In this document: piece after piece, positions 1-64,000 of the stretch
Numbering within the stretch: the stretch's first letter is position 1
Layout of the letters: every line of letters begins with the position of its first letter
Assembly (NCBI GenBank): GCA_037308085.1
Contig: CP147779.1
Coordinates: forward strand, 896,001-960,000
Reading direction: 5' to 3'
Source of the DNA: Promethearchaeati archaeon SRVP18_Atabeyarchaeia-1
GTDB lineage: Archaea; Asgardarchaeota; Atabeyarchaeia; Atabeyarchaeales; Atabeyarchaeaceae
DNA: 64,000 nucleotides
The notes under the pieces: generated by a model
What the model was told of the DNA's origin: nothing
Database searches by the model: none
Seen by the model: only the letters and a program-made list of their open reading frames with translations
Translations under genes and position numbers: made by a program

Positions 1-252
1 CCCGTCAGGTTCGGTGGTTCAAGGCAGATCCTCTCAATTGCAAATAAGAAGTATAAGACTCTCCCATTTGCGGAAAGGTGGATAGCAAAGGAAGCATCAA
101 CCGTTCCCCTGAAGTTCGCACTCAAGGAGCTAATAGGATCTGGCGCGCTCTACGAGTACCACGTGCTTGCTGACAGGAAGGATAGCATGATCGCCCAAGC
201 GGAACAAACGGTCTTGATTACCAAGGATGGATGTGAAGTTCTAACCTCCTGA
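1..252 (+). CDS. map: Type II methionine aminopeptidase, C-terminal part (5' truncated by window edge)
   Basis: Manual frame-1 translation ...YKTLPFAERWI...LYEYHVLADRKDSMIAQAEQTVLITKDGCEVLTS* matches the archaeal MetAP2 C-terminus; not in ORF track. Confidence 0.85.
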   Translation, partial: PVRFGGSRQILSIANKKYKTLPFAERWIAKEASTVPLKFALKELIGSGALYEYHVLADRKDSMIAQAEQTVLITKDGCEVLTS

Positions 253-353
253 GGAATTTAGGCCTATATTGCTCACCATTTCAGACCCAGCCGGGGGATA
301 GTCTCCTCTCTCAAGAGTGCCGCTCATGGTGGAGTTATTAGGAGGAAGAACAA

Positions 354-1796
354 ATATCCTCTTATTCAAATGAGAGCACCGCAGAAGAGGCTGTGAATCT
401 CGCATTAAGACGTGGAGCCAGATACGCAGATGCTAGAGTCCAGTTTGAAGAAAGCACTGGATTTATTGTTAGCGAGGGATTGGTTGAGGAAGGGGGATTC
501 GCCTCAGTTCAAGGTATCGGATTGCGCGTTATCGTAGATGGAGCTTGGGGCTTCTGTTCAATGGATGGGGTAATGTCTGAATCCAAGCTCGGTCAAGTCG
601 TGGACAGGGCGGTCAGGATTGCATCCCAGAGTTCAAAAGGTGCTCTTTCTCCTGTTGACATGGCTCTGGCGAACCCAGTTCGCACGAGAGTCGTTCAAGA
701 AGGTGACAGCTCTGATAACGTCAGAGACTTTCCTTTCGAAACCGTGTTAGAACCTTTCAAGGAATGCGATCGACGGGCAAGGTCGGTTGGTAGTGAGATA
801 CGTGCCTTATCACTTTCATTTGCTGTCGACCGTGCCATAGATACCTTCGCTAGCAGTGAAAATACCTGCATCACCCAGGTATACAACGCCTACCTTGGAA
901 CACTATTCGTAATAGCTTCAGATTCAGGCAACACAGAGTACTACCCGTATGATTTTGGGGGTCTCGGAGACTATCACGAGTACCTCGATACGTGTCTCCC
1001 TCCCTTGGTGGAGGAAATTGCCATGAAAGCACGGCTTCTGAGCAAATCAAGAAGCCTAACTCAATCTGCGGATTTCAAGACAATACTAATGGATCCAGGT
1101 TTTACGGCTCTGTGGGTACATGAAGCGATTGGTCACCCGCTTGAGGCAGATAGGGTTCTCGGGGGAAAAGGTGATCCACAGAATGCGCCTTGGACATACA
1201 AGGAGCTGGGGAAGAAGGTTGCTGGCGTCCTCCTCAACGTAGTAGATGATCCTAGCTTAGGAACTCCGGCACATTACAAATACGATAGTGAAGGAATAGA
1301 GGGAAAAAGAAAGGTTTTAGTTGGCAAAGGTGTATTGAAGGGCTGCATCCATAGCCGAGAGACGGCAAGAGCATTTCAGGCTGAGCCAAATGGCGGGGCT
1401 CGGTCGCCCTCGTACCACTTCACTCCAATGCCAAGAATGAGCAATACCTACATTGAATCTGGTGACTGGGCTTTCGACGAAATAGTAGAAGACACGAAAG
1501 ACGGGATCTATGTGGTCGGCGGCATGACTCCGATATTAGACAGCAGAGCGTATGAATGGAAACTAAGCGCAAAAGAAGCATATATCGTGTCAAAGGGCGA
1601 AACTGGTCAGATGCTCAGAAGAGTGATCGTCTCAGAGGTAACACCGGATTTCCTGATATCCATAGACGCAGTCGGAAAAGACCTGCAGATGTCCGTGACG
1701 CCCGATTGCGCCAAAGGCAGCCCAATTCAGACGCTGCCAGTAGGAAACGGCGGGCCGACAATCCGAGGTAAAGCATATGTGTCGGGGGTTGCGTAG
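354..1796 (+). CDS. tldD: TldD family metalloprotease
   Basis: HEAIGH zinc motif, GIGLRVIVDGAWGF, PRMSNTYIE, CAKG...PVGNGGP. Track start is GTG393, but SD AGGAGG (340-345) points to in-frame ATA at 354. Confidence 0.9.
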   Translation: MSSYSNESTAEEAVNLALRRGARYADARVQFEESTGFIVSEGLVEEGGFASVQGIGLRVIVDGAWGFCSMDGVMSESKLGQVVDRAVRIASQSSKGALSPVDMALANPVRTRVVQEGDSSDNVRDFPFETVLEPFKECDRRARSVGSEIRALSLSFAVDRAIDTFASSENTCITQVYNAYLGTLFVIASDSGNTEYYPYDFGGLGDYHEYLDTCLPPLVEEIAMKARLLSKSRSLTQSADFKTILMDPGFTALWVHEAIGHPLEADRVLGGKGDPQNAPWTYKELGKKVAGVLLNVVDDPSLGTPAHYKYDSEGIEGKRKVLVGKGVLKGCIHSRETARAFQAEPNGGARSPSYHFTPMPRMSNTYIESGDWAFDEIVEDTKDGIYVVGGMTPILDSRAYEWKLSAKEAYIVSKGETGQMLRRVIVSEVTPDFLISIDAVGKDLQMSVTPDCAKGSPIQTLPVGNGGPTIRGKAYVSGVA

Positions 1797-1801
1797 GGAC
1801 C

Positions 1802-3187
1802 TTGGACAGCATTAGGCATCTACTTTCGCAGGCGAGCAGCGGGAACGTCGAGCTTGAAATATTCCTGCTGAAGAGGGACCTCATATCTGTGCGCTTCTCT
1901 GGCAACGAAATCGTGGAAGCCCAGAACACATTGGAAGAGGGAACTGGAATTAGACTTGTGAGGGACGGCAGATTAGGGTTTGCGCTTACAAACAACCTGA
2001 GCCCCGACGCGCTTGACAAATCCTTCAGATCTGCTCTTGCTATGGCCAAAACCTCCTCGAAGATACCTAATTGGCATGGCCTACCTCAAGGGCAAGATCA
2101 CGGCGCAGATGCGAACGGAGAGCGGACCCAGGACAATGGCTCGGAGGCCATGACTTCCGAGGAAACAATCAACCGTGCACTGAGAATGATCAAAGAAGTG
2201 ACTTCCAGTAACGGTGACCTTACATTAACAGGTGTCCTGATCACCGTCCATGAAGAATTCTCCATACTAAACTCAAATGGTCTTGATCACCTTCTTGAGC
2301 CCAGCTCAATCATCTATTCCCGCCTAATTCTGGAAACTAGAAGAGGCGAACGCTACTCTAGCATAACAAGCCAGTTCTGCTCGCGTAGATTGTCTGACTT
2401 CAACCCCGAGAAGGAGGTTCACGAAGTCATCTCCTCGGCTTCAAAGCTAGCGAGGCTTCAAAGGATAGAAGTACCAAGAGGAAAACGTGATGTGATCCTG
2501 TCACCTGAATCTGCGGGCGCCTTTACATGCTACCTCATAGGTCCCATGATTACTGGAAAGTCGGTACAGGTTGGGGCATCATGCTTAACGAATATGACTA
2601 ACAAGAGAGTTGCATCGGAATCATTTTCGCTGATCGATAATGGACGGGCACCAGGCGGATTAGCAAGCGCCGAGGTCGATGACGAGGGCACACCCACGCG
2701 GTTAACGAAGGTCGTCGAAAGGGGTGTGCTCAAAACATTCCTGAATGACACCCTTAGTGCAAGCTTGAACGAGACCGACACGACCGCAAATGCCAGGAGA
2801 GCATCAGACACACTCGGAAGAACCTACATGACGCCACCTGAGCCGCTGCCAACAAACCTGATTGTCGAAAAGGGGAATCACAGTCTCGATGAACTCGTCG
2901 AGGCAACGAAGACGGGGATCATAATAAACTCGATCGGATACACCTTTCACCTAGTTCCAGAACTCGGTTACTTCAACATAGTGAGCAACTCCCCTGCACT
3001 AGTTGTCGAGAATGGTAAAATAAAGGGATATGCTCAAAACACAGCCTTTACAGGTAAGCTCGTGGAGACTCTAATGAACATAGATGGAATTGGAAAAGAC
3101 GTTCGGCAATCAGCATCTCTAGGCTCAATGGTCTGCTTTTCTCCTTATCTAAGAATCAGAGATGCCGATGTTGAACGTGCAAAGTAG
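1802..3187 (+). CDS. tldE: PmbA/TldE family protein
   Basis: GIRLVRDGRLGFA and DDEGTPT motifs; no HExxH; directly follows tldD. Confidence 0.85.
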   Translation: MDSIRHLLSQASSGNVELEIFLLKRDLISVRFSGNEIVEAQNTLEEGTGIRLVRDGRLGFALTNNLSPDALDKSFRSALAMAKTSSKIPNWHGLPQGQDHGADANGERTQDNGSEAMTSEETINRALRMIKEVTSSNGDLTLTGVLITVHEEFSILNSNGLDHLLEPSSIIYSRLILETRRGERYSSITSQFCSRRLSDFNPEKEVHEVISSASKLARLQRIEVPRGKRDVILSPESAGAFTCYLIGPMITGKSVQVGASCLTNMTNKRVASESFSLIDNGRAPGGLASAEVDDEGTPTRLTKVVERGVLKTFLNDTLSASLNETDTTANARRASDTLGRTYMTPPEPLPTNLIVEKGNHSLDELVEATKTGIIINSIGYTFHLVPELGYFNIVSNSPALVVENGKIKGYAQNTAFTGKLVETLMNIDGIGKDVRQSASLGSMVCFSPYLRIRDADVERAK

Positions 3188-3437
3188 AGAGACAAGAAGC
3201 CGGTCTCAGCATAATCGCCTATCGACGCCCAGGTTCGATCGGCCTTCTTTGTGAAGATAGTAAACGAACTTGGTATTTAATGCGTCCCGAACATATGATT
3301 ACTGATTGGCACTATAGGCAAGTCCGAAACAGAGAGAGTAGGATGTGCTCAAGGTCACCCCTTTCTTCGTCTAGTTCCCTTTTCCAGCACTCTTCGGTTC
3401 ACAATTCGCAGTCGATATCGCACCGATTAAATGCTAT

Positions 3438-4695
3438 GGTTCTGTTAACTCTTCGGGTGGTGAGTTAACTGGGTGGCATCTGCTCCGGGGATTACCTTTT
3501 CGCCTCCAGGGTTCCCCTTCACCACTTCACCTGCCACTCCCTTCAGGCTGAACCGCAGCCCTGCACCGACAATATTCAAAGCCGCGTTCACGTCCCTGTC
3601 TACGAGCTTCCTGCAGCGTGGACAGTAGACCTTCCTCCCCGCGCATTCGACTATCTTAGAGCCACATATCGCGCAGGTTGAGGAAGTCTTGCTTGGATTA
3701 ACGTAAAACACGTGGATTCCCTCCCAGTGTGCCTTGTAATCTATTTGCCGCTGCAGCTCGGCGTAGCTCCAGCTGTTCATCCTTGCCCTGTAGTCCTTGC
3801 CCTGCCAGTTTCCCCTCCTGTAGAGTTTACGGATGCCTCTAATGTCCTCCGTGACTATGCCGAACTGGTTTTCCTTCGCTTGCTTCACTATCCTTGCTGA
3901 AGTGTTGTGCAGGATCCAGTTTACCTTGTTCTTCTGGATTCTTCCATATTTGGAGTAGAGCTGTCTCTTGACGCGGCAGTCGTCTCGCTTGAAGCCGCGC
4001 TTTGCTTGCCTGCAGTTCTCCTTGACCACGGTCGCCCTCGACAAGTCATACCTCTTCACATCTCCAGCCGAGGACGCAGTGGTTACATTGTCGAGGTTGC
4101 GGTCTACCCCGACTAGCCCCACAGGCTCAACCTGAGCAACCTCTTTCGTGAAGGCTAGTGACACGGCGGAGGCGGTCAAGCAGGCCGAGCGCACAGCACA
4201 CCCCTCAATAGACTGTAATGTGTAGGAGTTCAGGGGGATGTAGATGTATTCTCTTACCCTTACGGGTAGTCTGAGCTCGCCGTTGGTTATCCTGAAGCCG
4301 TAGCAGTCGGTCAGCATGAGCCTTGCTGCATGGGGCTTCTTCATCCTCTGCTGCTTCCCCAGCGCGTGCCTGTGGTTCCGGAGGATGCCCGCGGCCTTGC
4401 TGATCGCCGTCAAGCGGTAGTAGGTTGGCACGTCGTATCCTGCGAGTTGATGGTAAGCCTTCTTTGAGAGCGCCTTCATCGACGTAACATTCTCAGCTAG
4501 GCCAATTCGTATGCAGTCATTCACCATCTCTCTAAACTCGTTCAGGAGGTCGAGTAACTGAGGAGATGGCGTGTAGCTCTGCTTGACCGCCTTGACCGCT
4601 TGCATACCCAAGAAAGAGACTATTTCGGCTAATAAAACCACCATATGACCAAGGGGCTAGCAGCGCCAACTATCACTCGAAGAGTTATCAGAGTG
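3438..4695 (-). mobile_element. Non-autonomous TnpB-carrying element with imperfect TIRs and perfect 8-bp TSD
   Basis: TIRs 3438-3466 (GGTTCTGTTAACTCTTCGGGTGGTGAGTT) and 4668-4695 (reverse complement CACTCTGATAACTCTTCGAGTGATAGTT); AATGCTAT at 3430-3437 and 4696-4703; no transposase inside. Confidence 0.85.
3445..4605 (-). CDS. tnpB: RNA-guided endonuclease TnpB (intact RuvC D-E-D, Zn ribbon)
   Basis: VGVDRN, VTEDIRG, CAICG...CPRC, DRDVNAALNI; likely start MQAVKAV at 4605 by comparison with the second TnpB. Confidence 0.92.
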   Translation of the reverse strand: MQAVKAVKQSYTPSPQLLDLLNEFREMVNDCIRIGLAENVTSMKALSKKAYHQLAGYDVPTYYRLTAISKAAGILRNHRHALGKQQRMKKPHAARLMLTDCYGFRITNGELRLPVRVREYIYIPLNSYTLQSIEGCAVRSACLTASAVSLAFTKEVAQVEPVGLVGVDRNLDNVTTASSAGDVKRYDLSRATVVKENCRQAKRGFKRDDCRVKRQLYSKYGRIQKNKVNWILHNTSARIVKQAKENQFGIVTEDIRGIRKLYRRGNWQGKDYRARMNSWSYAELQRQIDYKAHWEGIHVFYVNPSKTSSTCAICGSKIVECAGRKVYCPRCRKLVDRDVNAALNIVGAGLRFSLKGVAGEVVKGNPGGEKVIPGADATQLTHHPKS

Positions 4696-4855
4696 AATGC
4701 TATCAATCTTTATATAGAGATTTTTCTCTCTTTTCGCACAGATAAGATAATAAATTCGGCACACCGTTCATATTCGTTTAGACTATGATCTAATTCTGCC
4801 TGATGTTCAAGTCTGACCTATATCAATGTATAAGCCCGGAGGTAGAATTCGAGCA

Positions 4856-5518
4856 ATGATAATAACTGAGCAAAAGAAGTTTGAGGAAGTAGTAGAGAAA
4901 CTAGCACCCTTCAAGAAAGTCCTGGTGGTCGGGTGTGGACACTGTGCGACGGTCTGCCAGACTGGCGGGGAAGACCAAGCCAAGGCTATGGTGTCAAAGC
5001 TCAAGGAATCAAAAGGCCCAACAGGAATGATGGTGAACATGGCGGTCGTCGAAGAACCTTGTGACATAAGAATCCTGAAGCGGGACATGAAGAAGGCGAA
5101 GAAGGAATTCGACGAAGCAGATGCAATTTTGGCAATGGCATGTGGAGTTGGGAGCCAGACGCTCGCGACGGTAGTCAACAAGCCGGTTGTTCCAGCGCTA
5201 AACACTCTGTTCCTAGGGCAAGTTGAGAGAATTGGTAAGTTTGAGGAGATGTGCCGCGCTTGTGGGAATTGTATTCTCGCTGATACTGGCGGTGTCTGCC
5301 CTATTACTCGTTGCGCAAAGGGATTAATGAACGGTCCGTGTGGTGGCATGAGTAAGGGGAAATGCGAGGTAAACAACTACACCAAGGACTGTGGTTGGGT
5401 TCTGATCTACAATAGGCTGAAAGACCAAGGAAGGCTCGACCTATTCAGACAGTACAGGCCACCAAGAGACTACGCTCTATCAGGCTATCCAAGGAGCGTG
5501 GATACTCGAGCAACCTGA
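4856..5518 (+). CDS. metV: MetV-type methylene-THF reductase Fe-S/Zn subunit
   Basis: GCGHCATVC, ACGVG, CRACGNC...CPITRCAKGLMNGPCGG...C...CGW; SD GGAGGT upstream; adjacent to metF. Confidence 0.88.
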   Translation: MIITEQKKFEEVVEKLAPFKKVLVVGCGHCATVCQTGGEDQAKAMVSKLKESKGPTGMMVNMAVVEEPCDIRILKRDMKKAKKEFDEADAILAMACGVGSQTLATVVNKPVVPALNTLFLGQVERIGKFEEMCRACGNCILADTGGVCPITRCAKGLMNGPCGGMSKGKCEVNNYTKDCGWVLIYNRLKDQGRLDLFRQYRPPRDYALSGYPRSVDTRAT

Positions 5519-5571
5519 GCAAAATCAGAGAGAGACCAGAGCCACAATATCATGCTAGAGGTGAGCGAATA

Positions 5572-6498
5572 ATGGTACAAGCTTATAGTAGCCTTATGAA
5601 GGAAATAGTCAAGGGGAAGTTTGTCTATACTGGCGAATTGGAACCAGAGAAGACAACAGATATGACCCAAGTAATAAGTGATGCGAAAGAACTGAGTGGA
5701 TACGCTGTAGCCTGTAATGTTACTGACAACCCGAAATCATGTGGCTACCTTAGTAGCCTTGCGGCCTCATATATAGTTCAACGCGATGCAAATATGGAGG
5801 CTGTCTACCAGCTGACTTGTCGGGACAGAAACAGGCTAGCATTGATCTCTGACCTGCTTGGAGCGGGGGCGCTCGGAATTCATAACGTTCTAGCTCTCAC
5901 AGGCGACCACACGATGGTAGGTGACAATCCTGCCTCTAAACCCGTGTTCGATCTTGACTCAGCGCACCTGACATCTCTCATAAAAATGATGTCCGAAAAG
6001 GAAGTGGATCTAGCGGGCAGCAAGATTGAGAATCCTCCTAAGATAAACGTCGGGGTTGCAGCAAATCCAAACGCGGATCCACTTGAGCCAGAACTCCTTA
6101 AGCTTGAGAGAAAGGCAAAGGCAGGAGCAGACTTCGTCCAAACGCAAGTTGTCTTTGACATCGAGAAAGCAAAGGGTTTCTTGAGAGAAGCGTCTTCGTT
6201 CAACGTTCCATTGCTGATAGGAATATTCCCACTGAAGAACTTCGGAATAGCGGACTTCTTCAACAAGAACGTCCCTGGCTGCTCGGTCCCATCCGAGATC
6301 TTGGACAGACTGAAGCAAATGAAGGAGAGCATCCAAGACAAGGAAGAAAGAAAGAGAAAGATAGACGAGATGAACGTAGAATACTTCACCGACTTCATTA
6401 AGGAGCTCAAGAAGACAAAGGGTTGCAGAGGCGTCCACGTAATGGCTGTCGGCTACGCAAGCGTGACCAAACAATTAATAGACCGAGTAGGGCACTAG
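5572..6498 (+). CDS. metF: Methylenetetrahydrofolate reductase MetF
   Basis: GELEP, NVTDNP, QLTCRDRNR, LALTGD, GADFVQTQ, GVHVM motifs. Confidence 0.9.
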   Translation: MVQAYSSLMKEIVKGKFVYTGELEPEKTTDMTQVISDAKELSGYAVACNVTDNPKSCGYLSSLAASYIVQRDANMEAVYQLTCRDRNRLALISDLLGAGALGIHNVLALTGDHTMVGDNPASKPVFDLDSAHLTSLIKMMSEKEVDLAGSKIENPPKINVGVAANPNADPLEPELLKLERKAKAGADFVQTQVVFDIEKAKGFLREASSFNVPLLIGIFPLKNFGIADFFNKNVPGCSVPSEILDRLKQMKESIQDKEERKRKIDEMNVEYFTDFIKELKKTKGCRGVHVMAVGYASVTKQLIDRVGH

Positions 6499-6543
6499 TC
6501 TCACTGCTTTCACTTTTTGAGACGGAAAAATCGGGGGTACCAA

Positions 6544-7083
6544 ATGAGAATCTGTATCCCCCTCAAATCCAATACTGATACACCCAGGAAGTGGGTCGCC
6601 AAGGTTTCGTATAAGAATAGGCTAGCCTTCTACGCGGTGGGTTCTACATTAGATGAGGCGTTGGCGAACATTAGCGAAAAGGCTGATACACACTTCTCAA
6701 ATCTGGCTAGCCTAAGGGGGCTTCAAGTGGAGTTCAAGCGCATTGGACTAGCTGAGATTGACATAAATGAGGCGTTCGTAATTGATTTTCTCGTAAGATC
6801 CTCGGCGGAGTGCAAGATCGGGACCAATATTCCGTCTGAACTTATACTGCCTCTTCAAATGGCTCTCTGTCCCGTGGTTGATATGTACGATGAGGATCCG
6901 TGGCTCTCAGAGTGCAGAGGTCTATTCGCAAAGGAGGAGGCCTGCTATCTCGCTAACAAAGGTCTTATGGGGCCATATTCTGTGGCAAAGCTCAAAGAAG
7001 ACGATAATGGAGAACTCGTCTGGGATATATCGTCAAGAACAGTGAAAAAAGAGCATCTTTCCGTCAAGGTTTTCATTAGCTAG
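6544..7083 (+). CDS. Hypothetical protein with HicB-like N-terminal motif
   Basis: AVGSTLDEALANISE resembles the HicB GxTxEEAxxNxxEA motif; remainder unassigned. Confidence 0.45.
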   Translation: MRICIPLKSNTDTPRKWVAKVSYKNRLAFYAVGSTLDEALANISEKADTHFSNLASLRGLQVEFKRIGLAEIDINEAFVIDFLVRSSAECKIGTNIPSELILPLQMALCPVVDMYDEDPWLSECRGLFAKEEACYLANKGLMGPYSVAKLKEDDNGELVWDISSRTVKKEHLSVKVFIS

Positions 7084-7117
7084 CTCTGGCACCAGCAGGC
7101 GAACTCGATTATGAGAG

Positions 7118-7975
7118 GTGATGCTGACGAAGTTAACTAGGCTTCTAGGCAACGAGGAATTCCTAACGCTTGCCGAGCTGACATTCTCGGAAGAGATAGA
7201 CCGGACAGCATTTATGTGTGAAGCTAGAAGACTTTCTCGATTTATCGATGCGATAGTGGTGTCAGACTACTCCTTTGGGCTCCCGACCATGAACCCCATA
7301 GTTCCCGCCCTCTGGCTGGGCGATGAGAACATTGAATCGGTGATGGGATTCTACATTGAGCATAGAAACCCCAAGGCGATATTCTCAGACGTGCTTGCAG
7401 GCGTGGAGAGTAACTTGGTTAATGTGATAATCACATCTTACGAGAGTCCGAAGGACTATGGAACCTGCTTAGAATTGGTTGATGGGATAAAGGCGACCCT
7501 AGAGAAACAGTCAAAGACCAGGCTGAGTGAGCCACGGAGACTGGTCAACATAGGGCTTACCTCCGGCTATATGATCGAAAGACCAGAAGAGAGCGTCGCT
7601 CTTGCGAGGAGGTACGGGGTCGACTTTGTCTGTCCACCAGAGACTTACGATATTCCAGGCATACTTGAGCCCTTAGTGAAAAGAGCAAGATCCACCGGAA
7701 TGCATGCAATACTTAGGACAACCCTATTCACCTCGGGGAAGGCGGTCAAGTTTGCTCGCAAGTTCATCCCTGAGATGTTTGTGCCCGATGGATTTGTACG
7801 AGCGTTGGAGAGCTCAGCGAACCCTCTTGAAATAGGCATGAGGTTCGTCATGGATTTTGTCGAGAACGCTAGGAGCCTCAAAGCATGTGGAGTCTACTTG
7901 ACCGTCCCCCAGAAAACCGAAATCTACAGGCACTTGCCTAGCATAACTGGCAAGAAAGTCTACCAGACGGATTGA
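7118..7975 (+). CDS. Divergent MetF-like protein
   Basis: Collinear with MetF (LAEL, IDAIVVSD, HRNP...SDVLAG, GVDFV, FVPD, CGVYL) but catalytic motifs altered. Confidence 0.65.
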   Translation: MMLTKLTRLLGNEEFLTLAELTFSEEIDRTAFMCEARRLSRFIDAIVVSDYSFGLPTMNPIVPALWLGDENIESVMGFYIEHRNPKAIFSDVLAGVESNLVNVIITSYESPKDYGTCLELVDGIKATLEKQSKTRLSEPRRLVNIGLTSGYMIERPEESVALARRYGVDFVCPPETYDIPGILEPLVKRARSTGMHAILRTTLFTSGKAVKFARKFIPEMFVPDGFVRALESSANPLEIGMRFVMDFVENARSLKACGVYLTVPQKTEIYRHLPSITGKKVYQTD

Positions 7976-8085
7976 AAGCTGTGGAACCACGTAGTAATAA
8001 TCCCAAATTGAACGGCAAGAGACGAGACAATTCATGGACTAACTGTGTTCCGACTGCGGCTGCTAAAACCTTGTCTCTTAAGTCA

Positions 8086-8595
8086 TCAAGTTTCTGTTTC
8101 ATGCAGCTGATCATCCATCCTTCTCGAGATCGGCAGCGGAACTACTGGAGTCCCCTCAACTTTTAGTGGTCTAAGTGCGATGCAACTGTTTATTGACAAG
8201 ATGCCCTTGACAAGTCTCAGGCCCTCGATGAATCTTGTAAGATCAGTTAGACTCCCTGTTTCAACTTTCAACCATATTCCACATTTGCCACTCATCCAAT
8301 AGGCCTCGGTGACTAGCGGGGAGCCTACAAGCCCCTCTATTACCTCGCTCTCGTGTCGAGAGGCCGTACTCACGGTTATGTACGATATTACTGCTCTCCC
8401 TGTCTTCTCAGGATTAAGAGCGATCGTGAATCGATCAATAACCCTATCCCTGACTAGTCTTTCGACGCGTTTCCGGACAGCCGATTCTGAGAGACCGATG
8501 GAGTTGGCGATCTCTGCATAGGGCGCCCGCCCATTCCGCAGCAGGCAGTCAATAATCCTCTTGTCCTTCCTGTCTGTATTGTCTGACGAAGCCAT
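8086..8595 (-). CDS. Lrp/AsnC family transcriptional regulator
   Basis: DRKDKRIIDCLLRNGRAPYAEIANSIGLSESAVRKRVERL HTH plus C-terminal RAM-like domain. Confidence 0.92.
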   Translation of the reverse strand: MASSDNTDRKDKRIIDCLLRNGRAPYAEIANSIGLSESAVRKRVERLVRDRVIDRFTIALNPEKTGRAVISYITVSTASRHESEVIEGLVGSPLVTEAYWMSGKCGIWLKVETGSLTDLTRFIEGLRLVKGILSINSCIALRPLKVEGTPVVPLPISRRMDDQLHETET

Positions 8596-8960
8596 TTTCT
8601 CCTCCTCCTAGAGCTGTTTTCAACTGTGTCGTCCCATCATAAAAACCTTTTCATCGCTCTATCTGGCGTTTGATGACGAATTCAGGACTTGAAATGGTGA
8701 AGACTGCCGATTTAGGTCTAGTTTGCACCGAGATACCGTTTCTCATCATTCATTTGCACGGGTATCACGCTGAGAATAGTCTCGATTGTGCAGGATATGT
8801 AGCGGTTTGAGAAGTTTCTCGTCGATTGTGGTTTAGAATCAGAAGCCAATAGCCTCGTTTGATGGCGTTTTCCATACTTTTTGGTTACGCTAGATAGTTA
8901 TTCGGGTGTCCCATAAGGTCTGTCAAATATGAATGTAGAACTGAACCGCTTGGAGGAGAT

Positions 8961-9299
8961 ATGGAGTTGTCGCAAAAACATCTTAAGGAAATTGCTTTGG
9001 TTGCTCTTGCAAGGGAGCTTCCAGACGTGGTTAAGTCAATCGGTAAGGGGGAAAGAGAGGCTATAAGCGAGGAATCAATCGACCTGATACTTCAGTCGCA
9101 GAGGAACCCGCTGCCTCAGGGTCTAGCTTGGTCGATACTTCGCTTGATGGGCTATGAAAAGGAGACCTCAGATGCAGGCATCGAGAAACTCTTGGAAGCC
9201 GGCATGATGGTGGAACCAGAGCAAACGATACAGCTTCTTGAGAAGCATGGAGAGAGGGCTGCGGCCAACGCGCTAAGGAGAATAATCTCGACAGATTGA
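8961..9299 (+). CDS. Hypothetical protein
   Basis: 112-aa ORF with SD GGAGG, same strand as and directly upstream of mer. Confidence 0.7.
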   Translation: MELSQKHLKEIALVALARELPDVVKSIGKGEREAISEESIDLILQSQRNPLPQGLAWSILRLMGYEKETSDAGIEKLLEAGMMVEPEQTIQLLEKHGERAAANALRRIISTD

Positions 9300-9340
9300 G
9301 ATTGGGTTAAATATAGCAAAACAGGGGAAGGTCGATTACG

Positions 9341-10330
9341 ATGAAATTCGGTATCGAATTTGTTCCGAATAGTCCGATAGACGAAGTCCTGAAGTGGGCG
9401 ACTGTGGCCGAGCAGGAGAAGTTCGACTACATCTGGATAACAGACCACTTCAATAACAGAAACACCTATGTAACTCTGACATCGATAGCCATGAAGACTT
9501 CATCAGCGAAGATAGGTCCTGGTGTGACCAACCCCTACCTCATCAATCCAGCATGGACCGCTTCCGCTGTCGCTAGCCTCAATGAGGTGTCCAAAGGTAG
9601 AGCAGTTCTGGGGATCGGAGCGGGAGATCGAACCACATTATCGTATCTTGGCTTGGAACAGAAGAGTCCGGTATCCGCATTGGCTGAGTGTGTAGACATA
9701 ATAAGAGGATTGCTGAAAGGCGAAGAGGTCAGGATTCCAGGAAAGATATTCAATGTAACTGGTGCGAGGTTAAACTATCATGCAGACTTCGTACCTATCT
9801 ACCTCGGTGTTCAAGGACCCAAGATGATGCGGTTGGCAGCGAAGATCAGTGATGGTGTCTTGATAAATGCATCCCACCCTACTGACATCTCGATGGCAGT
9901 GAAGGAAGTGCGGAACGGTCTTGACGAGGCTGGGAAATCTTCCTCACAGTTTGACATGGCCGCCTATACCAGTTTCTCGGTTAGTAATGACCCGGCAGAA
10001 GCTGCCAAACTGGCTAGACCTGTCGTGGCGTTCATTGCTGCAGCCAGTCCGGACGCCCTTCTGGAACGCCATGGGATCCCCGCTGAACGCGTTAAGGTAA
10101 TCAGAGAAGCGCTAGCGAAGGGTCAATTCAAGGAAGCATTCAAAGCTGTCGACGATGAGCTATTGGAAGTTTTCTCGATAACGGGAACCCCCGCCCAATG
10201 TACAGAGAGAATATCCAAGATTATTAGGGAAGGGGTGTCCCAACTCGTAATTGGTTCACCGATAGGGGTAGACAAGGTAAAGACACTTGAATCGATCGGG
10301 TCTGAAATCATGCCACAGTTCCTTCAATAA
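9341..10330 (+). CDS. mer: F420-dependent methylene-H4MPT reductase
   Basis: MKFGIEFVP, WITDHFNNR, GPGVTNPY, GVLINASHP, LVIGSPIG. Confidence 0.92.
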   Translation: MKFGIEFVPNSPIDEVLKWATVAEQEKFDYIWITDHFNNRNTYVTLTSIAMKTSSAKIGPGVTNPYLINPAWTASAVASLNEVSKGRAVLGIGAGDRTTLSYLGLEQKSPVSALAECVDIIRGLLKGEEVRIPGKIFNVTGARLNYHADFVPIYLGVQGPKMMRLAAKISDGVLINASHPTDISMAVKEVRNGLDEAGKSSSQFDMAAYTSFSVSNDPAEAAKLARPVVAFIAAASPDALLERHGIPAERVKVIREALAKGQFKEAFKAVDDELLEVFSITGTPAQCTERISKIIREGVSQLVIGSPIGVDKVKTLESIGSEIMPQFLQ

Positions 10331-10447
10331 GGAAATCAGATCACACAACAACACAGGACTCATGTCTTGTCCCGCTTTCTTCTTTTCTTATTTAACATGC
10401 AACTGACTTGAAAGAAGAGTTGGGAGCCTCTGCTTCTGTGCAGGCTC

Positions 10448-11353
10448 TCAGGACGATGTCTTCAATACGTCAAATCTGGTTGCAACAATGTTGCATCCGA
10501 AAACTCCTTTGACTGCCTTAAGCTCTTTGACGAGCATGTTGATCAGATTCCTGTTGGCATCTGCGATTTCTTTATCCCTTGATTCTGCCTTCGTATAGCC
10601 TTGCCCTAGCTGCTTGATCTTGCTCAGGAAGTCCTCGGGTGGCTTTGAAGCAGGGTACAGCTTTCCAATCCAGTTGATTGTCTCTTCTGAGTCGATTGGG
10701 TAGAGCGTAACGATGAGTGGAATTCCCATCGCGCTTGCCAGATTGGCAACCGCCTTTGCTTTTTCGCTTTCATAGATAGGTGTAGTAAGGAAATATGATG
10801 CGCCAGCGTCCTTCTTCTTCCTCATCAAGGTTTCCGCAATTTCAAGTCTTGCAGGATCAAATCCGACGACTGCGCCGACCTCGAAGCCTGTCGATTTGGG
10901 TATCTCTTCTCCGGAGAAGATTTTCCCTTCGTTCATCTCCTTGATCATTTTCAATAGCTGGATTCCATCTAGGTCGAAGACTGGTTGTGCTTTGGTATAT
11001 TTTCCAGTCGTTGTGTGGATTCCAGTTGAAACTAGGATGTTGGTCAATCCTAGTTGGCTGCCTGTCAGGATATCAGAGAATATTCCAAGTCTGTTCTTGT
11101 CTCTTGCATCCACGGCATATATAGATTCGAGCTTCAGCCTTTCCTTCATCAGGTAGGATGGAACGAGCGTGTTAAGAGACAATGACGCCTTTGCATCACG
11201 GCTCACGATTATTGCGTCCACAGAGGCTTGCAGACCCTTTGCCCTATCCAGAAGCTTCTCTATTGATGTCTGACTATTAACTTCGAGCTCTCCTAAGGTC
11301 ACGAACTTTCCTTCTTTCAGTTTTCCGACAAAACCGCTTGGGCTCTTAGGCAT
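10448..11353 (-). CDS. Second MetF-like protein (degenerate active site)
   Basis: Paralog of 5572 gene (GELE, ARDKNRLG, PVFDLD) but TGD changed to TGI and TQ to TP. Confidence 0.75.
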   Translation of the reverse strand: MPKSPSGFVGKLKEGKFVTLGELEVNSQTSIEKLLDRAKGLQASVDAIIVSRDAKASLSLNTLVPSYLMKERLKLESIYAVDARDKNRLGIFSDILTGSQLGLTNILVSTGIHTTTGKYTKAQPVFDLDGIQLLKMIKEMNEGKIFSGEEIPKSTGFEVGAVVGFDPARLEIAETLMRKKKDAGASYFLTTPIYESEKAKAVANLASAMGIPLIVTLYPIDSEETINWIGKLYPASKPPEDFLSKIKQLGQGYTKAESRDKEIADANRNLINMLVKELKAVKGVFGCNIVATRFDVLKTSS

Positions 11354-11391
11354 TGGAATAAAGACCTCCACAAATCGTTCTGATCAGTCCT

Positions 11392-12039
11392 CTACTCTGT
11401 CCACACGACTTCGCCGAGCGTGGCTTTTAGAGATCCGTCTCTCTCAGGTTGGTACTTCTTGAAGCTATCGAGTCTGCCAAGTTGGCTCAGTCTATCCCAT
11501 ATCATAGTCCATACACAGTCGTTTTTTCGGTCCCCAACTTCGCATTTTCCATCCGCCATTGTTTCACATGGTCCGTTTAGAAGTTGCTTCGGGCATCTGG
11601 ATACTGCGCATATGCCTCCGGTGTCAAACAGTGTACATGATCCGCACATTCTGCATCTCTCATAGAATCGACCTAGTCTCTCTACCATGCCGAGAAACTT
11701 CGTGTCGAGCGCCGGAACAACGACTTTGCCAGTCAAGTCAGAGATCGATTGGACACCAACTCCACAATTCATAGCGAGGATAGCATCAGCCTCGCCAATC
11801 TGTTTCTGGAGTGTCTTTAGATCCCTTTTTGATATTCTGATGTCGCAAGGTGATTCGACGGCGAGGGTTCCGAGGATCTGCTTCTTATCCTTCAGGTTCT
11901 CAACCATCTCCTTGATCTCCTCTTCGCCGCCAGTCTGGCAAAGCGCAGAACATGTGTTGCAGCCTACAATCACGATCTTATCATATCCTTCAAGCATCCT
12001 CAGTATATCATCCAATGGTTTTTGAACAGTAATTATCAA
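11392..12039 (-). CDS. metV: Second MetV-type subunit
   Basis: GCNTCSALC, NCGVG, CRMCGSC...CAVSRCPKQLLNGPC; TTG start after SD GGAGGTGA. Confidence 0.86.
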   Translation of the reverse strand: MIITVQKPLDDILRMLEGYDKIVIVGCNTCSALCQTGGEEEIKEMVENLKDKKQILGTLAVESPCDIRISKRDLKTLQKQIGEADAILAMNCGVGVQSISDLTGKVVVPALDTKFLGMVERLGRFYERCRMCGSCTLFDTGGICAVSRCPKQLLNGPCETMADGKCEVGDRKNDCVWTMIWDRLSQLGRLDSFKKYQPERDGSLKATLGEVVWTE

Positions 12040-12072
12040 ACTCGAGGTCACCTCCAAAATCATCCTGAGTAG

Positions 12073-12726
12073 TTATCCCGTCCTTCGTCCCGCGTCTCCA
12101 GTTCTCCCAATCTCGTTCATACCGATCTCAAGTCCTTTGAGGACATTCGGCATACTTCCCCCGAATTCCTCTTCCATAGCTTCTCTTATGTCACCGCTGC
12201 TTAGCGGCATCTTGCCCATGCCTAGTGCACCCCCCAGCATTATCATGTTTGACATAGAGAAATCACCGAACTCGTTCTTTGATATCTCATTAGCCCTGAT
12301 TGCTCTGACATCGTCAGAGAAAGTCTTCATAATGTTGATGACTTCATCAAAAGTCGCTCCCTTCCATTTCTCAGACACGGCTTGGGGTGGAAGTATTTCA
12401 TACAGGTTGACCAGAACAGAGGTTTTCCCGGAGGCGAACTTCGCGCTTCGAAGTGCCTCATTAGTTTCCAAGGCTATAATTAAGTCAGCCCCTGCCATTG
12501 GGATGAGTGGAGAGATTACGCTCGTCCTCTCGTTTCGCTCTTCACCTGGATCCAACATTACATACCTAACGGAATTATCGACTGATCCCTCTCTTTGGGA
12601 GGCTCCACGGGTTTCGGTGCCGACGACTATCCAGCCCTTCCTTTGCCCTGCCTTTTTCAAGATATTTCCGATAGTCATTATTCCTTGGCCGCCAACACCG
12701 ACCACGAGAACACTATACTTTCTCAA
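12073..12726 (-). CDS. iorB: Indolepyruvate:ferredoxin oxidoreductase beta subunit
   Basis: GVGGQG, ETRGASQREGSV, ADLIIALETNEALR, NMIMLG. Confidence 0.85.
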   Translation of the reverse strand: MRKYSVLVVGVGGQGIMTIGNILKKAGQRKGWIVVGTETRGASQREGSVDNSVRYVMLDPGEERNERTSVISPLIPMAGADLIIALETNEALRSAKFASGKTSVLVNLYEILPPQAVSEKWKGATFDEVINIMKTFSDDVRAIRANEISKNEFGDFSMSNMIMLGGALGMGKMPLSSGDIREAMEEEFGGSMPNVLKGLEIGMNEIGRTGDAGRRTG

Positions 12727-13095
12727 ACTGCTCCACAACCCTCTACCCTATATGAGCGGATTCGAGCGGTCGTTTTTGGAGGGCTGAGCTTTTTGCTTAC
12801 TCGGTTTTGCTCTTTGGCATCTTGCTTGGTATTACTGGTTGGGTGGGGCGCTGGTTTTGCCATGCCCCTTATTAAGTCCTGAGAGCACACTTTGCTGTTT
12901 TACGAATGCGCGCGCGAAATGCCCTTCATCTATATCGCCAGTTCTAGCTTGATCCGCTATCCCTGTGTTGTTCTCCTATTCTTATTTACCTTTGTTATTT
13001 TCGGGGGGAGCAGATCATGTTCTTGTTTCCTGCTTTTGGTTTCGTGTGGGGATCTGGGAGGTGCCCCAATTTCAATTTGTGCCAGCTGATGAGTA

Positions 13096-14352
13096 CTAAC
13101 GAGGCGTATTTGCTTCGGCAGGACTCTTGTTTGGCTTCGGTATATTGAATGCTAATATCACTAGGAATAGTTCTCTGTTCTTGTCGTTTGGCTGGTGAAA
13201 CACATAGTCGAATCGCGTCTCCCCTTCAACCCTTCTGAATTTCAGATCGTACCTTCGTTTGTAGCACGGGTGGGACTCAACCACGGGGCGGATTTTGTTT
13301 AGCACCGAGCTGAAGTCTTGGTTCTTGTTGAATAGAAGTATTGCTGTTTTTGTGTCTCGCCAGCTCGTGTATCCCAATAGCTGGCCAATCGCCTTGAGGA
13401 GCGCCTCATCCCCTCTCCAAAACTTACATTCCGCGATGAATACGTTTTTGCCTCCAGCGCGTATGAGAATATCTGTTTTCCCGAGATAGTTAAAAGTCTC
13501 CCCCGTGGCCTGCCCCTCGTAATAGACATTCAGTAACATCAGGAAGATATTTCTAATCTCTTCTTCCTTAAGTTTGAGGAATGTTGTTGGGTTTCTTTCC
13601 ATTACAAGAGACATGTTCGAAATACTATCTAGGATGTTTCCGAAGTCCTCTTCGTGTAGAGTCGGTTCGGGCTCGTATTGTCTTGCGGTGACCCTAGGAG
13701 GCGCTAGTACGATTTTCTTTCGAATGGATGGAATCGCGTACGTTTTCACTAGATCGTCGCGACGCTTTATCGGAATTCCAAGAGCGCTTACCAATCCAGA
13801 GGCAGCCAAAAGCGTCTTCTTTCTTTCAGTGATGGTTTCTCTGATTATTGTTTCAATCGACTTGTTGTAGTTGTCAAGATCATGTTTCGTCCATTCCATG
13901 TGTCTCTTCAATTCCATGAGATCCCGTTCATATCTGTGTTTCAGTTCCCGCGGATTATCATATTCGGTTACATCATAGGACAGATGGATTTCCTGCCCCA
14001 CGATTTCTCCAGCAGGATGAACCGTCGAAAACTGCGTTGCCCCGTACTCTAACAGATCTCCGTCTCCATCAAATGGAACAGCGATCACTATCCTCGTTCC
14101 TCTCTGGCGATAAGGTAGGCTTCTGCTAGCAGTCTTTACTTCACTAAAATCGTCTACTTTGGGATCGCCCTCATGAAGTGTTGGTATTTGGTAACTGTAT
14201 TTCGAGATGAGGTACTGACAAAGGTCGCTCTCACTTGCGTTTAGGATGTAGTTCTTGTCATAGCCTTCGATTTCCTCTATCAAGCTTCGTTGCCTTTGCT
14301 CCAAGAGATTGCGAAGGGCACCTCTCTCAGAGAAGAGAAGATGGGGGCTCAT
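13096..14352 (-). CDS. Hypothetical protein with C-terminal PD-(D/E)xK nuclease-like domain
   Basis: EEEIR...GKTDILI...FIAECKFW...QLLGY pattern typical of restriction-endonuclease-like folds. Confidence 0.65.
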   Translation of the reverse strand: MSPHLLFSERGALRNLLEQRQRSLIEEIEGYDKNYILNASESDLCQYLISKYSYQIPTLHEGDPKVDDFSEVKTASRSLPYRQRGTRIVIAVPFDGDGDLLEYGATQFSTVHPAGEIVGQEIHLSYDVTEYDNPRELKHRYERDLMELKRHMEWTKHDLDNYNKSIETIIRETITERKKTLLAASGLVSALGIPIKRRDDLVKTYAIPSIRKKIVLAPPRVTARQYEPEPTLHEEDFGNILDSISNMSLVMERNPTTFLKLKEEEIRNIFLMLLNVYYEGQATGETFNYLGKTDILIRAGGKNVFIAECKFWRGDEALLKAIGQLLGYTSWRDTKTAILLFNKNQDFSSVLNKIRPVVESHPCYKRRYDLKFRRVEGETRFDYVFHQPNDKNRELFLVILAFNIPKPNKSPAEANTPR

Positions 14353-14624
14353 ATTAGGTCACCTTTCAGAACGGACGGAAAAGATGGACGGTGCAATGAG
14401 TCCGTGTCAGCAGGTCTGCCAATAGCAGCATATCTTTGCAGATCTTGTAATCCGCAAGAAGTATCTCCCGCTTGCTCCAATCCGAGTTCATGAGCTAGAG
14501 TCACTCTCAGATATCTTTTAAGTCGTGCGCCATGCCTTGTTGCAGTTCGGGTGGATTCTTGATCCTATCTGTTCTCTAATGAACAACATCCCAGTAGTGG
14601 CGACAGATCTCGCTGAGCTTTGCG

Positions 14625-14927
14625 TTATACTTTTCTCTGCTTACTTTCCTGTCGTCGCTGTTCTCTGCAAACGCTTCTCATTTGGCTAGTAATGAGCCGC
14701 GCAGTTTGAACGTCTTGGTGGCTTAGCGTAACCTCCCTCGTCTCTGTGTGCTTGTTTGGTGTCACCGCCTCAGCATAGAAGATGAACCCTTTAACGTCTT
14801 CCCAGAGGACAACGTAACAGCTTTTCATCACTTTGTAGTTTGTGGGGTGGTTGTGGATAACGAGTAGTTGCTCCATTCTGAAATCAGGTGGGTCGAAGAC
14901 GATGAAGTGCCCCCTCTGATCGCACAT
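14625..14927 (-). CDS. Hypothetical protein (island)
   Basis: 100-aa ORF downstream of the AbrB-like gene on the same strand. Confidence 0.45.
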   Translation of the reverse strand: MCDQRGHFIVFDPPDFRMEQLLVIHNHPTNYKVMKSCYVVLWEDVKGFIFYAEAVTPNKHTETREVTLSHQDVQTARLITSQMRSVCREQRRQESKQRKV

Positions 14928-15055
14928 GGGGCATCGGGGTTTGAGCGATGTCTAGGTGTGGGTACGTGGGGGACCCCCACGAATCCCCCACGATGTGAAG
15001 CGACCGCCGCGCCAGATGAAAAGGAGGGTTGCCCGATTTGTTGGGCGGGTTATCG

Positions 15056-15253
15056 TTATTGCCTTAATGGGTTAAGTGTTACTGCTATGTTTCCTTCTCT
15101 TCGGATCTCTATGTTCCATTGGAGCTTATCGCCCTGTTTCAGGTTGAGCATTTTGACGAGGATTTGGGGGACCGTTGTTTTGAGGCTGTTGACGGCTTTG
15201 CCAGCGGCCTTTGATAGGGTTGTTGTCTCGATCACTGATATTCGTCTCTCCAC
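15056..15253 (-). CDS. AbrB/MazE/SpoVT-type DNA-binding protein
   Basis: SLKTTVPQILVKMLNLKQGDKLQW swapped-hairpin signature. Confidence 0.8.
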   Translation of the reverse strand: MERRISVIETTTLSKAAGKAVNSLKTTVPQILVKMLNLKQGDKLQWNIEIRREGNIAVTLNPLRQ

Positions 15254-15321
15254 TCAGTTTCGCATTTTGGAGTCTTGTGGCTTCGTTAATGATTAGGCAT
15301 ATTCAATAGTGTCTACATTCA

Positions 15322-15369
15322 CGAAATACTTATATACATTCATATCTAATTAACGTATAGTTACGTTAA
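15322..15369 (+). promoter_or_regulatory. BRE/TATA promoter with overlapping palindromic operator candidate
   Basis: CGAAA...TTATATA (15322-15336), then TTAACGTA-N4-TACGTTAA (15350-15369), between the divergent AbrB-like and LAGLIDADG genes. Confidence 0.5.
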
Positions 15370-15398
15370 CAAATACGATAAAAACGAGGCACCGTATA

Positions 15399-16718
15399 AT
15401 GTGCGCGAAGGCACACGAATTGGATTTCTCTGCTGTCGACGCTGAGGAGATCGCTTATCTGCAGGGCTTGTACTTGGCTGACGGCTGTAGGTATACAAGC
15501 GTGGGCTGCAGGTGGGGCACGACGCGTTACTACGTGGGCTTCTTTCTTCAAGGAGATCAAGGAGCAATTGTCGAGAAAGTTGTCAGGATTCTGAGGCGGC
15601 TGGGTCCCACTCCGTACATGGCAAAGCCTTCGCGTGGCGAGTGGATGTTTGATATTAGGGTAGCATCGAAAAGTCTCTATCATTTTCTACCGAACAAAGA
15701 GAGCCTTAGAGAGAACCATGAAGCAAGGGAACGGTTCTTTTCGCGTAGCGGTCTTCTCGGCGCTAGGCTCGGCGTGCCCTTCCTAGCTGGTCTTCTGGAC
15801 GGAGATGGCTCGCTTGGTGTGAGGATCAACAAGACAGGTTCCTATTTTGGAACTTTAGTGAAATGGGATTGGTCGCTTACACAGAGCGAGTATAAACACG
15901 CGTTTCTCGTGCACTATGTTAAGAGGTTTGTTGATTCGCTCATGCCAATTGAGAAAATCGGCGTGACGATTGGCGCGGTTCCTAGCGTCGGCGCAGTCAG
16001 GGCGCAGATTCGCAAGTCTGGAGCAATTACTCTCCTAGGAGCAGGTCTTAGCGAGTACTCCTGGAAGGTTGCAAACTGGGCTGAAAAGGTAGCTCAACAA
16101 AAGTCAGAGCGCGAGGAGTACTTCACTACCGGACAGCTTGCACGGATTCTCGGTGTGCGCCGCCATGCTGTGTTGGGATGGGTTAAGAAGGGCAAGCTGA
16201 GGCAGCTAAGAGGAACCTTGAAAACTCGGAATTCACCTAATGCTCAGTCTCGCTACTATATTCCAGTCGAAGAGGTTGAGAGGTTCATAAAAGTGTTCAA
16301 GGAGAGAGAGGAGAAAGTCGAGAAGATCAAGGCGAGTGGAGTGAGTTTGTTGGACGCGTCTATGATGTTGGGTATCCCACACACCACTCTGTTTCGGTGG
16401 TACCAGCATGGAAAGGTTCAAGCCACTTTAGTGCATGAGCCAAAGGGTTTCAGAAACACATACTTGGTCGTTGCGAGAGGAGAGATCAAGAGACTTAGGT
16501 TGGCGATTTCTGGGAATCGTGGTTCTCTGATGTCGCGAGGGGCGGTGAATGTTGCTCAGAAGTATACGCTCATAAAAGAGAAGGCGGAGAGTGAAATGGC
16601 AAAGTCTAGCAGGGGGCCAGCCCATGGTCATAATAGGAAAGCCATTGTTCGGAAGGCTAAAGACACGAAGAAAAAAGTCGTGCCAGATCAGCTAGCAAGC
16701 ATACGGGACATAGATTGA
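15399..16718 (+). CDS. Double-motif LAGLIDADG endonuclease fused to two MerR/Xis-like HTH domains
   Basis: YLQGLYLADG and FLAGLLDGDGS; FTTGQLARILGVRRHAVLGWVKKGKL and SLLDASMMLGIPHTTLFRWYQHGKV. Confidence 0.8.
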   Translation: MCAKAHELDFSAVDAEEIAYLQGLYLADGCRYTSVGCRWGTTRYYVGFFLQGDQGAIVEKVVRILRRLGPTPYMAKPSRGEWMFDIRVASKSLYHFLPNKESLRENHEARERFFSRSGLLGARLGVPFLAGLLDGDGSLGVRINKTGSYFGTLVKWDWSLTQSEYKHAFLVHYVKRFVDSLMPIEKIGVTIGAVPSVGAVRAQIRKSGAITLLGAGLSEYSWKVANWAEKVAQQKSEREEYFTTGQLARILGVRRHAVLGWVKKGKLRQLRGTLKTRNSPNAQSRYYIPVEEVERFIKVFKEREEKVEKIKASGVSLLDASMMLGIPHTTLFRWYQHGKVQATLVHEPKGFRNTYLVVARGEIKRLRLAISGNRGSLMSRGAVNVAQKYTLIKEKAESEMAKSSRGPAHGHNRKAIVRKAKDTKKKVVPDQLASIRDID

Positions 16719-16721
16719 GGC

Positions 16722-16961
16722 ATGCTGAAGGCAAGGATGACAAAGACAGTGAGCGCAGCTGAACTCTCGTTTGAGATAGGCAGAAGTATTCCGCTTCCCC
16801 AAGGAGCCAAGTTGTTCGAGAAAGCTCTCAAGGAACATCACATTCTCAATGTTTGGAACAAGCATAGAGAGCACATCGTCCCATACTCACTGTTCTTTTC
16901 CCTACTAGGAGATATTGACAACGTTTTGCTAGGATCAAAAAAAGAAAAGTTCAAATTGTGA
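16722..16961 (+). CDS. Small hypothetical protein
   Basis: 79-aa ORF starting 3 nt after the LAGLIDADG stop. Confidence 0.45.
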   Translation: MLKARMTKTVSAAELSFEIGRSIPLPQGAKLFEKALKEHHILNVWNKHREHIVPYSLFFSLLGDIDNVLLGSKKEKFKL

Positions 16962-17056
16962 GGAGGCTCATCATTCTCGGAACCCCTCGAACTCCGTCTT
17001 CTTAATCGTTTGTGCAAACTAGAAGGGAGGTCACACACGGTTTCTTCATGCTGGTG

Positions 17057-19009
17057 TTAGAGGTGAGGATTCACAGTAGTCTTGGTGATCGCCATTCCGC
17101 TTCTGCAGACCTCTTTGCAGGCGCCGCATAGATTGCACCTAGCATCTTCGATGTAGGCGAACTCTTTCCCATCTTCTTCCTTTCGTATTAGGGCTGGGCA
17201 GGCGAAGCGTCTGTAGCACTCCTCGCAGTTCTGGCACCGGTCAGGTTCGATGGCGTAGTAGGAGTATTTCCCTTTTTCGCGCTCAGCTGCCCTGATGGGA
17301 TCTGTCCTCCTCTTGGCAGGCAATGCGCATTCACGTTCCGATATGAGAACGCGTACGCCTTTCTCTTCCAGTGCCTCAGTTATCACTTCTATTGCGTGCC
17401 GTATGTTGTACGGATCAAATGCCCTTACATGCTTCACACCACAGGCCTTCACTATGTCCCTCAGATTCACAGCTGGTGAAACTTCTTCTCGCAGACTGCT
17501 GATTCCCGAAGCCGGTGTAGGTTGTCCACCAGTCATGGCAACCCACTTGTTGTCCATTATTACTATGAGGACATTCGCATTGTTGTAGACAGCGCTAATC
17601 AACCCTGGAATACCTGCATGTAGAAAGGTGCTGTCGCCAATCATTCCAACCATCGTGTCCTTGACCTTGAAACTCATCCCTGCAGCTATGTTGAAGCCCG
17701 CCCCCATGCAGAGAAGCCAATCCTGCAACGTGTATGGAGGAAGCGCGAGTGTAGCATAACAGCCAATGTCTCCACCGAAAACGACCTGGCCTTTTCCTCT
17801 AGCCTGCACGAATTCCTGTGCTGCTCGTTTCAGCGCGTATGCCGTCGCCCTATGCGGACAACCGGGGCACAGACCAGGATTTCTTAGGAGCGCCTTGCCT
17901 AGCGCTTTGCTGTACTTCGTTTGTATCGCGGCGTAGTCAACTGGCTCCTTAACGCCGCTCGTTCTACTCATTCCCCTTATGACTAGGTCAGTGTTCAGCT
18001 CTCCAACAGCGGGGAATAGGTCTTTTCCATGTACCTCTCTAAGCATTTTCTTCTCGAACAATATTCTCTTGATCTCTGCCTCAACGAACCCTTCTAGCTC
18101 CTCAACTACCATTACCTTCTCAAGACCTTGAGCGAATTTTTCTATCAAGTCTGGGTTAATCGGGTAAACCATGCCAAGCTTAAGGATCGGGTAATCATGA
18201 ATTCCAAGAGCGTCCAAGGCTTCCATCGTATAGTTGAATGAGGAGCCAGCTGCGATGACTCCTGTCTTTGCCTGACCCGGTATGATCCTATTGAGGTCAG
18301 TCATCTCACCGGCTGCCTTTTCAGCTTTCTGGATTCTGCTTAGCAGCCTTCCCTTGTTTCCCACGGCTACAAGTGTGGCAGATACGTACTTTCCAGGTGC
18401 TTTCTTGAATTGCCCTTCCGCTTTAGGGGGTGTGAGTTTCCCTAGAGTCACTTCGCCAATGCCATGGAGTGTTCTGTGAGTTGAATTTAGGATTATGGGA
18501 AGATCGAACTTCTCTGAAAGTTCATACGCCTTCAGAGTGAAGTCTTTGCATTCCTGCGAGTTCGATGGTTCAAGGCAAACCGTGTGAGCATGTAACGCAT
18601 AGTACCTGTTATCCTGCTCGTTAGTTGAACTGAGGCAACCTGGATCCTCGCCGACAAGGAGCACGAGACTTCCGGGTTGAACACCGATGTAACAGAGCGT
18701 GAAAAACGGATCAGCGGCGACGTTCATACCGACATGTTTCATTGCGCATAGCGACCTAACGCCAGCCCATGCGCCACCGATGGCATTCTCAAGTGCCACG
18801 GCCTCATTCGTTGAATACTGAAAATGTAAGCCTGGCAAGTCCTTTGCGACATCAGATATAGTGTCTCCAACCTCTGAAGCTGGCGTGCCTGGATACGTTG
18901 TAACCATGCCTACGCCTGCCTCTAGAGCTCCACGAGCTATGGCCTCAGCACCAAGCATGAACACTTTCTCACCAGGAGAATCCTTTAGGACAAAATGAGT
19001 CGAAGGCAA
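17057..19009 (-). CDS. iorA: Indolepyruvate:ferredoxin oxidoreductase alpha subunit
   Basis: YPGTP, MKHVG, NEQDNR, CPGCPHR, GDIGCY, GDSTFLH, C-terminal 2x[4Fe-4S]. Confidence 0.93.
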   Translation of the reverse strand: MPSTHFVLKDSPGEKVFMLGAEAIARGALEAGVGMVTTYPGTPASEVGDTISDVAKDLPGLHFQYSTNEAVALENAIGGAWAGVRSLCAMKHVGMNVAADPFFTLCYIGVQPGSLVLLVGEDPGCLSSTNEQDNRYYALHAHTVCLEPSNSQECKDFTLKAYELSEKFDLPIILNSTHRTLHGIGEVTLGKLTPPKAEGQFKKAPGKYVSATLVAVGNKGRLLSRIQKAEKAAGEMTDLNRIIPGQAKTGVIAAGSSFNYTMEALDALGIHDYPILKLGMVYPINPDLIEKFAQGLEKVMVVEELEGFVEAEIKRILFEKKMLREVHGKDLFPAVGELNTDLVIRGMSRTSGVKEPVDYAAIQTKYSKALGKALLRNPGLCPGCPHRATAYALKRAAQEFVQARGKGQVVFGGDIGCYATLALPPYTLQDWLLCMGAGFNIAAGMSFKVKDTMVGMIGDSTFLHAGIPGLISAVYNNANVLIVIMDNKWVAMTGGQPTPASGISSLREEVSPAVNLRDIVKACGVKHVRAFDPYNIRHAIEVITEALEEKGVRVLISERECALPAKRRTDPIRAAEREKGKYSYYAIEPDRCQNCEECYRRFACPALIRKEEDGKEFAYIEDARCNLCGACKEVCRSGMAITKTTVNPHL

Positions 19010-19229
19010 CCGGAACCTAACCTCCAGACAGGTCTAGATGCGAGTACATTCACTCAGACTGTCACTTTGAGATCTACAACAGTTTATACTTTTGCCCTTA
19101 CCGATTTCTGACAGTTCCTGGGTGATGGTGAGGATTTCTTGAGTCGCTTTCAAGATAAGTCTGTGTAACCTCTACCTGTAATGAGCAACCAGGTAGCTAA
19201 TATTCCCATCAGTCTTTCTGGATGGGTGC

Positions 19230-19745
19230 TCAGAGTTTCTCAAATGCCTCTTTGAGTTGTCGATGCCATTTCCGGATCTTCTCTCTGTAAGCGACCTGCT
19301 CGTCAAGATCGAGATATCTCTCGGGATCCTTGGTTAACATCCTGGCAAGAATCTCCATCTCATATGTGTCGAAGTTCCCAATTCTCTTGTTGATTTCTTC
19401 TTTGGCTGAAGTCAAAGCTTTCGAAATCTCTATCGATGTGCTTCGTAGACTCTTGATCACTGTGCGGAGTATCCCGCTTGCTAAAACCTCTGATCGCTCC
19501 GCAAATAGCAGTTCTTCAGTCGGGGAAGAAGGGAAATCTAATGGTGGTCTCTGATCTTCAGGAACACCCAAGATGTCCATTAGAGTCATGATCAGCTTGA
19601 TATGGGATTCGCCGAGAGCTGAAATTCGGATGATAGCTTCTTCCAAGATGCGCAGTGACTTTGAGAGATTCCTATTCATACCCTCCATGGACTTCTTGAC
19701 CGAGGTCAATACTCTGAGGGTCTCATCTTCCTGATTCCGCGTCAT
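19230..19745 (-). CDS. Hypothetical helical protein (tandem paralog B)
   Basis: Collinear similarity to the 19784-20299 product. Confidence 0.75.
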   Translation of the reverse strand: MTRNQEDETLRVLTSVKKSMEGMNRNLSKSLRILEEAIIRISALGESHIKLIMTLMDILGVPEDQRPPLDFPSSPTEELLFAERSEVLASGILRTVIKSLRSTSIEISKALTSAKEEINKRIGNFDTYEMEILARMLTKDPERYLDLDEQVAYREKIRKWHRQLKEAFEKL

Positions 19746-19783
19746 TCCATTTCCCCAGCATCATCTCTATCCTTAGGTTGGGA

Positions 19784-20299
19784 TCACGATCCAGAGAAAG
19801 CGTTCCTCAAACGGAGAGTCCACTCTCTTATCTTGTTTCGGAGTGCTTCTTGTTCGTCGGAGCTGAGAAATCGATCGGGGGACTTGCTGAAATCTCTCGC
19901 GAGAATATCCATCTCTGCAAAATCAAAGTGGTCGGTTGCCTTGAGAATCTCCTCTTTTGAGCTATTGATGGCTCGAGCGATGTCCCCACATGGTTTTCTC
20001 AGGCTTCTGATTATTGGGCGCAGCAGTCCGCTCGCCATTGTCTCAGCTCTCGCAGCTCCCGATATCGCGCCCAGCTGCTCCGGGAGAGAAGTCAAAGAAG
20101 AGCCTAGCTCTTCAGGAATGCCCAGAATATCCATTATTGTCTCGGCCAATCTGGAATGGATTTCGCTGAGAGCTAATATCCGGGCGGTCGCCTCGTCTAG
20201 TCTTGCCAGCGCCTCAAGAAGCTTCTCATTTATCCTGTCGAAGGATCTCCGCATAGAGGCGAGCGTTTTTAGGGTTCTTCCCTCCGATTCCACGACCAT
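19784..20299 (-). CDS. Hypothetical helical protein (tandem paralog A)
   Basis: SD GAGGAGG before ATG 20299; paralogy with neighbour. Confidence 0.75.
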   Translation of the reverse strand: MVVESEGRTLKTLASMRRSFDRINEKLLEALARLDEATARILALSEIHSRLAETIMDILGIPEELGSSLTSLPEQLGAISGAARAETMASGLLRPIIRSLRKPCGDIARAINSSKEEILKATDHFDFAEMDILARDFSKSPDRFLSSDEQEALRNKIREWTLRLRNAFSGS

Positions 20300-20755
20300 T
20301 ATCAAGCGTCCTCCTCTTAATCTCTTCGAGCCGGAAACATCTCCCCGACAAATCGATCTATCTAGTAATTGAATGTTCAGTCTTACATCATTTTGGTTCC
20401 ATGATTGCCCAAGCACTCCAGATATATATGTATGGCGTGAGATTAGAAAACAGTTTCCATTCTCTTCTGGGCGGGCATTTCTTTATCCGAGGGTATCTCT
20501 TTCAAAAGCATTACTTCCCTTCTGTTATGGCAACAATCGCGGTTGGGCTGCGCCTGGTTTTCTTACCCAATGGAGTGACATAATTCGGTCCAGAATACTG
20601 GATCTTGTCCACAGCTCCTGATCGGGAAGAAGATTCTTATACTGTTTTACAGTTCCATTTTACGGGTCAAGCAAATATGCCCAGCACGTTGGTTTGGCGA
20701 GCTGAGAACTCTTCGTTTTGCGGATCTTGGCTGTAGTGGATTATGGTGACTGCCG

Positions 20756-22219
20756 ATGGCTCCCTCTGGTCTTAGCGATGGAAGGGCTTCAGTCGTGTCA
20801 GCTAAGACACCTGTGACTGATTCTGGTGAACTTATGAAATTCTTCTCGCCAAGGAATGTAGCGGTTGTCGGCGGTTCAAACAACCCAAGTAGGTTTGGCT
20901 ACAACGTCATGAAAAATCTTATTGAGGCGGGTTTTGACGGAAACATATATCCTGTGAGCCTCAAGGAAGACTCCGTGTTTGGAAAGCGCGCGTATAGAAG
21001 CGTGCTAGACATACCTGGATCAATAGACCTTGCGGTCATTATCATACCTGCAGCTACAGTTCCAGATGCCATTGAAGAATGTGGAAAGAAGAGGATTAGT
21101 GCTGTCAGTGTACTTTCTGGGGGATTCAGTGAGGTCGGAAGCAGGGGAGTGGAACTCGAAAAAGAGATTTCTGGGATTGCCAAGAAGTATGGAATTAGAA
21201 TAGTAGGACCAAACTGCGTTGGCACAATGAACACTTACAGCAATCTGAATGCGTCATTCATAATGTACGCAGCGAAGGGCAATCTTGGACTCATCACTCA
21301 AAGCGGAGCACTTGGGGCAAGCTGCTCCTACATCTCAAGAAGAGAGATGCTGGGTTTCAGCAAATTCGTGAACCTGGGAAATGCCTGTGATGTATCGGTC
21401 CCAGAGGTGATAAGGCACTACGCATTAGACCCGGAAACCTCTGTCATCGGGATATATTTGGAGGGCGTGAAAGATGGTCGCAAGTTCGTTGACGCAATAG
21501 GCGAGGCAACACCCGTCAAACCAATAATCATCGTCAAGGCTGGTCGAACAGAAGCAGGAGCCAAAGCCGCGTCGTCCCACACAGGATCACTTGCGGGATC
21601 AGATAAGATCTATGAGGGACTATTCAGGCAAAAGGGGGTAGTCAGGGCCAACTCGCTATTTGAACTCATAGACATAGCCAAAGCCTTCACCAAGCAACCA
21701 CTGCCAAAGGGAAAACGCGTAGGGATAATAACCAACGCGGGAGGCGCGGGTGTGCTAGCCACGGATGCCTCCTCAGAGAGAGGCTTGATCGTCCCATCAC
21801 TATCAGAGGAGACCATAGGTAAGCTCAAATCATTTCTCCCAGATGTTGCCACCCTAGTCAACCCCGTCGACATCATAGCAAGCGCCAATAAAGAAATCTA
21901 CCGAAGGACAACAGAAACTGTTGGTTCCGACAAGAATGTAGATGCTCTGATAGTCAATTGCGTAGTTCCGACTTTCTTGGGCATGAAACCTAGCGAGCAT
22001 GCCGAAGGAGTTGCCGAAGCATACCAGAACAACCTCAAGGGTTTCGGAAAACCGATAGTCTGCTGCTGGATGGCCGGAGACCTCGCCGACCCTGGAAGAG
22101 AAATCCTCGAAAACGCAGGCATTCCAGCATACGCCTCGCCAGAGAAAGCGGCAATCGCCCTGTCATGCATGGCGGGTTACCGAGAATTCGCCGAAAGAGT
22201 GAGACTGAAAGGAAAATAG
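20756..22219 (+). CDS. acdA: ADP-forming acyl-CoA synthetase alpha subunit
   Basis: GPNCVG, TQSGA, KAGRT...AASSHTGSLAG (phospho-His), TNAGGAG, NPVD; true start may be slightly downstream. Confidence 0.9.
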   Translation: MAPSGLSDGRASVVSAKTPVTDSGELMKFFSPRNVAVVGGSNNPSRFGYNVMKNLIEAGFDGNIYPVSLKEDSVFGKRAYRSVLDIPGSIDLAVIIIPAATVPDAIEECGKKRISAVSVLSGGFSEVGSRGVELEKEISGIAKKYGIRIVGPNCVGTMNTYSNLNASFIMYAAKGNLGLITQSGALGASCSYISRREMLGFSKFVNLGNACDVSVPEVIRHYALDPETSVIGIYLEGVKDGRKFVDAIGEATPVKPIIIVKAGRTEAGAKAASSHTGSLAGSDKIYEGLFRQKGVVRANSLFELIDIAKAFTKQPLPKGKRVGIITNAGGAGVLATDASSERGLIVPSLSEETIGKLKSFLPDVATLVNPVDIIASANKEIYRRTTETVGSDKNVDALIVNCVVPTFLGMKPSEHAEGVAEAYQNNLKGFGKPIVCCWMAGDLADPGREILENAGIPAYASPEKAAIALSCMAGYREFAERVRLKGK

Positions 22220-22285
22220 TTACCTAGGGACGCCTGCATAGCAGAAAATCATTGGAGGCTGAAGTCGAGGCCATTCTACTCAAGC

Positions 22286-23386
22286 TTGCCCGAGCTTATC
22301 CAGAAATCGACAATGAGTAACCTGTGGCATGGCCAAGTAATGGTGGAAGTATTGTCAAGCCATTCCAAGACCTTCAGAGAAGGAGATTTCATCGAAAACC
22401 GCGACAAGCTGATCTTTGATGTCAAGGGAATGCTGCATCCGCCGGACAGAGTGATAGCTTTCCTCAGGTACTACCCCTCCAGCATTGGAGGAAGGGAAAG
22501 GGGAGGAATAAGATACGAGAAAGTCTACTCTCTGGTTGAGCGTTTCAGTATCCTGAAGAGCAAGGCACCTTCGTACGTATACTTTGACAAGGTTTTGGGC
22601 TCGGTCATGCAGGGAGTTCCGGTGGGAGATGTGCAACGCCTTTACCAGCCAATCGAGAAGTTAATGGAAATGTCGGCTGCCCGGGGGAATCTGGATCCAG
22701 TTCAAAGACAATCCTTGGACTTCTGCGAACTATTGTCCAAGTCGGCAGGCATTGCTCTGAACAAGCTCGGGGTAACAGGCTCAATCCTTGTCGGGCTTCA
22801 CGGCAAGGATTCCGACATTGACGTGATCGTATATGGCACAAGAAGCTGTTCCTCCGTGTATAGAGCAATCGGCTCGCTCTATTCGGATTCGGAGTCACAG
22901 GTAAGGGCATACACCAAGGACGAACTCGAGAAACTTTTCAGGTTCAGGGCATCGGACACATACACAGAGTGGGAGTCATTCCTACGAACAGAAAGCAGGA
23001 GAAGGCTCCAAGGGATTTTCAGGGGGCGTGACTATTTTCTCCGTTTCATTAAGGACTGGGGGGAGGTGCCTGGACACTATGGCGACGCGGTTTACAGTTC
23101 CTTGGGCAAAGCGACGATAAGAGCCAAGGTGATCGATGATACTGAGTCACTCTTTACACCGTGCTCTTACAAGGTCAGGGATACTAGGTTCGTAAGTGAA
23201 GAAAACCACAATCAAGCGCCGATTGGTGAAATCTGCTCCTTCAGAGGGCGATTCTGCGAAATAGCCAGAAGAGAAGAATACGTGACAGGCAGGGGGAAAC
23301 TGGAACTCGTAAGCTATAAGTCGGGCGACAGCCACACTCGCCTGGTGGTTGGCGAAGACAAAGAAGATTTTCTGACCCTGCTTTGA
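22286..23386 (+). CDS. Predicted archaeal nucleotidyltransferase (paralog 1)
   Basis: HPPDRVIAFLRY, GVTGSILVG...SDIDVIVYG Pol-beta NTase motif. Confidence 0.8.
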   Translation: MPELIQKSTMSNLWHGQVMVEVLSSHSKTFREGDFIENRDKLIFDVKGMLHPPDRVIAFLRYYPSSIGGRERGGIRYEKVYSLVERFSILKSKAPSYVYFDKVLGSVMQGVPVGDVQRLYQPIEKLMEMSAARGNLDPVQRQSLDFCELLSKSAGIALNKLGVTGSILVGLHGKDSDIDVIVYGTRSCSSVYRAIGSLYSDSESQVRAYTKDELEKLFRFRASDTYTEWESFLRTESRRRLQGIFRGRDYFLRFIKDWGEVPGHYGDAVYSSLGKATIRAKVIDDTESLFTPCSYKVRDTRFVSEENHNQAPIGEICSFRGRFCEIARREEYVTGRGKLELVSYKSGDSHTRLVVGEDKEDFLTLL

Positions 23387-23428
23387 AGCGCCGACAAGAA
23401 ACATGGGAACCGGAGGGGAACCGCCGCA

Positions 23429-24490
23429 ATGGAAGTGTCAAGGAAACCCAAAGACCGTGACTTCGTGAGAACCAACGATGATCTGCTGTTCTGTGTCGTC
23501 GGGTATAGTCACCCGCCTGATAGACTACTCGCTTACCTCAAGTACGTTCCGAGTGAGAAGGGGCTATGGGCTTCAGGTAGTCAGCACTTTCAGAGAATGA
23601 TACCGTTCTACTCTTCCAAAGTGGTGAGCAGCACATTCTCTTACTTGAAGGAGAAATACCCGCAGTACCTATTCTACTCCCCAGTAAATAGCATAACCTT
23701 CTCCGCCGTCCCGCATTCCGAAATCAAGGAATACTATAAACCAGAACAGAAACTGGGAGAGATGATCGAAAGGGGATCAGAGCTTGACAAACTGCAGGAA
23801 AAAGCTATCGGGCTTGCAGAATACCTGTCTGCGGAATCTGGGGTGCCTATTGACAAGATCGGTGTTACCGGCTCAATATTGCTCGGAATACAGAACGTCT
23901 CAATATCAGATATCGACTTGACTATATACGGACGGCACAATTCTCTACTCCTCAAGCAAGCTCTGATCCAAGAACACGGGAAGACTGGAAGCGCAATAAG
24001 AAAACTAACCAAAGACCAGTCTAACGAATGGTGCAGAAAGAAAGCAAAGCAGTTCTCAATTGACTACCTATCAGCAAAAAAAATTCTTAGCAGAAAGTGG
24101 AACTTCGGATTCTACATGCAGAAAGCATTCTCAGTTCACCCAACGAAGCTCGACGCCGAGATAACCGAGAGGTACGGTGAACCGCAGTTCATTGCTGGGG
24201 AAAATGTGGAGATCGTAGCTAGGGTTGAAGATAACACGCAGGCCATTTTCAACCCCTCGACTTACAGGGTAGGCGAAGTCCAGATTCTCAAGGGGCCAAC
24301 CGTCGCCGACTTGGAAGAGGTAGTCTCCTTCGAAGGAGTATTCTCGGACATTGCTTCTCCCGGTGAAAGAATCAAGGTGAAAGGCAAGCTGGAACTAGTT
24401 ACAAACACAAGAATCGGGGGGAAGTACCACAGAGTCGTAGTGGGCTCGGATAACGTGTCCCTCCCAGAATACTTACTTCCTATTCACTGA
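23429..24490 (+). CDS. Predicted archaeal nucleotidyltransferase (paralog 2)
   Basis: HPPDRLLAYLKY, GVTGSILLG...SDIDLTIYG. Confidence 0.8.
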   Translation: MEVSRKPKDRDFVRTNDDLLFCVVGYSHPPDRLLAYLKYVPSEKGLWASGSQHFQRMIPFYSSKVVSSTFSYLKEKYPQYLFYSPVNSITFSAVPHSEIKEYYKPEQKLGEMIERGSELDKLQEKAIGLAEYLSAESGVPIDKIGVTGSILLGIQNVSISDIDLTIYGRHNSLLLKQALIQEHGKTGSAIRKLTKDQSNEWCRKKAKQFSIDYLSAKKILSRKWNFGFYMQKAFSVHPTKLDAEITERYGEPQFIAGENVEIVARVEDNTQAIFNPSTYRVGEVQILKGPTVADLEEVVSFEGVFSDIASPGERIKVKGKLELVTNTRIGGKYHRVVVGSDNVSLPEYLLPIH

Positions 24491-24556
24491 TCGAGATCAT
24501 GCGAACCAGAATACTTCTCAATCAGACACAAAGAGGCTTCGGAAAGGCGTTGCACG

Positions 24557-24613
24557 CCTGTCCCTGCCGGCAGCCCTGTTCATTAAGGTTTCACACCGGC
24601 TAGTTCATCCAGA
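24557..24613 (-). ncRNA. SECIS candidate of vhuU (AUGA/GA core overlapping the stop codon)
   Basis: Minus strand: UCUG-G-AUGA-A-CUAGCCGGUGU-GAAA-CCU-UAAUGAAC-AGG-GCUGCCGGCAG-G-GA-CAGG; same layout as the selD element. Confidence 0.65.
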
Positions 24614-24754
24614 TCCGATTTGAACTTCTTTGTTCATTAGCTCTTTACCATTCTCGTCAACCACGAGGAGATGGGCTGCGCATGAAAGTCAGCAATCGTA
24701 ACAGCGCACTACCATTTCCAGGAGGTTGAGTACTTTCTCGTCGACTTCTGGCAT
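24605..24754 (-). CDS. vhuU: VhuU selenoprotein, [NiFe(Se)] hydrogenase small peptide subunit
   Basis: Manual translation [49 protein letters not shown]; in-frame TGA at 24689-24691 at the Ni-ligand position; SD GAGGA; absent from ORF track. Confidence 0.9.
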
Positions 24755-24784
24755 CGGTTTATTTTCCTCTAGTTTCTGTGAGTC

Positions 24785-26149
24785 CTAAGCTGCGATCATA
24801 GGCTTCGGCAGCTTCAACTTTTCATGTGCCTTGTCTTCAATCACCTGCTTTGCAATGATCTTCAGAGACTTCTCTATTGCCCCGATGTTGTGGTTCGTGG
24901 CAACTATCAGGTTTGCCTTGGTAATTATTCCTTCCTTGTCTGTCCAGTAATTGTGTATAAGAGTCCCTCTTGGCGCTTCCACCACTCCAACTCCGCACCC
25001 CTCGAGCGGCTCGACCGTTTCGAGCTTATAGTCCTTGCTGACAATGTCTGGATCCTCGAGCAGTCTCTTGGCACTCCCCACAGCGTCAAGTAACTCGATA
25101 ACCCTCGCCCAGTGATACGCGAATGTTGCATGGCAGGGTCTTCCAAGCTTATCTCTGAACTGCTTAAGCGCTTCGTTTCCACGGGGAGTAGCCATCTTGT
25201 CAACGACGTTTATTCTCGCCAATGGACCTGCTCTCCAAATGCCGTTGGGGTACCCTGCTGGCTTATAGAATAGGTGTGTGGCATAGCAATGGGGAACTAC
25301 CTTTTCTCCCGCGACATCCATGTATTTGCTGCTTGGGACGTCAGCCTCAATCTTTCCCGAGGGCGACATGACTCTAATGTTGCCATCATAGAAGTTGTGT
25401 ACGCCATTCTTCGCTAATCCAATGTAGTATGTGTCTACGACGCCGATCTTTGTTACAACATCCCAGTAGTCTTGGACTATTTTCTGCAGTAGCCCAGCGC
25501 TGAACTCGGCTAGCTCCATTGCCCTATCCATCCTTTTTATCCACTCGTCTCTCTGCTCTTCTGTTAGTCCCTTTGTCATGCCTCCGGGTATTGCTGTGAC
25601 TGGGTGGACTGATTTCCCTCCAACGACTGCGCACAACTCTTGGCCATGCTTCATTAGTTCAATAGCCTTCTTTCCTGCATCAGGGAGCTTGCTGATGACC
25701 GTCACAACGTTGCGGGTCTCCGGTGGAGCGAAGGGTCCCAGAAGGAAGTCCGGTGCAGCTAGAACGTAGAGGTGAAGTGCGTGACTGCTAATCTGCTTCG
25801 CCAGGAGAAGCAACTCTCTCAGCTTCTTCGCTGGTTCAGGCGGGTTGACTTTCCAAGCATCTTCAACAGCCTTCACAGAGGCTAGGTGGTGAGGTTCGGG
25901 GCAGATGCCACATATGCGAGGCGCTATAATGCGGGCATCTTCCGCCAATCTGCCTTCAAGAAACTTCTCGAAGAATCTCGTGGAGTTGACGTTGAACTGA
26001 ACGTCAGCGACTTTTCCCTTATTCATCTTTATTGTTATCGAGCCGTGCCCCTCAAGGCGAGTTATGGGTTCGATCTTGATCTCGTCTTCCTTTTGTTCCT
26101 TAGCCACACTTTCCTTCTGCTCCTTGGCAACGCTCGCTCTACTTTTCAT
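24785..26149 (-). CDS. vhuA: F420-non-reducing hydrogenase large subunit, split type lacking L2
   Basis: EPITRLEGHG, RICGICPEPHH (L1), EAPRGTLIHNY; ends without DPCxxC. Confidence 0.92.
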   Translation of the reverse strand: MKSRASVAKEQKESVAKEQKEDEIKIEPITRLEGHGSITIKMNKGKVADVQFNVNSTRFFEKFLEGRLAEDARIIAPRICGICPEPHHLASVKAVEDAWKVNPPEPAKKLRELLLLAKQISSHALHLYVLAAPDFLLGPFAPPETRNVVTVISKLPDAGKKAIELMKHGQELCAVVGGKSVHPVTAIPGGMTKGLTEEQRDEWIKRMDRAMELAEFSAGLLQKIVQDYWDVVTKIGVVDTYYIGLAKNGVHNFYDGNIRVMSPSGKIEADVPSSKYMDVAGEKVVPHCYATHLFYKPAGYPNGIWRAGPLARINVVDKMATPRGNEALKQFRDKLGRPCHATFAYHWARVIELLDAVGSAKRLLEDPDIVSKDYKLETVEPLEGCGVGVVEAPRGTLIHNYWTDKEGIITKANLIVATNHNIGAIEKSLKIIAKQVIEDKAHEKLKLPKPMIAA

Positions 26150-27056
26150 CTTTTCTCACACTCCTGAGCTTGGAAAGCGCTGATGAAGCATATGTGAACT
26201 TGTATAGTTGCCCTACAGGGTCTCTGAACGAACCAAGCATCTTCTGCAGATCCATGTCTGCTATCCCCCCGAATGTTCCGATTAGCCTTGACCCCTGATC
26301 AATTACCCCTTCAGGAGGGCCGCTACACCCCTGACATGGATTGTTCGCTGTTGGACACTGAGCGCCACATCCTGCACGGGTTCCAGGACCCATACAGAGA
26401 TAGCCCTGATTCAGAAGGCACTTCTCCGGATCTGGTCTCCCTTCAAAGTCTCTGTGAAACACCTTGATATTCTTCTCTTCCTTCTTTCTCTCACACTCAT
26501 CGCAGACGCTCTTTATTGAATGTTCAATGGGCTTCCCATTTAGAAGCGACAGAGTAGCGCTAGCGATCTGTTCGGACGTGGGAGGGCAGCCCGGAAGGTA
26601 TGCATCAACCTTGACAAGCTGGTCATTACGAGGGACGAACTTGTTAATCCCAGGAACATTTTCAGACGGGATTATGCCTTTTTCGAGGACTGTCTCAGAC
26701 TTTATGTACTTCCTTTCAAAAAGATCCTTCCTGGGATACAGGTTTGCTATGCTTGGTACTCCACCATAGGTCGAGCACGTGCCAAGGGCAACTAGTGCCT
26801 TGGCCTTTTCCCTGCATAGCTTCAGGAGATGCACATCCTCTTGAGTGCGGCAGAGCCCCTCAACGAACGCCGCATCGACCCCACCTTTAGGCAACTTCTC
26901 CAAGTGTTCAAGCTTGAAATCAACTGCGGCGACCCAGTATTGAATGTCGAGCAGAGGCAGTACGTCAAGCAGTTTCTCATTCAGATCCAGAAGTGATTGG
27001 TGACATCCCCAACAGCTTGATAACTGCATGAAAATGACTTTCGCTTTGTTAGGCAT
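26139..27056 (-). CDS. mvhG: F420-non-reducing hydrogenase small subunit
   Basis: SCWGCH, LGTCS, PGCPP, CDEC, CLL..GYLCMGPGTRAGCGAQC..CQGC. Confidence 0.92.
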   Translation of the reverse strand: MPNKAKVIFMQLSSCWGCHQSLLDLNEKLLDVLPLLDIQYWVAAVDFKLEHLEKLPKGGVDAAFVEGLCRTQEDVHLLKLCREKAKALVALGTCSTYGGVPSIANLYPRKDLFERKYIKSETVLEKGIIPSENVPGINKFVPRNDQLVKVDAYLPGCPPTSEQIASATLSLLNGKPIEHSIKSVCDECERKKEEKNIKVFHRDFEGRPDPEKCLLNQGYLCMGPGTRAGCGAQCPTANNPCQGCSGPPEGVIDQGSRLIGTFGGIADMDLQKMLGSFRDPVGQLYKFTYASSALSKLRSVRKDEK

Positions 27057-27073
27057 GATTTTTCCACTTCCTC

Positions 27074-27547
27074 TCAAAGCAGATCCTTTTCGTCCAGAGT
27101 CTTCCCTGGTTTACTACCTCTCAGCGGGTTCGGACCGATTTTCTTGAGTACTCCAACGTAGTCTCTCATGACTTCGGCTAACTTGCTTCCCTCACTTGCA
27201 GATATCCACTCAAGCCGAATCCGCTCAGGCTCAAAGCCTGCCTGCTGGACGAGCTTCCTCAAGAGATGCACGCGGCGTTCGGTCTTGTAGTTCCCATTGA
27301 CGTAGTGGCAGTCGCCCGGGTGACACCCTGAGACAAGTACCCCATCGGCGCCGAGTTCCAGCCCCTTGATCATGTAGGCTGGATCAAGACGGCTTGTGCA
27401 CATGACTCTGACAAGTCTCAGGTTAGGAGGATACTGTATTCTGCTGGTGCCAGCCATATCGGCGCCGGCGTAGGTGCACCAGTTGCATACGAGGCCAAGT
27501 ACGAATGGTTCAAATCCGTCGTTTTTTCCGCTACTTTCCTTGGTCAC
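27074..27547 (-). CDS. mvhD: Hydrogenase [2Fe-2S] subunit MvhD (Cys form)
   Basis: CNWCTYAGAD, RVMCTSR, GCHPGDCHY, WISASEG. Confidence 0.95.
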   Translation of the reverse strand: MTKESSGKNDGFEPFVLGLVCNWCTYAGADMAGTSRIQYPPNLRLVRVMCTSRLDPAYMIKGLELGADGVLVSGCHPGDCHYVNGNYKTERRVHLLRKLVQQAGFEPERIRLEWISASEGSKLAEVMRDYVGVLKKIGPNPLRGSKPGKTLDEKDLL

Positions 27548-27560
27548 CTAATACCCTCTC

Positions 27561-29519
27561 CTATTGAATCTGCTTCTCAGCTAGCAGCGCTTCTATCTGA
27601 GCAAAGATCTGCGAGTCCTTGAAATGGTTCTGTGTTATGCAGCCACTTGGACACGTTGCAACACAGCACCCGCATCCCTTGCACTGCACGCTGTTAATCT
27701 TCGCTTTTCCTTCTTCTATGGATATTGCGCCAAATGGACACATGTCTATGCAGGACAAGCAGCCACTGCACTTCTCGGAATTGACGACGCTGTAGAAAGG
27801 CTCAACTTCAACCTTCCCCTTTGACATCAGCGACGCAGCGCCGGATGCTGCTCCCTTCGCTTGAGCAACAGCATCAGGAATGTCTTTCGGTCCTTGCACA
27901 GCTCCCGATATGAAGATTCCATCAGTGAGCGTATCGACTGGTCTAAGCTTAGGATGAGCCTCAAGATAGAAACCATCTGCGCTGCGTGATATCTTGAGTA
28001 GGTGCTGAACTTCTTCCGCATCCTTCCTCGGGACGAGTCCCACACTGAGCACAACAAGGTCAGCGTCGAGCTCGACGGGTCTTCCGAGTTCTGTGCTTTC
28101 GGCTCTCACGATCAAGTTCCTAGTTGTCGGGTCCTCTAGGACTTCTGCTGCTCTGCCTCGGATGTAGGTAATGCCGTATTCTCTCTGAGCGCGCTCATAG
28201 AATTCCTCGTAACCCTTACCGAACGCGCGAACGTCCATGTATAGTACATAAACATTCGTGTCTGGATGGTGCTCCTTGAGTTGCCTCGCGTGCTTTGTCG
28301 CATACATACAGCAGACTCTTGAGCAGTAAGCGTTCTTCCTGACGTTCCTCGATCCCACGCACTGGATGAATACTACTCTCTTGGGCACTTTAAGATCCGA
28401 AGGTCTCACAACCTCTCCACCAGTAGCCCCGAAGGCGCTAAGCATTCTTTCAACCTGAAGACCAGTTACGACGTTCTCGTATGTTCCGTATCCGTATTCT
28501 CCCGTCGGGTCGTACGGGTCGAAGCCAGTCGACGCTATTATCGTTCCAGCCTCGACTTCTTCCTCCGTGGGTTGCTGGTTGAAGTCTATTGCTTCGGGCT
28601 CGCAGGCTTTTACGCATAGTTTACACTTTATGCACTTGTCCATGTCAATTGTGTACTTATTTGGAACAGCCTGCGGGAACGCCATGTAAATCGCCTTCCT
28701 TGGCTTCAGACCCAGCTCGAATTCATTGGGAACACTAACGGGGCACACTTCTTCACACTTCCCGCATCCGTTGCACTTGGATTCGATAACGTATCTGGGT
28801 TTCTTCTCTATCTTGACCTTGAAATTCCCAACATAACCATCAATACTCTTGACTTCCGAGTATGCATGAAGCTTGATGTTTGGGTGGCGACCAACCCCAG
28901 TCATCTTTGGAGTGAGAATGCAGGCCGAGCAGTCCATTGTCGGAAAAGTCTTGTCGAGCTGGATCATACGCCCTCCAATGGTGGTATTTTTCTCGACTAA
29001 GTGAACTTCAAACCCAGCTTCGCCCAAGTCCAAGGCTGCAGATATCCCAGCTATTCCTCCACCGATTATGAGGCAGCTTTTCTTAACTGGAACTTCGATG
29101 GGTTCAAGCGGCTCTATGTTGGAGGCTTTTGCCACCGCAGATCGCATTAGATCCTTTGCGATCTCAAAGGCCTTCTCAGGCTCGTGCATATGGCACCATG
29201 TGTCGTGTTCTCTGATGTTTGCCTGTTCGAACAAGTATGGGTTTATGCCCGCGGCCCTGATGGCATTCCTAAAGGTGGGCTCATGCATTAGCGGGCTGCA
29301 GGCAGCTACAACTACGCGGTTCAATTTGTGCTCCTTAACGTCATTTCTTATCATTTCTTGGCCAGGGTCGCTGCACATGAACCTGTAGTCCTTGGCCAAA
29401 ACGACATGGGGCAGCTTCGAAGCGTACTCCGCAAGCTCCTTGACGTTGATGACGCCTGCGATATTAGTTCCACAATGACAAACATAGACACCGATTCGAA
29501 GTTCAGACTCGTCGCTCAT
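27561..29519 (-). CDS. hdrA: Heterodisulfide reductase subunit A (Cys form)
   Basis: RIGVYVCHCG, GGGIAG, DKTFPTMDCSAC, QCVGSR, CSRVCC, ferredoxin motifs. Confidence 0.96.
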   Translation of the reverse strand: MSDESELRIGVYVCHCGTNIAGVINVKELAEYASKLPHVVLAKDYRFMCSDPGQEMIRNDVKEHKLNRVVVAACSPLMHEPTFRNAIRAAGINPYLFEQANIREHDTWCHMHEPEKAFEIAKDLMRSAVAKASNIEPLEPIEVPVKKSCLIIGGGIAGISAALDLGEAGFEVHLVEKNTTIGGRMIQLDKTFPTMDCSACILTPKMTGVGRHPNIKLHAYSEVKSIDGYVGNFKVKIEKKPRYVIESKCNGCGKCEEVCPVSVPNEFELGLKPRKAIYMAFPQAVPNKYTIDMDKCIKCKLCVKACEPEAIDFNQQPTEEEVEAGTIIASTGFDPYDPTGEYGYGTYENVVTGLQVERMLSAFGATGGEVVRPSDLKVPKRVVFIQCVGSRNVRKNAYCSRVCCMYATKHARQLKEHHPDTNVYVLYMDVRAFGKGYEEFYERAQREYGITYIRGRAAEVLEDPTTRNLIVRAESTELGRPVELDADLVVLSVGLVPRKDAEEVQHLLKISRSADGFYLEAHPKLRPVDTLTDGIFISGAVQGPKDIPDAVAQAKGAASGAASLMSKGKVEVEPFYSVVNSEKCSGCLSCIDMCPFGAISIEEGKAKINSVQCKGCGCCVATCPSGCITQNHFKDSQIFAQIEALLAEKQIQ

Positions 29520-29825
29520 AATCGCTTACCTGCCAGATCCTTAACACCGAATAAACAGGTTAAATGACGGTAGAATGTTTTCATGTAAACCGACATTAGC
29601 CATTTATATCTTTACTTCGGGCAGGTTATATTTCCGTGTTCTCGTTCGATGTTCAAACAACCAACATAATTGGCAGTTCTCGACATCTGGCTTCTGAACT
29701 CTTATCTCTCATCTTATATGTAAGTTTGTCCTCGGACTCAACGTCAAACTATGACAACTGGTTCTACGTTTCCTACAGAGCGCTTGGAATCTGTGAACAT
29801 TGGATCATTGATTGGTAATCTTTGG

Positions 29826-30704
29826 TCATGAGACTTTCTCAAGCAAACCTTTCGTCTTGATTTTGTGCAGAGAGAGTCCTAGCTCCTCGGAATTCATTCC
29901 AAACGCTATTCCAATCAATTCCGGCAAATATAGAACGGGTAGGTTGTAGTCCGCTTTTTTCGCGCTTCTCAGTTCGACTTGACCAGTGTCAAACTGTAGA
30001 AAGCATGTTGGGCACAGAACAACAAGACAATCTGCAGAGGATCTTACAGCTTGTTGTATCTTCTCGTAGGTGAAGTCGAGTGATCCGTCTTTGTCAATGC
30101 CTCTTATTGTGGCACCACAACAGGCAAGTTTCTTCAGGTATGGAACGCTGCGTGCACCAGTTGCTTCAACCAGTTCGTCTAGGAGCCGTGGTTCCTCAGG
30201 GTTGTCAACGCGCAAAATAGAGCTTGGTCTGAGAACGTGGCAGCCGTAGTGAGTAGCCACATTCAGCCCGTTCAAGCTTGTGATGGTGTTCTCCCTTATC
30301 CTCTGTGGTCCTATCTCGTTGTGTAGGACCTCGAGCAGGTGCTTGACCTCGATCTTGCCCTTGAATGTTCTGCCTATCTTGGCAAGCATTGAATTTACGT
30401 CGGCCCTGAGTTTCAGATCCTTCTTGAGAGTCTCGTTGACAGTCTTCAGGGTTTCAAAGCAGCCGTTACATAATGTGAGTATATCGGTGTTCATTTCTTC
30501 AGCTATCGCTATGTTTCTCGCTCCCAGGGCTAGCCATGTTGCATAGTCAAGAGACTGAATTCCTACAGGGTCGGGACAGCAGCTAGTTTCTTTCATCTCC
30601 AATAGTTTGACACCAAGCGCACCCAGTACTCTCCTCGCTGATGCCTCCAAATTCGGGAGCCTAAGAGGAATCATGCAACCCAAGAACAATGCGTAATCTT
30701 TCAT
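29826..30704 (-). CDS. hdrB: Heterodisulfide reductase subunit B
   Basis: FLGC, SCCP, CNGC, HYGCH, CCGA, CPTCFLQFD. Confidence 0.94.
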   Translation of the reverse strand: MKDYALFLGCMIPLRLPNLEASARRVLGALGVKLLEMKETSCCPDPVGIQSLDYATWLALGARNIAIAEEMNTDILTLCNGCFETLKTVNETLKKDLKLRADVNSMLAKIGRTFKGKIEVKHLLEVLHNEIGPQRIRENTITSLNGLNVATHYGCHVLRPSSILRVDNPEEPRLLDELVEATGARSVPYLKKLACCGATIRGIDKDGSLDFTYEKIQQAVRSSADCLVVLCPTCFLQFDTGQVELRSAKKADYNLPVLYLPELIGIAFGMNSEELGLSLHKIKTKGLLEKVS

Positions 30705-31261
30705 TGGTCGGCCCCCTCATCCTTATGATCCTCAAGTAGTTTGTCGATTCCTGTCATCTTAACTATGGTGCGCACTTCGTCGACGTTGGCTACGGGCGCT
30801 GGGGGGAGATCGAGCGCCTCTCTTCTCTTGGCTATTGCTGACATTAAGGGAATTGACCAGCCTGTTGCGCATATCTGTTTTAGCTCCTCCTTGATGTACT
30901 CCTTCACATCTCCATCTTGTGCCGCCTTATTGCGCAAGGCTAGGACGACATGTGATGGTTTGACATCCTGGGGGCATCGTTCCTGACAAGTGTGGCAAAG
31001 TAAACACAGCCATATGGTTTGCTTTGGTATCTTATCCTCCCGTTTTGAGAGGAACCTCTGAACCATTTTTCTTGGGTTGAATTCTGGGTTTTTCTTGGCC
31101 ATGGGGCAGCCGCCCGTGCAAGTGCCGCACTGGTAGCAGGGCTTTACTGAGCTTTCACTTTCGGTTCGCAGAGCCTCGCCTATCATGCTCAGTCCTCCGT
31201 GAGGTTTCGCGGCTTCAGCGTCTGCCTTGGGCTGTTCCATAGGCTCTTCCCCTTCCCGCAA
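30701..31261 (-). CDS. hdrC: Heterodisulfide reductase subunit C
   Basis: CYQCGTCTGGCP, WLCLLCHTCQERCP. Confidence 0.93.
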   Translation of the reverse strand: MREGEEPMEQPKADAEAAKPHGGLSMIGEALRTESESSVKPCYQCGTCTGGCPMAKKNPEFNPRKMVQRFLSKREDKIPKQTIWLCLLCHTCQERCPQDVKPSHVVLALRNKAAQDGDVKEYIKEELKQICATGWSIPLMSAIAKRREALDLPPAPVANVDEVRTIVKMTGIDKLLEDHKDEGADQ

Positions 31262-31271
31262 ATCACTTTAC

Positions 31272-32048
31272 TCAGCTTAGAAATGATTCCTGTGATAGAA
31301 TGCCTCTGACGGCTTGAAAAGCTGTCGAACTATCAGGTAGTTCGAGCAATGAACGCCCTTCCATATTATACTTTGCTATCATATCGTCGCTGGGTATCGT
31401 GCCACCGTAACTAGCTCCCACCTCGTCAGCCTTGGCCCTAATCTTTTCTCCAACGTCCTCCGACAAACGATTACCCAGAACAACTACTTTCTCAATCTTA
31501 CCCTCGATCTTGCTTGTGAACCTCTTTATTCTAGCAGCAGTTTCCAGACCCATCTTTGAGGAGTCGGTGAGGATGTACATCAAATCAACGTTCCGAGAAG
31601 TTCTTCTGGTTACGTGTTCGAGCCCTGCGGGAAGATCCATTAGAATCAATCGGTAATTCTTGGAAAGTGTGTCAACGATGTTTGCAAGCATGACGTTAGG
31701 CATGCAGAAACAGCCTTCTTTCTCCACGGCTCCCATCACAAGGAGATCGAATTTTTCTCCCTCATGCAGTAAACCGAAAACTTTTGTCTCCAGAAAGGCA
31801 TCTTTATTGAAGTCTCGAGGTAGATCATCGATCCTGTCTTTCAGCTCGTGAACCGCCATAGCTACTGTGCCTTTAACTTGAATGTTAAGAACTTCAGGCA
31901 TGTTTGCATCTGGGTCGGCATCGACAACAAGAATATTGTCCATTCCATCTGATAAGAAGGACTTCAGCACAAGAGCCATGAACGACGTTTTGCCAACTCC
32001 GCCCTTGCCTGAAGAAGCTATCGTTAGACCGTTCTTCAACTTACCCAC
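31272..32048 (-). CDS. cooC: CooC/AcsF-like nickel-insertion ATPase
   Basis: GKGGVGKT, VDADP, GCFC, DLPAGLEH. Confidence 0.85.
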   Translation of the reverse strand: MGKLKNGLTIASSGKGGVGKTSFMALVLKSFLSDGMDNILVVDADPDANMPEVLNIQVKGTVAMAVHELKDRIDDLPRDFNKDAFLETKVFGLLHEGEKFDLLVMGAVEKEGCFCMPNVMLANIVDTLSKNYRLILMDLPAGLEHVTRRTSRNVDLMYILTDSSKMGLETAARIKRFTSKIEGKIEKVVVLGNRLSEDVGEKIRAKADEVGASYGGTIPSDDMIAKYNMEGRSLLELPDSSTAFQAVRGILSQESFLS

Positions 32049-32384
32049 CTAATAGAAGGACTTCTTCGTCCAGTGATCGTCTAATCTCCAAAGTACCAAG
32101 TCGGAATCTTTTAAACATAATCCTCATTCCAGTCAAACGTACATGCAGGCGTAGTGCCCTCTAGGACTTGGGCATCCACTAACTGTCTTTCTGATGATGC
32201 CTCTGCGATTCAAGATATGAGAGGAACAGAGGCATTGAAAGGAAGAGGTACTCCAATTCTTTGAATGGATTTGCTTGGGGATAAAGACTCATTAATAGAT
32301 TGGTCTCATAGATGTGTAAACAGCATCTTAATGGTCGCTCGCTAGTTAAAAGCATTGATAGATACGAAATTGGTGGCCTTTTCT

Positions 32385-33674
32385 TTGAAAGCAGTAATCC
32401 TAGCTGCAGGGGAAGGCATAAGATTGCAGCCTCTTAGCCTAACCCGACCAAAAGTGATGCTACCGGTTGCCGGCAAGCCACTTCTACAGACTATTATAGA
32501 ATCATTGAAGTCAAATGGGATCAATGACTTTTGTATAGTAGTTGGCTACCTGCAGGAGAGAATAAGGAACTTCTTTGGTAACGGCTCGCGATTCGGAGTC
32601 GAGCTATGCTACATCGAGCAGAAGAAAGCAAAAGGGACTGCGGATGCAATATCACTAGCAGAGGAATTCGTCAAGGGTGATGACTTCCTGATGTCGAACG
32701 GAGACGTTCTCATTAGGAAAGAGGAATACGGCAAGTTGATTGAAGGTCACCTCAATGAGAGATCTGAGGTATCAATGGCTGTTCATCCAGTAGGAGATCC
32801 ATCGCAGTTCGGAATAGCTGAGTTGTCAGGAGACGACAAAGTAACAAGGATAATTGAGAAGCCGGCTCACGATCAGACGGACAGTAATTCCGCAAACTGT
32901 GGGATCTACGTTTTCTCCAGCAAGATATTCGATGCCATAAAGAGAACTAGCAAATCAAGTAGAGGAGAATATGAGATAACCCAGTCCATACAGCAGATGC
33001 TAGATTATGGCGCTAGCCAAGTGAAAGCGTATAGAATTAGCGATTGGTGGATCCACATCGGTCAACCCTGGGATCTCTTGGAGGCAAATGAGATCCTACT
33101 AAGAGGGAGTACCGAGGAGTATCTTGTAGAAGGAGAGGTCGAGAACTCGGTGTCTATCAAGCCTCCAGTAAGGCTCGGCAAAGGCTCGATTGTTCGGGCA
33201 GGGTCATATGTTGAGGGGCCCGCGGTAATAGGAGAGAACTCCGATATTGGGCCGAACTCCTACATTCGACCCTTTACGTCGATAGGGGATAAATGCCGAA
33301 TAGGAAATTCCTGTGAGGTTAAGAATAGCATAGTCATGAACAATAGCCGCATCCCGCACTTATCCTACGTCGGGGACAGCATCATCGGCGAAAACGTTAA
33401 CTTGGGAGCGGGTACAGTAATCGCAAACCTGCGACTCGACGAGAAACCGATCTATGTCACAGTTAAAGGGCAGCGGGTAAATAGTGGGAGAAGAAAGCTG
33501 GGTGCTTTGATTGGAGACAACGTCAGAACAGGGATAGGAGTTATGATCATGCCCGGAGTCACGATAGGACCCGACAGTGCAATAGCAGCGAACATCAGCG
33601 TGAACTTCGACGTCCCTAGGAACACCTTTGTAGATGCGGAGATCGCGGGCTCAACCAGAAGCTGGCCGTCGTAA
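32385..33674 (+). CDS. glmU: Bifunctional sugar-1-phosphate nucleotidylyltransferase/acetyltransferase (archaeal GlmU)
   Basis: KAVILAAGEG.RL.PL...RPK, RGEYEIT, hexapeptide repeats, HLSYVGDS. Confidence 0.88.
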   Translation: MKAVILAAGEGIRLQPLSLTRPKVMLPVAGKPLLQTIIESLKSNGINDFCIVVGYLQERIRNFFGNGSRFGVELCYIEQKKAKGTADAISLAEEFVKGDDFLMSNGDVLIRKEEYGKLIEGHLNERSEVSMAVHPVGDPSQFGIAELSGDDKVTRIIEKPAHDQTDSNSANCGIYVFSSKIFDAIKRTSKSSRGEYEITQSIQQMLDYGASQVKAYRISDWWIHIGQPWDLLEANEILLRGSTEEYLVEGEVENSVSIKPPVRLGKGSIVRAGSYVEGPAVIGENSDIGPNSYIRPFTSIGDKCRIGNSCEVKNSIVMNNSRIPHLSYVGDSIIGENVNLGAGTVIANLRLDEKPIYVTVKGQRVNSGRRKLGALIGDNVRTGIGVMIMPGVTIGPDSAIAANISVNFDVPRNTFVDAEIAGSTRSWPS

Positions 33675-33871
33675 AGGCAAGGACATAGCTTGGTTCCTCT
33701 CATTTCCCTTCATTGATTGGCTCCTCAATCCGCTACAATTTATAAGTGTCATTTACAGCTCTTATCTATTCGCTAAAGGCAATATTGACCAGAGCGTTGC
33801 CAGCAGGGCTAAGATGCGGATTGCCGTATGCCGGATCCAGCGAAGTCCGGCAAGGGGGGCGTGACAACCAT

Positions 33872-34552
33872 TTGGCTGAGAAACTGATAACTCTCAAGGA
33901 TGTTTCGAAAGTCTATCACCTTGGCGCCGTGAAAGTCAATGCTCTGACAGGCATCAATCTCGAGATAGCCGAAGGGGAGTTCGTTATTATTCAAGGCCCC
34001 TCTGGAGCAGGCAAGACAACTCTGCTAAATATCATTGCAGGGCTAGACAATGTAACAAGTGGAACGATCAAGGTACGCGGCGTAAGAATAGACAGTGCAA
34101 CTGAAGACTATTTGTCTGGCTTCCGCTGCTTGAATATTGGTTTCGTGTTTCAGATGTACAATCTGATCTCCACTTTTACTGCGATTGAGAACATCGAGTT
34201 TCCCATTGAGATTGCGGGCGGCAGTGCCGAGAAAGCTGCTAGGTTCGCCAAGAGTATCTTGAAGCGACTAGGTCTGACAAGTAGGGCATTCCACCTACCA
34301 GCCCAGCTCAGCGGAGGCGAGCAACAACGTCTTGCCTTCGGTAGGGCAATAGCGAACGATCCTCCGATCATACTAGCCGATGAGCCCATAGGGAATCTGG
34401 ACAGAGCATCAGCGCAGAAGATAATTTCCATTTTGGATGAGCTGAAGAAGCAACGTAAGACTATTGTTGTCGTTTCACATGATGAGAGTACCCTGAAACT
34501 AGCCGACCGCATTCTGAACCTCGAAGATGGAAGGATAGGACATGCCCGTTAG
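33872..34552 (+). CDS. ABC transporter ATP-binding protein (LolD/MacB-like)
   Basis: GPSGAGKT, LSGGEQQR, LADEP, VSHD. Confidence 0.92.
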   Translation: MAEKLITLKDVSKVYHLGAVKVNALTGINLEIAEGEFVIIQGPSGAGKTTLLNIIAGLDNVTSGTIKVRGVRIDSATEDYLSGFRCLNIGFVFQMYNLISTFTAIENIEFPIEIAGGSAEKAARFAKSILKRLGLTSRAFHLPAQLSGGEQQRLAFGRAIANDPPIILADEPIGNLDRASAQKIISILDELKKQRKTIVVVSHDESTLKLADRILNLEDGRIGHAR

Positions 34553-36425
34553 TTCATTAAGAGACTTTTGGAGATCAAAAGACAGGTACCGCTCGAGCAT
34601 GATTGGCGCATTGGCTTCATTTGCTGCCACGACCTTTACAATCATGCTCGGAGCATCATTGGGCGCCCAAATCGGGGTCAACGTCTTAACTCGGGCATCA
34701 CCTGGATTCAGAAGCATATTCTCTACTTATGTATCACTTACGACTGTGTTTTCACTTCTGCTCTCCGTGATTACCTTTACAAATCTGATTGCAGCCGTGA
34801 TGGACAACCGTGCCAGAGATATTGCGATCCTAAAGACTTCCGGCGGTAGCATCGACAAGATCTATTCACACTTTATGACTCAGGCTATTCAAATAGCTTT
34901 CTTGCTGGGTGGTCTCAGTATAGTTGCTGGCGTCATAGTCTACTCTACTAGCATCTTGATCGTGGACTTGCTAGTTGGACTGAACATTCAGTTAGCGATA
35001 CCAACTCTTGAACTTCTCCTCATACTCGGCTTGCTGGTTGCGCTTAGCGTGGTTTTCGGTCACAGGTACGTTGCAAGAGCGGTTCGACTGCCGATCTCCG
35101 AAGTATTCTCACCTGAGATACACGATATTGAACTCCTCAGATCTCAAGGATGGTTGGCAAACAGGATAAGCAAACCAGGTTCACCCCTCAGAGTCGCATT
35201 CAGAAACGTCAGAAGGACGAGACGCTTTGCGTTGAGAGTGGCCACGTGTATTTTCCTTTCGATGGCTCTCACAACATCGATAACACTGGGTGGGGTGGTT
35301 GCTGACCAAACTACCCTCAACTACGCGAACCGGGCATTCAACGATCAGTTCATTTTTGTAGGGCATCAAGATATGTGGGTTCAATACTCCAGTCTGATTG
35401 GCTTCCAAGCCTCTCCCAAATATAATTCCAGTTTTAACTACCTTAATCCCCTGTACAGGATTAATGACTCGATTGTGCAGCAGGTAGCCTCACTGCCAGG
35501 AGTCTTGGCTGTTGATCCAAGACTGACATACGAGACTCAGATCAAGGAATTGAGTGAGCCGTCCTTCTACATTGATGCGAATGGAGTAACAAGAACCATA
35601 ATGATCGGGGACTCTAGATCAGCCCCCGTCCTAGTTAGTGGGGTAGACCCAGAGAGAGTCATCAGCAACTGGTTCGTTTCTGGTCGATTCATCAATTCAA
35701 GCGATTATCCACTCCAATCAGGCGGCTACTCTGCAATCGCTATAGGAGACTCAGTCACGTCGATCTTCGACGACATAAGCATCGAGAAGGCGAGCGTACT
35801 TGGAAAACAACTTGTCATCGTTGGAACCGTATTGGATCCGGTTGACTCTGGATGGACGATATACATGCTACGCAACGTCCTCTGTACTCTGCTTGGATAC
35901 AACGGATCCAACATTCTTCTGATCAAACCCGATCCCAGTAACTATTCAGGCACACTCACACAGGTCCGAAACAACGTAACAAAATACGGTCTCTCAGCTT
36001 ACTCAATGAGCCCAATCGTCCAAAATCTTAACAATTTCCTGAATTTCACGTGGTTAGTGGCTCTTATTCCCGTCATAATGCTAATCCTTACCTTAATGAT
36101 GGGAGTCGTCAGCTACATGAACCTCGCTTTCGAGACAAGCAAGCGGGATTTTGGGATCATGCGGGGAATAGGCGCAACCCCCAAGCATACCAGAAGAACC
36201 ATTCTGAGGCAGGGCGTAATCGTATCAACGTGGCCAGGAATATCTGGAATAGTCGTAGGCCTCATAGTTGCAGTCTATTTCTTCATCCCAGAGGCTGTAG
36301 TCACCCCACTATTGGTGGTGGTTTCGATCACACTGCTAATGGCCCTCCTATACTCCGCTTCCTTGGTAGCGTCGGTCTTCACATCTCGCTTCTCCAGTAA
36401 GCCAGTCATAGACATCATGAGATAG
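34542..36425 (+). CDS. FtsX/MacB-like ABC permease
   Basis: Two RDI/RDF-x-I-x-(K/R)-xx-G FtsX motifs, multiple TM helices, extracellular domain. Confidence 0.82.
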   Translation: MPVSSLRDFWRSKDRYRSSMIGALASFAATTFTIMLGASLGAQIGVNVLTRASPGFRSIFSTYVSLTTVFSLLLSVITFTNLIAAVMDNRARDIAILKTSGGSIDKIYSHFMTQAIQIAFLLGGLSIVAGVIVYSTSILIVDLLVGLNIQLAIPTLELLLILGLLVALSVVFGHRYVARAVRLPISEVFSPEIHDIELLRSQGWLANRISKPGSPLRVAFRNVRRTRRFALRVATCIFLSMALTTSITLGGVVADQTTLNYANRAFNDQFIFVGHQDMWVQYSSLIGFQASPKYNSSFNYLNPLYRINDSIVQQVASLPGVLAVDPRLTYETQIKELSEPSFYIDANGVTRTIMIGDSRSAPVLVSGVDPERVISNWFVSGRFINSSDYPLQSGGYSAIAIGDSVTSIFDDISIEKASVLGKQLVIVGTVLDPVDSGWTIYMLRNVLCTLLGYNGSNILLIKPDPSNYSGTLTQVRNNVTKYGLSAYSMSPIVQNLNNFLNFTWLVALIPVIMLILTLMMGVVSYMNLAFETSKRDFGIMRGIGATPKHTRRTILRQGVIVSTWPGISGIVVGLIVAVYFFIPEAVVTPLLVVVSITLLMALLYSASLVASVFTSRFSSKPVIDIMR

Positions 36426-36557
36426 GGTCAGTCTATCCAGGTCTCTGACTGAAACCTTTTGTACTAGGTTTGTCGATCTATTACTTAGGTTCGGGCTCGC
36501 GCCGAGACAATGGAATCTCGACTGAGCTGACGATCGTGTTTCAGTGGGGCGCGTGTA

Positions 36558-37925
36558 ATGGTCAAACTCACTGCTTATGGCGGGGTGTCGGAAATTGGTG
36601 GCAACAAGATCCTCCTAGAGGATGGAGACACGAGGATCTTCCTAGACTTTGGGCTGAGCTTCACTGCCGAAGCCAAGTACTTTGGAGGCGCAATCTCACC
36701 GCGCGGCGTAAATGGAATTGGCGACTACTTGGAGTTCGGCTTGTTGCCAAGACTCGAAGGACTTTATGCTGAAAGCCAAATCAAGCAAACAGGCATTCCG
36801 TTCAAGTCCGCCCAGTACCAGGGTGTGCTGATATCACACGCCCACGTGGACCACGTTGGCTACCTGAAATTCTTGGAAGAATCAGTGCCGGTATTCTGCG
36901 GGCAGACATCCAAGACAATTCTGGGAGCGCTCTATGACTGTAGTGGGACGGATGTAAACCCGTCTTCATTCAGAGCTTTTAGAACCGGAGACAAGATACG
37001 CATAGATAACATCGAAATCTGGCCAATTCACGTCGATCACTCAATCCCGGGCGCCTACGGATTCATTATTCACACGACTGAAGGAGCAATTATCTACACA
37101 GGAGACCTGAGGCTACATGGACCAGTAGGAAAGATGACCGAAGAGTTTGTGGCAAAAGCCGCAGAAGAGCATCCAACTGCGCTAATATGCGAAGGTACGC
37201 GAGTTGGGCAAGGAGAGACACACAAACTCCATAGTGAAGCGGAAGTGAGAGACTCAGCAAACAAGGTCGTATCTGGCACGTCAAAGTTGGTGACAGCATC
37301 ATTCTACGGAAGAGACATCGACCGGCTAAACACGTTGTACTCGATCGCTAAGGCAAACAAGCGCAAGTTTGTAGTTCCAATAAAGATGGCGTTGCTTCTT
37401 AGCAGATTGAGGGGCGATGCCCACTTGGTCGTGCCGGATGTTCTGTCCGATGAGAATATACTCGTCTACAAGAAACGCAAGAAGTCAGGGTCCTTCGACG
37501 AGAAGGACTATTACAAGTGGGAGCGCCCGTTCGTCGAAAAAGCGGTCGATCATAAGTACGTGCATGATAACCAGTCAAAGTTGATAGTCGCCATGGACCC
37601 AAGTTCCTTTGCAGAGCTGATAGACATTAGACCTGACCCAGGAGGACAGTACATCTATTCGATGAGCGAGCCTTATTCCGAGCTTGAAGAAGCAAATGAG
37701 GAAATACAGAGGAGTTGGCTTGAGCACTTCCAAATGAGCTATAACCAAATCCATGCGTCAGGTCATGCCCCACCCAAGGATCTGGGGAACTTGATCAACA
37801 CCATAAAACCGAAAATCCTAATTCCAATCCACACTGAACACCCCGACAAATTTCAAGATTTCGTAAGGAAGGAGTCCACGAGACTCATCATACCGGAGAA
37901 GTCAATCGCCTACAGCGTCCCTTGA
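36558..37925 (+). CDS. MBL-fold/beta-CASP hydrolase (RNase J-like)
   Basis: GGVSEIGGN, SHAHVDH, VDHS, YTGD, HASGH, PIHTE. Confidence 0.85.
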   Translation: MVKLTAYGGVSEIGGNKILLEDGDTRIFLDFGLSFTAEAKYFGGAISPRGVNGIGDYLEFGLLPRLEGLYAESQIKQTGIPFKSAQYQGVLISHAHVDHVGYLKFLEESVPVFCGQTSKTILGALYDCSGTDVNPSSFRAFRTGDKIRIDNIEIWPIHVDHSIPGAYGFIIHTTEGAIIYTGDLRLHGPVGKMTEEFVAKAAEEHPTALICEGTRVGQGETHKLHSEAEVRDSANKVVSGTSKLVTASFYGRDIDRLNTLYSIAKANKRKFVVPIKMALLLSRLRGDAHLVVPDVLSDENILVYKKRKKSGSFDEKDYYKWERPFVEKAVDHKYVHDNQSKLIVAMDPSSFAELIDIRPDPGGQYIYSMSEPYSELEEANEEIQRSWLEHFQMSYNQIHASGHAPPKDLGNLINTIKPKILIPIHTEHPDKFQDFVRKESTRLIIPEKSIAYSVP

Positions 37926-38119
37926 CTTTGCCATCAACATCCCAATTCGAGGTCACGCCTGGCGCGGGAATCTGAGCTGAGTCAGCAACCCCTTACCGTC
38001 GCCTCCGAATCAATCACGACGCGGTGTCAGAATACCTTAAATAGATCGAGATTTCAATTTGGGATGAGTACTCTCTTAAAGAGAATCTCATGTCGTTTTT
38101 TCGGAGGTCCGGTTCGCGT

Positions 38120-39346
38120 ATGAAACTGAATCGCGGCGTTGCAGTAGTCGGAGCTGGCATGACAAAATTCGGGCGTCACGCCGATCTGTCCTCCAGGGAA
38201 CTCTTTGTTGAAGCTTTTAGCAAGGCGCTGGTCTCAGTTGACCGGAACCTTGACCGGAAAATGATCCAAGCGTTATTCTTGGGCAATTTCACAAGCGACT
38301 TGTTTGAGCACCAGGGGCATACAGCTCCGCTGATGGCAGACTGGGTTGGGCTCTGCCCGGCTCCTTCGACGAGGGTCGAGGGCGCATGCGCTTCGGGCGG
38401 CTTGGCTTTTCGTATGGGGGTCCTTGCAATAGCCTCAGGACTCTATGATGTGGTGTGCGTGGGGGGCTATGAGAAGATGACAGGTTTATCGACCCCTGCC
38501 GTAACCGACGCGTTGGCTTGCGCCAGCGATGTATCTTATGAGGCGATTCCGGGCGCGACTTTCCCAGGGCTGTATGCCGAGATGGCAGTCGCACACATGA
38601 AGAAGTACGGGACCAAATGGGATATGTTGGCAAGAATCAGCCTCAAAAATCACAGGAACGGCTCAATAAACCCTTTGGCACAGTTCAACAAGTCAATCGA
38701 GGACATAGCAAAAGGCAAGGGATTCACAGATGTCATGCAATTCCTGAATGATTCAAAATCCAATCCCGTAGTATCTTGGCCACTGAGGCTATTTGACTGC
38801 AGTCCAATCTCTGACGGCTCTGCTGCAGCGATCTTGGTCGCATCAGATAGAGCGAAAGAATTCACAGATACACCCATGTACATCATCGGAACGGGGCAAG
38901 GGACGGCCTCAATGGGATTACATGATCGCCAAGATCTCACAACACTCCCATCTGCAGTTGAAGCTAGCAGGCAAGCATACAAGATGGCTGGCTTGACGTC
39001 GAAGGACATACAAATAGCCGAAGTTCATGACTGCTTCACTATAGCTGAGCTGATAGCAACCGAGGATCTTGGGTTCTTCCCGAAGGGAGAAGGTGGAAAG
39101 GCTGCCTCGGAAGGAAGAACTGCGAGAGAAGGCGACAAACCAATCAACACCTCTGGTGGATTGAAGTGCAAAGGGCATCCAGTTGGAGCATCAGGCGTTG
39201 CCCAAGTCTTTGAGCAATTCCAGCAACTTCGTGGAACGGCAGGCGGGCGGCAAGTACCTGACGTGGAATTGAGCTTGACACATAACGTGGGGGGAAGTGG
39301 AAGTACAGCAGTGGTCCACATCTTCTCTCGGAGCAAGCGAAACTGA
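38120..39346 (+). CDS. Archaeal-type thiolase (acetyl-CoA acetyltransferase)
   Basis: EGACASG, DCSPISDG, EVHDCF, GHPVGASG. Confidence 0.92.
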   Translation: MKLNRGVAVVGAGMTKFGRHADLSSRELFVEAFSKALVSVDRNLDRKMIQALFLGNFTSDLFEHQGHTAPLMADWVGLCPAPSTRVEGACASGGLAFRMGVLAIASGLYDVVCVGGYEKMTGLSTPAVTDALACASDVSYEAIPGATFPGLYAEMAVAHMKKYGTKWDMLARISLKNHRNGSINPLAQFNKSIEDIAKGKGFTDVMQFLNDSKSNPVVSWPLRLFDCSPISDGSAAAILVASDRAKEFTDTPMYIIGTGQGTASMGLHDRQDLTTLPSAVEASRQAYKMAGLTSKDIQIAEVHDCFTIAELIATEDLGFFPKGEGGKAASEGRTAREGDKPINTSGGLKCKGHPVGASGVAQVFEQFQQLRGTAGGRQVPDVELSLTHNVGGSGSTAVVHIFSRSKRN

Positions 39347-39361
39347 CAGTAGGATGGAGGA

Positions 39362-39769
39362 TTGAAAGCCGTGGCTGAAACTCAACCAAGCTTCTCAGTA
39401 AAATCCTTCTACGACTTCTTAATCAAGAGAAAACTGATGGGCGTGAAGTGCACGAAGTGCAACGCAGTCTCTGCACCACCGAGACCGATATGCCCAAAAT
39501 GCGGATCAACAAAAATGTCGTGGGTGGAGCTAAGTGGAAAGGCTAAACTCACAACTTTCACAGTCGTGCACGTGGGACCTTCAGAACTGGCGAGCGAGAC
39601 GCCGTACGTTGTCGGAGTGGCAGAACTCAGCGAAGGGCCGAAGGTGTCTTGCAGAATAACAGGTGTCGATCCGACTAACCCTGAATCCATCAAGATTGGA
39701 TCTCCGATGATCGTTGACTTCATAATCAAGGGTGAGAAAGCGGTGCTGGGTTTCCGCCCAGCCACCTAA
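39362..39769 (+). CDS. DUF35 Zn-ribbon/OB-fold thiolase partner
   Basis: CTKC...PPRPICPKC, PYVVGVAEL; follows thiolase. Confidence 0.9.
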   Translation: MKAVAETQPSFSVKSFYDFLIKRKLMGVKCTKCNAVSAPPRPICPKCGSTKMSWVELSGKAKLTTFTVVHVGPSELASETPYVVGVAELSEGPKVSCRITGVDPTNPESIKIGSPMIVDFIIKGEKAVLGFRPAT

Positions 39770-39796
39770 GTGGGGATTCTCTTCATCATCCTTGCT

Positions 39797-40930
39797 CTAT
39801 CCCAGTTCGCCTCTTGATATGATCAGTCTCTGAATTTCTGAGGTTCCTTCAGCGATCTCCGTCATCTTCGCGTCGCGCATATGCCTCTCTACTTCATATT
39901 CCCTGCAGTAGCCGTATCCCCCATGGATCTGGACAGCCTTCGTGGTTGTCCTCATGGCTGTCTCGGCTGCAAAGACCTTGGCCATTGCAGCTTGAGCCGT
40001 AAAAGGTTCGTGCTTATCCATCAGCCAAGCTGCCCTATATGTCAAGAGACGTGCAGCGTCGATTTCGGTAGCCATATCAGCTACCATGAATTGTATTGCC
40101 TCATTTTTGGCGATGGGTTGACCAAATTGTATCCTCTCTTTGGCAAACTTCCTCGCCTTATCCAGCGCCGCCCTAGCTATGCCATTAGCCATCGCTGCGA
40201 CACCAACCCTGCCGCCCTCAAAAGCCGCCATGGCAACCTTGAAGCCATCTGTGCTAAGCAGGTTTTCCTTAGGCACCTCACACTCATGAAACACAAGTTC
40301 GCCAGTAGAGCACCCGCGGACCCCCATCTTATCCTCAATTTTCCCGAAAGAGAAGCCGGGCGTGCCTTTCTCTATAATGAATGCCTGTATACCTTTGTGT
40401 TTCTTCTCGGGGTCGACCGTCGCAAACACCAAATAGATGTCAGCCTCGCCGGCATTTGTTATGAAGGTCTTTGTCCCATTGACGATATATCGACCGTCGC
40501 GTAGCGTCGCCTTTGCCTGTATTGCTATTGCGTCAGAGCCAGCCCCAGGCTCAGTGTAGCCGATTGCGCCTATCTTATCGCCTCTGGCTAGTGGCGAGAG
40601 ATACTTCTCTTTTTGCTCAGAGGATCCAAAGCAATAGATGGGGTTCGTGGCTGCTAACGTATGAACGGACACCACAAACCCAGTCGTAGCACAAGCATAA
40701 GACAGTTCCTCAACAGTGATGGCTTCGCTGAGGTAATCTGCGCCAGCTCCGCCAAACGCGGTTGGGAAAGGAACTCCCATCAGCCCTTTCTCAGCAACTC
40801 TTCCGAGGATACCACGCGGGAAAACGCCCGTTGCATCAACCTCGGCAGCCTTAGGGGCTATCTCCCTGCGAGCGAATTCTCGAACCATGTCTCGCATCAT
40901 CTTCTGCTCCTCGCCAAAACCAAAATCCAT
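39797..40930 (-). CDS. Acyl-CoA dehydrogenase
   Basis: TEPGAGSD, NGTKTFITN, RIQFG, QIHGGYGY, EGTSEIQR. Confidence 0.95.
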   Translation of the reverse strand: MDFGFGEEQKMMRDMVREFARREIAPKAAEVDATGVFPRGILGRVAEKGLMGVPFPTAFGGAGADYLSEAITVEELSYACATTGFVVSVHTLAATNPIYCFGSSEQKEKYLSPLARGDKIGAIGYTEPGAGSDAIAIQAKATLRDGRYIVNGTKTFITNAGEADIYLVFATVDPEKKHKGIQAFIIEKGTPGFSFGKIEDKMGVRGCSTGELVFHECEVPKENLLSTDGFKVAMAAFEGGRVGVAAMANGIARAALDKARKFAKERIQFGQPIAKNEAIQFMVADMATEIDAARLLTYRAAWLMDKHEPFTAQAAMAKVFAAETAMRTTTKAVQIHGGYGYCREYEVERHMRDAKMTEIAEGTSEIQRLIISRGELG

Positions 40931-41165
40931 TCGATGTTCACCCCATAGGTCATTGAAGTGTTCGAACCTAGATTGTTCTTCTTCTCTAGTCAGATGGCTC
41001 AGCTATAAAGATGTTCTGAAGCCATTTCTCAGGTGAGGTAGTGGTTCCAAATCCAGGAAATATAGCCGGTCACCTGGTCACGTAGTACCTCGGGTAACAA
41101 TCATGAACAGAAGAATAAGAAGCGAAAAGTAGGAAGGAGCTGAGTCCGTTGCAAGAAGAGCTGGC

Positions 41166-42359
41166 TCATCTGTTTCCAGGCAAAGGTTCCTTCGCATAGA
41201 ATTTCGCTGAGTATTTCTTCAGCTCGTCTTCGCTCCAAATCCAGCCTTGCTCTTTCTTGTTATCTATGAAGATCATCCGATCTGTGCAACTGAAGCACGG
41301 ATCAATCGCGGCCAATACAATCGGTATGTCCGCGATATATCCTCCTTTAAGCATCTCGCAGGCTGCGGGGATATTTGCGAGCGTGGGTGCTCTTACCTTG
41401 ACCCTCTCAGGCTTGTCAGTTCCATTTGATCTTATGTAGTGGATGAGTTCGCCCCTGGGTGCTTCGACATGGCTAACTGCCTCGTTAGGAGGTATTTTCC
41501 TCGTCAGTTTAGTTCTGAAGTCGCCGTTGGGGAGGTTATCAAGAATCCATTTGCAGATGTTTATCGCTTGGAATGTCTCTTCCACTCTTACTACTACCCT
41601 TCCGGCTACATCGCACATGTCACTCGTTATGACGTCGAACGGAACCTCGTCATATATCCCGTAGGGGTCATCGCGCCTTACATCGTATTTTATTCCGCTC
41701 GCACGTAGGGTTGGTCCCACGGTGCAGAGAGACCTTGCGACGTCAGGCTTGAGCACTCCGATCCCGATGGCTCTCGAGAGTAGCGTCTTCTCTCCTAGGC
41801 ACAGCTTCTTGTAGTATTCTGTTCGCTCTTGGAGAACCTTCAGCGTCTTGTTCACTTTCCTTATCTGCTCCGGCGTTATATCTCTGCGGACTCCTCCAAT
41901 GGTGTTGTAGGCGTAGTTGACACGATTACCGGTCAGCATCTCAAGTGCATCCAACACGACTTCACGGTCTCTCCAGACGTACATTAGGAGCGTGTCCCAG
42001 CCGACTTCATGTCCGGCGACACCCAGCCAAAGAAGATGGCTATGGATCCTGTTTAGCTCGGAAACGAGCGTCCTCAGGTATAGTCCCCTGGGGGGTACCT
42101 GAATCCCTCCGCATTCCTCTACTCCCTGGGTGAAAGCGGTAGTGTGGGCATGGGAGCAGATTCCACAGATTCTCTCAGCCAGGTATATGTCCTGTAAGAA
42201 GGTCCTGGCCTCCATGGCTTTCTCTATGCCCCTATGATTGTAGCCAACTCTCGCAGTAACACCGACTACGTATTCTCCTTCGACATCAAATGTAAAGTTT
42301 GAGGGCTCTTTCAGGGCAGGGTGTTGCGGTCCAACGGGAACCTTAAAGGTCTGAACCAA
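41166..42359 (-). CDS. Group 4 [NiFe] hydrogenase large subunit (EchE/MbhL-like)
   Basis: GPQHP, ERICGICSHAH (L1), EAPRGE, DPCFSCTDR (L2) plus C-terminal extension. Confidence 0.93.
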   Translation of the reverse strand: MVQTFKVPVGPQHPALKEPSNFTFDVEGEYVVGVTARVGYNHRGIEKAMEARTFLQDIYLAERICGICSHAHTTAFTQGVEECGGIQVPPRGLYLRTLVSELNRIHSHLLWLGVAGHEVGWDTLLMYVWRDREVVLDALEMLTGNRVNYAYNTIGGVRRDITPEQIRKVNKTLKVLQERTEYYKKLCLGEKTLLSRAIGIGVLKPDVARSLCTVGPTLRASGIKYDVRRDDPYGIYDEVPFDVITSDMCDVAGRVVVRVEETFQAINICKWILDNLPNGDFRTKLTRKIPPNEAVSHVEAPRGELIHYIRSNGTDKPERVKVRAPTLANIPAACEMLKGGYIADIPIVLAAIDPCFSCTDRMIFIDNKKEQGWIWSEDELKKYSAKFYAKEPLPGNR

Positions 42360-42447
42360 TTCGCTGATTCCTCCACTACTGATGAATAATCGTTACGCCT
42401 TATTCAGATTGAGCAGGCTCTTTTTAACTTCTTGTATCTGTTTCGTG

Positions 42448-42939
42448 TTATTTCTGCTGCTGTTCGGGTGATTTCCAGTCTTTGCGAAGAGGGTAAACTC
42501 CCTCGGGCCAATCGTCGGATAGTTCGAGCCGAGCGAGGTTCGGGTGTCCCTTGAAATCTATGCCAAACATGTCATGAACCTCTCTTTCGTACAGAGTAGA
42601 CCCTGGGATCAGATCCGTAATCGTCTCGATTCTGGGTTTGCTGCGTGGGACCTCAACCCTAAGATTCACTACGACGTTCTTCACGAAGAAGTGAAAGATA
42701 ACTTCGAAGTTCTCGCCAAGGTCCGCACCCGACATCGTTGTAAGATGGTATAAACCCCAATTGTCTTTCATGAACTGAACAGCCTTGCGGTGTGCCCCAG
42801 CTTTGACTTTGAAATAGATCCTACGAGCCCTCTGCACTTTGGATTCGACCAGATCATCACCAAGGGCCTTCTTCAGTTCCTCGACCATCCCATTTTCGAC
42901 GTCAAGCTTCTCGGACACGGTCTTCTTCTCTTCGGTCAT
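42448..42939 (-). CDS. NuoC/MbhK-like subunit
   Basis: YEREVHDMFGIDFKGHP...YPLRKD. Confidence 0.9.
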   Translation of the reverse strand: MTEEKKTVSEKLDVENGMVEELKKALGDDLVESKVQRARRIYFKVKAGAHRKAVQFMKDNWGLYHLTTMSGADLGENFEVIFHFFVKNVVVNLRVEVPRSKPRIETITDLIPGSTLYEREVHDMFGIDFKGHPNLARLELSDDWPEGVYPLRKDWKSPEQQQK

Positions 42940-42959
42940 TTCTCTCAGATCCTCCTCGA

Positions 42960-43391
42960 CTAGGAGCTTTTCAGCTTAGCCAAAAGCTTGGCAACGCCAT
43001 CAATGATCGCTACAGGCTTCGGCGGGCATCCAGGAATGTACATGTCAACAGGGATTACACTATCCACTCCACCCATCACGTTGTAGCATCCCTGAAGTAC
43101 TCCTCCAGCCATGCCACAACCCGAACCAATGGATACGACGAACTTTGGCTCTGGCATCTGCTCATAGACTCTCCTCAATCTTGGGGCAACTTGGCGAGTT
43201 ATGGGTCCTGTAGTTATTAGTACATCTGCATGTCTCGGTGAAGCCATGAGTACGGCGCCAAACCTCTCAAGGTCGTACCGAGGAGTCAGAGCAGCTATGA
43301 CTTCAATATCGCAACCGTTACATGATCCAGTGTTAAAGTGGAGAAGCCACGGCGACTTTACCCGAGCCCACTTAACGACTTTCTCGAACAA
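42960..43391 (-). CDS. NuoB/MbhJ-like hydrogenase small subunit
   Basis: GSCNGCDIE, SPRHAD, PGCPP. Confidence 0.92.
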   Translation of the reverse strand: MFEKVVKWARVKSPWLLHFNTGSCNGCDIEVIAALTPRYDLERFGAVLMASPRHADVLITTGPITRQVAPRLRRVYEQMPEPKFVVSIGSGCGMAGGVLQGCYNVMGGVDSVIPVDMYIPGCPPKPVAIIDGVAKLLAKLKSS

Positions 43392-43595
43392 GGTGATCTT
43401 ACCTTCCTCTAGTTCCTTCTAAGAATAGAAAGTATCTTGACTTCTCTTCGCGAGATCAGAAATGGTATTTAACGATTACCGAGTACTTTTGACAAATACA
43501 CTCACTTAACATTATTCCTGTATCAGGTCGCTCGTTATTGTGTTAACCGGCATCTCGTCGGGTCGATTATGAATGATAATACCTGTCCAGTGGCA

Positions 43596-43973
43596 CTACC
43601 ACTTCCTTTCTTCTCCCGCCTTCCAGATGGGGACAGCGATCAATGCTACGAACAGCAGGATCGTATAAAATAGGACAAGCATCAAGCCCAAAGGTGTGAA
43701 GGTGCCAGCAGTGGCTGCCGTAATTCCAAGGAAGATCATGAATGCCGCTGACTCGAATATGACGAAAAACACTGCGTAGTAGAATCTGTGGATGTAGAAC
43801 TGAACGTTGCCAGCCTGCACTTCCTCACCGCATGCATAAGTGGATTCCTTGTCCTTAGTCTTCTTTCCTTTAGGCGCCATTCTACGTCCTACGGCATAGA
43901 GCAAAAGTGTAAAGGTAAGAACGAGGAGAAACGCGATGACAGGAATTCCAAGTATCTCGGTCAATGAAATCAT
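43596..43973 (-). CDS. NuoA-like membrane subunit
   Basis: KESTYACGE loop, FVIFE, three TM helices. Confidence 0.82.
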   Translation of the reverse strand: MISLTEILGIPVIAFLLVLTFTLLLYAVGRRMAPKGKKTKDKESTYACGEEVQAGNVQFYIHRFYYAVFFVIFESAAFMIFLGITAATAGTFTPLGLMLVLFYTILLFVALIAVPIWKAGEERKW

Positions 43974-44171
43974 ACCTCTATTTCATGTTTCCAAGTCCCG
44001 TTGTTGTAGAGTGAGATTTTGACCACATATAATAACCTTACGCTTGCTTTTGACGATGACAGACTACGACAGGAAAACGTGATTTTCAGAATACGGTCGA
44101 TTACGCTTTTGGGTAATGATAGTCTCGGAATCGTTCTCGCTGAAAATCCTTTGCTTCCCTACGTCACTTTT

Positions 44172-44190
44172 ATTATCTCTCAGAGATAAT
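44172..44190. promoter_or_regulatory. Perfect palindrome upstream of selD (operator candidate)
   Basis: ATTATCTCT-C-AGAGATAAT, adjoining TATA-like TTTTATT at 44168-44174. Confidence 0.5.
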
Positions 44191-44231
44191 GATGATGTAC
44201 TGCAAAGTATGCGACTAAGGAGGAATAGAAC

Positions 44232-45266
44232 TTAGACAAGTTTAGACTGACAAAGCTAGTTAGCGAGCATGGTTGAAGCTGCAAGATCCCACAGAGCGAC
44301 CTAAGGCACCTTCTGGAGAGTGCTGGGCTTTCAAGTGTCATTGGAAACCCCAATATTCTAGCGGGTCCGTTGCCAGCGGAGGACTCAGCGATAATCAAGC
44401 TCAACGAAGATACGTGCCTGGTGCAGACGGTTGATTTCTTCACACCAATCATAGACGAACCGACGATCCAAGGTCAGATCGCGGCCTGCAATGTGACCAA
44501 CGATCTCTACGCGAAAGGGGCCACAGATATTCTCGGTGTGCTAGTCATAATGGGCTTCCCTCCGCAAACACCCAATCAGGTTGCTGTCGACTTGCTGAAG
44601 GGCTTCAGTGACTTCCTTCAAGAACTTGGTACACAAGTGGTAGGTGGGCACACGATCAGCAATCCCTGGCCAATTCTAGGCGGTGCTGCCACAGCCACAA
44701 TGAAAATTCAGGACGTCGTATACAAGAAGGGTGCAAAGGCTGGTGATAATTTGGTCTTGACTAAGCCTCTGGGGGTACAACCAGTAATGGCAGCGTACCG
44801 CCTCCTGAAGGAAGAGGCATCCGGTGACGAACTACTCGGCAAGATTAGCCGCAAAACCATCAATGACGCCATTAGGAAGACAATCTCGATGATGACAACA
44901 AGCAACAAAGCCGCTGCAGAATCGATCCTTGAGGTCAAGGTGAACGCGGCAACCGATGTCACTGGCTTCGGTTTGCTGGGGCACGCGGCGGAGGTGGCTG
45001 AACAGAGTTCCGTGGACCTGGAGATTACCAGTATCCCTGTAGTCAAAGGAAGCCTCGAAATCTCGGACATCTTGGGCTACTCACTCAGAGCCGGGAGCGC
45101 ACATGAGACCGCCGGCGGCATGCTACTTTCAGCTGCCGAAGACAATGTGGAGCAACTTCTGGAGACTCTGCGTAGGCACCGCGTGAATCCGTACGTGATC
45201 GGGAAGGCTCGCACAGGTAAAGGCAAGGTCAAGCTATCGAGGGATCTGCAGTTCATCGAGGTGTGA
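44232..45266 (+). CDS. selD: Selenophosphate synthetase, selenocysteine-containing
   Basis: In-frame upstream extension of ORF 44370: LDKFRLTKLVSEHG-U-SCKIP with TGA at 44274-44276; VQTVDFFTP, GGHT, LTKPLG, TDVTGFGLLGH, ETAGGML; start uncertain (TTA 44232 or CTG 44247). Confidence 0.92.
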
Positions 45267-45272
45267 AGCAGC

Positions 45273-45326
45273 GCTCTATGAGGGGAGAAACGAAACTACG
45301 AAAGTAGAGTTCTCTCTGAAAGAAGC
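45273..45326 (+). ncRNA. SECIS element of selD (eukaryote-like type II layout)
   Basis: GCUCU-AUGA-GGGGAGAAAC-GAAA-CUAC-GAAA-GUAG-A-GUUCUCUCU-GA-AAGAAGC; AUGA core starts 12 nt after the stop. Confidence 0.75.
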
Positions 45327-45643
45327 CAAAAGCAGGCTGGCTGCTTCAACAATTCCTACCTCTAAGGGTCCAATTTGGCTGCATGTTGTTTTGTTCCAGA
45401 TTAGTCTCAGCCGCGAGCTAGCATCAGGCTGCTGGTTCTCCAAGCGCATCATTTTCGACATAGACCAGTTTGCTGCCAAGTCAACTGAGGTCAGAGAGAA
45501 GACTTAAATATCACATGTAATCTCCAATTGCAATCGTTAAAGTTAAGGATACTGTCACACATCAAGCAGATTATCATTAGACGCATGGCGCACGAGTATT
45601 CCTGCATGAACCGCGCGGATCAATCGTGGGGTTGAGAAGGAAA

Positions 45644-45898
45644 ATGGATCCAGCATCTCTGATCTTGGAGATCATACTGCTCGCTTTCATCGCTGTATTC
45701 GGAGTTCTTGCGGTTGAACTGAAGCGCTTGGTTTATGCAGCTGTTTCCCTTGCACTGATGAGTGTGTCGATAGCGCTAGTATTCTTCTTATTCACAGCCC
45801 CCTACGTCGGGCTACTGCAGCTACTGATCTATGCGGGGGCGATAACCATTCTGTTTCTTGCCACAATCAGTTTAACGAAGGGAGAAGAGGAAGAATGA
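45644..45898 (+). CDS. NuoJ N-terminal-like membrane subunit
   Basis: APYVGLLQLLIYAGAI motif. Confidence 0.82.
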   Translation: MDPASLILEIILLAFIAVFGVLAVELKRLVYAAVSLALMSVSIALVFFLFTAPYVGLLQLLIYAGAITILFLATISLTKGEEEE

Positions 45899-46200
45899 CC
45901 GACAAAGGCTCAATTGCCCCAAGGGTCATAGGCGTAATACTCGCCGCACTTCTTTTCATTGCGATAGCGGCAATGATCTTGACGACAATAGTACCCTTCA
46001 ACTTAGATGTGGGCCCGGTTCTCAGTACACTGATTACAGCGAATGACTATTCGCAGGCGGGACTTAATGCTAGCTATGTACTGTGGAGCTATCGCGGGAT
46101 CGATGTCATGGTGCAGGCGCTTCTCCTCTCCGCGGCAGCAATAGGCGCTGCGGCTCTATTCCGGCTTGAGAGTGGGAGGAAGGAAGAGAAGGAGGCATAG
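45895..46200 (+). CDS. NuoJ C-terminal/MbhE-like membrane subunit
   Basis: LWSYRGIDVMVQA motif; overlaps upstream stop. Confidence 0.72.
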   Translation: MTDKGSIAPRVIGVILAALLFIAIAAMILTTIVPFNLDVGPVLSTLITANDYSQAGLNASYVLWSYRGIDVMVQALLLSAAAIGAAALFRLESGRKEEKEA

Positions 46201-46205
46201 GAACT

Positions 46206-46523
46206 TTGGAGCTAGATCTTGCATTATATCTGGGCACTGCCGCCTTTCTATATGCATTGGGCATCTACTGTGTGGTCACTAAGAGAAACCTGATCAAGCT
46301 TACAATCGGTATAGAAATACTCCTCAGTGCGGGTAACCTAAACTTGATGGTTTTCAGCGCATTTCGAGTTATTGGTTTTGCAGACCCGCTACCACAAGCC
46401 CTCGTAATCCTGTCTATCATAATTGGCGCGGCTATCGCAGCTGTAGCCCTTTCCCTGGTAATCAATATCTACCGACATTACGGCACTCTGGACGTTCGGA
46501 AAATAAGGAAGCTCAAATGGTAA
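46206..46523 (+). CDS. NuoK/MrpC-like subunit
   Basis: RNLIKLTIGIE, DPLPQALVI, YRHYGTLD. Confidence 0.88.
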   Translation: MELDLALYLGTAAFLYALGIYCVVTKRNLIKLTIGIEILLSAGNLNLMVFSAFRVIGFADPLPQALVILSIIIGAAIAAVALSLVINIYRHYGTLDVRKIRKLKW

Positions 46524-46551
46524 GCACAATCCAAAGAGGAGGCACAAGACG

Positions 46552-48549
46552 GTGTTAACACCTTACGACCCATGGCTCGTCTGGATAATCCCGATGATAG
46601 GCGCATTAGTCGTACCCCTAATTGGGCACTTCGCCAAGTCAGAGACAAGTGGAAGAATCCGAGACATAATAGCAGTCGCCTTCTCTGGAGTCGCCGTCGT
46701 CTTCGCCATATTCATGATTCCTAGTGCGCAAATGAATGCCGACTTCCAGATCACTTGGATTCCGACCCTTGGAATAAAAGCTGGAGTGCTCGTGGATCCC
46801 CTCAGCGTCTTCGTCACTAACGTGGCGGCTGACATCGGCTTTCTGATAATGCTCTATAGCATCGGGTACATGAAGAAAGAGCAAGACATGGACCGATACT
46901 GGTTCTTCATGCTATTCTTCATAGGTGGAATGATCCTTCTCGTCATGTCGGACAACCTTCTGCAACTATTCCTTGGCTGGGAGATAGTGGGAACATGCTC
47001 ATGGGGGCTTATTGGGTACTGGTACAAGAAAAGCACGGACTACGATGACCCATGGATAGGGCAGATGGCTGAAGGTGACTACAACGCCCACGCAGGAATG
47101 AAGGCATTCATAACGACGCGCGTTGGAGACATTGCTCTTCTCACAGCCATTCTACTGATCTTCGTGTTTTCAGGTACCTTCAACTACGCTCAACTAGCAA
47201 GCAGTGCGACTTGGGCAGTCAACTTAGCTTCCGCTGGCCTCCTAATTCCAGTGGCACTGATGTTCTTTGGTGGACCAATTGGCAAGTCCGCTCAGTTTCC
47301 TCTAGACGTTTGGCTTATGGAGGCAATGGCTGGTCCAACAACGGTTAGCGCGCTCATCCACGCCGCCGCAATGGTCAAAGCGGGCGTCTACCTTGTTGCA
47401 AGGTTCCTTCCGATTTTTCTTATTGCGGCAGCAGGAATACCGGGCGCTTCACTATTCCCCATGGTTGTAGCTGGCATCGGAGCGTTCACAGCCTTCCTTG
47501 CCGCAACAATGGGAACCGTGCAAAGGGAAATAAAGAAGGTACTCGCTTGCTCAACGATAAGTCAACTCGGGTTCATGTTCATGGCGCTTGGTGTTGGTGG
47601 ACTTCTACCCGACTTCCAGTCAGGATATGCAGCGGGCACGTTGCAGCTAGCCGTTCACGCGATCTTCAAGGCGCTCCTCTTCTTGGGCGCAGGAGCGGTT
47701 CTTCACTCTGTGGAGTCAATCTACATGGACGATATGGGTGGTCTGAGGAAGAGGATGCCGATCACCTTCATCTGTATGCTGGTTGGCGCGCTCTCCCTGT
47801 CTGGCATACCGCCATTTGCAGGGTTCTTCAGCAAAGAAAGCATATTCGATGTGCTATGGGCTGGAGGGCAAAGCAGTATCTTCATAATGGTAGTGTTCAT
47901 CATGGCTGCATTGACTGCCACTTTCACAGTGTTCTATAGTTTCAGAATGATCGGTCTTGCATTCTTTGGTCCTGAGAGCAAACACATCAAGGAGCTCGTA
48001 CATGAAGGGCATGAGGTTCACGAGGCACCCAAGATAATGTGGATTCCATTAGTGATCTTGGCTGCATTTACAGTATTCTTTGGATTTCTGGGTCCCCAAT
48101 TTGACAGCTACATAACTGGTCTTCCTCCAGTATCGCTTATTGCGTGGCTGACAGAGATCTTTGTCTCTCCGACGTTCGTGATCACCCTGCTAATAATAGC
48201 TGTAGGGTTCATACCCGCATTCTTCCTGTACATCAGGAGAAGCGTCGCCGCCGAGAAACCTACAAAGAGAGGTGGGGTCCTCGGGGGGATCCGCAAGTTC
48301 TTCTTCAGCAGGTGGTACATTAACGCTTTCTACTACAAGGTCTTCGTCAACGGGTTCCTATCACTGTGCAGGAAAATAAGGGGCACAGTTGAAGAAAAGG
48401 GAATTGACCGGTTCAACTACCGTTCGGCTCGAGGTTTTGGACGCATAAGCAACGCCCTCAGAAAGATACACACAGGCATCCTAACCGTAAACCTGATCTA
48501 CATAGTCGCTGGCGTGCTGCTGTTCCTCCTCATATTGTTACTTGCTTAG
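46552..48549 (+). CDS. NuoL-like antiporter subunit
   Basis: GWEIVG, KAFITTRVGD, GKSAQFPL..WL..AMAGPTTVSALIHAA, HAIFKALLFL. Confidence 0.92.
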   Translation: MLTPYDPWLVWIIPMIGALVVPLIGHFAKSETSGRIRDIIAVAFSGVAVVFAIFMIPSAQMNADFQITWIPTLGIKAGVLVDPLSVFVTNVAADIGFLIMLYSIGYMKKEQDMDRYWFFMLFFIGGMILLVMSDNLLQLFLGWEIVGTCSWGLIGYWYKKSTDYDDPWIGQMAEGDYNAHAGMKAFITTRVGDIALLTAILLIFVFSGTFNYAQLASSATWAVNLASAGLLIPVALMFFGGPIGKSAQFPLDVWLMEAMAGPTTVSALIHAAAMVKAGVYLVARFLPIFLIAAAGIPGASLFPMVVAGIGAFTAFLAATMGTVQREIKKVLACSTISQLGFMFMALGVGGLLPDFQSGYAAGTLQLAVHAIFKALLFLGAGAVLHSVESIYMDDMGGLRKRMPITFICMLVGALSLSGIPPFAGFFSKESIFDVLWAGGQSSIFIMVVFIMAALTATFTVFYSFRMIGLAFFGPESKHIKELVHEGHEVHEAPKIMWIPLVILAAFTVFFGFLGPQFDSYITGLPPVSLIAWLTEIFVSPTFVITLLIIAVGFIPAFFLYIRRSVAAEKPTKRGGVLGGIRKFFFSRWYINAFYYKVFVNGFLSLCRKIRGTVEEKGIDRFNYRSARGFGRISNALRKIHTGILTVNLIYIVAGVLLFLLILLLA

Positions 48550-48566
48550 GATGGTGATACCCCAAA

Positions 48567-50075
48567 ATGGTGTTAATGGAATACTTGGGCTTGGCTCCTA
48601 GCTCAACACTAGTGCTTGCATTCCTCACATTGTTTGCAGCAGCTCTGATAGTGTACGGAATAGGTCACCTTGCTGGAAAATACACTGGCTGGATAGCTGC
48701 CCTTGCGTCACTGATCTCGACTTTGCTTATGCTCGACATAGTGATGCCCGCATCCACAACTGGCGTATTGGCAGGACCATACACGTGGATTCCAGCATTC
48801 TTGAATGTCGGACTCTACGCGGACGGTCTAAGCTACCCGATCGTCCTGATGATAAGCGCACTTGGCACGATAACACTGTTCTACTCAGCAATCGATATGA
48901 AAGAGAGTGAAAGTCCGAGAGCCTACTACGGGAACATGCTTCTCTTCATAGGAGGAATGATCGGAGTCGTATTGTCAACCAACCTTATTGAATTCATCCT
49001 ATTCTGGGAGGTAATGCTGCTTCCGTCCTTCATCATTATCTCGATGTTTGGTGTCACCGAAGAGAGGAGAACAAGCGCCCTCAAGTACTTCCTCTATACG
49101 CACTTCGGGAGCGCTTTCCTGTTTGCAGGAGTCTTTATTATCGGCTTTCTTGCTAGCCCCTATACGGTTCCGCCGTCTAACGCGTTTGACTTGTCTGCGA
49201 TTGGGGCAGCTATGCCCACAATGCTATCTGTCGCGCGGGGAGCATTACTAGGTGCTGCACTTATGATTCTCGTAGCATTCGCCGTGAAGATGGCAATCTT
49301 TCCACTCCACACATGGTTGCCATCAGCATACTACGACGCGCCAATACCTGCGACGCTTCTCTTAAGTTCAGCTATGACGAAGACTGCGGCGTACGGAATT
49401 GTTAGGATACTGATCCTGTTCTTGGCGCCCCAGCTCGTCGACTGGAGACTTGGACTGATGATAGTTGCACTAGTAACAATGTACTACGGAGGAATACTCG
49501 CGCTAGCCCAGGACAACTTGAAGAGCATGCTTGCCTACTCGAGCATGAGCCAAATGGGGTACATACTCTTCGGACTGGCCACACTGACACTCTACGGCGG
49601 TCTCGGAGGGGTGTTTCACATAATTAACCACGGAATCGCCATAGCGGTTATGTGGCTGACCTGCGGGATCCTGCTAAAGCAGGCAGGCTCATTCGAGTTC
49701 AACAAGCTAAGAGGACTGGGCGCGAAGATGCCTGTGACCGCAATGTGTGCCGTGATTGCGGGGCTTGGGTTAGCAGGAACTCCACCCTTAGCTGGATTTC
49801 AGAGCGAAGTGCTCATCTTCCTTGGAGGAACCATCTACCCTGTACTGCTCCTACTAGCAATAATAGCCACAGCGCTCACAGCGGGATACTACCTTTGGGC
49901 CGTGAGGCGAATCTTCTTTGGTCCGATAAAGGCTAGTCTGAAGGGAGTTGAAGATGCTCCAAGAGGAGTTCGGCTGTTGCTACTCATCCTGACGTTCTTC
50001 ATTGTCGTCTTCGGAATAATACCAAATCTGATCCTAGGAGTGATAAACCCAATACTGGCTACGGTTCTGCACTAG
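48567..50075 (+). CDS. NuoM-like antiporter subunit
   Basis: FWEVMLLP, AFAVKMAIFPLHTWLP, AYSSMSQMG. Confidence 0.9.
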   Translation: MVLMEYLGLAPSSTLVLAFLTLFAAALIVYGIGHLAGKYTGWIAALASLISTLLMLDIVMPASTTGVLAGPYTWIPAFLNVGLYADGLSYPIVLMISALGTITLFYSAIDMKESESPRAYYGNMLLFIGGMIGVVLSTNLIEFILFWEVMLLPSFIIISMFGVTEERRTSALKYFLYTHFGSAFLFAGVFIIGFLASPYTVPPSNAFDLSAIGAAMPTMLSVARGALLGAALMILVAFAVKMAIFPLHTWLPSAYYDAPIPATLLLSSAMTKTAAYGIVRILILFLAPQLVDWRLGLMIVALVTMYYGGILALAQDNLKSMLAYSSMSQMGYILFGLATLTLYGGLGGVFHIINHGIAIAVMWLTCGILLKQAGSFEFNKLRGLGAKMPVTAMCAVIAGLGLAGTPPLAGFQSEVLIFLGGTIYPVLLLLAIIATALTAGYYLWAVRRIFFGPIKASLKGVEDAPRGVRLLLLILTFFIVVFGIIPNLILGVINPILATVLH

Positions 50076-50090
50076 GGGTGAGATCAATCA

Positions 50091-51614
50091 ATGGTTATCG
50101 ACCCATACATACTGCTGCCAATAATAATCTCGGGCATTTCGGCAATAGCAACCTTCACACTAGGAACGCTCGCTGAAAAATACAAGATCAGGCGGGTGCC
50201 GGAGGCACTCAGCTTCATTGGTCTTGGGGCGACCTTTGCCTCAGTTCTGTACCTCTTATATAGATCGGCATCTCAAGTTCTAACATACTCCTACGTCTTC
50301 GGACCGCCGTCGGGGGCTATGCTTGAAGCAGACCTCGCGAGTCTATTTATGGCGGCTCTCATTTCTGGGCTCGGTTTCGTAGTAACGATCTACTCGATCG
50401 GCTACATGAAGCATGATACAGGCTTGCCGAAGTACTATTCTTTGCTTCAGCTACTCGTTACGGGCATGACTGGCGTGGTCTTTGCTGGCGATCTGTTCAC
50501 ATTATTCGTATTCTTCGAAATGATGGCCATCTGTTCATACGTCCTCGTTGCCTTCAGGAAATCAGAGTGGGAGCCGGTTGAGGCTGGAATGAAGTATCTA
50601 TTCATGGGCGCCCTCGGAAGCACAACCGTGCTCTACGCTATATCTTTTCTTTACGGAATCACTGGAACGCTAAACATAGGAATGATCGGGACGCAACTAC
50701 GAAGTGGACTTGTCACCCCTGGTGTGGTCTCCATAGGCACACTTCTGATCGTGTTGCTGATAGGAGGATTTGGGGTCAAAGCTGCCATAGTGCCGATGCA
50801 CACGTGGTTGATAGACGCTCACCCAGCCGCACCGAGCGGGATCTCATCAATGTTATCTGGTGTAGTCATAGAGACTGCCCTATTCGCGCTCATTAGAATA
50901 CTCTTTGTCGACTTCCCGTACGCCACCTTCGACTGGCGACCTCTGATCGGCTTCATAGCAATTATCACGATGATTGTAGCCTCGATATCGGCACTGATGC
51001 AGACTGACCTCAAGCGTTTACTTGCATATTCTAGCATCCTGAACATAGGATTCATATTGATAGGTTTTGCCGTCGTCACAAGTTCCAACAACCTAGGTCC
51101 AACTGCGAGTTTCTTCCAGATCCTAAATCACGCAATAGCGAAGGGTCTCCTCTTCTTGTGCGCTGGGGCATTTCTCCACGCTGCTGGGACGAGGGATCTG
51201 GGTCAGCTGAGTGGCATTGGGAAGAAGATGCCTTGGACGGCCCTGGCCTTTGGCATTGGCGCTTTTGCAATAGCTGGGGTTCCCCCGCTGAATGGCTTCT
51301 ACAGCAAGATTCTGCTGCTCTGGTCCGCCGCACAGTTGGGAGGTCTCATCGGGTACTCACTACTTATATTCGGACTGTTCAGCAGCGCGATCGCCATATA
51401 CTTCTACCTGAGGATCGTCCAGACCATAGCCTTTGGAGAGCCGTCGAGAAAACTGTCTGATGTCAAGGAAGCACCGAGAACGATGCTCTTCGGAATGCTG
51501 GTCTTGGCTGCCTTATGCATAATAATCGGCGTTTACCCGACACCCTTCTACAACTTCGTTCAACAGGTGGCCTCAGCCCTAGCAAACTTCACTAGCTACA
51601 TTACCCCGCCGTAG
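50091..51614 (+). CDS. NuoN/MrpD-like antiporter subunit
   Basis: FFEMMA, EAGMKY, KAAIVPMHTWL, LKRLLAYSS. Confidence 0.9.
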   Translation: MVIDPYILLPIIISGISAIATFTLGTLAEKYKIRRVPEALSFIGLGATFASVLYLLYRSASQVLTYSYVFGPPSGAMLEADLASLFMAALISGLGFVVTIYSIGYMKHDTGLPKYYSLLQLLVTGMTGVVFAGDLFTLFVFFEMMAICSYVLVAFRKSEWEPVEAGMKYLFMGALGSTTVLYAISFLYGITGTLNIGMIGTQLRSGLVTPGVVSIGTLLIVLLIGGFGVKAAIVPMHTWLIDAHPAAPSGISSMLSGVVIETALFALIRILFVDFPYATFDWRPLIGFIAIITMIVASISALMQTDLKRLLAYSSILNIGFILIGFAVVTSSNNLGPTASFFQILNHAIAKGLLFLCAGAFLHAAGTRDLGQLSGIGKKMPWTALAFGIGAFAIAGVPPLNGFYSKILLLWSAAQLGGLIGYSLLIFGLFSSAIAIYFYLRIVQTIAFGEPSRKLSDVKEAPRTMLFGMLVLAALCIIIGVYPTPFYNFVQQVASALANFTSYITPP

Positions 51615-51752
51615 AAGACTCGTGCAAGAAACCACTCACTTCTCTTTGTTCACTAGCTTCCCTAGGTGTGAAGTTCCATAAGCGCCGTCGGGCTTCCGAA
51701 GGCAATAGATTCAGGAGAAACCGTATAATACGTTTCGTGGCTGTAGAACACT

Positions 51753-52031
51753 ATGGCAAGCAAGGAGAGTCGGAAGCGGCGTCGAAGACCTGTGAAGCTA
51801 CCAAGCGTCTACAGATATATGGCGCTGGGTTTTCTACTGCCCATCTTGGTGTTCAGTGGGATGGTCTTGGGGTACAACTATGGGAAGCCTTATGGCGATT
51901 TCAGCGCAACACTCTTTGCCGCCTTGGGTAGCATAGCAGGTCTGATCATAGCAAGTACGATGATCGTTGAGATTGCCCTCTTCTGGGACAGAAAGATACT
52001 CCGCCAAACAAAGGCAAGAAAGTCCAGCTAG
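51753..52031 (+). CDS. AtpZ-like two-TM membrane protein
   Basis: LGF..PI......LGY..G...G pattern resembling the ATPase gene1/AtpZ family. Confidence 0.5.
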   Translation: MASKESRKRRRRPVKLPSVYRYMALGFLLPILVFSGMVLGYNYGKPYGDFSATLFAALGSIAGLIIASTMIVEIALFWDRKILRQTKARKSS

Positions 52032-52268
52032 CCTAGGGGAAAGGATAGACGACATCTGGCAAGGCATTCTGGATCTAGGTTGACTGCCAAGCGCGTCAGG
52101 GTTCTAACAATATGTGAATCTGTAGACAAGTTGAGGCGAGAAAAGGGAAATTAGCGCGCTAAGTGCTAGGAATCGCCCGTGTATTTTAGTTACCGGAGAA
52201 TTCTAATGGTGTTTAAAAGCGAGGGTCGCCTATTGTCCTTGCTAAAACCGACAACGAGGGAGTTAGAT

Positions 52269-52556
52269 TTGTCTAGAGAATCAAATATCGTATACGTGGG
52301 TACAAATCCGCCGATGGATTACGTTTTGTGGATTATAAGAGGTTTCAGCGGGGCGAACGTCAAAGAAGTCACTGTTAAGGCGAGAGGGCAAGCAATATCT
52401 ACTGCAGTCGACGCTGTCGAGATAACCAGAAACAGATTGATGACAGGTCTGGAGATAGGCAATATCACTATAGGTACCGAAGAAATGCCGCCAAGAGAAG
52501 GCGAAGGCAGAGCAAAGCTGGTTTCAACGATCGAAATTATTCTGACACGAAAGTAG
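52269..52556 (+). CDS. albA: Alba DNA/RNA-binding protein (divergent paralog)
   Basis: KARGQAISTAVDAVE, IGTE, VSTIEI; TTG start after SD GAGGGA. Confidence 0.88.
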   Translation: MSRESNIVYVGTNPPMDYVLWIIRGFSGANVKEVTVKARGQAISTAVDAVEITRNRLMTGLEIGNITIGTEEMPPREGEGRAKLVSTIEIILTRK

Positions 52557-52742
52557 ATGTGAATAGTACGTACTTGATAAAATAGCTCTTCAATTCCTTC
52601 TCGTCAGGTCTGTTCTCGAATCGGTTCAGCTTGGCAAACTTATGGCGCGCGCTGTCTCAAAGAAATTCTAGAAACCATAGAGAAGAAGTAATGATCAATC
52701 CTAGTACCAGGTAAGCTGACTTCCGTTTAGTTGATGTTGGAG

Positions 52743-52916
52743 ATGTATCGTATGACCAGACTGGGTAATAATCCACTCAGAGAGCACCTAAGTATTATCA
52801 AGTACCAGATTCAGTATGCCAAAATGAAACTCAATCACTGCAACTGCCTCGCCGATTACAACTACTACCAGTCACAGATAGAGTCTCTTCAAGAAGAGCT
52901 TAAGCTACTAGAATAA
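52743..52916 (+). CDS. Small hypothetical coiled-coil protein
   Basis: 57-aa ORF with SD GGAG; heptad-like C-terminus. Confidence 0.45.
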   Translation: MYRMTRLGNNPLREHLSIIKYQIQYAKMKLNHCNCLADYNYYQSQIESLQEELKLLE

Positions 52917-53305
52917 GCTCCTTGACTGCCTTCTCCCTTTTTAGATAGAGTTAGAATAGCTAGGAGACTCTTAGACTTCAGTACCACCCACACTCTTTCT
53001 TTGTCATCCGCTATGCTACGTACGTCAATATACCTGTCGATCTTCTCTTGGCGCGCATGTGTGGTGCTGACTCCCAATAACGCGTTTGGCACCATTTTGA
53101 GGTGTGATCGAAACTTCTTTCCGACCCAATACCCTTATATCTGAAAAAAGTCTTTAGAAATAAAGCTGCTGGAGGCACGTTCTCTTTCTAGAAAGGCTCG
53201 GAAACCTTGCAGAACTGTGATGCAGGACGTTCTTTGTCTTTTTCAGGAGAGGAATGTACTCAAGAGCTTGTATAAAGAAAAACGAACTGAGGTGTGAAGT
53301 AGAAG

Positions 53306-53614
53306 ATGTCTTACAGAAGAGGGTCAGGCGGCGACTTCCGCGGTGGTTATGGCGGCGGAGGCAGGTCTTTCGCACCCAAACCCGTCGAAGTTGGCAAAGT
53401 ATACGACCTTGAAGTGACCGACACCAGCAAACGCGGTGAAGGTGTAGCGAAGGTCGAGGGACTTGTGGTTTTCATCCCAGGTGCGAAACCTGGGCAGAAA
53501 CTTAAGGTTAAGATAACCCGAGTTAGCCAACGCTTTGCCATCGGCGAACCGGCTGGAGCTGGCGGAGAAGAAGAAGCCGAGGAAACTGGCGTTAAAACCG
53601 CAGAAGATGAGTAA
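53306..53614 (+). CDS. Single TRAM-domain RNA-binding protein with Gly/Arg-rich N-terminus
   Basis: PKPVEVG...GEGVAKVEGLVVFIPG..PG...KVKI...FA. Confidence 0.9.
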   Translation: MSYRRGSGGDFRGGYGGGGRSFAPKPVEVGKVYDLEVTDTSKRGEGVAKVEGLVVFIPGAKPGQKLKVKITRVSQRFAIGEPAGAGGEEEAEETGVKTAEDE

Positions 53615-54176
53615 GCTCTCCAGAACCAAGGTTTGCGAGAGCAACTCCCAGTAGTTTGTGAAGGTAGGGTCATACGGTGGATTCTTTTTTTGGACCGGCA
53701 ACCCTTCACTATTTTTTAAGACCCTGCTGACTAAGATGACCCCATAGGTAAATATGACTTTGATTGAAGTTTAGCGGTTCGAGATCCGATAACGGGTTTA
53801 TGCAAGTCCCGTCGTTTTACCCTTTCCTCTACGCATGGATTCCTCTACTCTTCGACTTCGCATCTAGACCATCCTAAATCGCGCTGGATGCGCGATTAAC
53901 GCGCTTACAAAGTGTTCAGGGGTCCGCGATTTCCTGCTGCAGCCAAGAAATCAATAGCATTAGGAACGTCACGAATAACTCTTTTGCAAGTAAAGAAATT
54001 GTGATAGTCCGCACCAATTATCTGAGCCGAGATACTCTCTTAGATTTGTCAACTTGGTTATTACGCGAGTTACAAAAGAGTAAAGGCCAGCATACCAAAA
54101 AGCAGACTGGGCGCGTGTTTCGAAGCAAATCTCTTCGATGTCGATAATATCGCTTTTCCCAGAGCTTACAAATAAG

Positions 54177-55465
54177 GGTCCTGTTACCTCTTCGGTTGGT
54201 GAGTTTAAATAAGAGCTTTGGGTTGTCTAGTTTTATGCAGGCAGCTAAAGCGGTGCAAATACCGTACGAGCCCAAAAGTTGCGTTCTCAGCCTCCTCGAA
54301 ACCTTCAGAGATATGGTTAACTATTGTATCCAAGTTGGCCTAGAGAGGAATATGGCCTCAAGGTTCAGGCTACAAAGTGAGGTATACCACCAGCTAAGCC
54401 GTTTCGGACTCCACACCTGGTACACCCTCTCAGCCGTCGAGGTTGCCTGTGCTATTTTGAAGAACTACCGGAAAGCGAAGAGAAAGCGGCAGGACGTTAG
54501 GGTGCCGAGAGCCACGAAACTCACGGCTAAACTGGGAAATCAGGGTTATAGAGTTGTTGAAGGCGAACTGAGAATACCGATCAAGCCAAGAGAGTTCTTC
54601 TACGTCCCCTTGCACAAGAGGGCAGCGCAGTTCCTATCGGACGCCACGCTCAAGTTAGGCTCAATAACCTTGACTAGCACGGTTTCAGTGGTCTTCTCGA
54701 AGACCGCTGAGGTCACCGAACCGAGAAGCTATGTGGCGTACGACACGAATGAACGCTCAATAGATGGAGCCTACGTAAACGATGAGGCGGAACTGACTGT
54801 TGAAAGCCATGATTTATCGAGGGTTTCCGAGGTTAGGCACGGGTACTTTGAGCGAGTGCGGAGGACTCAAGCCAAGTACGCGAGAGATAGGCGGGTGGCA
54901 CGGAAAATCCAGAGGAAGTGGTTCGCCAACCAGAACAACAAGGTCAACACGATCTTGCATCAGGTGAGTTCAGCGATAGTTGGAAAAGCGAAAACCAGGG
55001 AGCACGGTATTATCCTCGAAGACCTTAAATATATTCGCAGGGCAATTAACAGAAGAATCTTGGGCGTCAACAGCTTCAACGGGAAAATTCAGAAGATAAG
55101 TAAGCACTCTAAGAAACTTAAGCGAAGACTGAACTCATGGAGCTTCCGCAAGCTGCAAACCTTCATTGAATACAAGGCATTGTGGACGGAAGTCAAAGTA
55201 GTCAAGGTGAACCCTTGGAATACTTCTGGGGTCTGTGCGGTGTGTGGGTGCGTTATGCGAGACCCGAAAGCGAAAACCCTGGAATGCTGCGGGATAGGCC
55301 GCCACGTAAATGCCTGCTTGAACATGCTGAAAGCCCAAGATGAAAGCCTGCGGTTCAGGCTGGATCGCTCCGCACATGTAGCCGTGATTAGTCCCCTAAG
55401 CAAGGCTATGAGCCAAAGCGGAGAAGTTAACCCAAACGGTTATCAAGCGCAGAGGTAACAGAACC
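54177..55465 (+). mobile_element. Second TIR-bounded TnpB element
   Basis: TIRs 54177-54202 and 55440-55465 (21/26 match); flanks CAAATAAG and TAAATAGG (6/8 degenerate TSD). Confidence 0.8.
54235..55458 (+). CDS. tnpB: TnpB-family protein with atypical RuvC-III (GRHVNA)
   Basis: VAYDTN, ILEDL, WSFRKLQTFIEYKA, CAVC...CC, GRHVNACLN. Confidence 0.88.
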   Translation: MQAAKAVQIPYEPKSCVLSLLETFRDMVNYCIQVGLERNMASRFRLQSEVYHQLSRFGLHTWYTLSAVEVACAILKNYRKAKRKRQDVRVPRATKLTAKLGNQGYRVVEGELRIPIKPREFFYVPLHKRAAQFLSDATLKLGSITLTSTVSVVFSKTAEVTEPRSYVAYDTNERSIDGAYVNDEAELTVESHDLSRVSEVRHGYFERVRRTQAKYARDRRVARKIQRKWFANQNNKVNTILHQVSSAIVGKAKTREHGIILEDLKYIRRAINRRILGVNSFNGKIQKISKHSKKLKRRLNSWSFRKLQTFIEYKALWTEVKVVKVNPWNTSGVCAVCGCVMRDPKAKTLECCGIGRHVNACLNMLKAQDESLRFRLDRSAHVAVISPLSKAMSQSGEVNPNGYQAQR

Positions 55466-55536
55466 TAAATAGGTATTAACCACTACTTTCCTACATCGCC
55501 GCTACGTTTGGATGCACAGAGAGAGGCGACCTCGCA

Positions 55537-56601
55537 TTGTACATAGGGATGCCACGGAAATATGCGTATCTAAATGCGAAGATCAGGGCATTGATATCTA
55601 AGATGCTTAGTGCAGGAGACTACGAGAAGATCCTCCAATCCGACACGTTCGAGGAAAGCGCTAGGCTGCTGAGCACAACGGTCACTGGTGGCGAACTTGT
55701 TGAGGCGCTCACCAGACCGCAGGTAGACCTGTTTGAAGTTGACCAGGCCCTCTCCAACATCTATGCAAAGTCATTCAAAATGATATGCGAATATGCACCC
55801 AAGCAAGCTAGGCTTTTCCTAGCGACTTACTACAGCAAGATAGATGTGGACGCCCTCAAGACGATAATTCGCGCAGTGCACAGCGGAATACCGAAGGATG
55901 AGGCACTAAGATATGTTATAACGACTTCCGAGAAGAAGCGGAACGAGTATTCGAAACTCTCCGAGTCACAGTCCGTGGCTCAACTGGTGGAAGAGGTTCA
56001 AGATAGAGTCCTGAGGCAAGCAGCGATAAACGCGCTTCCTCTATACGAGTCCACCCATTCGAGCGTTCCCTTGGAGGCATCCCTCGACAGGACACTTTAC
56101 AGTCTGTTATGGGAACAGATCATCAAACTCCGTTCGATAGACAGAACCCATGCAAAGAGCTTGGTTGGGGCGAGAATAGACCTGACCAACATGCTAATCG
56201 CTTTGAGGTCTCGAGAGCTGAACTTTGGTCCGAGTGTGTTGGAACTTGTCACGATACCAGTCAGCTACAAGTTGAAGCTCAGCATGGATGACATAGCAAA
56301 AACACGCACCGCGGGAGAGTTGCTAAACATCTTCTCAGGCACCGCATACAGGGAAGTGGCTCAACAGGCACGGGAACTATTTGAGAAGGAGCCCGACCTG
56401 ACTCAGATAGAGAGCCTGGCGGACCGCTACATTGCCCACCAGAGTTTCCGAGAGTTTGCTGGCTACTCATTCCATGTCGGTATTGCCTTAGCATACCTAA
56501 ACCTTAAATTCTATGAGTTACGTAACATCAAGGCGTCAATAATAGGAAAATATGAGAAAATCCCCGCGCAGAGAATCCGTAACGTACTAATATTCTTCTA
56601 A
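55537..56601 (+). CDS. atpC: A/V-type ATP synthase subunit C
   Basis: YAYLNAKIRA, IDLTN, LAYL..K..ELRNIK. Confidence 0.85.
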   Translation: MYIGMPRKYAYLNAKIRALISKMLSAGDYEKILQSDTFEESARLLSTTVTGGELVEALTRPQVDLFEVDQALSNIYAKSFKMICEYAPKQARLFLATYYSKIDVDALKTIIRAVHSGIPKDEALRYVITTSEKKRNEYSKLSESQSVAQLVEEVQDRVLRQAAINALPLYESTHSSVPLEASLDRTLYSLLWEQIIKLRSIDRTHAKSLVGARIDLTNMLIALRSRELNFGPSVLELVTIPVSYKLKLSMDDIAKTRTAGELLNIFSGTAYREVAQQARELFEKEPDLTQIESLADRYIAHQSFREFAGYSFHVGIALAYLNLKFYELRNIKASIIGKYEKIPAQRIRNVLIFF

Positions 56602-56653
56602 TTGAAGTAGACAAATCTTGTTTCCGATGCAAATAGGAGGTTTGCGAGAAACT

Positions 56654-56989
56654 ATGCCAAAGAATCAGAAAGGTAAGAAGCCCATCATTACCCACAAGAC
56701 GCTGATTCTGCTAGTCGCAGTAATAGCCGCAGTGTCTGCAACGGTGACGATGGTTAGCGCCCAAGAGGATCCGCTTTACAGAGGCCTGATAGGAGTCGGA
56801 GTAGGTTTAGCTATGGGTCTGGCTGGTCTAGGCGCAGGTTTAGGCATGGGATCGGCAGGCGCTGCCGCAGTTGGCGCTATTAGCGAGCGGCCAGAAGTGT
56901 TCGGCAAGGCAATGATCTTCATAGTCTTCATTGAGGCTATTGGAATCTATGGTCTGCTGATAGCATTCATGCTGATAGGCAAGATATAG
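56654..56989 (+). CDS. atpK: A/V-type ATP synthase proteolipid subunit K (c)
   Basis: GLAGLGAGLG, SERPE, FIEAIGIYGL; signal-like N-terminus. Confidence 0.9.
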   Translation: MPKNQKGKKPIITHKTLILLVAVIAAVSATVTMVSAQEDPLYRGLIGVGVGLAMGLAGLGAGLGMGSAGAAAVGAISERPEVFGKAMIFIVFIEAIGIYGLLIAFMLIGKI

Positions 56990-57112
56990 ACCAGATTCAG
57001 CCTGCCTGTTTTTCCATCTTCCTTAGTCTTATTTTTATTTCTTCCACCCGGGAGATATATGCTACATGATGAAGTTTGAGCATTGCGAAGCAACGTGGCT
57101 ATGCAAGTCGGC

Positions 57113-57793
57113 TTAATCAAATAGTAGCTTAGCCACCCGAATCCTTATCTCACGAATTGCTCTATCGATTCTGGCCTCAAAAGTGTTGTCAATCATGATT
57201 GTTGCATCAGTTTTTCTGACTACAACTCCGCCGATCGACTTGGACTTTTCTTGGGACAACTTGACGGTCGTCTTCCTTCCAGTTTCCTTCTCTATGTTGC
57301 TCGAGATGGAATTGAGATCAAGGTTGGTCTTGGTACCCTTCCCAGCGAGAACTATTTCAAGCTCTCCGCCACCCAACCCTATTCCGCCTTCCTCTATTAG
57401 TTTCTGAAGTATCTTCTCGTAACCCTTTGAAGCTGTCAGTTCAATCAGTTTCTGTCTGGCTTTATCCATAGTCTCATTGATTAGTTGCTCCTTGCTTGCG
57501 ATGATCATCTGCTTTGCTTTGAGTCTTGCTTCGGCGACTTTCTGCATTTTCAGCGAGTCGGCTTCCTCTGAGCCACTCCGAGCGATCTTCTCCGCTTCCC
57601 TTTCGCCTTCTCTTCTAAGTTCTTCAATCGTTTCTTTCTTGCTTTTGTCGGCTTCCTTGAGGATCAGCTTTGCCTTATCCTCAGCCTCGTCCATGATCTT
57701 CTTCTCAATCTTCTTTATGCGTTCAGGTTCACCAGTGACTTCTATCTCCTCTATTCTCTTCTCCATCGATTCAGTGGCTTCTGCCTTGCTCAT
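57113..57793 (-). CDS. atpE: A/V-type ATP synthase subunit E
   Basis: Coiled-coil N-terminus, IGGVVV...DNTFEAR, VAKLLF. Confidence 0.88.
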   Translation of the reverse strand: MSKAEATESMEKRIEEIEVTGEPERIKKIEKKIMDEAEDKAKLILKEADKSKKETIEELRREGEREAEKIARSGSEEADSLKMQKVAEARLKAKQMIIASKEQLINETMDKARQKLIELTASKGYEKILQKLIEEGGIGLGGGELEIVLAGKGTKTNLDLNSISSNIEKETGRKTTVKLSQEKSKSIGGVVVRKTDATIMIDNTFEARIDRAIREIRIRVAKLLFD

Positions 57794-57807
57794 TATTGAT
57801 CACCAAC

Positions 57808-58134
57808 TTACTTCTGCTCGCCCATGGCGATACTAACCATGGCGTCGACAGCTAAAGGGATCTGTGATGAGGACTTACCCTTGAGTTCGTCGACCTCTTG
57901 CTTTGCGTTATTGAGGATTTCATTGCTTTCCTTTTCGGTCTCTTTATCTTTCTTTTTCCTGTAATCAGCGGCCTTCTTCTGGGCATCATCGATCAACTGT
58001 TTCTTGACCTTATCCCCCTCTTCGAGTGTCTTTTTCTTCGTCAACTCGGCCTTCTTGTTGGCGTCCTTGATGATGTCCTCCGCTTCAATCTCGATTTTTC
58101 TTATAGCTTCCAACGCGTTAGTCATGGCTATCAC
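57808..58134 (-). CDS. A/V-type ATP synthase subunit H/G
   Basis: LEAIRKIE.EA..II..A charged coiled coil adjacent to subunit E. Confidence 0.75.
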   Translation of the reverse strand: MIAMTNALEAIRKIEIEAEDIIKDANKKAELTKKKTLEEGDKVKKQLIDDAQKKAADYRKKKDKETEKESNEILNNAKQEVDELKGKSSSQIPLAVDAMVSIAMGEQK

Positions 58135-58371
58135 GGTTCTTAGCTCTATACCGTCGAACGACGTTTCATATCTATTCGATTCTATTTATACGTTTTCCAA
58201 GGTGCTAGCCCTTGTTTTCAGGCAAGAGGTATCATGTGTCTCGACCTAAACCTCATGCAATAGGTTTAAATCTCGATTATTATCGACATGATAACAATTT
58301 AGTCTGTGGTCTAAAACGGGCTAACTGACTCTGAGAAGCGCTCAAGATACTTCATCCGGAGAGACGCACAC

Positions 58372-60651
58372 ATGTTTACGCCAGCAAAGATGAACATTGC
58401 GAAGATAATTTGCACGAAGGACAACGAGAGAGAGGTTGTAAGAGCGCTTCATGAATCTGGGCTCGTGCAACTCATAGATGTTGAGAAGCGAGAGGGCTCG
58501 GCCGCTCGAAGCATCGAATACGAGAAGGACATCACGGCACTGCTTGCCCGAGTCGCCAGGATCAACGACTTTCTGAGAGTAAAGAAGACTGTAGCTCCCA
58601 AATTGAGGAAACCTGTCCGTGTCTCGGACAAGACGGTAGAGGAAGCAAAGAAGTACGCGGAAGAAATCTGCGAAGCGACTGAAAAGAAGATTGAGGATCT
58701 CAGGACGTCGGTTGCCGCTGTTCAACAGGGAAAAGACGAGCAAGTAGGGTTGCTCAAGGTTGCCCAAGCGCTTGAACCGACTGGAATCGATCTATCTCAT
58801 ATGGGTGGTGGACGGGATCTCCACGCAGTAGCCGGGTTAGTGAAGTCTTTAAGGGTCAGAAGGCTGGAGTGGAACATTAAGGAAGCAACAGATGATTTGT
58901 ACATATTCAATGAGGTTCAGATCGGAAAAGCAGAGAGCGTAGTTATCATAGGCGTTTTGAAGGAGAAACGCGAAATCTTGGAGCGGGTTCTGACCTCCTT
59001 CGGATTCCAAGAGTTCCGCGTCCCACAGGGTGTCAAGGGAAGTGCAAAGCAGATCGTTTCTGCCACTCAGAAGAAGATTTCTGACTTTGAGAAGCAGGCT
59101 GCTGATTATGAAGACCAGATAGACAAGCTCGGGAAGAAGTACGGAGAAGAGTTGCTCGTTGCAGAAGAACTTCTCCTTGTTGAGAAAGACAAAATAGAAG
59201 CCCAACGTCTGTTCCGAGAAACCGCTAATACTATCGAGATCTGGGGCTGGGTTCCACAGAAATCCAAAGGTAAACTCGAACAGATAATCGGCAAGGCAAC
59301 CGGCAATACTGCCATCTTGAGTTTCACCGACCCTCAATTTCCTCCTGAAGAGTATCCTTCTTTGATGAAAGTTCCCAAAGCTGCCTCCTCATATGAGCAA
59401 CTCGTGAAAGCTTATGGAAACCCAACCTATCATGAAATAAACCCAACGGACTTCTTCCTCCTGACATTCCCAATAATATTCGGTATCATGTTCGCGGATA
59501 TTGGTCACGGAACCGTTCTGCTCTTTGCAGGACTCATAGGGTACATCTTGCAGAAGGCAAGGTACCGTGCAGGTGAGGCGATGAATTACCTCCTCAAAGG
59601 ATGTTATATGCTGATAGCATGTGGCTTCGCGTCAATCATATTTGGGCTACTGTTCGGATCAGTCTGGGGATATCATAACCCTGCATATTGGTTCACCCCA
59701 GAAAACTTGGTGGGGCAGACATACCTAATAGAACTCTCAGTGTGGATCGGGGTATTCCAAATATCATTTGGATTGATCCTGAACCTGATTAACAGAATCA
59801 TGGAGCGGAAATTCACCGAAGCAGTCTTTGTGCCATTGATGCTGCTGATCACGTATTGGTCCGCCGCGCTTCTGATATTCGGCGTTGGCACGCACGTCAC
59901 AAACGGAATATACTTCATGAATTGGTTCCTGCCCGGACCATCTCTTGTATTAAAACTGCTATGGGTAAGAGTTCCACTGCCATTCCTGTCTCCCGTCACG
60001 GTCTTCCTTCTTGGCATGATCGCCCCTGTCGTTCTCTTTATCACATATGAGATAAGGCACCGCGGCGTGGAGGGATTCGGCGAAACTCTCGATTACCTGA
60101 TATCTCTTCTGAGCAACTCTGTGTCTTTTGCTCGGATATTTGCGCTGAATATAATTCACACGGTCATAAGTGTACTGTGCTTGGAGTTGGGTGTATTCCT
60201 AGTGCCTCAAGGCCAGTCTGGTGTACTCTCGACGGAGATAGGATTCAGTATCTTCCTAATGTTTGCGATAGGGTTAGTCGCAAGGCTGCGAATCGGATTT
60301 CGCAAAGGTTTGCTGGTCGGATTGGCCATAGGGATACCGGTGGCGGTTGCTCTGATCCAGATAGGGATAGTGCAGCCGATCTTCACTCTTCCAAACTGGT
60401 TCCCGAGCGCTTCAAGTGTGAGTAGTGTTCAACTCCCAGATGCTCCCCCCGTGCTAAACCTCACTTTTATTGGGGTTCTGATTGGTAGCGTCGTTATAGT
60501 TCCGTTTGAGGGGCTACTCTCGTTCCTTCAAACCCTGCGGCTCCACTGGGTTGAGTTCTTTTCGAAATTCTATATGGGTTCTGGTGAAGAGTTCAAGCCA
60601 TTCAAAGTCGAGCGGCATTTCACGCAGGTGGCGGTGAAGGCTGAGAAATAG
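58372..60651 (+). CDS. atpI: A/V-type ATP synthase subunit I (a)
   Basis: FGIMFADIGHG, SNSVSFARIFAL, LRLHWVEFFSKFY. Confidence 0.93.
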   Translation: MFTPAKMNIAKIICTKDNEREVVRALHESGLVQLIDVEKREGSAARSIEYEKDITALLARVARINDFLRVKKTVAPKLRKPVRVSDKTVEEAKKYAEEICEATEKKIEDLRTSVAAVQQGKDEQVGLLKVAQALEPTGIDLSHMGGGRDLHAVAGLVKSLRVRRLEWNIKEATDDLYIFNEVQIGKAESVVIIGVLKEKREILERVLTSFGFQEFRVPQGVKGSAKQIVSATQKKISDFEKQAADYEDQIDKLGKKYGEELLVAEELLLVEKDKIEAQRLFRETANTIEIWGWVPQKSKGKLEQIIGKATGNTAILSFTDPQFPPEEYPSLMKVPKAASSYEQLVKAYGNPTYHEINPTDFFLLTFPIIFGIMFADIGHGTVLLFAGLIGYILQKARYRAGEAMNYLLKGCYMLIACGFASIIFGLLFGSVWGYHNPAYWFTPENLVGQTYLIELSVWIGVFQISFGLILNLINRIMERKFTEAVFVPLMLLITYWSAALLIFGVGTHVTNGIYFMNWFLPGPSLVLKLLWVRVPLPFLSPVTVFLLGMIAPVVLFITYEIRHRGVEGFGETLDYLISLLSNSVSFARIFALNIIHTVISVLCLELGVFLVPQGQSGVLSTEIGFSIFLMFAIGLVARLRIGFRKGLLVGLAIGIPVAVALIQIGIVQPIFTLPNWFPSASSVSSVQLPDAPPVLNLTFIGVLIGSVVIVPFEGLLSFLQTLRLHWVEFFSKFYMGSGEEFKPFKVERHFTQVAVKAEK

Positions 60652-61453
60652 TGTGGGCTGTGGCCCTACTCCCTTCTAGGAGTTTTCGCGCGAAAGTGAT
60701 GTAGCCTGTGTGACCCACCATGAACGTCTCTGGGCGGGTTTTTCCTTCCCTGACCAATATCTTTCTCACAAGGCACTCGTAAGTCTGGATATCCTCGAAG
60801 AGACTCTCTTTCAGGGCCAGTACTGTCTTTTGAGTCTGCTCTATAGTCGGAGAATAAGACGAGATGATCCCGCTTCCCTTTAGCGCCTCCCGGGCATGTG
60901 AGACGACTAGCCATGGGGTAGCCAAATCCAAGATTACCGCATCCGCATCCTTCTCTTCAATTCCCTGAGTCACATCCTTGTTTTTGATCTCAACCCAGTT
61001 TGAGACGCCACAAAGTTCAAGGTTCTTCCTAGCCGAGTTTATGAATTCATTTCTTAACTCGTAGCTGTAGACAAACCCGGTTGGTCTGACAGAATTTGCC
61101 AGCATGGCTGTCAATGATGCACTCCCAGTGCCTGCCTCCACGATTCTGCTTCCGGGACCTAACCCACATTGGACAAGTATAAGGGCGGAATCCTTTGGGT
61201 ATACTATCTGAGTCGACCTAGCTAACTTGAGAAGAGCGAAGTCGGGTATGGTCGGCTTGAATACAAGGAATTCCTTGTTCTCAGTGCTTTCTACAATGAT
61301 TCCGAATTCCTTGCCCAATAAATCATCATGTCTGATAATACCCCTGTGAGTGTGAAGCTGGCCCCCTGGCTCAACCTTCACTATCCATCTCCGCTTATCA
61401 TCTAGGACTACGAGTGCATAATCCCCGCCATGAATAATGTTATCTTCTCGCAT
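60620..61453 (-). CDS. trmI: tRNA (adenine-N1)-methyltransferase
   Basis: TQIVYPKD, EAGTGSA, LDLATPW, HTGY. Confidence 0.93.
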   Translation of the reverse strand: MREDNIIHGGDYALVVLDDKRRWIVKVEPGGQLHTHRGIIRHDDLLGKEFGIIVESTENKEFLVFKPTIPDFALLKLARSTQIVYPKDSALILVQCGLGPGSRIVEAGTGSASLTAMLANSVRPTGFVYSYELRNEFINSARKNLELCGVSNWVEIKNKDVTQGIEEKDADAVILDLATPWLVVSHAREALKGSGIISSYSPTIEQTQKTVLALKESLFEDIQTYECLVRKILVREGKTRPETFMVGHTGYITFARKLLEGSRATAHTISQPSPPPA

Positions 61454-61603
61454 CTGACATCATTGGAACCAATTCGTTCAAAACAGGTAATCCCTTAGAG
61501 AGGTGTAATAACCGTAGCATCCTTTTAAACGTTAAAGAATAGTTCCAAGACGCGCTCTCTGCGACTCGTGACCCCATCTTCGAACTGGTGATAGTTCCAC
61601 GTG

Positions 61604-62116
61604 CTATCTTGGCTCTCCGATTACTAGCATGTCAACCATGTCGCTCTCCCATTCGGCGTCGCTGAAGACCCAGACCCTCTTCCCCAGCCCAAGATTGGCC
61701 TTCCTAATGATTTCCTTGGCCTGAGAAGTCTTCTCCGCATCTGGAAAGACCACTATGACACCTCTCATCGACGCGTTGTCCTTAATCGCCTGTAACCAGT
61801 CATCGATTTTCTTGCGTATTGCTCCCTCGGTCACGGGTTCAAACCAGTACTGCCACATGTAGATGTCCCTGTGTTCCATTTGATCGAGGAAAGACTCACA
61901 GCAGAAGCCGTTTACGAAAACCCTGCCTTCACAATCCCAGGCTCTGAATGTAAATGGGTCGAGCTTACAGCGGGAGCTGAGATCATGGCTGTAGTATCTA
62001 CACTCGTCCTTACTAGATGTGTGACCATAGATCAGGGCCCAAATCCTATCCTCTTTCACTCTAGGATCGGGCTTTTCTTTCGGTTTGTCCCCAGTGCCAA
62101 ATGTGGAGTTCGTCAT
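61604..62116 (-). CDS. Hypothetical Cys-containing protein
   Basis: Open frame with five Cys; likely ATG at 62116. Confidence 0.55.
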   Translation of the reverse strand: MTNSTFGTGDKPKEKPDPRVKEDRIWALIYGHTSSKDECRYYSHDLSSRCKLDPFTFRAWDCEGRVFVNGFCCESFLDQMEHRDIYMWQYWFEPVTEGAIRKKIDDWLQAIKDNASMRGVIVVFPDAEKTSQAKEIIRKANLGLGKRVWVFSDAEWESDMVDMLVIGEPR

Positions 62117-62404
62117 CAGCCCCAGCACCGTGCCAGACGCTTTGCCTGAGAAAGCTTTGCTCACAGAAACTAGACAGAGAGAAGATGCATGATAGGTATA
62201 TATAAATCTCAGTCTATACTGAATTTGAGGAAACCAGTTCTGCCCCTCTTTCAACAGGTATTCAGTATTCCTTCGAGCAGCTCGCTACGGTACTAGACAA
62301 CTGATCATACCCATCAACTTATACTTATTGGTACAACATGGGCTGAAAGCAAACACACATTGCGGACTCCACTACTCTCGAATCGACATCACAGCGGACG
62401 TGTG

Positions 62405-63517
62405 CTAAGAGCATTTCCCACTTATGTCTATTCTATGGTGGCAGTTAGAACAGTGATTGTCCGTCCTATCGATGTCGTGATATTTCGTGTTCAGTCCGAC
62501 GCGCTCTATTAGAAGTCTCTTACAAACTGGACAGTAGGTATTCTCTCCTACGTGCCCAGGAATATTCCCAACATAAACATACTTCAGACCTACTTCTAGA
62601 CCGATCTCCCTAGCTCTCTCCAGCATATTGACTGGCGTCTGCTCAGGGAGGCCGAATTCCGACGCTCTGTAAGCTGAGTAGTACCTCGTACAATGCCACG
62701 GAACTGTTGACCCCAGCTCATCTTTGATTCTTGTGGCAATTGATCTAAGTGTATTCTCATCGCCGTTGACTTGGGGAATCACCAGCGTGACTATTTCAAC
62801 ATGCCTTCCGCGCCTCTTAACTTCTCTCAGGTTGCGCCACACCAGCTCAACGTTGGCACCGCAGTACTTGCTGACAGCTTCGGCATTCCCCTTCACGTTA
62901 ACACAGAACGCGTCGCAACCGCTTCCGATAATAGCGCTGAGCGCCTCAGGAGTAGAATACAGGTTTGTCACGTAGGTGTTATAGAGACCTGATTGCTTGG
63001 CTATACCCATAACATCAAGAGAGTACTCGAAAAGTGACGTGGTTGGTTCATTGAAGGAGAAGGACGTCCCGCGGCAACCAGATTTCTTAGCCATTCCAAC
63101 GAGTCTCTCAGGGCTAATGTAATTCGCCTTAGAAGGGTCTGGGCGAGCTTTGCTGATGTCCCAGTTCTGACACCAGGGGCACGTGAAGTTGCAGCCGTAA
63201 CTTCCAACAGTCAGCGCTATGCTCCCTGGAGAAAAATGGAAAAACGGTTTCTTTTCAATAGGGTTCTCGCTAATATGTGATATGTCACCATACGTCAAGG
63301 CATAGAGCCTGCCTTCGATATTCAATCTTGCCCTGCAAAAGCCTGTCTTGCCTCTTTCTATCACGCATCTTCGTTCGCAAGTTTCACATTTGACGTCCCC
63401 TCTTGAGAAGGGTTCGTACAGTAGTGCCTCCTTTAACTGACCTTTCCAGAGAAGCTCGCAGTCTGAAGCCAAGTTAACTCGTCCCCTACTTGCGTCTGGA
63501 TCTGTCCTTGAGTTCAT
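62405..63517 (-). CDS. amrS: AmmeMemoRadiSam radical SAM enzyme
   Basis: CETCERRC, PIEKKPFFHF, GCNFTCPWCQNWDIS, YVYVGN, TYCP.C. Confidence 0.88.
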   Translation of the reverse strand: MNSRTDPDASRGRVNLASDCELLWKGQLKEALLYEPFSRGDVKCETCERRCVIERGKTGFCRARLNIEGRLYALTYGDISHISENPIEKKPFFHFSPGSIALTVGSYGCNFTCPWCQNWDISKARPDPSKANYISPERLVGMAKKSGCRGTSFSFNEPTTSLFEYSLDVMGIAKQSGLYNTYVTNLYSTPEALSAIIGSGCDAFCVNVKGNAEAVSKYCGANVELVWRNLREVKRRGRHVEIVTLVIPQVNGDENTLRSIATRIKDELGSTVPWHCTRYYSAYRASEFGLPEQTPVNMLERAREIGLEVGLKYVYVGNIPGHVGENTYCPVCKRLLIERVGLNTKYHDIDRTDNHCSNCHHRIDISGKCS

Positions 63518-63968
63518 CGACGATCAGCTTCACAACTCTGTCGATGCTATTGTTGACCCCCTTGCTGAGCTCGGTCGAATAAGCCTTCAGTTCAGTAATC
63601 TCAATTCCGTAGATCACGATTTCTCTGGGCATTTCGTCAGGGTACAGGGTCTTTCCTATCTTGATCATCTCGGCTAGCCCAATATCGTGAAGGGACATCG
63701 GATGCAACGAGGTCTTGACCTTCTCTTCTAGGTCGTTTTGGGTAAGCCGGTGTATTCTGCCCGGTTTGGCACCCGCAACTGCATCAATGAACAAGGCGCG
63801 CTCAACACCCTTAATGAAATTAAGAAGCGCTATGCCACCAACCCCACCTTCAATGAGTTCGACCTCATCAGGCAGTTTCTCGAGGCGCAGCCTGTTCAGG
63901 ACGTGGACTCCGACTCCTTCGTCCCCGAGTATTATGTTTCCAATGCCTATGACGACCACACGTTTCAT
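63486..63968 (-). CDS. Hydrogenase maturation protease
   Basis: GIGNIILGDEGVG, IDAV, SLHD. Confidence 0.92.
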   Translation of the reverse strand: MKRVVVIGIGNIILGDEGVGVHVLNRLRLEKLPDEVELIEGGVGGIALLNFIKGVERALFIDAVAGAKPGRIHRLTQNDLEEKVKTSLHPMSLHDIGLAEMIKIGKTLYPDEMPREIVIYGIEITELKAYSTELSKGVNNSIDRVVKLIVDELKDRSRRK

Positions 63969-64000
63969 TCCGTCGCATCACCTGTGGAATGGCAGAAACC

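Follow-up and report, generated by a model that had tools for sequence, protein, structure and literature searches.

Evidence for a TnpB/omegaRNA module carried between the ends of an IS6-like DDE transposon in an Asgard archaeon, with a one-sided flank motif that suggests a role of TnpB in the persistence of insertions

How a TnpB nuclease may serve a DDE transposon whose targets are variable and duplicated is the question raised by a tnpB gene in the window, the stretch of 64,000 nucleotides of contig CP147779.1 analyzed here. The homing of TnpB in IS605 and IS607 elements is understood; in these, the transposase inserts beside the TAM, and no duplication is left. For prokaryotes, inflexible target recognition has been suggested as the cause of the rarity of pairings between TnpB and DDE transposons (2026 review; PMC13565253). 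The first-pass annotation of this DNA proposed that an RNA-guided nuclease had been captured here by a non-autonomous IS6-like DDE element mobilized in trans, in a probable Asgard archaeon; the host is confirmed as Asgard, with Ca. Atabeyarchaeum deiterrae as a genome of the same family. The results point, with a probability of about 0.85, to positions 3438-4695 as a non-autonomous insertion sequence with the ends of an IS6-like DDE transposon and with a TnpB/omegaRNA (OMEGA) module as its sole cargo.

The unit 3438-4695 measures 1258 bp and is flanked on both sides by AATGCTAT, read directly from the sequence, at 3430-3437 on the RE side, which is the tnpB 3' side, and at 4696-4703 on the LE side; its length, inverted ends, and perfect direct repeat are as first described. 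No transposase gene occurs within 3438-4695, where tnpB is the only long ORF, in agreement with the earlier remark that tnpA is missing. Two further full copies in the genome, at 85-87% identity, share these boundaries, with homology beginning at 3438 and ending no more than 2 nt from 4695, and have their own, different 8-bp repeats, GAGCTCCA/GAGCTCCA and TGGTACGG/TGGTTCGG. In the relatives G001 and G002, the orthologous intergenic region runs unbroken through a single homologous 8-mer and is devoid of TIR-like sequence, the occupied and empty sites differing in length by ~1262-1268 bp. Because the copies share boundaries, have separate 8-bp repeats, and face an uninterrupted site in the relatives, 3438-4695 is a discrete, non-chance insertion with an 8-bp target duplication (TSD) and without a fixed target sequence. 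TIRs and 8-bp TSDs are seen in all copies examined, and ~60 independent insertions have differing duplications, with 7-8/8 identity between the two copies of each. At the population level, contigs of two studies bridge both occupied junctions and none joins across the element, a result that is uninformative on the absence of the empty allele, since rare variants drop out of contigs.

The RE TIR (3438-3461, GGTTCTGTTAACTCTTCGGGTGGT) overlaps the final codons and the stop of tnpB, the stop codon being 7 nt from the RE terminus, and the LE TIR (4672-4695) is CACTCTGATAACTCTTCGAGTGAT when read inward; the two match at 18/24 positions and differ in the outermost 3 nt. The LE tip is AGC, CGC, TGT, GGC, or GGT in other copies and GGT or GGC among relatives; the outer GG is lost at the LE of this copy and of its two genomic siblings, which are 13-15% divergent from each other, and all three may have lost their mobility. 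The start of an IS257 end, given in the first pass as identical to the first 9 nt of the element, also agrees with the literature: the RE, GGTTCTGTTAAC, is identical over its first 9 nt to the published IS6/IS26 TIR consensus, GGTTCTGTTGCAAA (PMC6807381), and its IS6-type features, namely the initial GG (positions 1-2), a G as seventh base, and GGTTCTGTT, are those of this consensus.

Another chromosomal locus holds a 6.5-kb transposon whose ends match the element ends (22-24 nt); its right TIR agrees with the RE TIR at 22/24 positions. This TIR-bounded unit, with a perfect TSD TGGAGAAC, carries the only intact IS6-like DDE transposase of the genome, a protein of 383 aa with zinc fingers and a DDE_Tnp_IS240 domain (Pfam, 8e-18; PF13610, 65.4 bits, cut-off 27), in which D210, D269, and E308 are invariant across 7 homologues; its best NCBIfam match is IS6, at 120.7 bits, just under the cut-off of 125, with IS1 at 47 bits. 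Archaeal elements designated IS6 are, according to Harmer and Hall, at best distant relatives of IS26, and lack experimental data (PMC6807381). The DDE gene is found in 3/3 same-family genomes holding these TnpBs, and in a distant Nitrosopumilus genome a TIR variant is common to the DDE loci and the TnpB elements. A second TnpB family (fam2, ~11 copies) and a 4.4-kb unit share TIRs without a difference over 24 nt; this unit bears a truncated paralogous DDE and no TnpB. The element is thus probably moved in trans by an IS6-like transposase whose gene lies at another locus of the genome, as the first-pass annotation had proposed, the support lying in the matching ends and in the presence of the DDE gene. 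As for the supposed capture of the nuclease, the carriage by an IS6-like element stands, and the idea of a one-off capture is abandoned, since the lineage is widespread among archaea; elements built in this way are also present in Bathyarchaeia and Nitrososphaerota.

The tnpB ORF occupies 3445-4644 on the minus strand and is listed with 399 aa; M14 (ATG at 4605), the start that relatives conserve, gives 386 aa. A TATA-like box, TTTTATTA, read from the sequence at 4630-4637 (minus strand), ~29 nt upstream of this ATG, is a putative archaeal promoter of a leaderless tnpB mRNA. The protein matches Pfam Cas12f1-like_TNB (1.9e-20), NCBIfam NF040570 guided_TnpB (123.7 bits, cut-off 100), and PF07282 (73.2 bits, cut-off 26.3). 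The RuvC residues D181, E266, and the D349-R-D351 motif are present, the CxxC..CxxC Zn ribbon is conserved in the family of this element (fam1), and the alignment to solved TnpB/Cas12f chains spans RuvC-II, the Zn finger, and RuvC-III. The gene is under purifying selection (dN/dS = 0.12-0.25).

An omegaRNA-like scaffold of ~155 nt (3438-3592, minus strand) has its 3' end exactly at the RE terminus, with a 3' hairpin, GTTAACTC-N10-GAGTTAAC, that has an 8-bp stem. In an alignment that was itself fitted to the structure model, 28 pairs have 90.5% of cells paired versus 28-43% with slid partners, both sides are changed in 14 pairs, and the score is reached by 0/500 shuffles. Since the single-sequence fold is not unusually stable relative to shuffles (z = -0.19), it is the covariation that carries the structural claim and that shows these final ~155 nt up to the RE terminus as the putative template of a structured RNA. 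A search of 3300-4850 against Rfam returned no family at E <= 1. Over the last 52 tnpB codons, which overlap the scaffold, the synonymous rate is 3-6x lower (in pairwise comparison of the gene with G001/G002). The MITEs sought in the genome were also found, as seven gene-less derivatives of 257-269 bp that retain only the TIRs, a TATA-like box, and the scaffold, which is therefore conserved in a non-coding context. Separately, a 216-nt contig from a run labeled metatranscriptomic and flagged 'probably DNA' covers only 3462-3677, in the region of the scaffold, and was set aside as evidence of transcription because of its weakness.

The flanks of the insertions have a motif on one side. In a discovery set of 43 insertions, W occupies position -3 in 43/43, T position -2 in 39/43, and R position -1 in 39/43, all other flank or TSD positions having at most 0.41 bit; in a replication set of independent metagenome insertions, T at -2 occurs in 22/22, so that 61/65 pooled insertions have this T, always counted on the LE side. 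The background frequencies of TTG and TTA are 0.019 and 0.009, respectively, and no signal comparable to the LE-side N-T-R is found across insertions in the RE-side flank. In the copy studied here, the candidate TAM is the tnpB-strand TTG at 4704-4706 (minus strand; plus-strand CAA), which adjoins the LE-side TSD on its 5' side. The PAMs of Cas12f enzymes are of the NTTR/TTTR type. The predicted guide template (3418-3437, minus strand) consists of the TSD and ~12 nt of flank, as a 3' extension of the scaffold, and would match the empty site beside TTG. That the geometry aims a guide made of duplication and flank at the empty site is, on balance, probable, and the one-sided motif beside insertions suggests a subsequent contribution of TnpB to their persistence.

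The mechanism proposed here starts with the binding of the element ends by the DDE transposase, which would insert the element in trans. Scaffold transcripts would then extend beyond the RE, yielding a guide composed of the 8-bp duplication and the adjoining flank, with the N-T-R motif (TTG here) directly 5' of the duplication on the opposite (LE) side; because the motif adjoins the duplication on the side opposite the guide template, the guide would match the unoccupied allele beside a TAM. At the occupied locus, the guide-matching sequence would be preceded by ...AACC and would be spared; TnpB would cut empty alleles, on sister or homologous chromosome copies, and the occupied copy would serve as repair template. 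Fixation would be driven only for insertions that had landed beside a TAM, and the motif would be one-sided because only these would reach fixation. In its full form, a reading that is slightly favored here, the TAM lies outside the 8-bp TSD, the TSD provides nucleotides 1-8 of the guide, and the RNP would recognize the precise empty allele only; fixation would depend almost entirely on TnpB homing after random insertion, given the T at -2 in nearly all surviving insertions (61/65), and TnpB would act as a drive filter and not as a restorer of excised donors.

The flank motif may also stem from the way in which the transposase, or an asymmetric transpososome, selects its targets; the element would then be DDE-mobilized, N-T-R would not be a TAM, and TnpB would be irrelevant to the fate of the insertion, an explanation considered possible and rather unlikely. 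The TnpB lineage and the DDE/TIR lineage are confounded in this genome, the 6.5-kb unit being paired with fam1 and the MITEs and the 4.4-kb unit with fam2, so that the difference between TTG and TTA could track the transposase; moreover, the 4.4-kb unit, without TnpB, shows TTA at the equal offset on one side, and the mirror position, +2 past the RE-side TSD, has a weak excess of A (29/65 insertions). Nevertheless, DDE target preferences are normally symmetric around the staggered cut, and 61/65 on the LE side versus 29/65 at the mirror is asymmetric; the motif is located exactly at the position required of a TAM if the guide begins at the RE boundary, and it has the N-T-T-R form of Cas12f PAMs; and the 6.5-kb DDE unit (n=1) lacks T-R at this distance whichever way it is read, in a sample of only two DDE units in this genome. 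The MITE TIR closely resembles the right TIR of the 6.5-kb unit, so that one transposase probably serves both fam1 and the MITEs; for this reason, the proposal that the motif tracks the TnpB/omegaRNA type and not the TIR type was dropped.

A choice of targets by TnpB-omegaRNA during transposition, in which the complex would dock on TAM-bearing DNA and recruit the transpososome with no homing after insertion, would fit the exact spacing between the motif and the insertion point and would have a precedent in CAST systems, where RNA-guided recruitment of the transposase is known. Nevertheless, a donor copy has a guide that corresponds to its own flank and not to the new target, separate copies have only the motif in common in their 8-bp targets and flanks, the fam1 TnpB retains all catalytic residues, unlike the nuclease-dead Cas12k, and the element is without adaptor genes such as tniQ and tnsC, all of which makes this possibility very improbable. 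An ordinary IS200/IS605 (IS1341-type) element, transposed as ssDNA by a Y1 TnpA in trans, with the TIRs as subterminal hairpins and the 8-bp repeat as a coincidence, can hardly be entertained and was rejected on the TSDs and TIRs despite the three Y1_Tnp genes of the genome, the RE hairpin with its 8-bp stem, and the customary classification of tnpB-only elements under IS1341, since IS605-type transposition produces no TSD (PMC13565253; PMC3119063), whereas ~60 independent insertions have distinct 8-bp duplications, the hairpin is found at the RE only, with no counterpart at the LE, so that the ends are not paired IS605-type hairpins, these ends are inverted repeats that fit the IS6 consensus, the LE is abutted by a variable TSD and not by a conserved tetra- or pentanucleotide, the conserved T-R being 8 nt off, and a Y1 gene is adjacent to none of the fam1/fam2 copies.

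The homing filter is the slightly favored reading of the flanks, and the elements offer it a testable geometry, with the TAM followed by the TSD plus flank as protospacer, in a natural sample that is large and extends over Asgard archaea, Bathyarchaeia, and Nitrososphaerota. The omegaRNA-only MITEs could act as natural guide cassettes, and the compact TnpB (~386 aa) with its defined scaffold are ordinary candidates for nuclease characterization. The principle of a DDE-linked TnpB with inverted ends, and of a solo TnpB in trans, is already published: Altae-Tran et al. (2023, PNAS; PMC10691335), in the part of the article available, describe DDE-associated TnpBs (branches DDE-1 to DDE-6) with symmetrical inverted ends, and solo TnpBs that are taken to be mobilized in trans because their ends are nearly identical to those of transposase-bearing elements. 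The claim of the first-pass annotation to a new system was therefore overstated, and what is added here is the covariation-supported scaffold ending at the RE, the scaffold-only MITEs, and the one-sided N-T-R motif. As regards the partner, that portion of the 2023 text names IS630, and the 2026 review lists ISL2, IS630, and IS1031 for the same work, IS6 not being among them (PMC13565253); a literature search combining the IS6 family with TnpB, and Atabeyarchaeia with TnpB, gave nothing relevant and no paper naming an IS6-like partner for TnpB, although the supplement of PMC10691335 may list the clade.

In comparison with the DDE-TnpB branches (PMC10691335, as far as the available text goes), the element has in common the inverted ends, a tnpB 3' end less than 250 bp from the element end, and ends shared with a DDE unit, here of 6.5 kb; it differs in its IS6-like partner and in a TAM outside a variable 8-bp TSD, which is absent from that portion of the article. 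With the IS6/IS26 family (PMC6807381) it shares a TIR starting with GGTTCTGTT and a TSD of 8 bp, and the presumed trans-acting transposase matches DDE_Tnp_IS240 and, over its full length, the NCBIfam IS6 model; unlike in that family, the element has a TnpB/omegaRNA module in place of a transposase, and the presumed cognate transposase bears zinc fingers of the SWIM and IS1 types at its N terminus, scores just under the IS6 cut-off, and is carried by a 6.5-kb cargo transposon and not by a 0.8-kb IS. The canonical RuvC D-E-D and DRDxN, together with an omegaRNA-like scaffold that overlaps the tnpB 3' end and stops at the right boundary, are those of the IS1341 group and ISDra2, and the flank-derived guide with a TAM to the left of the empty site, here predicted, resembles the homing of ISDra2 TnpB/reRNA; IS200/IS605 elements (IS1341 group), in contrast, have neither the TIRs nor the 8-bp TSD, and they have the fixed insertion site that is missing here, where the duplicated 8 nt, which are also the first 8 nt of the predicted guide, lie between the candidate TAM and the LE. 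Finally, as with Fanzor1/2 (Bao and Jurka 2013, PMC3627910; PMC13565253), a TnpB-family nuclease resides inside TSD-making DDE transposons; in Fanzors, the TSD is fixed (TA, TTAA) and is recognized within the TAM, and the 3' TSD belongs to the scaffold (PMC13565253), whereas the element studied here has a variable TSD that would serve as guide, and the protein is a typical prokaryotic TnpB of ~390 aa. If the homing filter is true, an RNA-guided nuclease would be coupled to a transposon here in a second, independent way, and these elements would parallel, in prokaryotes, the Fanzors of TIR transposons.

The tnpB gene near the start of the window lies in a 1258-bp unit (3438-4695) bounded by perfect copies of AATGCTAT at 3430-3437 and 4696-4703, with inverted ends that agree at 18 of 24 positions and differ in their outer three bases (GGT versus CAC), as the first-pass annotation had described. 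Its intact tnpB unaccompanied by tnpA is likewise borne out: the sole long ORF, on the minus strand at 3445-4644, encodes a TnpB (Pfam Cas12f1-like_TNB, 1.9e-20; NCBIfam guided_TnpB, 123.7 bits against a cut-off of 100) in which D181, E266, the D349-R-D351 motif and the CxxC..CxxC zinc ribbon are all present. The start common to relatives is M14, the ATG at 4605, with a TATA-like TTTTATTA about 29 nt upstream as its putative promoter, and dN/dS over the gene body is 0.12-0.25.

Both the other copies and the empty sites show that this is a discrete insertion. The source genome, a single contig of 2.8 Mb (the window being G000:C1:896001-960000), holds two further full copies at 85-87% identity, in which homology begins at 3438 and breaks off no more than 2 nt from 4695, each immediately flanked by its own 8-bp repeats (GAGCTCCA/GAGCTCCA and TGGTACGG/TGGTTCGG); a fourth copy of this family (fam1) is internally deleted. 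In two related genomes, G001, of the same genus, and G002, Ca. Atabeyarchaeum deiterrae, whose membership of the same family makes the host an Asgard archaeon as had been thought probable, the orthologous intergenic region is unbroken, approximately 1262-1268 bp shorter, and aligns continuously through one 8-mer, with no TIR-like sequence at the site; both junctions of the occupied site are spanned by contigs from two separate studies. In a copy on contig C62 of G001 (L023:1385-1470), RE-like subterminal sequence (...GTTGACTCGGTAGCATC) occurs at both ends, left and right.

The proposed IS6-like character of the ends is upheld by comparison of the right end (RE, the side of the tnpB stop codon), GGTTCTGTTAACTCTTCGGGTG, with the published IS6/IS26 consensus GGTTCTGTTGCAAA, in which GG and G7 are almost invariant (PMC6807381). 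A genome-wide scan recovered about 60 termini of this kind in five groups, the first being fam1 itself. The second (fam2) comprises about 11 TnpB elements of roughly 1290 bp, with proteins 37-41% identical to fam1, and includes a 1289-bp element inside the window (54177-55465; TIRs GGTCCTGTTACC...; TSD CAAATAAG/TAAATAGG, 6 of 8) with TTA immediately 5' of its left-end (LE) TSD. In fam2 proteins (L030, L032, L033, L034, L037, L024) the RuvC-III motif is D-R-H or N/G-R-H instead of the D-R-D of fam1, so the canonical third catalytic Asp may have been lost or relocated; the family nonetheless reached its copy number with TSDs and the TTA motif. The third group consists of seven MITEs of 257-269 bp (L039:1501-1769, L042, L044, L046, L047, L048 and L049), found in the source genome and in neither G001 nor G002; these are made up solely of the TIRs, a TATA-like TTGATTTATAT box conserved immediately inside the left TIR and an omegaRNA-like scaffold, and look like omegaRNA-only cassettes. 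The remaining groups are two TIR-bounded units, one of 6554 bp (L016:1001-7554, G000:C1:549276-555829) with a perfect 8-bp TSD, TGGAGAAC, and one of 4419 bp (L017, G000:C1:614149-618567) with a TSD matching at 7 of 8 positions. Archaeal relatives in the TnpB alignment (37-79% identity) belong to Bathyarchaeia, Nitrososphaerota, including Nitrosopumilus and Nitrosotalea, and Asgard lineages, and most of their elements are likewise 1.2-1.3 kb long, with GGTTCTGTTA termini and 8-bp TSDs.

Because just 7 nt separate the stop codon from the right terminus, the right TIR is itself coding sequence. Roughly the last 155 nt, coding in fam1 but non-coding in the MITEs, are 72-80% identical between the two groups. 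RNAalifold on 16 sequences gave 28 pairs, 10 with compensatory changes, and the covariance model built from that alignment also recovered fam2 right ends at 30-38 bits. Fitting the 29-sequence alignment to this model gives the structure some advantage. In that alignment the proportion of paired cells is 90.5%, compared with 28-43% for slid partners; changes on both sides occur in 14 pairs, and none of 500 shuffles reached the covariation score. In the 3' hairpin, GTTAACTC-N10-GAGTTAAC, the TIR forms the 3' arm, and C-G pairs are exchanged for G-C and A-U pairs for C-G. Across the last 52 tnpB codons dS falls to 0.15-0.35, from 0.33-0.98 in the gene body, as an overlapping functional RNA would be expected to produce. 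The fold energy of a single sequence is unremarkable, and Rfam gave no match to the element's RNA. A run with a metatranscriptomic label, though flagged 'probably DNA', yielded a single contig on the 1.9-kb stretch searched; it covers no more than 3462-3677, where the scaffold and the 3' end of tnpB lie.

When elements are oriented by tnpB (5'-flankA [TSD] LE ... RE [TSD] flankB-3'), the three bases before the LE-side TSD read TTG in 6/7 fam1 insertions, TTA in 7/10 of fam2 and TTG in 5/7 MITEs (two of these offset by 1 nt), against background frequencies of 0.019 and 0.009 for TTG and TTA, respectively. Among 43 insertions with a recognisable TSD, position -3 was W in all 43 (1.18 bits), -2 was T in 39 (1.41 bits) and -1 was R in 39 (0.63 bits), with no signal at any remaining flank position or in the TSD (<=0.41 bit). 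The hypothesis having been fixed beforehand, 22 unique metagenome insertions picked by ends and TSD alone gave T at -2 in every case (2.0 bits), G in 13, A in 6 and T in 3 at -1 (0.65 bit), a weak -3 (0.29 bit) and no signal at the remaining positions (<=0.25 bit). The mirror position, +2 past the RE-side TSD, is A in just 29 of the 65 insertions, which makes the signal strongly one-sided; at the relatives' empty sites the motif already belongs to the target.

This geometry suggests, with a probability of about 55-60%, a homing process in which the guide targets the TAM-adjacent empty allele and insertions beside the motif are driven to fixation. TnpB omegaRNAs are established to be transcripts reading out of the right end; here such a scaffold transcript would take the TSD plus flankB as its guide, a sequence that in the empty allele lies directly 3' of N-T-R and would therefore be a TAM-adjacent protospacer. 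At the occupied locus the same sequence would be preceded by ...AACC instead, and the left junction would match the guide over just 8 nt, so that the RNP would cut empty alleles only, repair from the occupied copy spreading the insertion. A transposase without a fixed target would place about 1/16 of insertions beside W-T-R in the right orientation, and the driving of these alone to fixation would yield the near-universal one-sided motif observed. The main rival, in which the transposase itself prefers its targets asymmetrically, is less probable but keeps some weight because the TnpB and DDE/TIR lineages co-vary in the source genome; of the two DDE units there, one lacks T-R on both flanks and the other carries TTA on a single flank.

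The DDE transposase sharing these ends, which had been anticipated, is encoded in the 6.5-kb unit, whose right TIR agrees with the right end of fam1 in 22 of 24 bases. This protein of 383 aa, the sole intact IS6-like transposase of the genome, combines a SWIM finger and an IS1/IS1595-type zinc finger with DDE_Tnp_IS240 (8e-18); its best NCBIfam match is IS6, at 120.7 bits slightly below the cut-off of 125 (IS1, 47 bits), and the triad D210, D269, E308 is unchanged across seven homologues. The cargo of the unit also includes a 995-aa Eco57I/MmeI-like N6-methylase-type gene and two further ORFs with no Pfam match, and each end bears two tandem CTGTTAAC-N6-GGGTGAT sub-repeats. The 4.4-kb unit encodes a truncated paralogue of 251 aa, devoid of the zinc fingers, alongside several ORFs without a family hit; its TIRs are identical to the fam2 right end over 24 nt, and a nested TIR-like end lies within its region at genome position 618499. 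One DDE copy is found in each of the three host-family genomes carrying these TnpBs, and in a distant Nitrosopumilus genome the DDE loci and local TnpB elements share one TIR variant, GGTTCTGTGAAGTT....

Mobilisation in trans by the IS6-like DDE, as the first-pass annotation proposed for a non-autonomous element, is the best-supported reading of the matching ends and TSDs. An IS605-type origin is unlikely, since such transposition leaves no target duplication, the left end has no hairpin of the RE type, and the three intact Y1_Tnp genes of the genome (L200, L201 and L202, at G000:C1:1573364, 478195 and 1955413) show no linkage to these elements. One Y1_Tnp gene adjoins a TnpB distantly related to fam1 (about 26% identity), indicating that classical IS605 elements coexist with the TIR/TSD type.

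The element is not the new system for which it had been put forward as a candidate: TnpBs housed in DDE elements whose ends are symmetrical, along with solo TnpBs mobilised in trans, were already described in 2023 (PMC10691335). The partner families named in the text of that paper and in a 2026 review are IS630, ISL2 and IS1031, and a literature search that took in the text of the paper found no report tying TnpB to IS6-like elements. The interest rests on the testable TAM/TSD geometry and on the breadth of the lineage. In Fanzors a fixed TSD is read as the TAM and the 3' TSD forms the scaffold, whereas here the TSD is variable and would serve as the guide.

Follow-up and report, generated by a model that had tools for sequence, protein, structure and literature searches.

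A selenocysteine-containing VhuU peptide predicted to complete a split [NiFeSe] hydrogenase in an Atabeyarchaeia genome, and the cysteine that precedes selenocysteine in Asgard VhuU

Introduction

A hydrogenase large subunit encoded in the genome of Promethearchaeati archaeon SRVP18_Atabeyarchaeia-1 ends without its nickel-binding L2 motif, and a short open reading frame with an internal UGA lies directly downstream, raising the question of whether the two together specify a complete enzyme and how the UGA would be decoded. The locus was explored in a stretch of 64,000 nucleotides (contig CP147779.1, positions 896,001–960,000 of the forward strand, assembly GCA_037308085.1; hereafter the window, whose numbering is used throughout unless stated otherwise) from a genome that consists of a single contig (2.81 Mb; 49.6% G+C). 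The small gene, vhuU, very probably encodes a selenoprotein, the missing piece of a split group 3c (Vhu/Mvh-type) [NiFeSe] hydrogenase, with the UGA decoded by the selenocysteine (Sec) system of the genome and a downstream SECIS element, and with the cysteine adjacent to Sec as a trait of the clade.

A first-pass annotation, made from the sequence of the window, had described this peptide as a hidden selenoprotein. In the sense of unknown that description does not apply, as both the vhuU gene family and its occurrence in the Atabeyarchaeia are already in the literature. A VhuU of ~50 aa with one Sec was described together with its SECIS in the Lokiarchaeota (Mariotti et al. 2016, PMC4989117), the VhuU family has been reported for 68% of the Asgard genomes that use Sec (Huang et al. 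2024, PMC11227280), and NiFeSec’s small subunit of ~50 aa (VhuU) has been named as a selenoprotein of the Atabeyarchaeia (Valentin-Alvarado et al. 2024, PMC11291895), whose genomes possess VhuU, SPS, HdrA, and Prx-like selenoproteins as well as the Sec machinery and SECIS elements of eukaryote-like type. Only the replacement of Pro by Cys before Sec, near-universal in the Asgard archaea, may not have been reported before; the main texts of these three papers contain no comment on it.

Results

Operon and split large subunit

The hydrogenase genes belong to one minus-strand operon, in which the VhuG, VhuD, and HdrABC partners were all matched by Pfam. In the direction of transcription, hdrC (30701–31261; Fer4 dicluster domain) and hdrB (29826–30704; CCG domain) are followed by hdrA (27561–29519; Fer4 and FAD-binding domains), vhuD/mvhD (27074–27547; PF02662, 172 bits), the small subunit gene vhuG (26139–27077; PF01058), the large subunit gene vhuA (24785–26149; PF00374), and vhuU (24605–24754), an hdrCBA-vhuDGAU arrangement of the electron-bifurcating group 3c type. 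VhuA (454 aa) carries the RLEGHG and RICGIC (R-I-C-G-I-C-x-x-x-H) motifs and ends before any D-P-C-x-x-C-x-x-H. The vhuA stop codon and the vhuU ATG are separated by 30 nt (24755–24784), after which vhuU extends over 49 codons to a TGA stop codon (24605–24607). Translated on the minus strand from 24754 to 24605, the gene yields a 49-residue peptide that contains the L2 motif from R17 to His28 (24671–24706; translation and alignment) and continues for 21 residues beyond the L2 His; the coordinates given in the first-pass annotation hold, and the plus-strand frame across them is meaningless. The codons of interest within the motif are those of Cys18 (24701–24703), Cys21 (TGC, 24692–24694), Sec22 (TGA, 24689–24691), Cys25 (24680–24682), and His28 (24671–24673), with Cys21 standing in place of the canonical Pro before the Ni-ligand Sec.

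Amongst solved chains, VhuA scored highest against 9sfi_g (418 aa, 445 bits), the partner of the small chain 9sfi_M, and lower against the fused MvhA (372 bits). Judged from these alignments, the point at which the Atabeyarchaeia VhuA/VhuU is split is that of the methanogen VhuA/VhuU pair, in keeping with the first-pass proposal of a split [NiFeSe] hydrogenase completed by VhuU. The nearest named record to VhuA is from Candidatus Atabeyarchaeum deiterrae (Atabeyarchaeia-2, CP147780.1; 85% amino acid identity), followed by the “LC30” Promethearchaeati MAG and then by many Thorarchaeota. Many vhuA genes from the Thorarchaeota and related lineages stop at the same split point (…L-P-D-P-M-I-K) and have no vhuU within 450 nt downstream (loci L025–L029, L033–L036, L041–L043, L047, L048, L050, L053, and L054); for these copies, the L2 peptide must be encoded elsewhere, or the copies are incomplete.

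Selenocysteine codon

The VhuU peptide aligned to the C-terminal end of the MvhA and FrhA chains of solved structures, with U22-L-S-C25-A-A-H28 falling on C-L-S-C-A-T-H and U22 on the first Cys of D-P-C-L-S-C-A-T-H. It also aligned to 9sfi_M, a chain of 27 residues that is annotated as a subunit of an F420-non-reducing hydrogenase and reads R-A-Y-D-P-X-Y-S-C-A-A-H-M, in which the X is Sec and is the residue opposite Sec22. As the first-pass annotation had proposed, the UGA of vhuU occupies the Ni-ligand position and is predicted to be a codon at which Sec is inserted.

A six-frame search of 400 Asgard genomes recovered the vhuU peptide in 305 (E ≤ 0.001), with >200 strong matches, and exactly one internal TGA was present in all but one of the best 150 matches listed, the exception having none. 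A codon-level pattern (R-x-[YF]-D-x-U-x-x-C-x-x-H) matched 210 of the 400 genomes, compared with two matches for a reversed-pattern control in the same set, and the pattern search placed the TGA at the Sec22 position across Asgard vhuU. Because the same reading frame with one TGA at the same position recurs in >200 of the 400 genomes, vhuU is not a chance frame.

Selenocysteine machinery

The genome encodes SepSecS (382 bits), SelB/EFSec (289 bits, above the cut-off), and a PSTK-like kinase (147 bits, below the NCBIfam cut-off of 290 bits). The selenophosphate synthetase gene, selD, lies within the window on the plus strand (44232–45266; TIGR00476, 250 bits) and possesses one in-frame TGA; SelD is itself a selenoprotein with the sequence H-G-U-S-C-K (UGA at 44274–44276), and its stop codon is also UGA. 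Adjoining selD is a minus-strand module (41166–43973) for a group 4 membrane-bound-type [NiFe] hydrogenase or complex I-like assembly, consisting of a large subunit with D-P-C-F-S-C-T-D-R (41166–42359, minus strand) and homologues of the 30-kDa, 20-kDa, and chain-3 subunits.

A tRNA-Sec gene is located outside the window, between PSTK-side genes and SepSecS (contig positions 196287–196462, plus strand; 10288–10463 of the extracted locus L021). Its identification combines a 21-bit Infernal match to RF01852 with a reading of the sequence by eye, by which the gene has an acceptor stem of 9 bp (GGCGCCCGA / UCGGGCGCC) and after it G-CCA with the CCA encoded, a UCA anticodon in the loop C-U-U-C-A-A-A on a 6-bp anticodon stem, a long variable arm, and a 4-bp T stem (9/4 design). 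Several intervening sequences interrupt it, in the D-arm region, in the variable arm, and at the junction of the T stem and the 3′ acceptor strand. Rfam reported neither a SECIS nor a tRNA-Sec, whether applied to the window at gathering thresholds or at E ≤ 1 to 18 kb around the Sec genes, and no tRNA-Sec was found in the genome by ARAGORN or by three custom cloverleaf pattern scans, which missed the gene because it is broken by several introns. ARAGORN recovered nine tRNA genes without and 22 with its intron search in this 2.8-Mb, 97%-complete genome, most of whose tRNA genes are interrupted. A 2026 preprint reportedly describes introns in Asgard tRNA genes, in agreement with the interrupted genes seen here. 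The first-pass annotation had allowed for a genome without Sec machinery; tRNA-Sec, PSTK, SepSecS, SelB/EFSec, and SelD all appear to be encoded, and by these matches the genome is predicted to carry the archaeal/eukaryal-type Sec trait.

SECIS element

The Sec codon is positioned ~80 nt upstream of a eukaryote-like (Asgard-type) SECIS element on the minus strand (24561–24608), assigned from its layout and from covariation across Asgard vhuU loci. Read in the direction of transcription, the element consists of AUGA (24605–24608), which includes the vhuU stop codon, a 5′ stem strand (24594–24603), an apical region with GAAA (24573–24593), a 3′ stem strand (24563–24572), and GA (24561–24562). 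Published descriptions of Asgard SECIS elements give an AUGA core, an upper stem of 7–15 bp, an A-containing apical loop, and then GA or AA, all just after the coding sequence, and the published model allows the AUGA of VhuU loci to serve as the stop codon as well (PMC4989117, PMC11227280). The element in the window has the features of the lokiSECIS and type I–II eSECIS-like classes of the same two papers.

In each of the 41 distinct Asgard vhuU 3′ regions the stop codon is TGA, and the nucleotide before it is A in 35, U in 4, and C in 2. A layout of NUGA, 0–2 nt, a stem of 7–10 bp, a loop of 8–21 nt beginning in most cases with purine-A-A-A, the complementary strand, and GA was recovered in 37 of the 41 loci versus 13% of shuffles, with AA in place of GA in one locus. 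The stem sequences vary widely between Asgard lineages, and each predicted stem pair displays 6–11 double compensatory changes (24 Asgard sequences). Folded as a single sequence, the vhuU 3′ region is no better than shuffles (z −0.8); the support for the SECIS comes from the comparison between loci and not from folding energy. Directly 3′ of the element is a short hairpin, G+C-rich and closed by a GCAA-type loop (24546–24558, minus strand), which is kept in most Asgard vhuU loci and in this window overlaps a possible lower SECIS helix (UCUG/CAGG).

Cysteine before selenocysteine

The first-pass annotation had drawn attention to Cys in place of Pro directly before Sec, and this substitution is real and is unusual relative to the methanogen and bacterial enzymes, which in all homologues sampled have D-P-C or D-P-U. 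The D-P-C form was present in 44 of 44 fused bacterial and archaeal homologues from the VhuA locus search and in 34 of 34 motifs of a methanogen-side sample (78 of 78 fused homologues in total), while 9sfi_M, the methanogen VhuU in the PDB, has D-P-X. Methanococcales VhuU in general possess D-P-U. The Atabeyarchaeia VhuU lacks the canonical D-P ahead of the Sec/Cys ligand; this D-P belongs to the consensus and is not a requirement for catalysis.

From the pattern search of the 400 Asgard genomes, 150 matches were listed, seven of them obvious chance matches and 143 VhuU-like, and ~139 of the 143 have D-C-U. The exceptions amongst those listed are two D-P-U sequences from one genus (G130:C76:4219–4254 and G131:C11:166582–166617), both with CCY-UGA, one D-N-U (G125:C128:7803–7838), and one D-F-U (G220:C174:32–67). 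Amongst the Asgard orthologues, the Cys before Sec is encoded by either TGC or TGT, which places the constraint at the level of the amino acid, not of the RNA. The Cys is also kept in rare Asgard isoforms that read D-C-C, DNA-verified in genome G118 (locus L165, G118:C227) and in a Thorarchaeota genome, where the small ORF follows its own 438-aa VhuA-like gene; seven further D-C-C isoforms are database ORFs of 49–58 aa, read as protein. The pattern of substitution points to Pro-to-Cys as a protein-level trait shared throughout the Asgard VhuU/VhcU clade and not peculiar to this genome, and as a change independent of recoding.

The ‘VhcA/VhcU’-like isoforms at L166:128–1602 (plus strand; genome G318 of the Thorarchaeota-like family f31), at L165, and in protein P0008 have a small ORF that reads R-C-Y-D-C-C-L-S-C-S-A-F, with Cys for Sec. 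In three independent sequences the L2 His, the usual protease cleavage mark, is replaced by Phe. The isoform is rare, occurring in one of the 86 genomes of family f31.

The neighboring positions behave differently from the first-pass description of extra cysteines, of which the part concerning the Cys before Sec stands and the part concerning the Cys after Arg does not. The latter is variable, with R-C in most Asgard VhuU and R-S, R-N, or R-A in several families, and R-C-Y-D-P-C is found in ordinary methanogen enzymes; for both reasons, C-x-x-C-U-x-x-C is not a conserved unit. A suggested correspondence between these cysteines and the additional Sec positions of multi-Sec Asgard selenoproteins is unsupported, as no VhuU copy amongst the best 150 matches listed has a second internal UGA, and neither U-U nor R-U variants occurred amongst the pattern matches. 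Multiple Sec residues have been reported for VhuD, HdrA, and PrxL, and a single Sec for VhuU (PMC4989117).

C-terminal extension and maturation

The 21-residue extension after His28 (24608–24670, minus strand; L-L-V-V-D-E-N-G-K…) aligned to the C-terminal extensions of FrhA (H-V-M-V-V-D-D-E-D-K…, residues 373–401 of 3zfs_A) and MvhA, in agreement with the earlier comparison to tails removed by a maturation protease. The protease gene noted at 63486–63968 is likewise genuine, a HycI-type hydrogenase maturation endopeptidase on the minus strand (PF01750, 71 bits). A second HycI-family gene is present elsewhere in the genome, giving two such genes for five [NiFe] large-subunit genes. From the established maturation pathway, the tail is likely to be removed by a HycI-type endopeptidase.

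Discussion

Two features of the locus are open to more than one explanation, the UGA and the Cys that precedes it. Were the UGA a true stop codon or a sequencing error, the locus would be a decaying hydrogenase gene and the downstream frame fortuitous; the interruption of the vhuU frame under translation table 11 and the silence of Rfam are what such an account would draw on, and yet hundreds of independent assemblies share this TGA, the L-S-C-A-A-H frame downstream of it, and a SECIS that covaries, the genome has the full Sec machinery, and the remaining genes of the operon are intact. This account is accordingly given almost no probability. Pseudogene, chance, and sequencing-error readings of vhuU are ruled out by its conservation across the Asgard genomes.

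For the Cys, it is conceivable, at long odds, that the codon before UGA is kept for the sake of recoding, with the P-site codon or its tRNA favoring Sec insertion over termination and the protein playing no part. Pro donates the peptidyl chain poorly when it is in the P site, and the clade that shows the change is also the one with eukaryote-like SECIS elements; against this, isoforms with TGT or TGC for UGA, which involve no recoding, keep the Cys, the Pro-UGA of VhuU is decoded in Methanococcales (9sfi_M), and two Asgard genomes likewise have CCY-UGA. A rather better, though still doubtful, prospect is that the vicinal pair (D-C-U-x-x-C-x-x-H, or Cys-Cys in the Cys isoforms) is a working redox or proton-handling dyad, in which Cys21 and Sec22 might form a reversible selenenylsulfide, as at the Cys-Sec end of thioredoxin reductase, or Cys21 might supply an extra thiol for proton relay. 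The retention of Cys in nearly all of the Asgard VhuU listed despite synonymous codon variation, its persistence where Sec has become Cys, and its absence from every methanogen and bacterial relative sampled speak for a dyad, while the Pro, Asn, and Phe found in some Asgard lineages speak against it, and clade-wide conservation may be simple inheritance. A further point against a dyad is that no conserved partner Cys co-varying with D-C-U was found in VhuA, in which the only differences seen were clade-wide ones between Asgard archaea and bacteria. Catalysis cannot depend strictly on the Cys, given that Pro, Asn, or Phe takes its place in a few Asgard VhuU. It is most likely either a tolerated clade-specific substitution or a thiol able to interact with the neighboring selenol, in protection or proton handling.

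With vhuU read as a selenoprotein gene, the UGA at 24689–24691 would be decoded as Sec by tRNA-Sec, PSTK, SepSecS, SelB/EFSec, and SelD, under the direction of the Asgard-type SECIS whose AUGA core holds the vhuU stop codon. VhuU would then supply the C-terminal nickel-binding L2 motif to VhuA, Sec22 and Cys25 would ligate the Ni-Fe center together with the two L1 cysteines of VhuA, and the segment after His28 would probably be cut by the HycI-type protease once the metal is inserted.

The closest known counterpart is the split F420-non-reducing [NiFeSe] hydrogenase of the Methanococcales (PDB 9sfi/9t1s, chains g and M), which is divided at the same place, is linked with VhuD, VhuG, and Hdr, and has a VhuU that, like the peptide here, starts with V-D-E-x-x-L-N-L and places Sec at the first L2 ligand, followed by x-S-C-A-A-H. 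The two differ in that the methanogen VhuU has D-P-U and, as deposited (27 aa), ends one residue after the His, whereas the Asgard form has D-C-U and the 21-residue extension, and in that the Asgard SECIS is eukaryote-like (AUGA…GA) whereas that of methanogens is of the GAA_A type. Fused group 3c large subunits, from methanogen MvhA to those of Bipolaricaulota, Anaerolineae, and Thermotogae-like MAGs, are homologous over the whole of VhuA (35–43% identity) and on through the L2 segment and C-terminal extension; they are single polypeptides with Cys for Sec and D-P-C, in contrast to the split, Sec-containing, D-C-U enzyme of the Atabeyarchaeia. The periplasmic [NiFeSe] hydrogenases of Desulfovibrio and Desulfomicrobium (2wpn, 1cc1) likewise have Sec as a terminal Ni ligand in L2, but they are group 1 enzymes, unsplit, with a bacterial SECIS, and match VhuA at ~117 bits in its N-terminal part only. 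From the published Asgard VhuU, which are of the same family and ~50 aa in length, contain one Sec, and have a SECIS of the form AUGA-stem-A-rich loop-GA/AA for which overlap with the UGA stop codon is possible, the Atabeyarchaeia gene has no substantive difference.

The vhuU gene illustrates that the electron-bifurcating Hdr-Vhu hydrogenase of this Asgard archaeon depends on selenium and that the VhuU peptide escapes standard gene callers, both of which are already in the literature for this lineage. An interaction between the thiol and the selenol, if true, would bear on the resistance of [NiFeSe] hydrogenases to oxidative damage, and the Pro, Asn, and Phe variants of VhuU are natural ‘mutants’ with which the role of the Cys can be probed. 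Should Cys and Sec prove to act as a dyad, the Ni-Se site would be protected or gated, for example shielded during oxidative episodes, and the Asgard Vhu would represent a mechanistically distinct subclass of [NiFeSe] hydrogenases.

Follow-up and report, generated by a model that had tools for sequence, protein, structure and literature searches.

Element 2, a tnpB-bearing unit upstream of atpC, is probably an old, non-autonomous transposon copy that was inserted by an IS6-like DDE transposase acting in trans, and its TnpB would serve homing to, or retention at, empty copies of the insertion site. The element spans positions 54177-55465 of the window, by which we mean the whole stretch of 64,000 nucleotides analysed, and its sole cargo is tnpB together with a predicted guide-RNA scaffold. 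The initial annotation had described a 1289-bp unit with terminal inverted repeats (TIRs) matching at 21/26 positions, and both counts were reproduced exactly (54177-54202 against the reverse complement of 55440-55465); repeat detection placed the IS6-like left repeat, GGTCCTGTTACCTCTTCGGTTG, at 54177-54198 on the forward strand and the right repeat at 55444-55465 on the reverse strand, with 19/22 positions identical. The left end (54177-54205) also matches the right end of element 1 (3438-3466) at 26/29, as first reported. Element 1, of the E1 lineage, occupies 3438-4695 on the reverse strand (1258 bp), has ends of the same family and encodes a canonical DRD TnpB with a C4 zinc finger; it is flanked on both sides by AATGCTAT (3430-3437 and 4696-4703), an 8-bp duplication without mismatch, and TTG precedes the left-side copy. 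Three matches to the 22-nt end consensus, allowing at most three mismatches, were found in the window and none in 100 dinucleotide shuffles, and the binomial tails for the end matches are 4e-9 and 4e-13.

The 8-mers that flank element 2, CAAATAAG on the left (54169-54176) and TAAATAGG on the right (55466-55473), agree at 6/8 positions, which reproduces the degenerate target-site duplication reported earlier. At the orthologous position upstream of atpC an empty site was found in two related Atabeyarchaeia genomes, G002 and G001, where TTA-TAAATAGG stands as a single uninterrupted copy. Compared with these empty sites, both differences fall in the left copy, and the right copy is ancestral. Because the relatives have a single TAAATAGG and the differences are confined to the left copy, the 6/8 duplication is real and not a product of chance. 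The suggestion of an older insertion also holds: the left copy has two substitutions, the repeats of element 2 each depart from the consensus by 1-2 mismatches, and its tnpB shows a dS of 0.57-0.76 against its paralogues. The A-type ATPase operon has the insertion in its TATA-like box. The conserved intergenic region upstream matched no Rfam family. In metagenome contigs both insertion junctions were bridged in two studies and no contig joined across element 2; no filled/empty polymorphism was seen there in the contigs of four runs, contigs being prone to drop rare variants.

Just inward of the left repeat, an archaeal TATA-box-like motif, TTTAAATA (54204-54211, forward strand), which was recognised by sequence reading and recurs at the left ends of further copies, lies 24 nt 5' of the tnpB ATG. 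This spacing suggests a leaderless tnpB mRNA with the motif as its putative promoter element; the left repeat sits upstream of both the motif and the ORF. The E2-lineage tnpB itself (54235-55458, forward strand) encodes 407 aa followed by a TAA stop that falls within the right repeat, 7 nt before the end of the element. Its product was assigned by PF07282 (49.8 bits, cut-off 26.3) and TIGR01766 (63 bits, cut-off 32), by alignments and dN/dS, and by an AF2 model (pLDDT 87.7, pTM 0.79) whose top Foldseek matches are Cas12f and ISDra2 TnpB (E 1e-14 to 1e-12, TM ~0.6); against NF040570 (cut-off 100) it scores 80.3, below the threshold, and the E1 protein scores 123.6. With 36% identity (BLASTP, E 2e-71), the E1 and E2 TnpBs are therefore divergent but clearly homologous, which puts a figure on the divergence that the initial annotation had seen by eye. 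About 12 copies, whose proteins are 73-82% identical, make up the E2 lineage, in which dN/dS is 0.13-0.23.

The canonical D-E-D triad is replaced in E2 TnpB by D170, E262 and H357 at the RuvC positions, and its zinc finger is truncated to CxxC...CC, in place of the C4 form that E1 retains (CxxC...CxxC). Every E2 copy has His at the RuvC-III position, as do 21 of 52 relatives, and by sequence comparison this residue is conserved together with the reduced finger under purifying selection. It is conceivable, though in our view unlikely, that the E2 protein is nuclease-dead and only binds DNA under RNA guidance, for instance to repress genes or to mark target sites for the transposase. No E2 copy has the canonical catalytic Asp, the copy in element 2 also lacks the neighbouring Asp (IGRH, with Gly in its place, against IDRH in the paralogues), and there are known TnpB derivatives that have lost nuclease activity and act in regulation or transposition (PMC10691335). 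Yet D170 and E262 are invariant or near-invariant, the lineage is still multi-copy and mobile with its own motif beside the duplication, and the same text judges a clade with the same Asp-to-His change to be likely active. This clade, RIIIr-4, is without a C4 zinc finger and is predicted there to be active (PMC10691335); E2 resembles it, so far as that text describes it, in its D/E/H at the RuvC positions and in CxxC...CC replacing the C4 finger, and differs from it in that no RHH/MazE partner adjoins element 2 and in that the closest E2 relatives are a mixture of Asp and His forms. On the literature's prediction for its type, the E2 His TnpB is predicted to be an active nuclease.

A predicted omegaRNA scaffold (55339-55465, forward strand) overlaps the last ~37 codons of tnpB and ends at the last base of element 2, within the right repeat, which doubles as the 3' arm of its last hairpin. 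The predicted stems occupy 55345-55361, 55368-55423 (enclosing 55389-55408) and 55439-55459. Over 13 copies, RNAalifold found six pairs with compensatory changes; pairing is kept in 95.9% of cells, against 33-42% when the structure is slid, and the covariation lies above that of all 500 shuffles. Synonymous divergence is reduced in the last 62 codons of tnpB (13/15 pairs), and residues 371-407 of the protein are disordered in the AF2 model. No family in Rfam matched the scaffold. Since it ends at the element's last base, the transcript would run on into the flank, where the guide would start with the 8-bp duplication, the right copy being its predicted nucleotides 1-8.

On the left side only, the three bases directly before the duplication differ between the lineages, being TTA for E2 and TTG for E1. 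At element 2 the TTA lies at 54166-54168 on the forward strand; it is found in 9 of 14 E2-lineage insertions, is wanting in the other 5, and is present at the empty sites of both relatives. Among independent left flanks, 33 of 48 have TT at -11/-10, against 4 of 38 at the mirrored right position (Fisher 5e-8), and this frequency of 69% compares with 13% at other upstream offsets. The third base at TT sites is A in 9/10 cases for E2, G in 5/5 for E1 and T in 13/18 for the other lineages. We infer from these patterns that TTA and TTG represent a short, putative TnpB recognition motif of the TAM type. The same bases might instead express the transposase's own target preference or the AT-rich composition of intergenic DNA, TnpB having no part in the persistence of copies: a preference for AT-rich targets is common among DDE transposases, A and T prevail in the flanks as a whole, and a one-sided TTA is also present at the 4.4-kb element with a transposase gene described below. 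We consider this rather improbable, since the preference of a dimeric DDE enzyme should be symmetric and the motif stands on the tnpB-upstream side only, since TT is infrequent at the other upstream offsets, and since the third base tracks the TnpB lineage although the end family is common to the lineages. We give little credence to a direct role in insertion, beyond that of a filter acting afterwards, whereby TnpB on its motif, with or without guide pairing, would help to position the IS6-like transposase; if true, an Asgard archaeon would possess natural TnpB-assisted DDE transposition, comparable in minimal form to CRISPR-associated transposons, and each of the two TnpB lineages would set its own rule for where one family of transposon ends inserts.

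The initial annotation had taken element 2 for a member of an element family and not a one-off arrangement, and our genome-wide end search bears this out, with about 16 inverted end pairs, mostly ~1.27 kb apart, and 8-bp duplications of at least 6/8 in 14 of 18 end-bounded genomic units. The ends of the family begin GGTTCTGTT, as does the IS6/IS26 consensus, starting with GG and having G at position 7. Positions 1-9 of the family end consensus, GGTTCTGTTACCTCT, are identical to the published IS6/IS26 TIR consensus, GGTTCTGTTGCAAA, in a family that likewise makes an 8-bp duplication (PMC6807381). Metagenomic relatives at 27-79% identity also have GGTTCTG.. ends and 8-bp duplications, and in nine copies from metagenomes the two 8-mers agree at 8/8 or 7/8. 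Recombination between copies was looked for through reciprocal flanks among the three duplication-less copies, and none was found.

A search for the autonomous partner yielded only two IS240/IS6-type DDE transposase genes genome-wide, none of them within element 2. They lie in transposons of 4419 bp (G000:614149-618567) and 6554 bp (G000:549276-555829), both of which share the ends of the family, are flanked by an 8-bp duplication and lack tnpB. The two transposases, of 251 and 383 aa, are 78% identical to each other and score 64-65 bits against PF13610 (cut-off 27); in NCBIfam both match best to NF033587, the model for IS6 transposases, over its full length at 116-121 bits, just below its cut-off of 125. 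Archaeal 'IS6' elements are possibly a separate family, according to Harmer & Hall (PMC6807381). The ends of the 4.4-kb element are identical to the consensus of E2 right ends (24/24); at the 6.5-kb element, the right end matches an E1 right end at 23/24. The idea that each TnpB lineage goes strictly with one end subtype was nonetheless dropped, because the E1-like copies of G001 have the other subtype, 'ACC'. In no genomic unit and in none of the relatives' loci analysed were tnpB and a transposase found within one element, and tblastn of both transposases against those loci gave no hit less than 1 kb from a metagenomic tnpB copy. Because both IS6-like DDE genes sit in larger transposons that share the ends and the 8-bp duplication, mobilisation in trans is supported, and our data support the tnpB units as a real multi-copy family moved in this way by an IS6-like transposase. 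The earlier idea of a common trans-acting transposase thus stands in its trans component and is refined to two transposase variants and two end subtypes.

It is extremely unlikely that element 2 is an ordinary tnpB-only element of IS200/IS605 type (IS1341 group), moved by a Y1 TnpA and with subterminal hairpins passing for inverted repeats. Three Y1 transposases are encoded in the genome and there is some hairpin potential at each end of the element (sequence reading, helix 11), but elements of that type have neither TIRs nor target duplication (PMC13565253), the loop bases match in inverted and not in direct orientation, and no Y1 gene adjoins an E1 or E2 copy, the Y1 neighbours being distant TnpBs of 24-28% identity. 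Membership in IS200/IS605 was rejected, being contradicted by the 19/22 TIRs, by the 8-bp duplications across the family (14/18 units) and by the one 8-mer copy at the empty site. Just as remote is the notion that the ends of elements 1 and 2 are alike only through conserved omegaRNA or promoter sequence, with no shared transposase, for although the right repeat belongs to the last hairpin of the predicted scaffold and the 26/29 likeness runs a few bases past the 22-nt repeat, the left repeat lies outside any omegaRNA, the same repeats bound two DDE-transposase transposons without tnpB, and their first 9 nt are the IS6/IS26 consensus. With the left repeat preceding the putative promoter and the ORF and the same repeats bounding tnpB-less transposons, the end similarity is therefore not omegaRNA structure alone; further copies and a matching transposase, whose absence the initial annotation had named as grounds for abandoning its view, were both found.

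In the mechanism that we favour, element 2 would open with an IS6-like left repeat, followed by a TATA-like box and a leaderless tnpB, whose 3' end would overlap an omegaRNA scaffold terminating in the IS6-like right repeat. An IS6-like DDE transposase from one of the two larger transposons would recognise the shared ends, insert the unit and duplicate 8 bp, as the anatomy, the family-wide duplications and the empty site argue; family membership would point to an IS6-style copy-in/cointegrate route. The unoccupied allele would offer the guide-matched sequence preceded by TTA. Since the guide would start with the duplication and TTA precedes the empty site, TnpB would most likely recognise and cut those copies of its insertion site that are still empty; recombination would then copy the element in. 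Insertions landing beside a lineage's motif would be preferentially kept, which would explain the TTA (E2) and TTG (E1) before the duplication.

The known role of TnpB, worked out for IS605 and IS607, is to restore the donor site after scarless excision. IS6-type copy-in transposition leaves its donor unexcised, so the retention role of the IS605 TnpB is not directly transferable. Two divergent TnpB lineages persist here under purifying selection inside IS6-like ends, even though IS6-type transposition never excises. With a motif for each lineage in a position where the guide would pair with the empty site, they offer a testable case for TnpB as a pure homing or drive module, a role that would be independent of transposase chemistry. 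The family also amounts to a natural experiment in which the ends stay the same and nuclease and motif each come in two forms. It is a source of archaeal TnpBs that are compact and go with the simple motifs TTA and TTG, one of these proteins having a His-variant active site, and it shows the swapping of cargo modules between transposon backbones in Asgard archaea. A review argues that DDE transposons gain little from donor-site restoration by TnpB (PMC13565253).

DDE-linked TnpB has been known since 2023, when Altae-Tran et al. published the DDE-associated branches DDE-1 to DDE-6 (PMC10691335). In the available text of that paper, these branches share with element 2 a tnpB inside an inverted-terminal-repeat transposon, its 3' end <250 bp from the transposon end, and the solo TnpBs of the same work (PMC10691335) have ends as in transposase-bearing elements, implying trans mobilisation as here. 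They differ from E1 and E2 in their named partners, which are IS630 (PMC10691335) and ISL2, IS630 and IS1031 (PMC13565253), not IS6, and in that tnpB and transposase lie here in separate elements; a TAM-like motif directly before a variable 8-bp duplication is not described in the available text of PMC10691335. What is new, among the partners named in the available text of PMC10691335 and PMC13565253, is the IS6-like ends, and E1 and E2 may overlap with one of DDE-1 to DDE-5. Literature searches for TnpB with the IS6 family returned unrelated co-mentions only, and those for TnpB in Atabeyarchaeia returned nothing.

TnpB/omegaRNA elements of the IS200/IS605 group (ISDra2, IS608; IS1341 group) have the same protein family and fold, a scaffold that reaches from the 3' part of tnpB to the right boundary of the element, as predicted here, and a short motif 5' of the guide-matched site. 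They move by Y1 peel-and-paste without TIRs or duplications, and their TnpA inserts adjoining the TAM, whereas the E1 and E2 ends and duplication are of DDE type and the duplicated 8 bp separate motif from element. Fanzor in eukaryotic DDE transposons is likewise a TnpB-family nuclease carried as a passenger in a TIR/TSD transposon; its short fixed TSD (TA, TTAA) is recognised within the TAM (PMC13565253) and its host is eukaryotic, unlike the 8 variable bases found here, which are a predicted part of the guide-matched target in a prokaryotic host. IS6/IS26 (PMC6807381) resembles the present family in its GG..G7 ends, in the first 9 nt (GGTTCTGTTGCAAA), in the 8-bp duplication and in the IS240 DDE domain that the partner transposases match. 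Typical IS6/IS26 members are 0.7-0.9 kb long and carry the transposase only, unlike the 4.4- and 6.5-kb elements with cargo found here, and most members of our family have tnpB in place of the transposase, with partner transposases falling just under the NCBIfam IS6 cut-off. As in the 'long' archaeal IS6-like clades (PMC6807381), one of the two partner transposases has an N-terminal zinc-finger extension.

Element 2, delimited by sequence reading at 54177-55465 (1289 bp), carries a tnpB gene (54235-55458; PF07282, TIGR01766) between terminal inverted repeats (TIRs) in which the first 26 nt and the reverse complement of the last 26 nt agree at 21/26 positions; a repeat search pairs 54177-54198 with 55444-55465 at 19/22. 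Over its first 29 nt, element 2 agrees at 26/29 with the right end (3438-3466) of element 1, a TnpB unit at 3438-4695 on the minus strand, and the repeats of element 1 were also found by repeat search (3441-3459 versus 4674-4692, 17/19). The flanking 8-mers, CAAATAAG at 54169-54176 and TAAATAGG at 55466-55473, are identical at 6/8 positions. The unit length, both TIR comparisons and the flanks were all as the initial annotation had described them, and the divergence it noted between the two TnpB proteins corresponds to 36% pairwise identity. Allowing at most 3 mismatches, an end consensus of 22 nt has three matches in the window and none in 100 shuffles.

The insertion of element 2 and its 8-bp target-site duplication (TSD) are demonstrated directly by empty sites in two related Atabeyarchaeia genomes, G001 and G002. 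Element 2 lies between a gene for a TRAM-domain protein upstream and the A-type ATPase subunit C gene (atpC; PF01992) downstream, where the filled site reads GCTTA-CAAATAAG-element-TAAATAGG-TATTAACCAC, whereas the orthologous sites read GCTTA-TAAATAGG-TAACAATCAC in G002 and TTTA-TAAATAGG-TAGCGATCAC in G001, each with one copy of the 8-mer. Relative to both genomes the right 8-mer is ancestral, and both substitutions sit in the left copy. These two changes, the TIR mismatches (relative to the family consensus, one on the left and two on the right) and the synonymous divergence of tnpB from its paralogues (dS 0.57-0.76) bear out the earlier suggestion of an older insertion. Contigs from two independent studies run across both junctions with no mismatch, and the insertion is thus fixed in the populations that were sampled.

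As had been anticipated, element 2 is not a one-off arrangement. The source genome, G000, is a single contig of 2.81 Mb in which the window occupies C1:896001-960000. It has 44 TnpB-like matches and 31 occurrences of a 14-nt repeat core with at most one mismatch, where about one is expected; with at most two mismatches the core forms about 16 inverted pairs, mostly about 1.27 kb apart. Flanking 8-mers agree at 6/8 or better in 14 of 18 end-bounded units, seven of these being perfect, and the three tnpB units lacking a duplication are the same ones that have internal deletions. These ends are shared by two TnpB lineages: E2, comprising element 2 and about 11 others (73-82% protein identity, several interrupted by stop codons), and E1, comprising element 1 and three others (74-84%).

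The ends of this family are of the DDE type and IS6-like. Their consensus is GGTTCTGTTACCTCT, and that of IS6/IS26 TIRs is GGTTCTGTTGCAAA, in which G1, G2 and G7 are near-universal; the duplication made by IS6/IS26 elements is 8 bp long (Harmer & Hall, PMC6807381). IS200/IS605-type ends are ruled out by the TIRs and 8-bp duplications, as IS200/IS605 and IS607 elements have neither (PMC13565253). Three Y1 (IS200/IS605) transposase genes occur in G000 (C1:1573364-1574933, 1955413-1956890 and 478195-478557), none of which adjoins an E1 or E2 copy; two adjoin distant TnpBs, meaning that classical IS605 elements coexist with the IS6-ended TnpB family.

An autonomous partner was sought, and two candidates were found. 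The only two IS240-type DDE genes of G000 both lie within larger transposons bounded by the family repeats, supporting the proposal that the ends are conserved for a common trans-acting transposase. The first transposon (G000:C1:614149-618567, L031:1150-5568; 4419 bp; duplication TGAAAAAA/TGAAAAAC) encodes a 251-aa transposase together with an HxlR-like HTH protein, a DUF5678 protein, a retropepsin-like protein, a DUF4325 STAS-like protein and a 272-aa ORF without assignment. The second (G000:C1:549276-555829, L032:2277-8830; 6554 bp; perfect duplication TGGAGAAC) encodes a 383-aa transposase with N-terminal SWIM and zinc-ribbon domains, and a 995-aa Eco57I/MmeI-like restriction-modification enzyme. 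The transposases are 78% identical and exceed the Pfam IS240 cut-off. We call them IS6-like because their best NCBIfam match is the IS6 model, aligned over its full length and ahead by a margin exceeding 20 orders of magnitude, although just under its cut-off (116-121 versus 125 bits). Both ends of the 4.4-kb transposon are identical to the E2 right-end consensus over 24 nt, and its left end resembles the E2 right end for some bases past the repeat, while the right end of the 6.5-kb transposon differs from an E1 right end at 1/24 positions. These likenesses hint at two cognate transposase/TnpB-lineage pairs; the pairing is not strict, because E1-like copies in G001 bear the other end subtype. 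A search with both transposases as queries found no transposase less than 1 kb from any of the metagenomic relatives examined. We consider it highly probable that element 2 is a TnpB/omegaRNA cassette mobilised in trans within IS6-like ends.

According to the available text of PMC10691335, DDE-associated TnpBs with inverted repeats were reported in 2023, as were solo TnpBs with the same ends, presumably moved in trans. TnpB within DDE transposons is thus already known; the partners named in the available text of that paper and of PMC13565253 are IS630, ISL2 and IS1031, an IS6-like partner not being among them, and a literature search for TnpB together with IS6 found no link. The review PMC13565253 makes the case that an OMEGA module should be of little benefit to DDE transposons.

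The left flanks carry a motif ahead of the duplication. Among 48 non-redundant insertions whose left flank is defined (from G000, G001, G002 and metagenome contigs), T occurs at position -11 in 38 and at -10 in 41; TT at -11/-10 is present in 33/48, versus 13% at other upstream offsets and 4/38 at the mirrored right-side position (Fisher 5e-8). The third base at TT sites is A in 9/10 E2, G in 5/5 E1 and T in 13/18 insertions from the remaining lineages. Because empty sites already have the motif, it does not come with the element. A symmetric preference of the DDE transposase would give neither a one-sided motif nor one that changes with the passenger while the ends remain unchanged. On the simplest reading, the motif would be the TnpB recognition motif (TAM), TTA for E2 and TTG for E1. 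A guide starting with the 8-bp duplication would match the unoccupied site downstream of the TAM, and homing would favour insertions beside TTA or TTG. We have moderate confidence that the E2 TnpB would home with TTA and a TSD-initiated guide. In Fanzor elements the short fixed TSD is read as part of the TAM (PMC13565253), whereas the 8-bp TSD of the E1/E2 family is variable, would be matched by the guide and would have the TAM upstream of it.

The predicted structure of the element 2 TnpB is confident (pLDDT 87.7) and matches Cas12f and ISDra2 TnpB structures. All E2 copies keep D170 and E262 and have His at the third RuvC position (DRHVNA), where 52 aligned relatives have Asp (26), His (21), Gln (4) or Asn (1); element 2 reads IGRH, not IDRH. 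Six intact E2 genes compared in pairs give dN/dS values of 0.13-0.23, and the His form is therefore kept by selection. The zinc finger of E1 is C4, that of E2 a CxxC followed only by an adjacent CC pair. In the Asp-to-His change and the absence of a C4 finger, E2 resembles RIIIr-4, described in the available text of Altae-Tran et al. (PMC10691335) as a major TnpB clade and argued there to be active.

RNAalifold on 13 E2 copies, aligned over their final 230 nt, predicts an omegaRNA scaffold with stems at 55345-55361, 55368-55423 (enclosing 55389-55408) and 55439-55459. In six base pairs both partners have changed and pairing is preserved, 95.9% of cells pair versus 33-42% with slid partners, and the observed covariation was reached by 0/500 shuffles. 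The right repeat forms the 3' arm of the last hairpin, and the predicted structure stops at the final base of the element. An Rfam search with the scaffold gave no match. The last 62 tnpB codons have lower synonymous divergence in 13/15 pairs and residues 371-407 (encoded by 55345-55455) are disordered in the AlphaFold model, two independent indications that this 3' stretch is constrained as RNA. In four metagenome runs, summed contig depth peaks at 55372-55435, in the scaffold part, 10-20-fold over the flanks; within the sampled communities this part is therefore repeated far more often than the remainder of tnpB, perhaps through deletion derivatives or MITEs.

At the left end, the TATA-like motif TTTAAATA (54204-54211), kept in the left ends of other copies, has its 3' end 24 nt ahead of the tnpB ATG and fits an archaeal TATA box for a leaderless mRNA. 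The site of insertion (54160-54176 and 55466-55480) has the appearance of a TATA box, TTATAAATAGG, serving the A-type ATPase operon, which may now rely on a hybrid promoter or on tnpB read-through. Between the TRAM gene and element 2, the 562 nt of intergenic sequence (53615-54176) are 88% identical to G002, save one 61-nt indel; by contrast, the adjoining atpC orthologues are saturated at synonymous sites (pS 0.75, G000 versus G002). This stretch is single-copy in G000, missing upstream of atpC in G001 and without a match in Rfam. It may have been conserved as a non-coding RNA or a regulatory region, or the G000 and G002 lineages may have exchanged it recently.

The single E2 copy of G002 (L034, G002:C1:2273157-2277380) has dS 0.47-0.75 to the G000 copies, well under the synonymous divergence of the host atpC orthologues, which suggests that the family passed between the two lineages after their split. 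Five solo or short-unit ends in G000 (C1:704576, 763241, 2365331, 2479692 and 2685312) have the family repeat but continue inwards with another sequence (GGTTGGCATGTTTTCATATGG...), and they resemble the left ends of G001 E1-like copies; these are probably tnpB-less miniatures. A local family cluster was also observed, with an intact E2 copy (G000:C1:1251822-1253116) about 0.9 kb from a truncated, duplication-less E1 copy (1254037-1255002).
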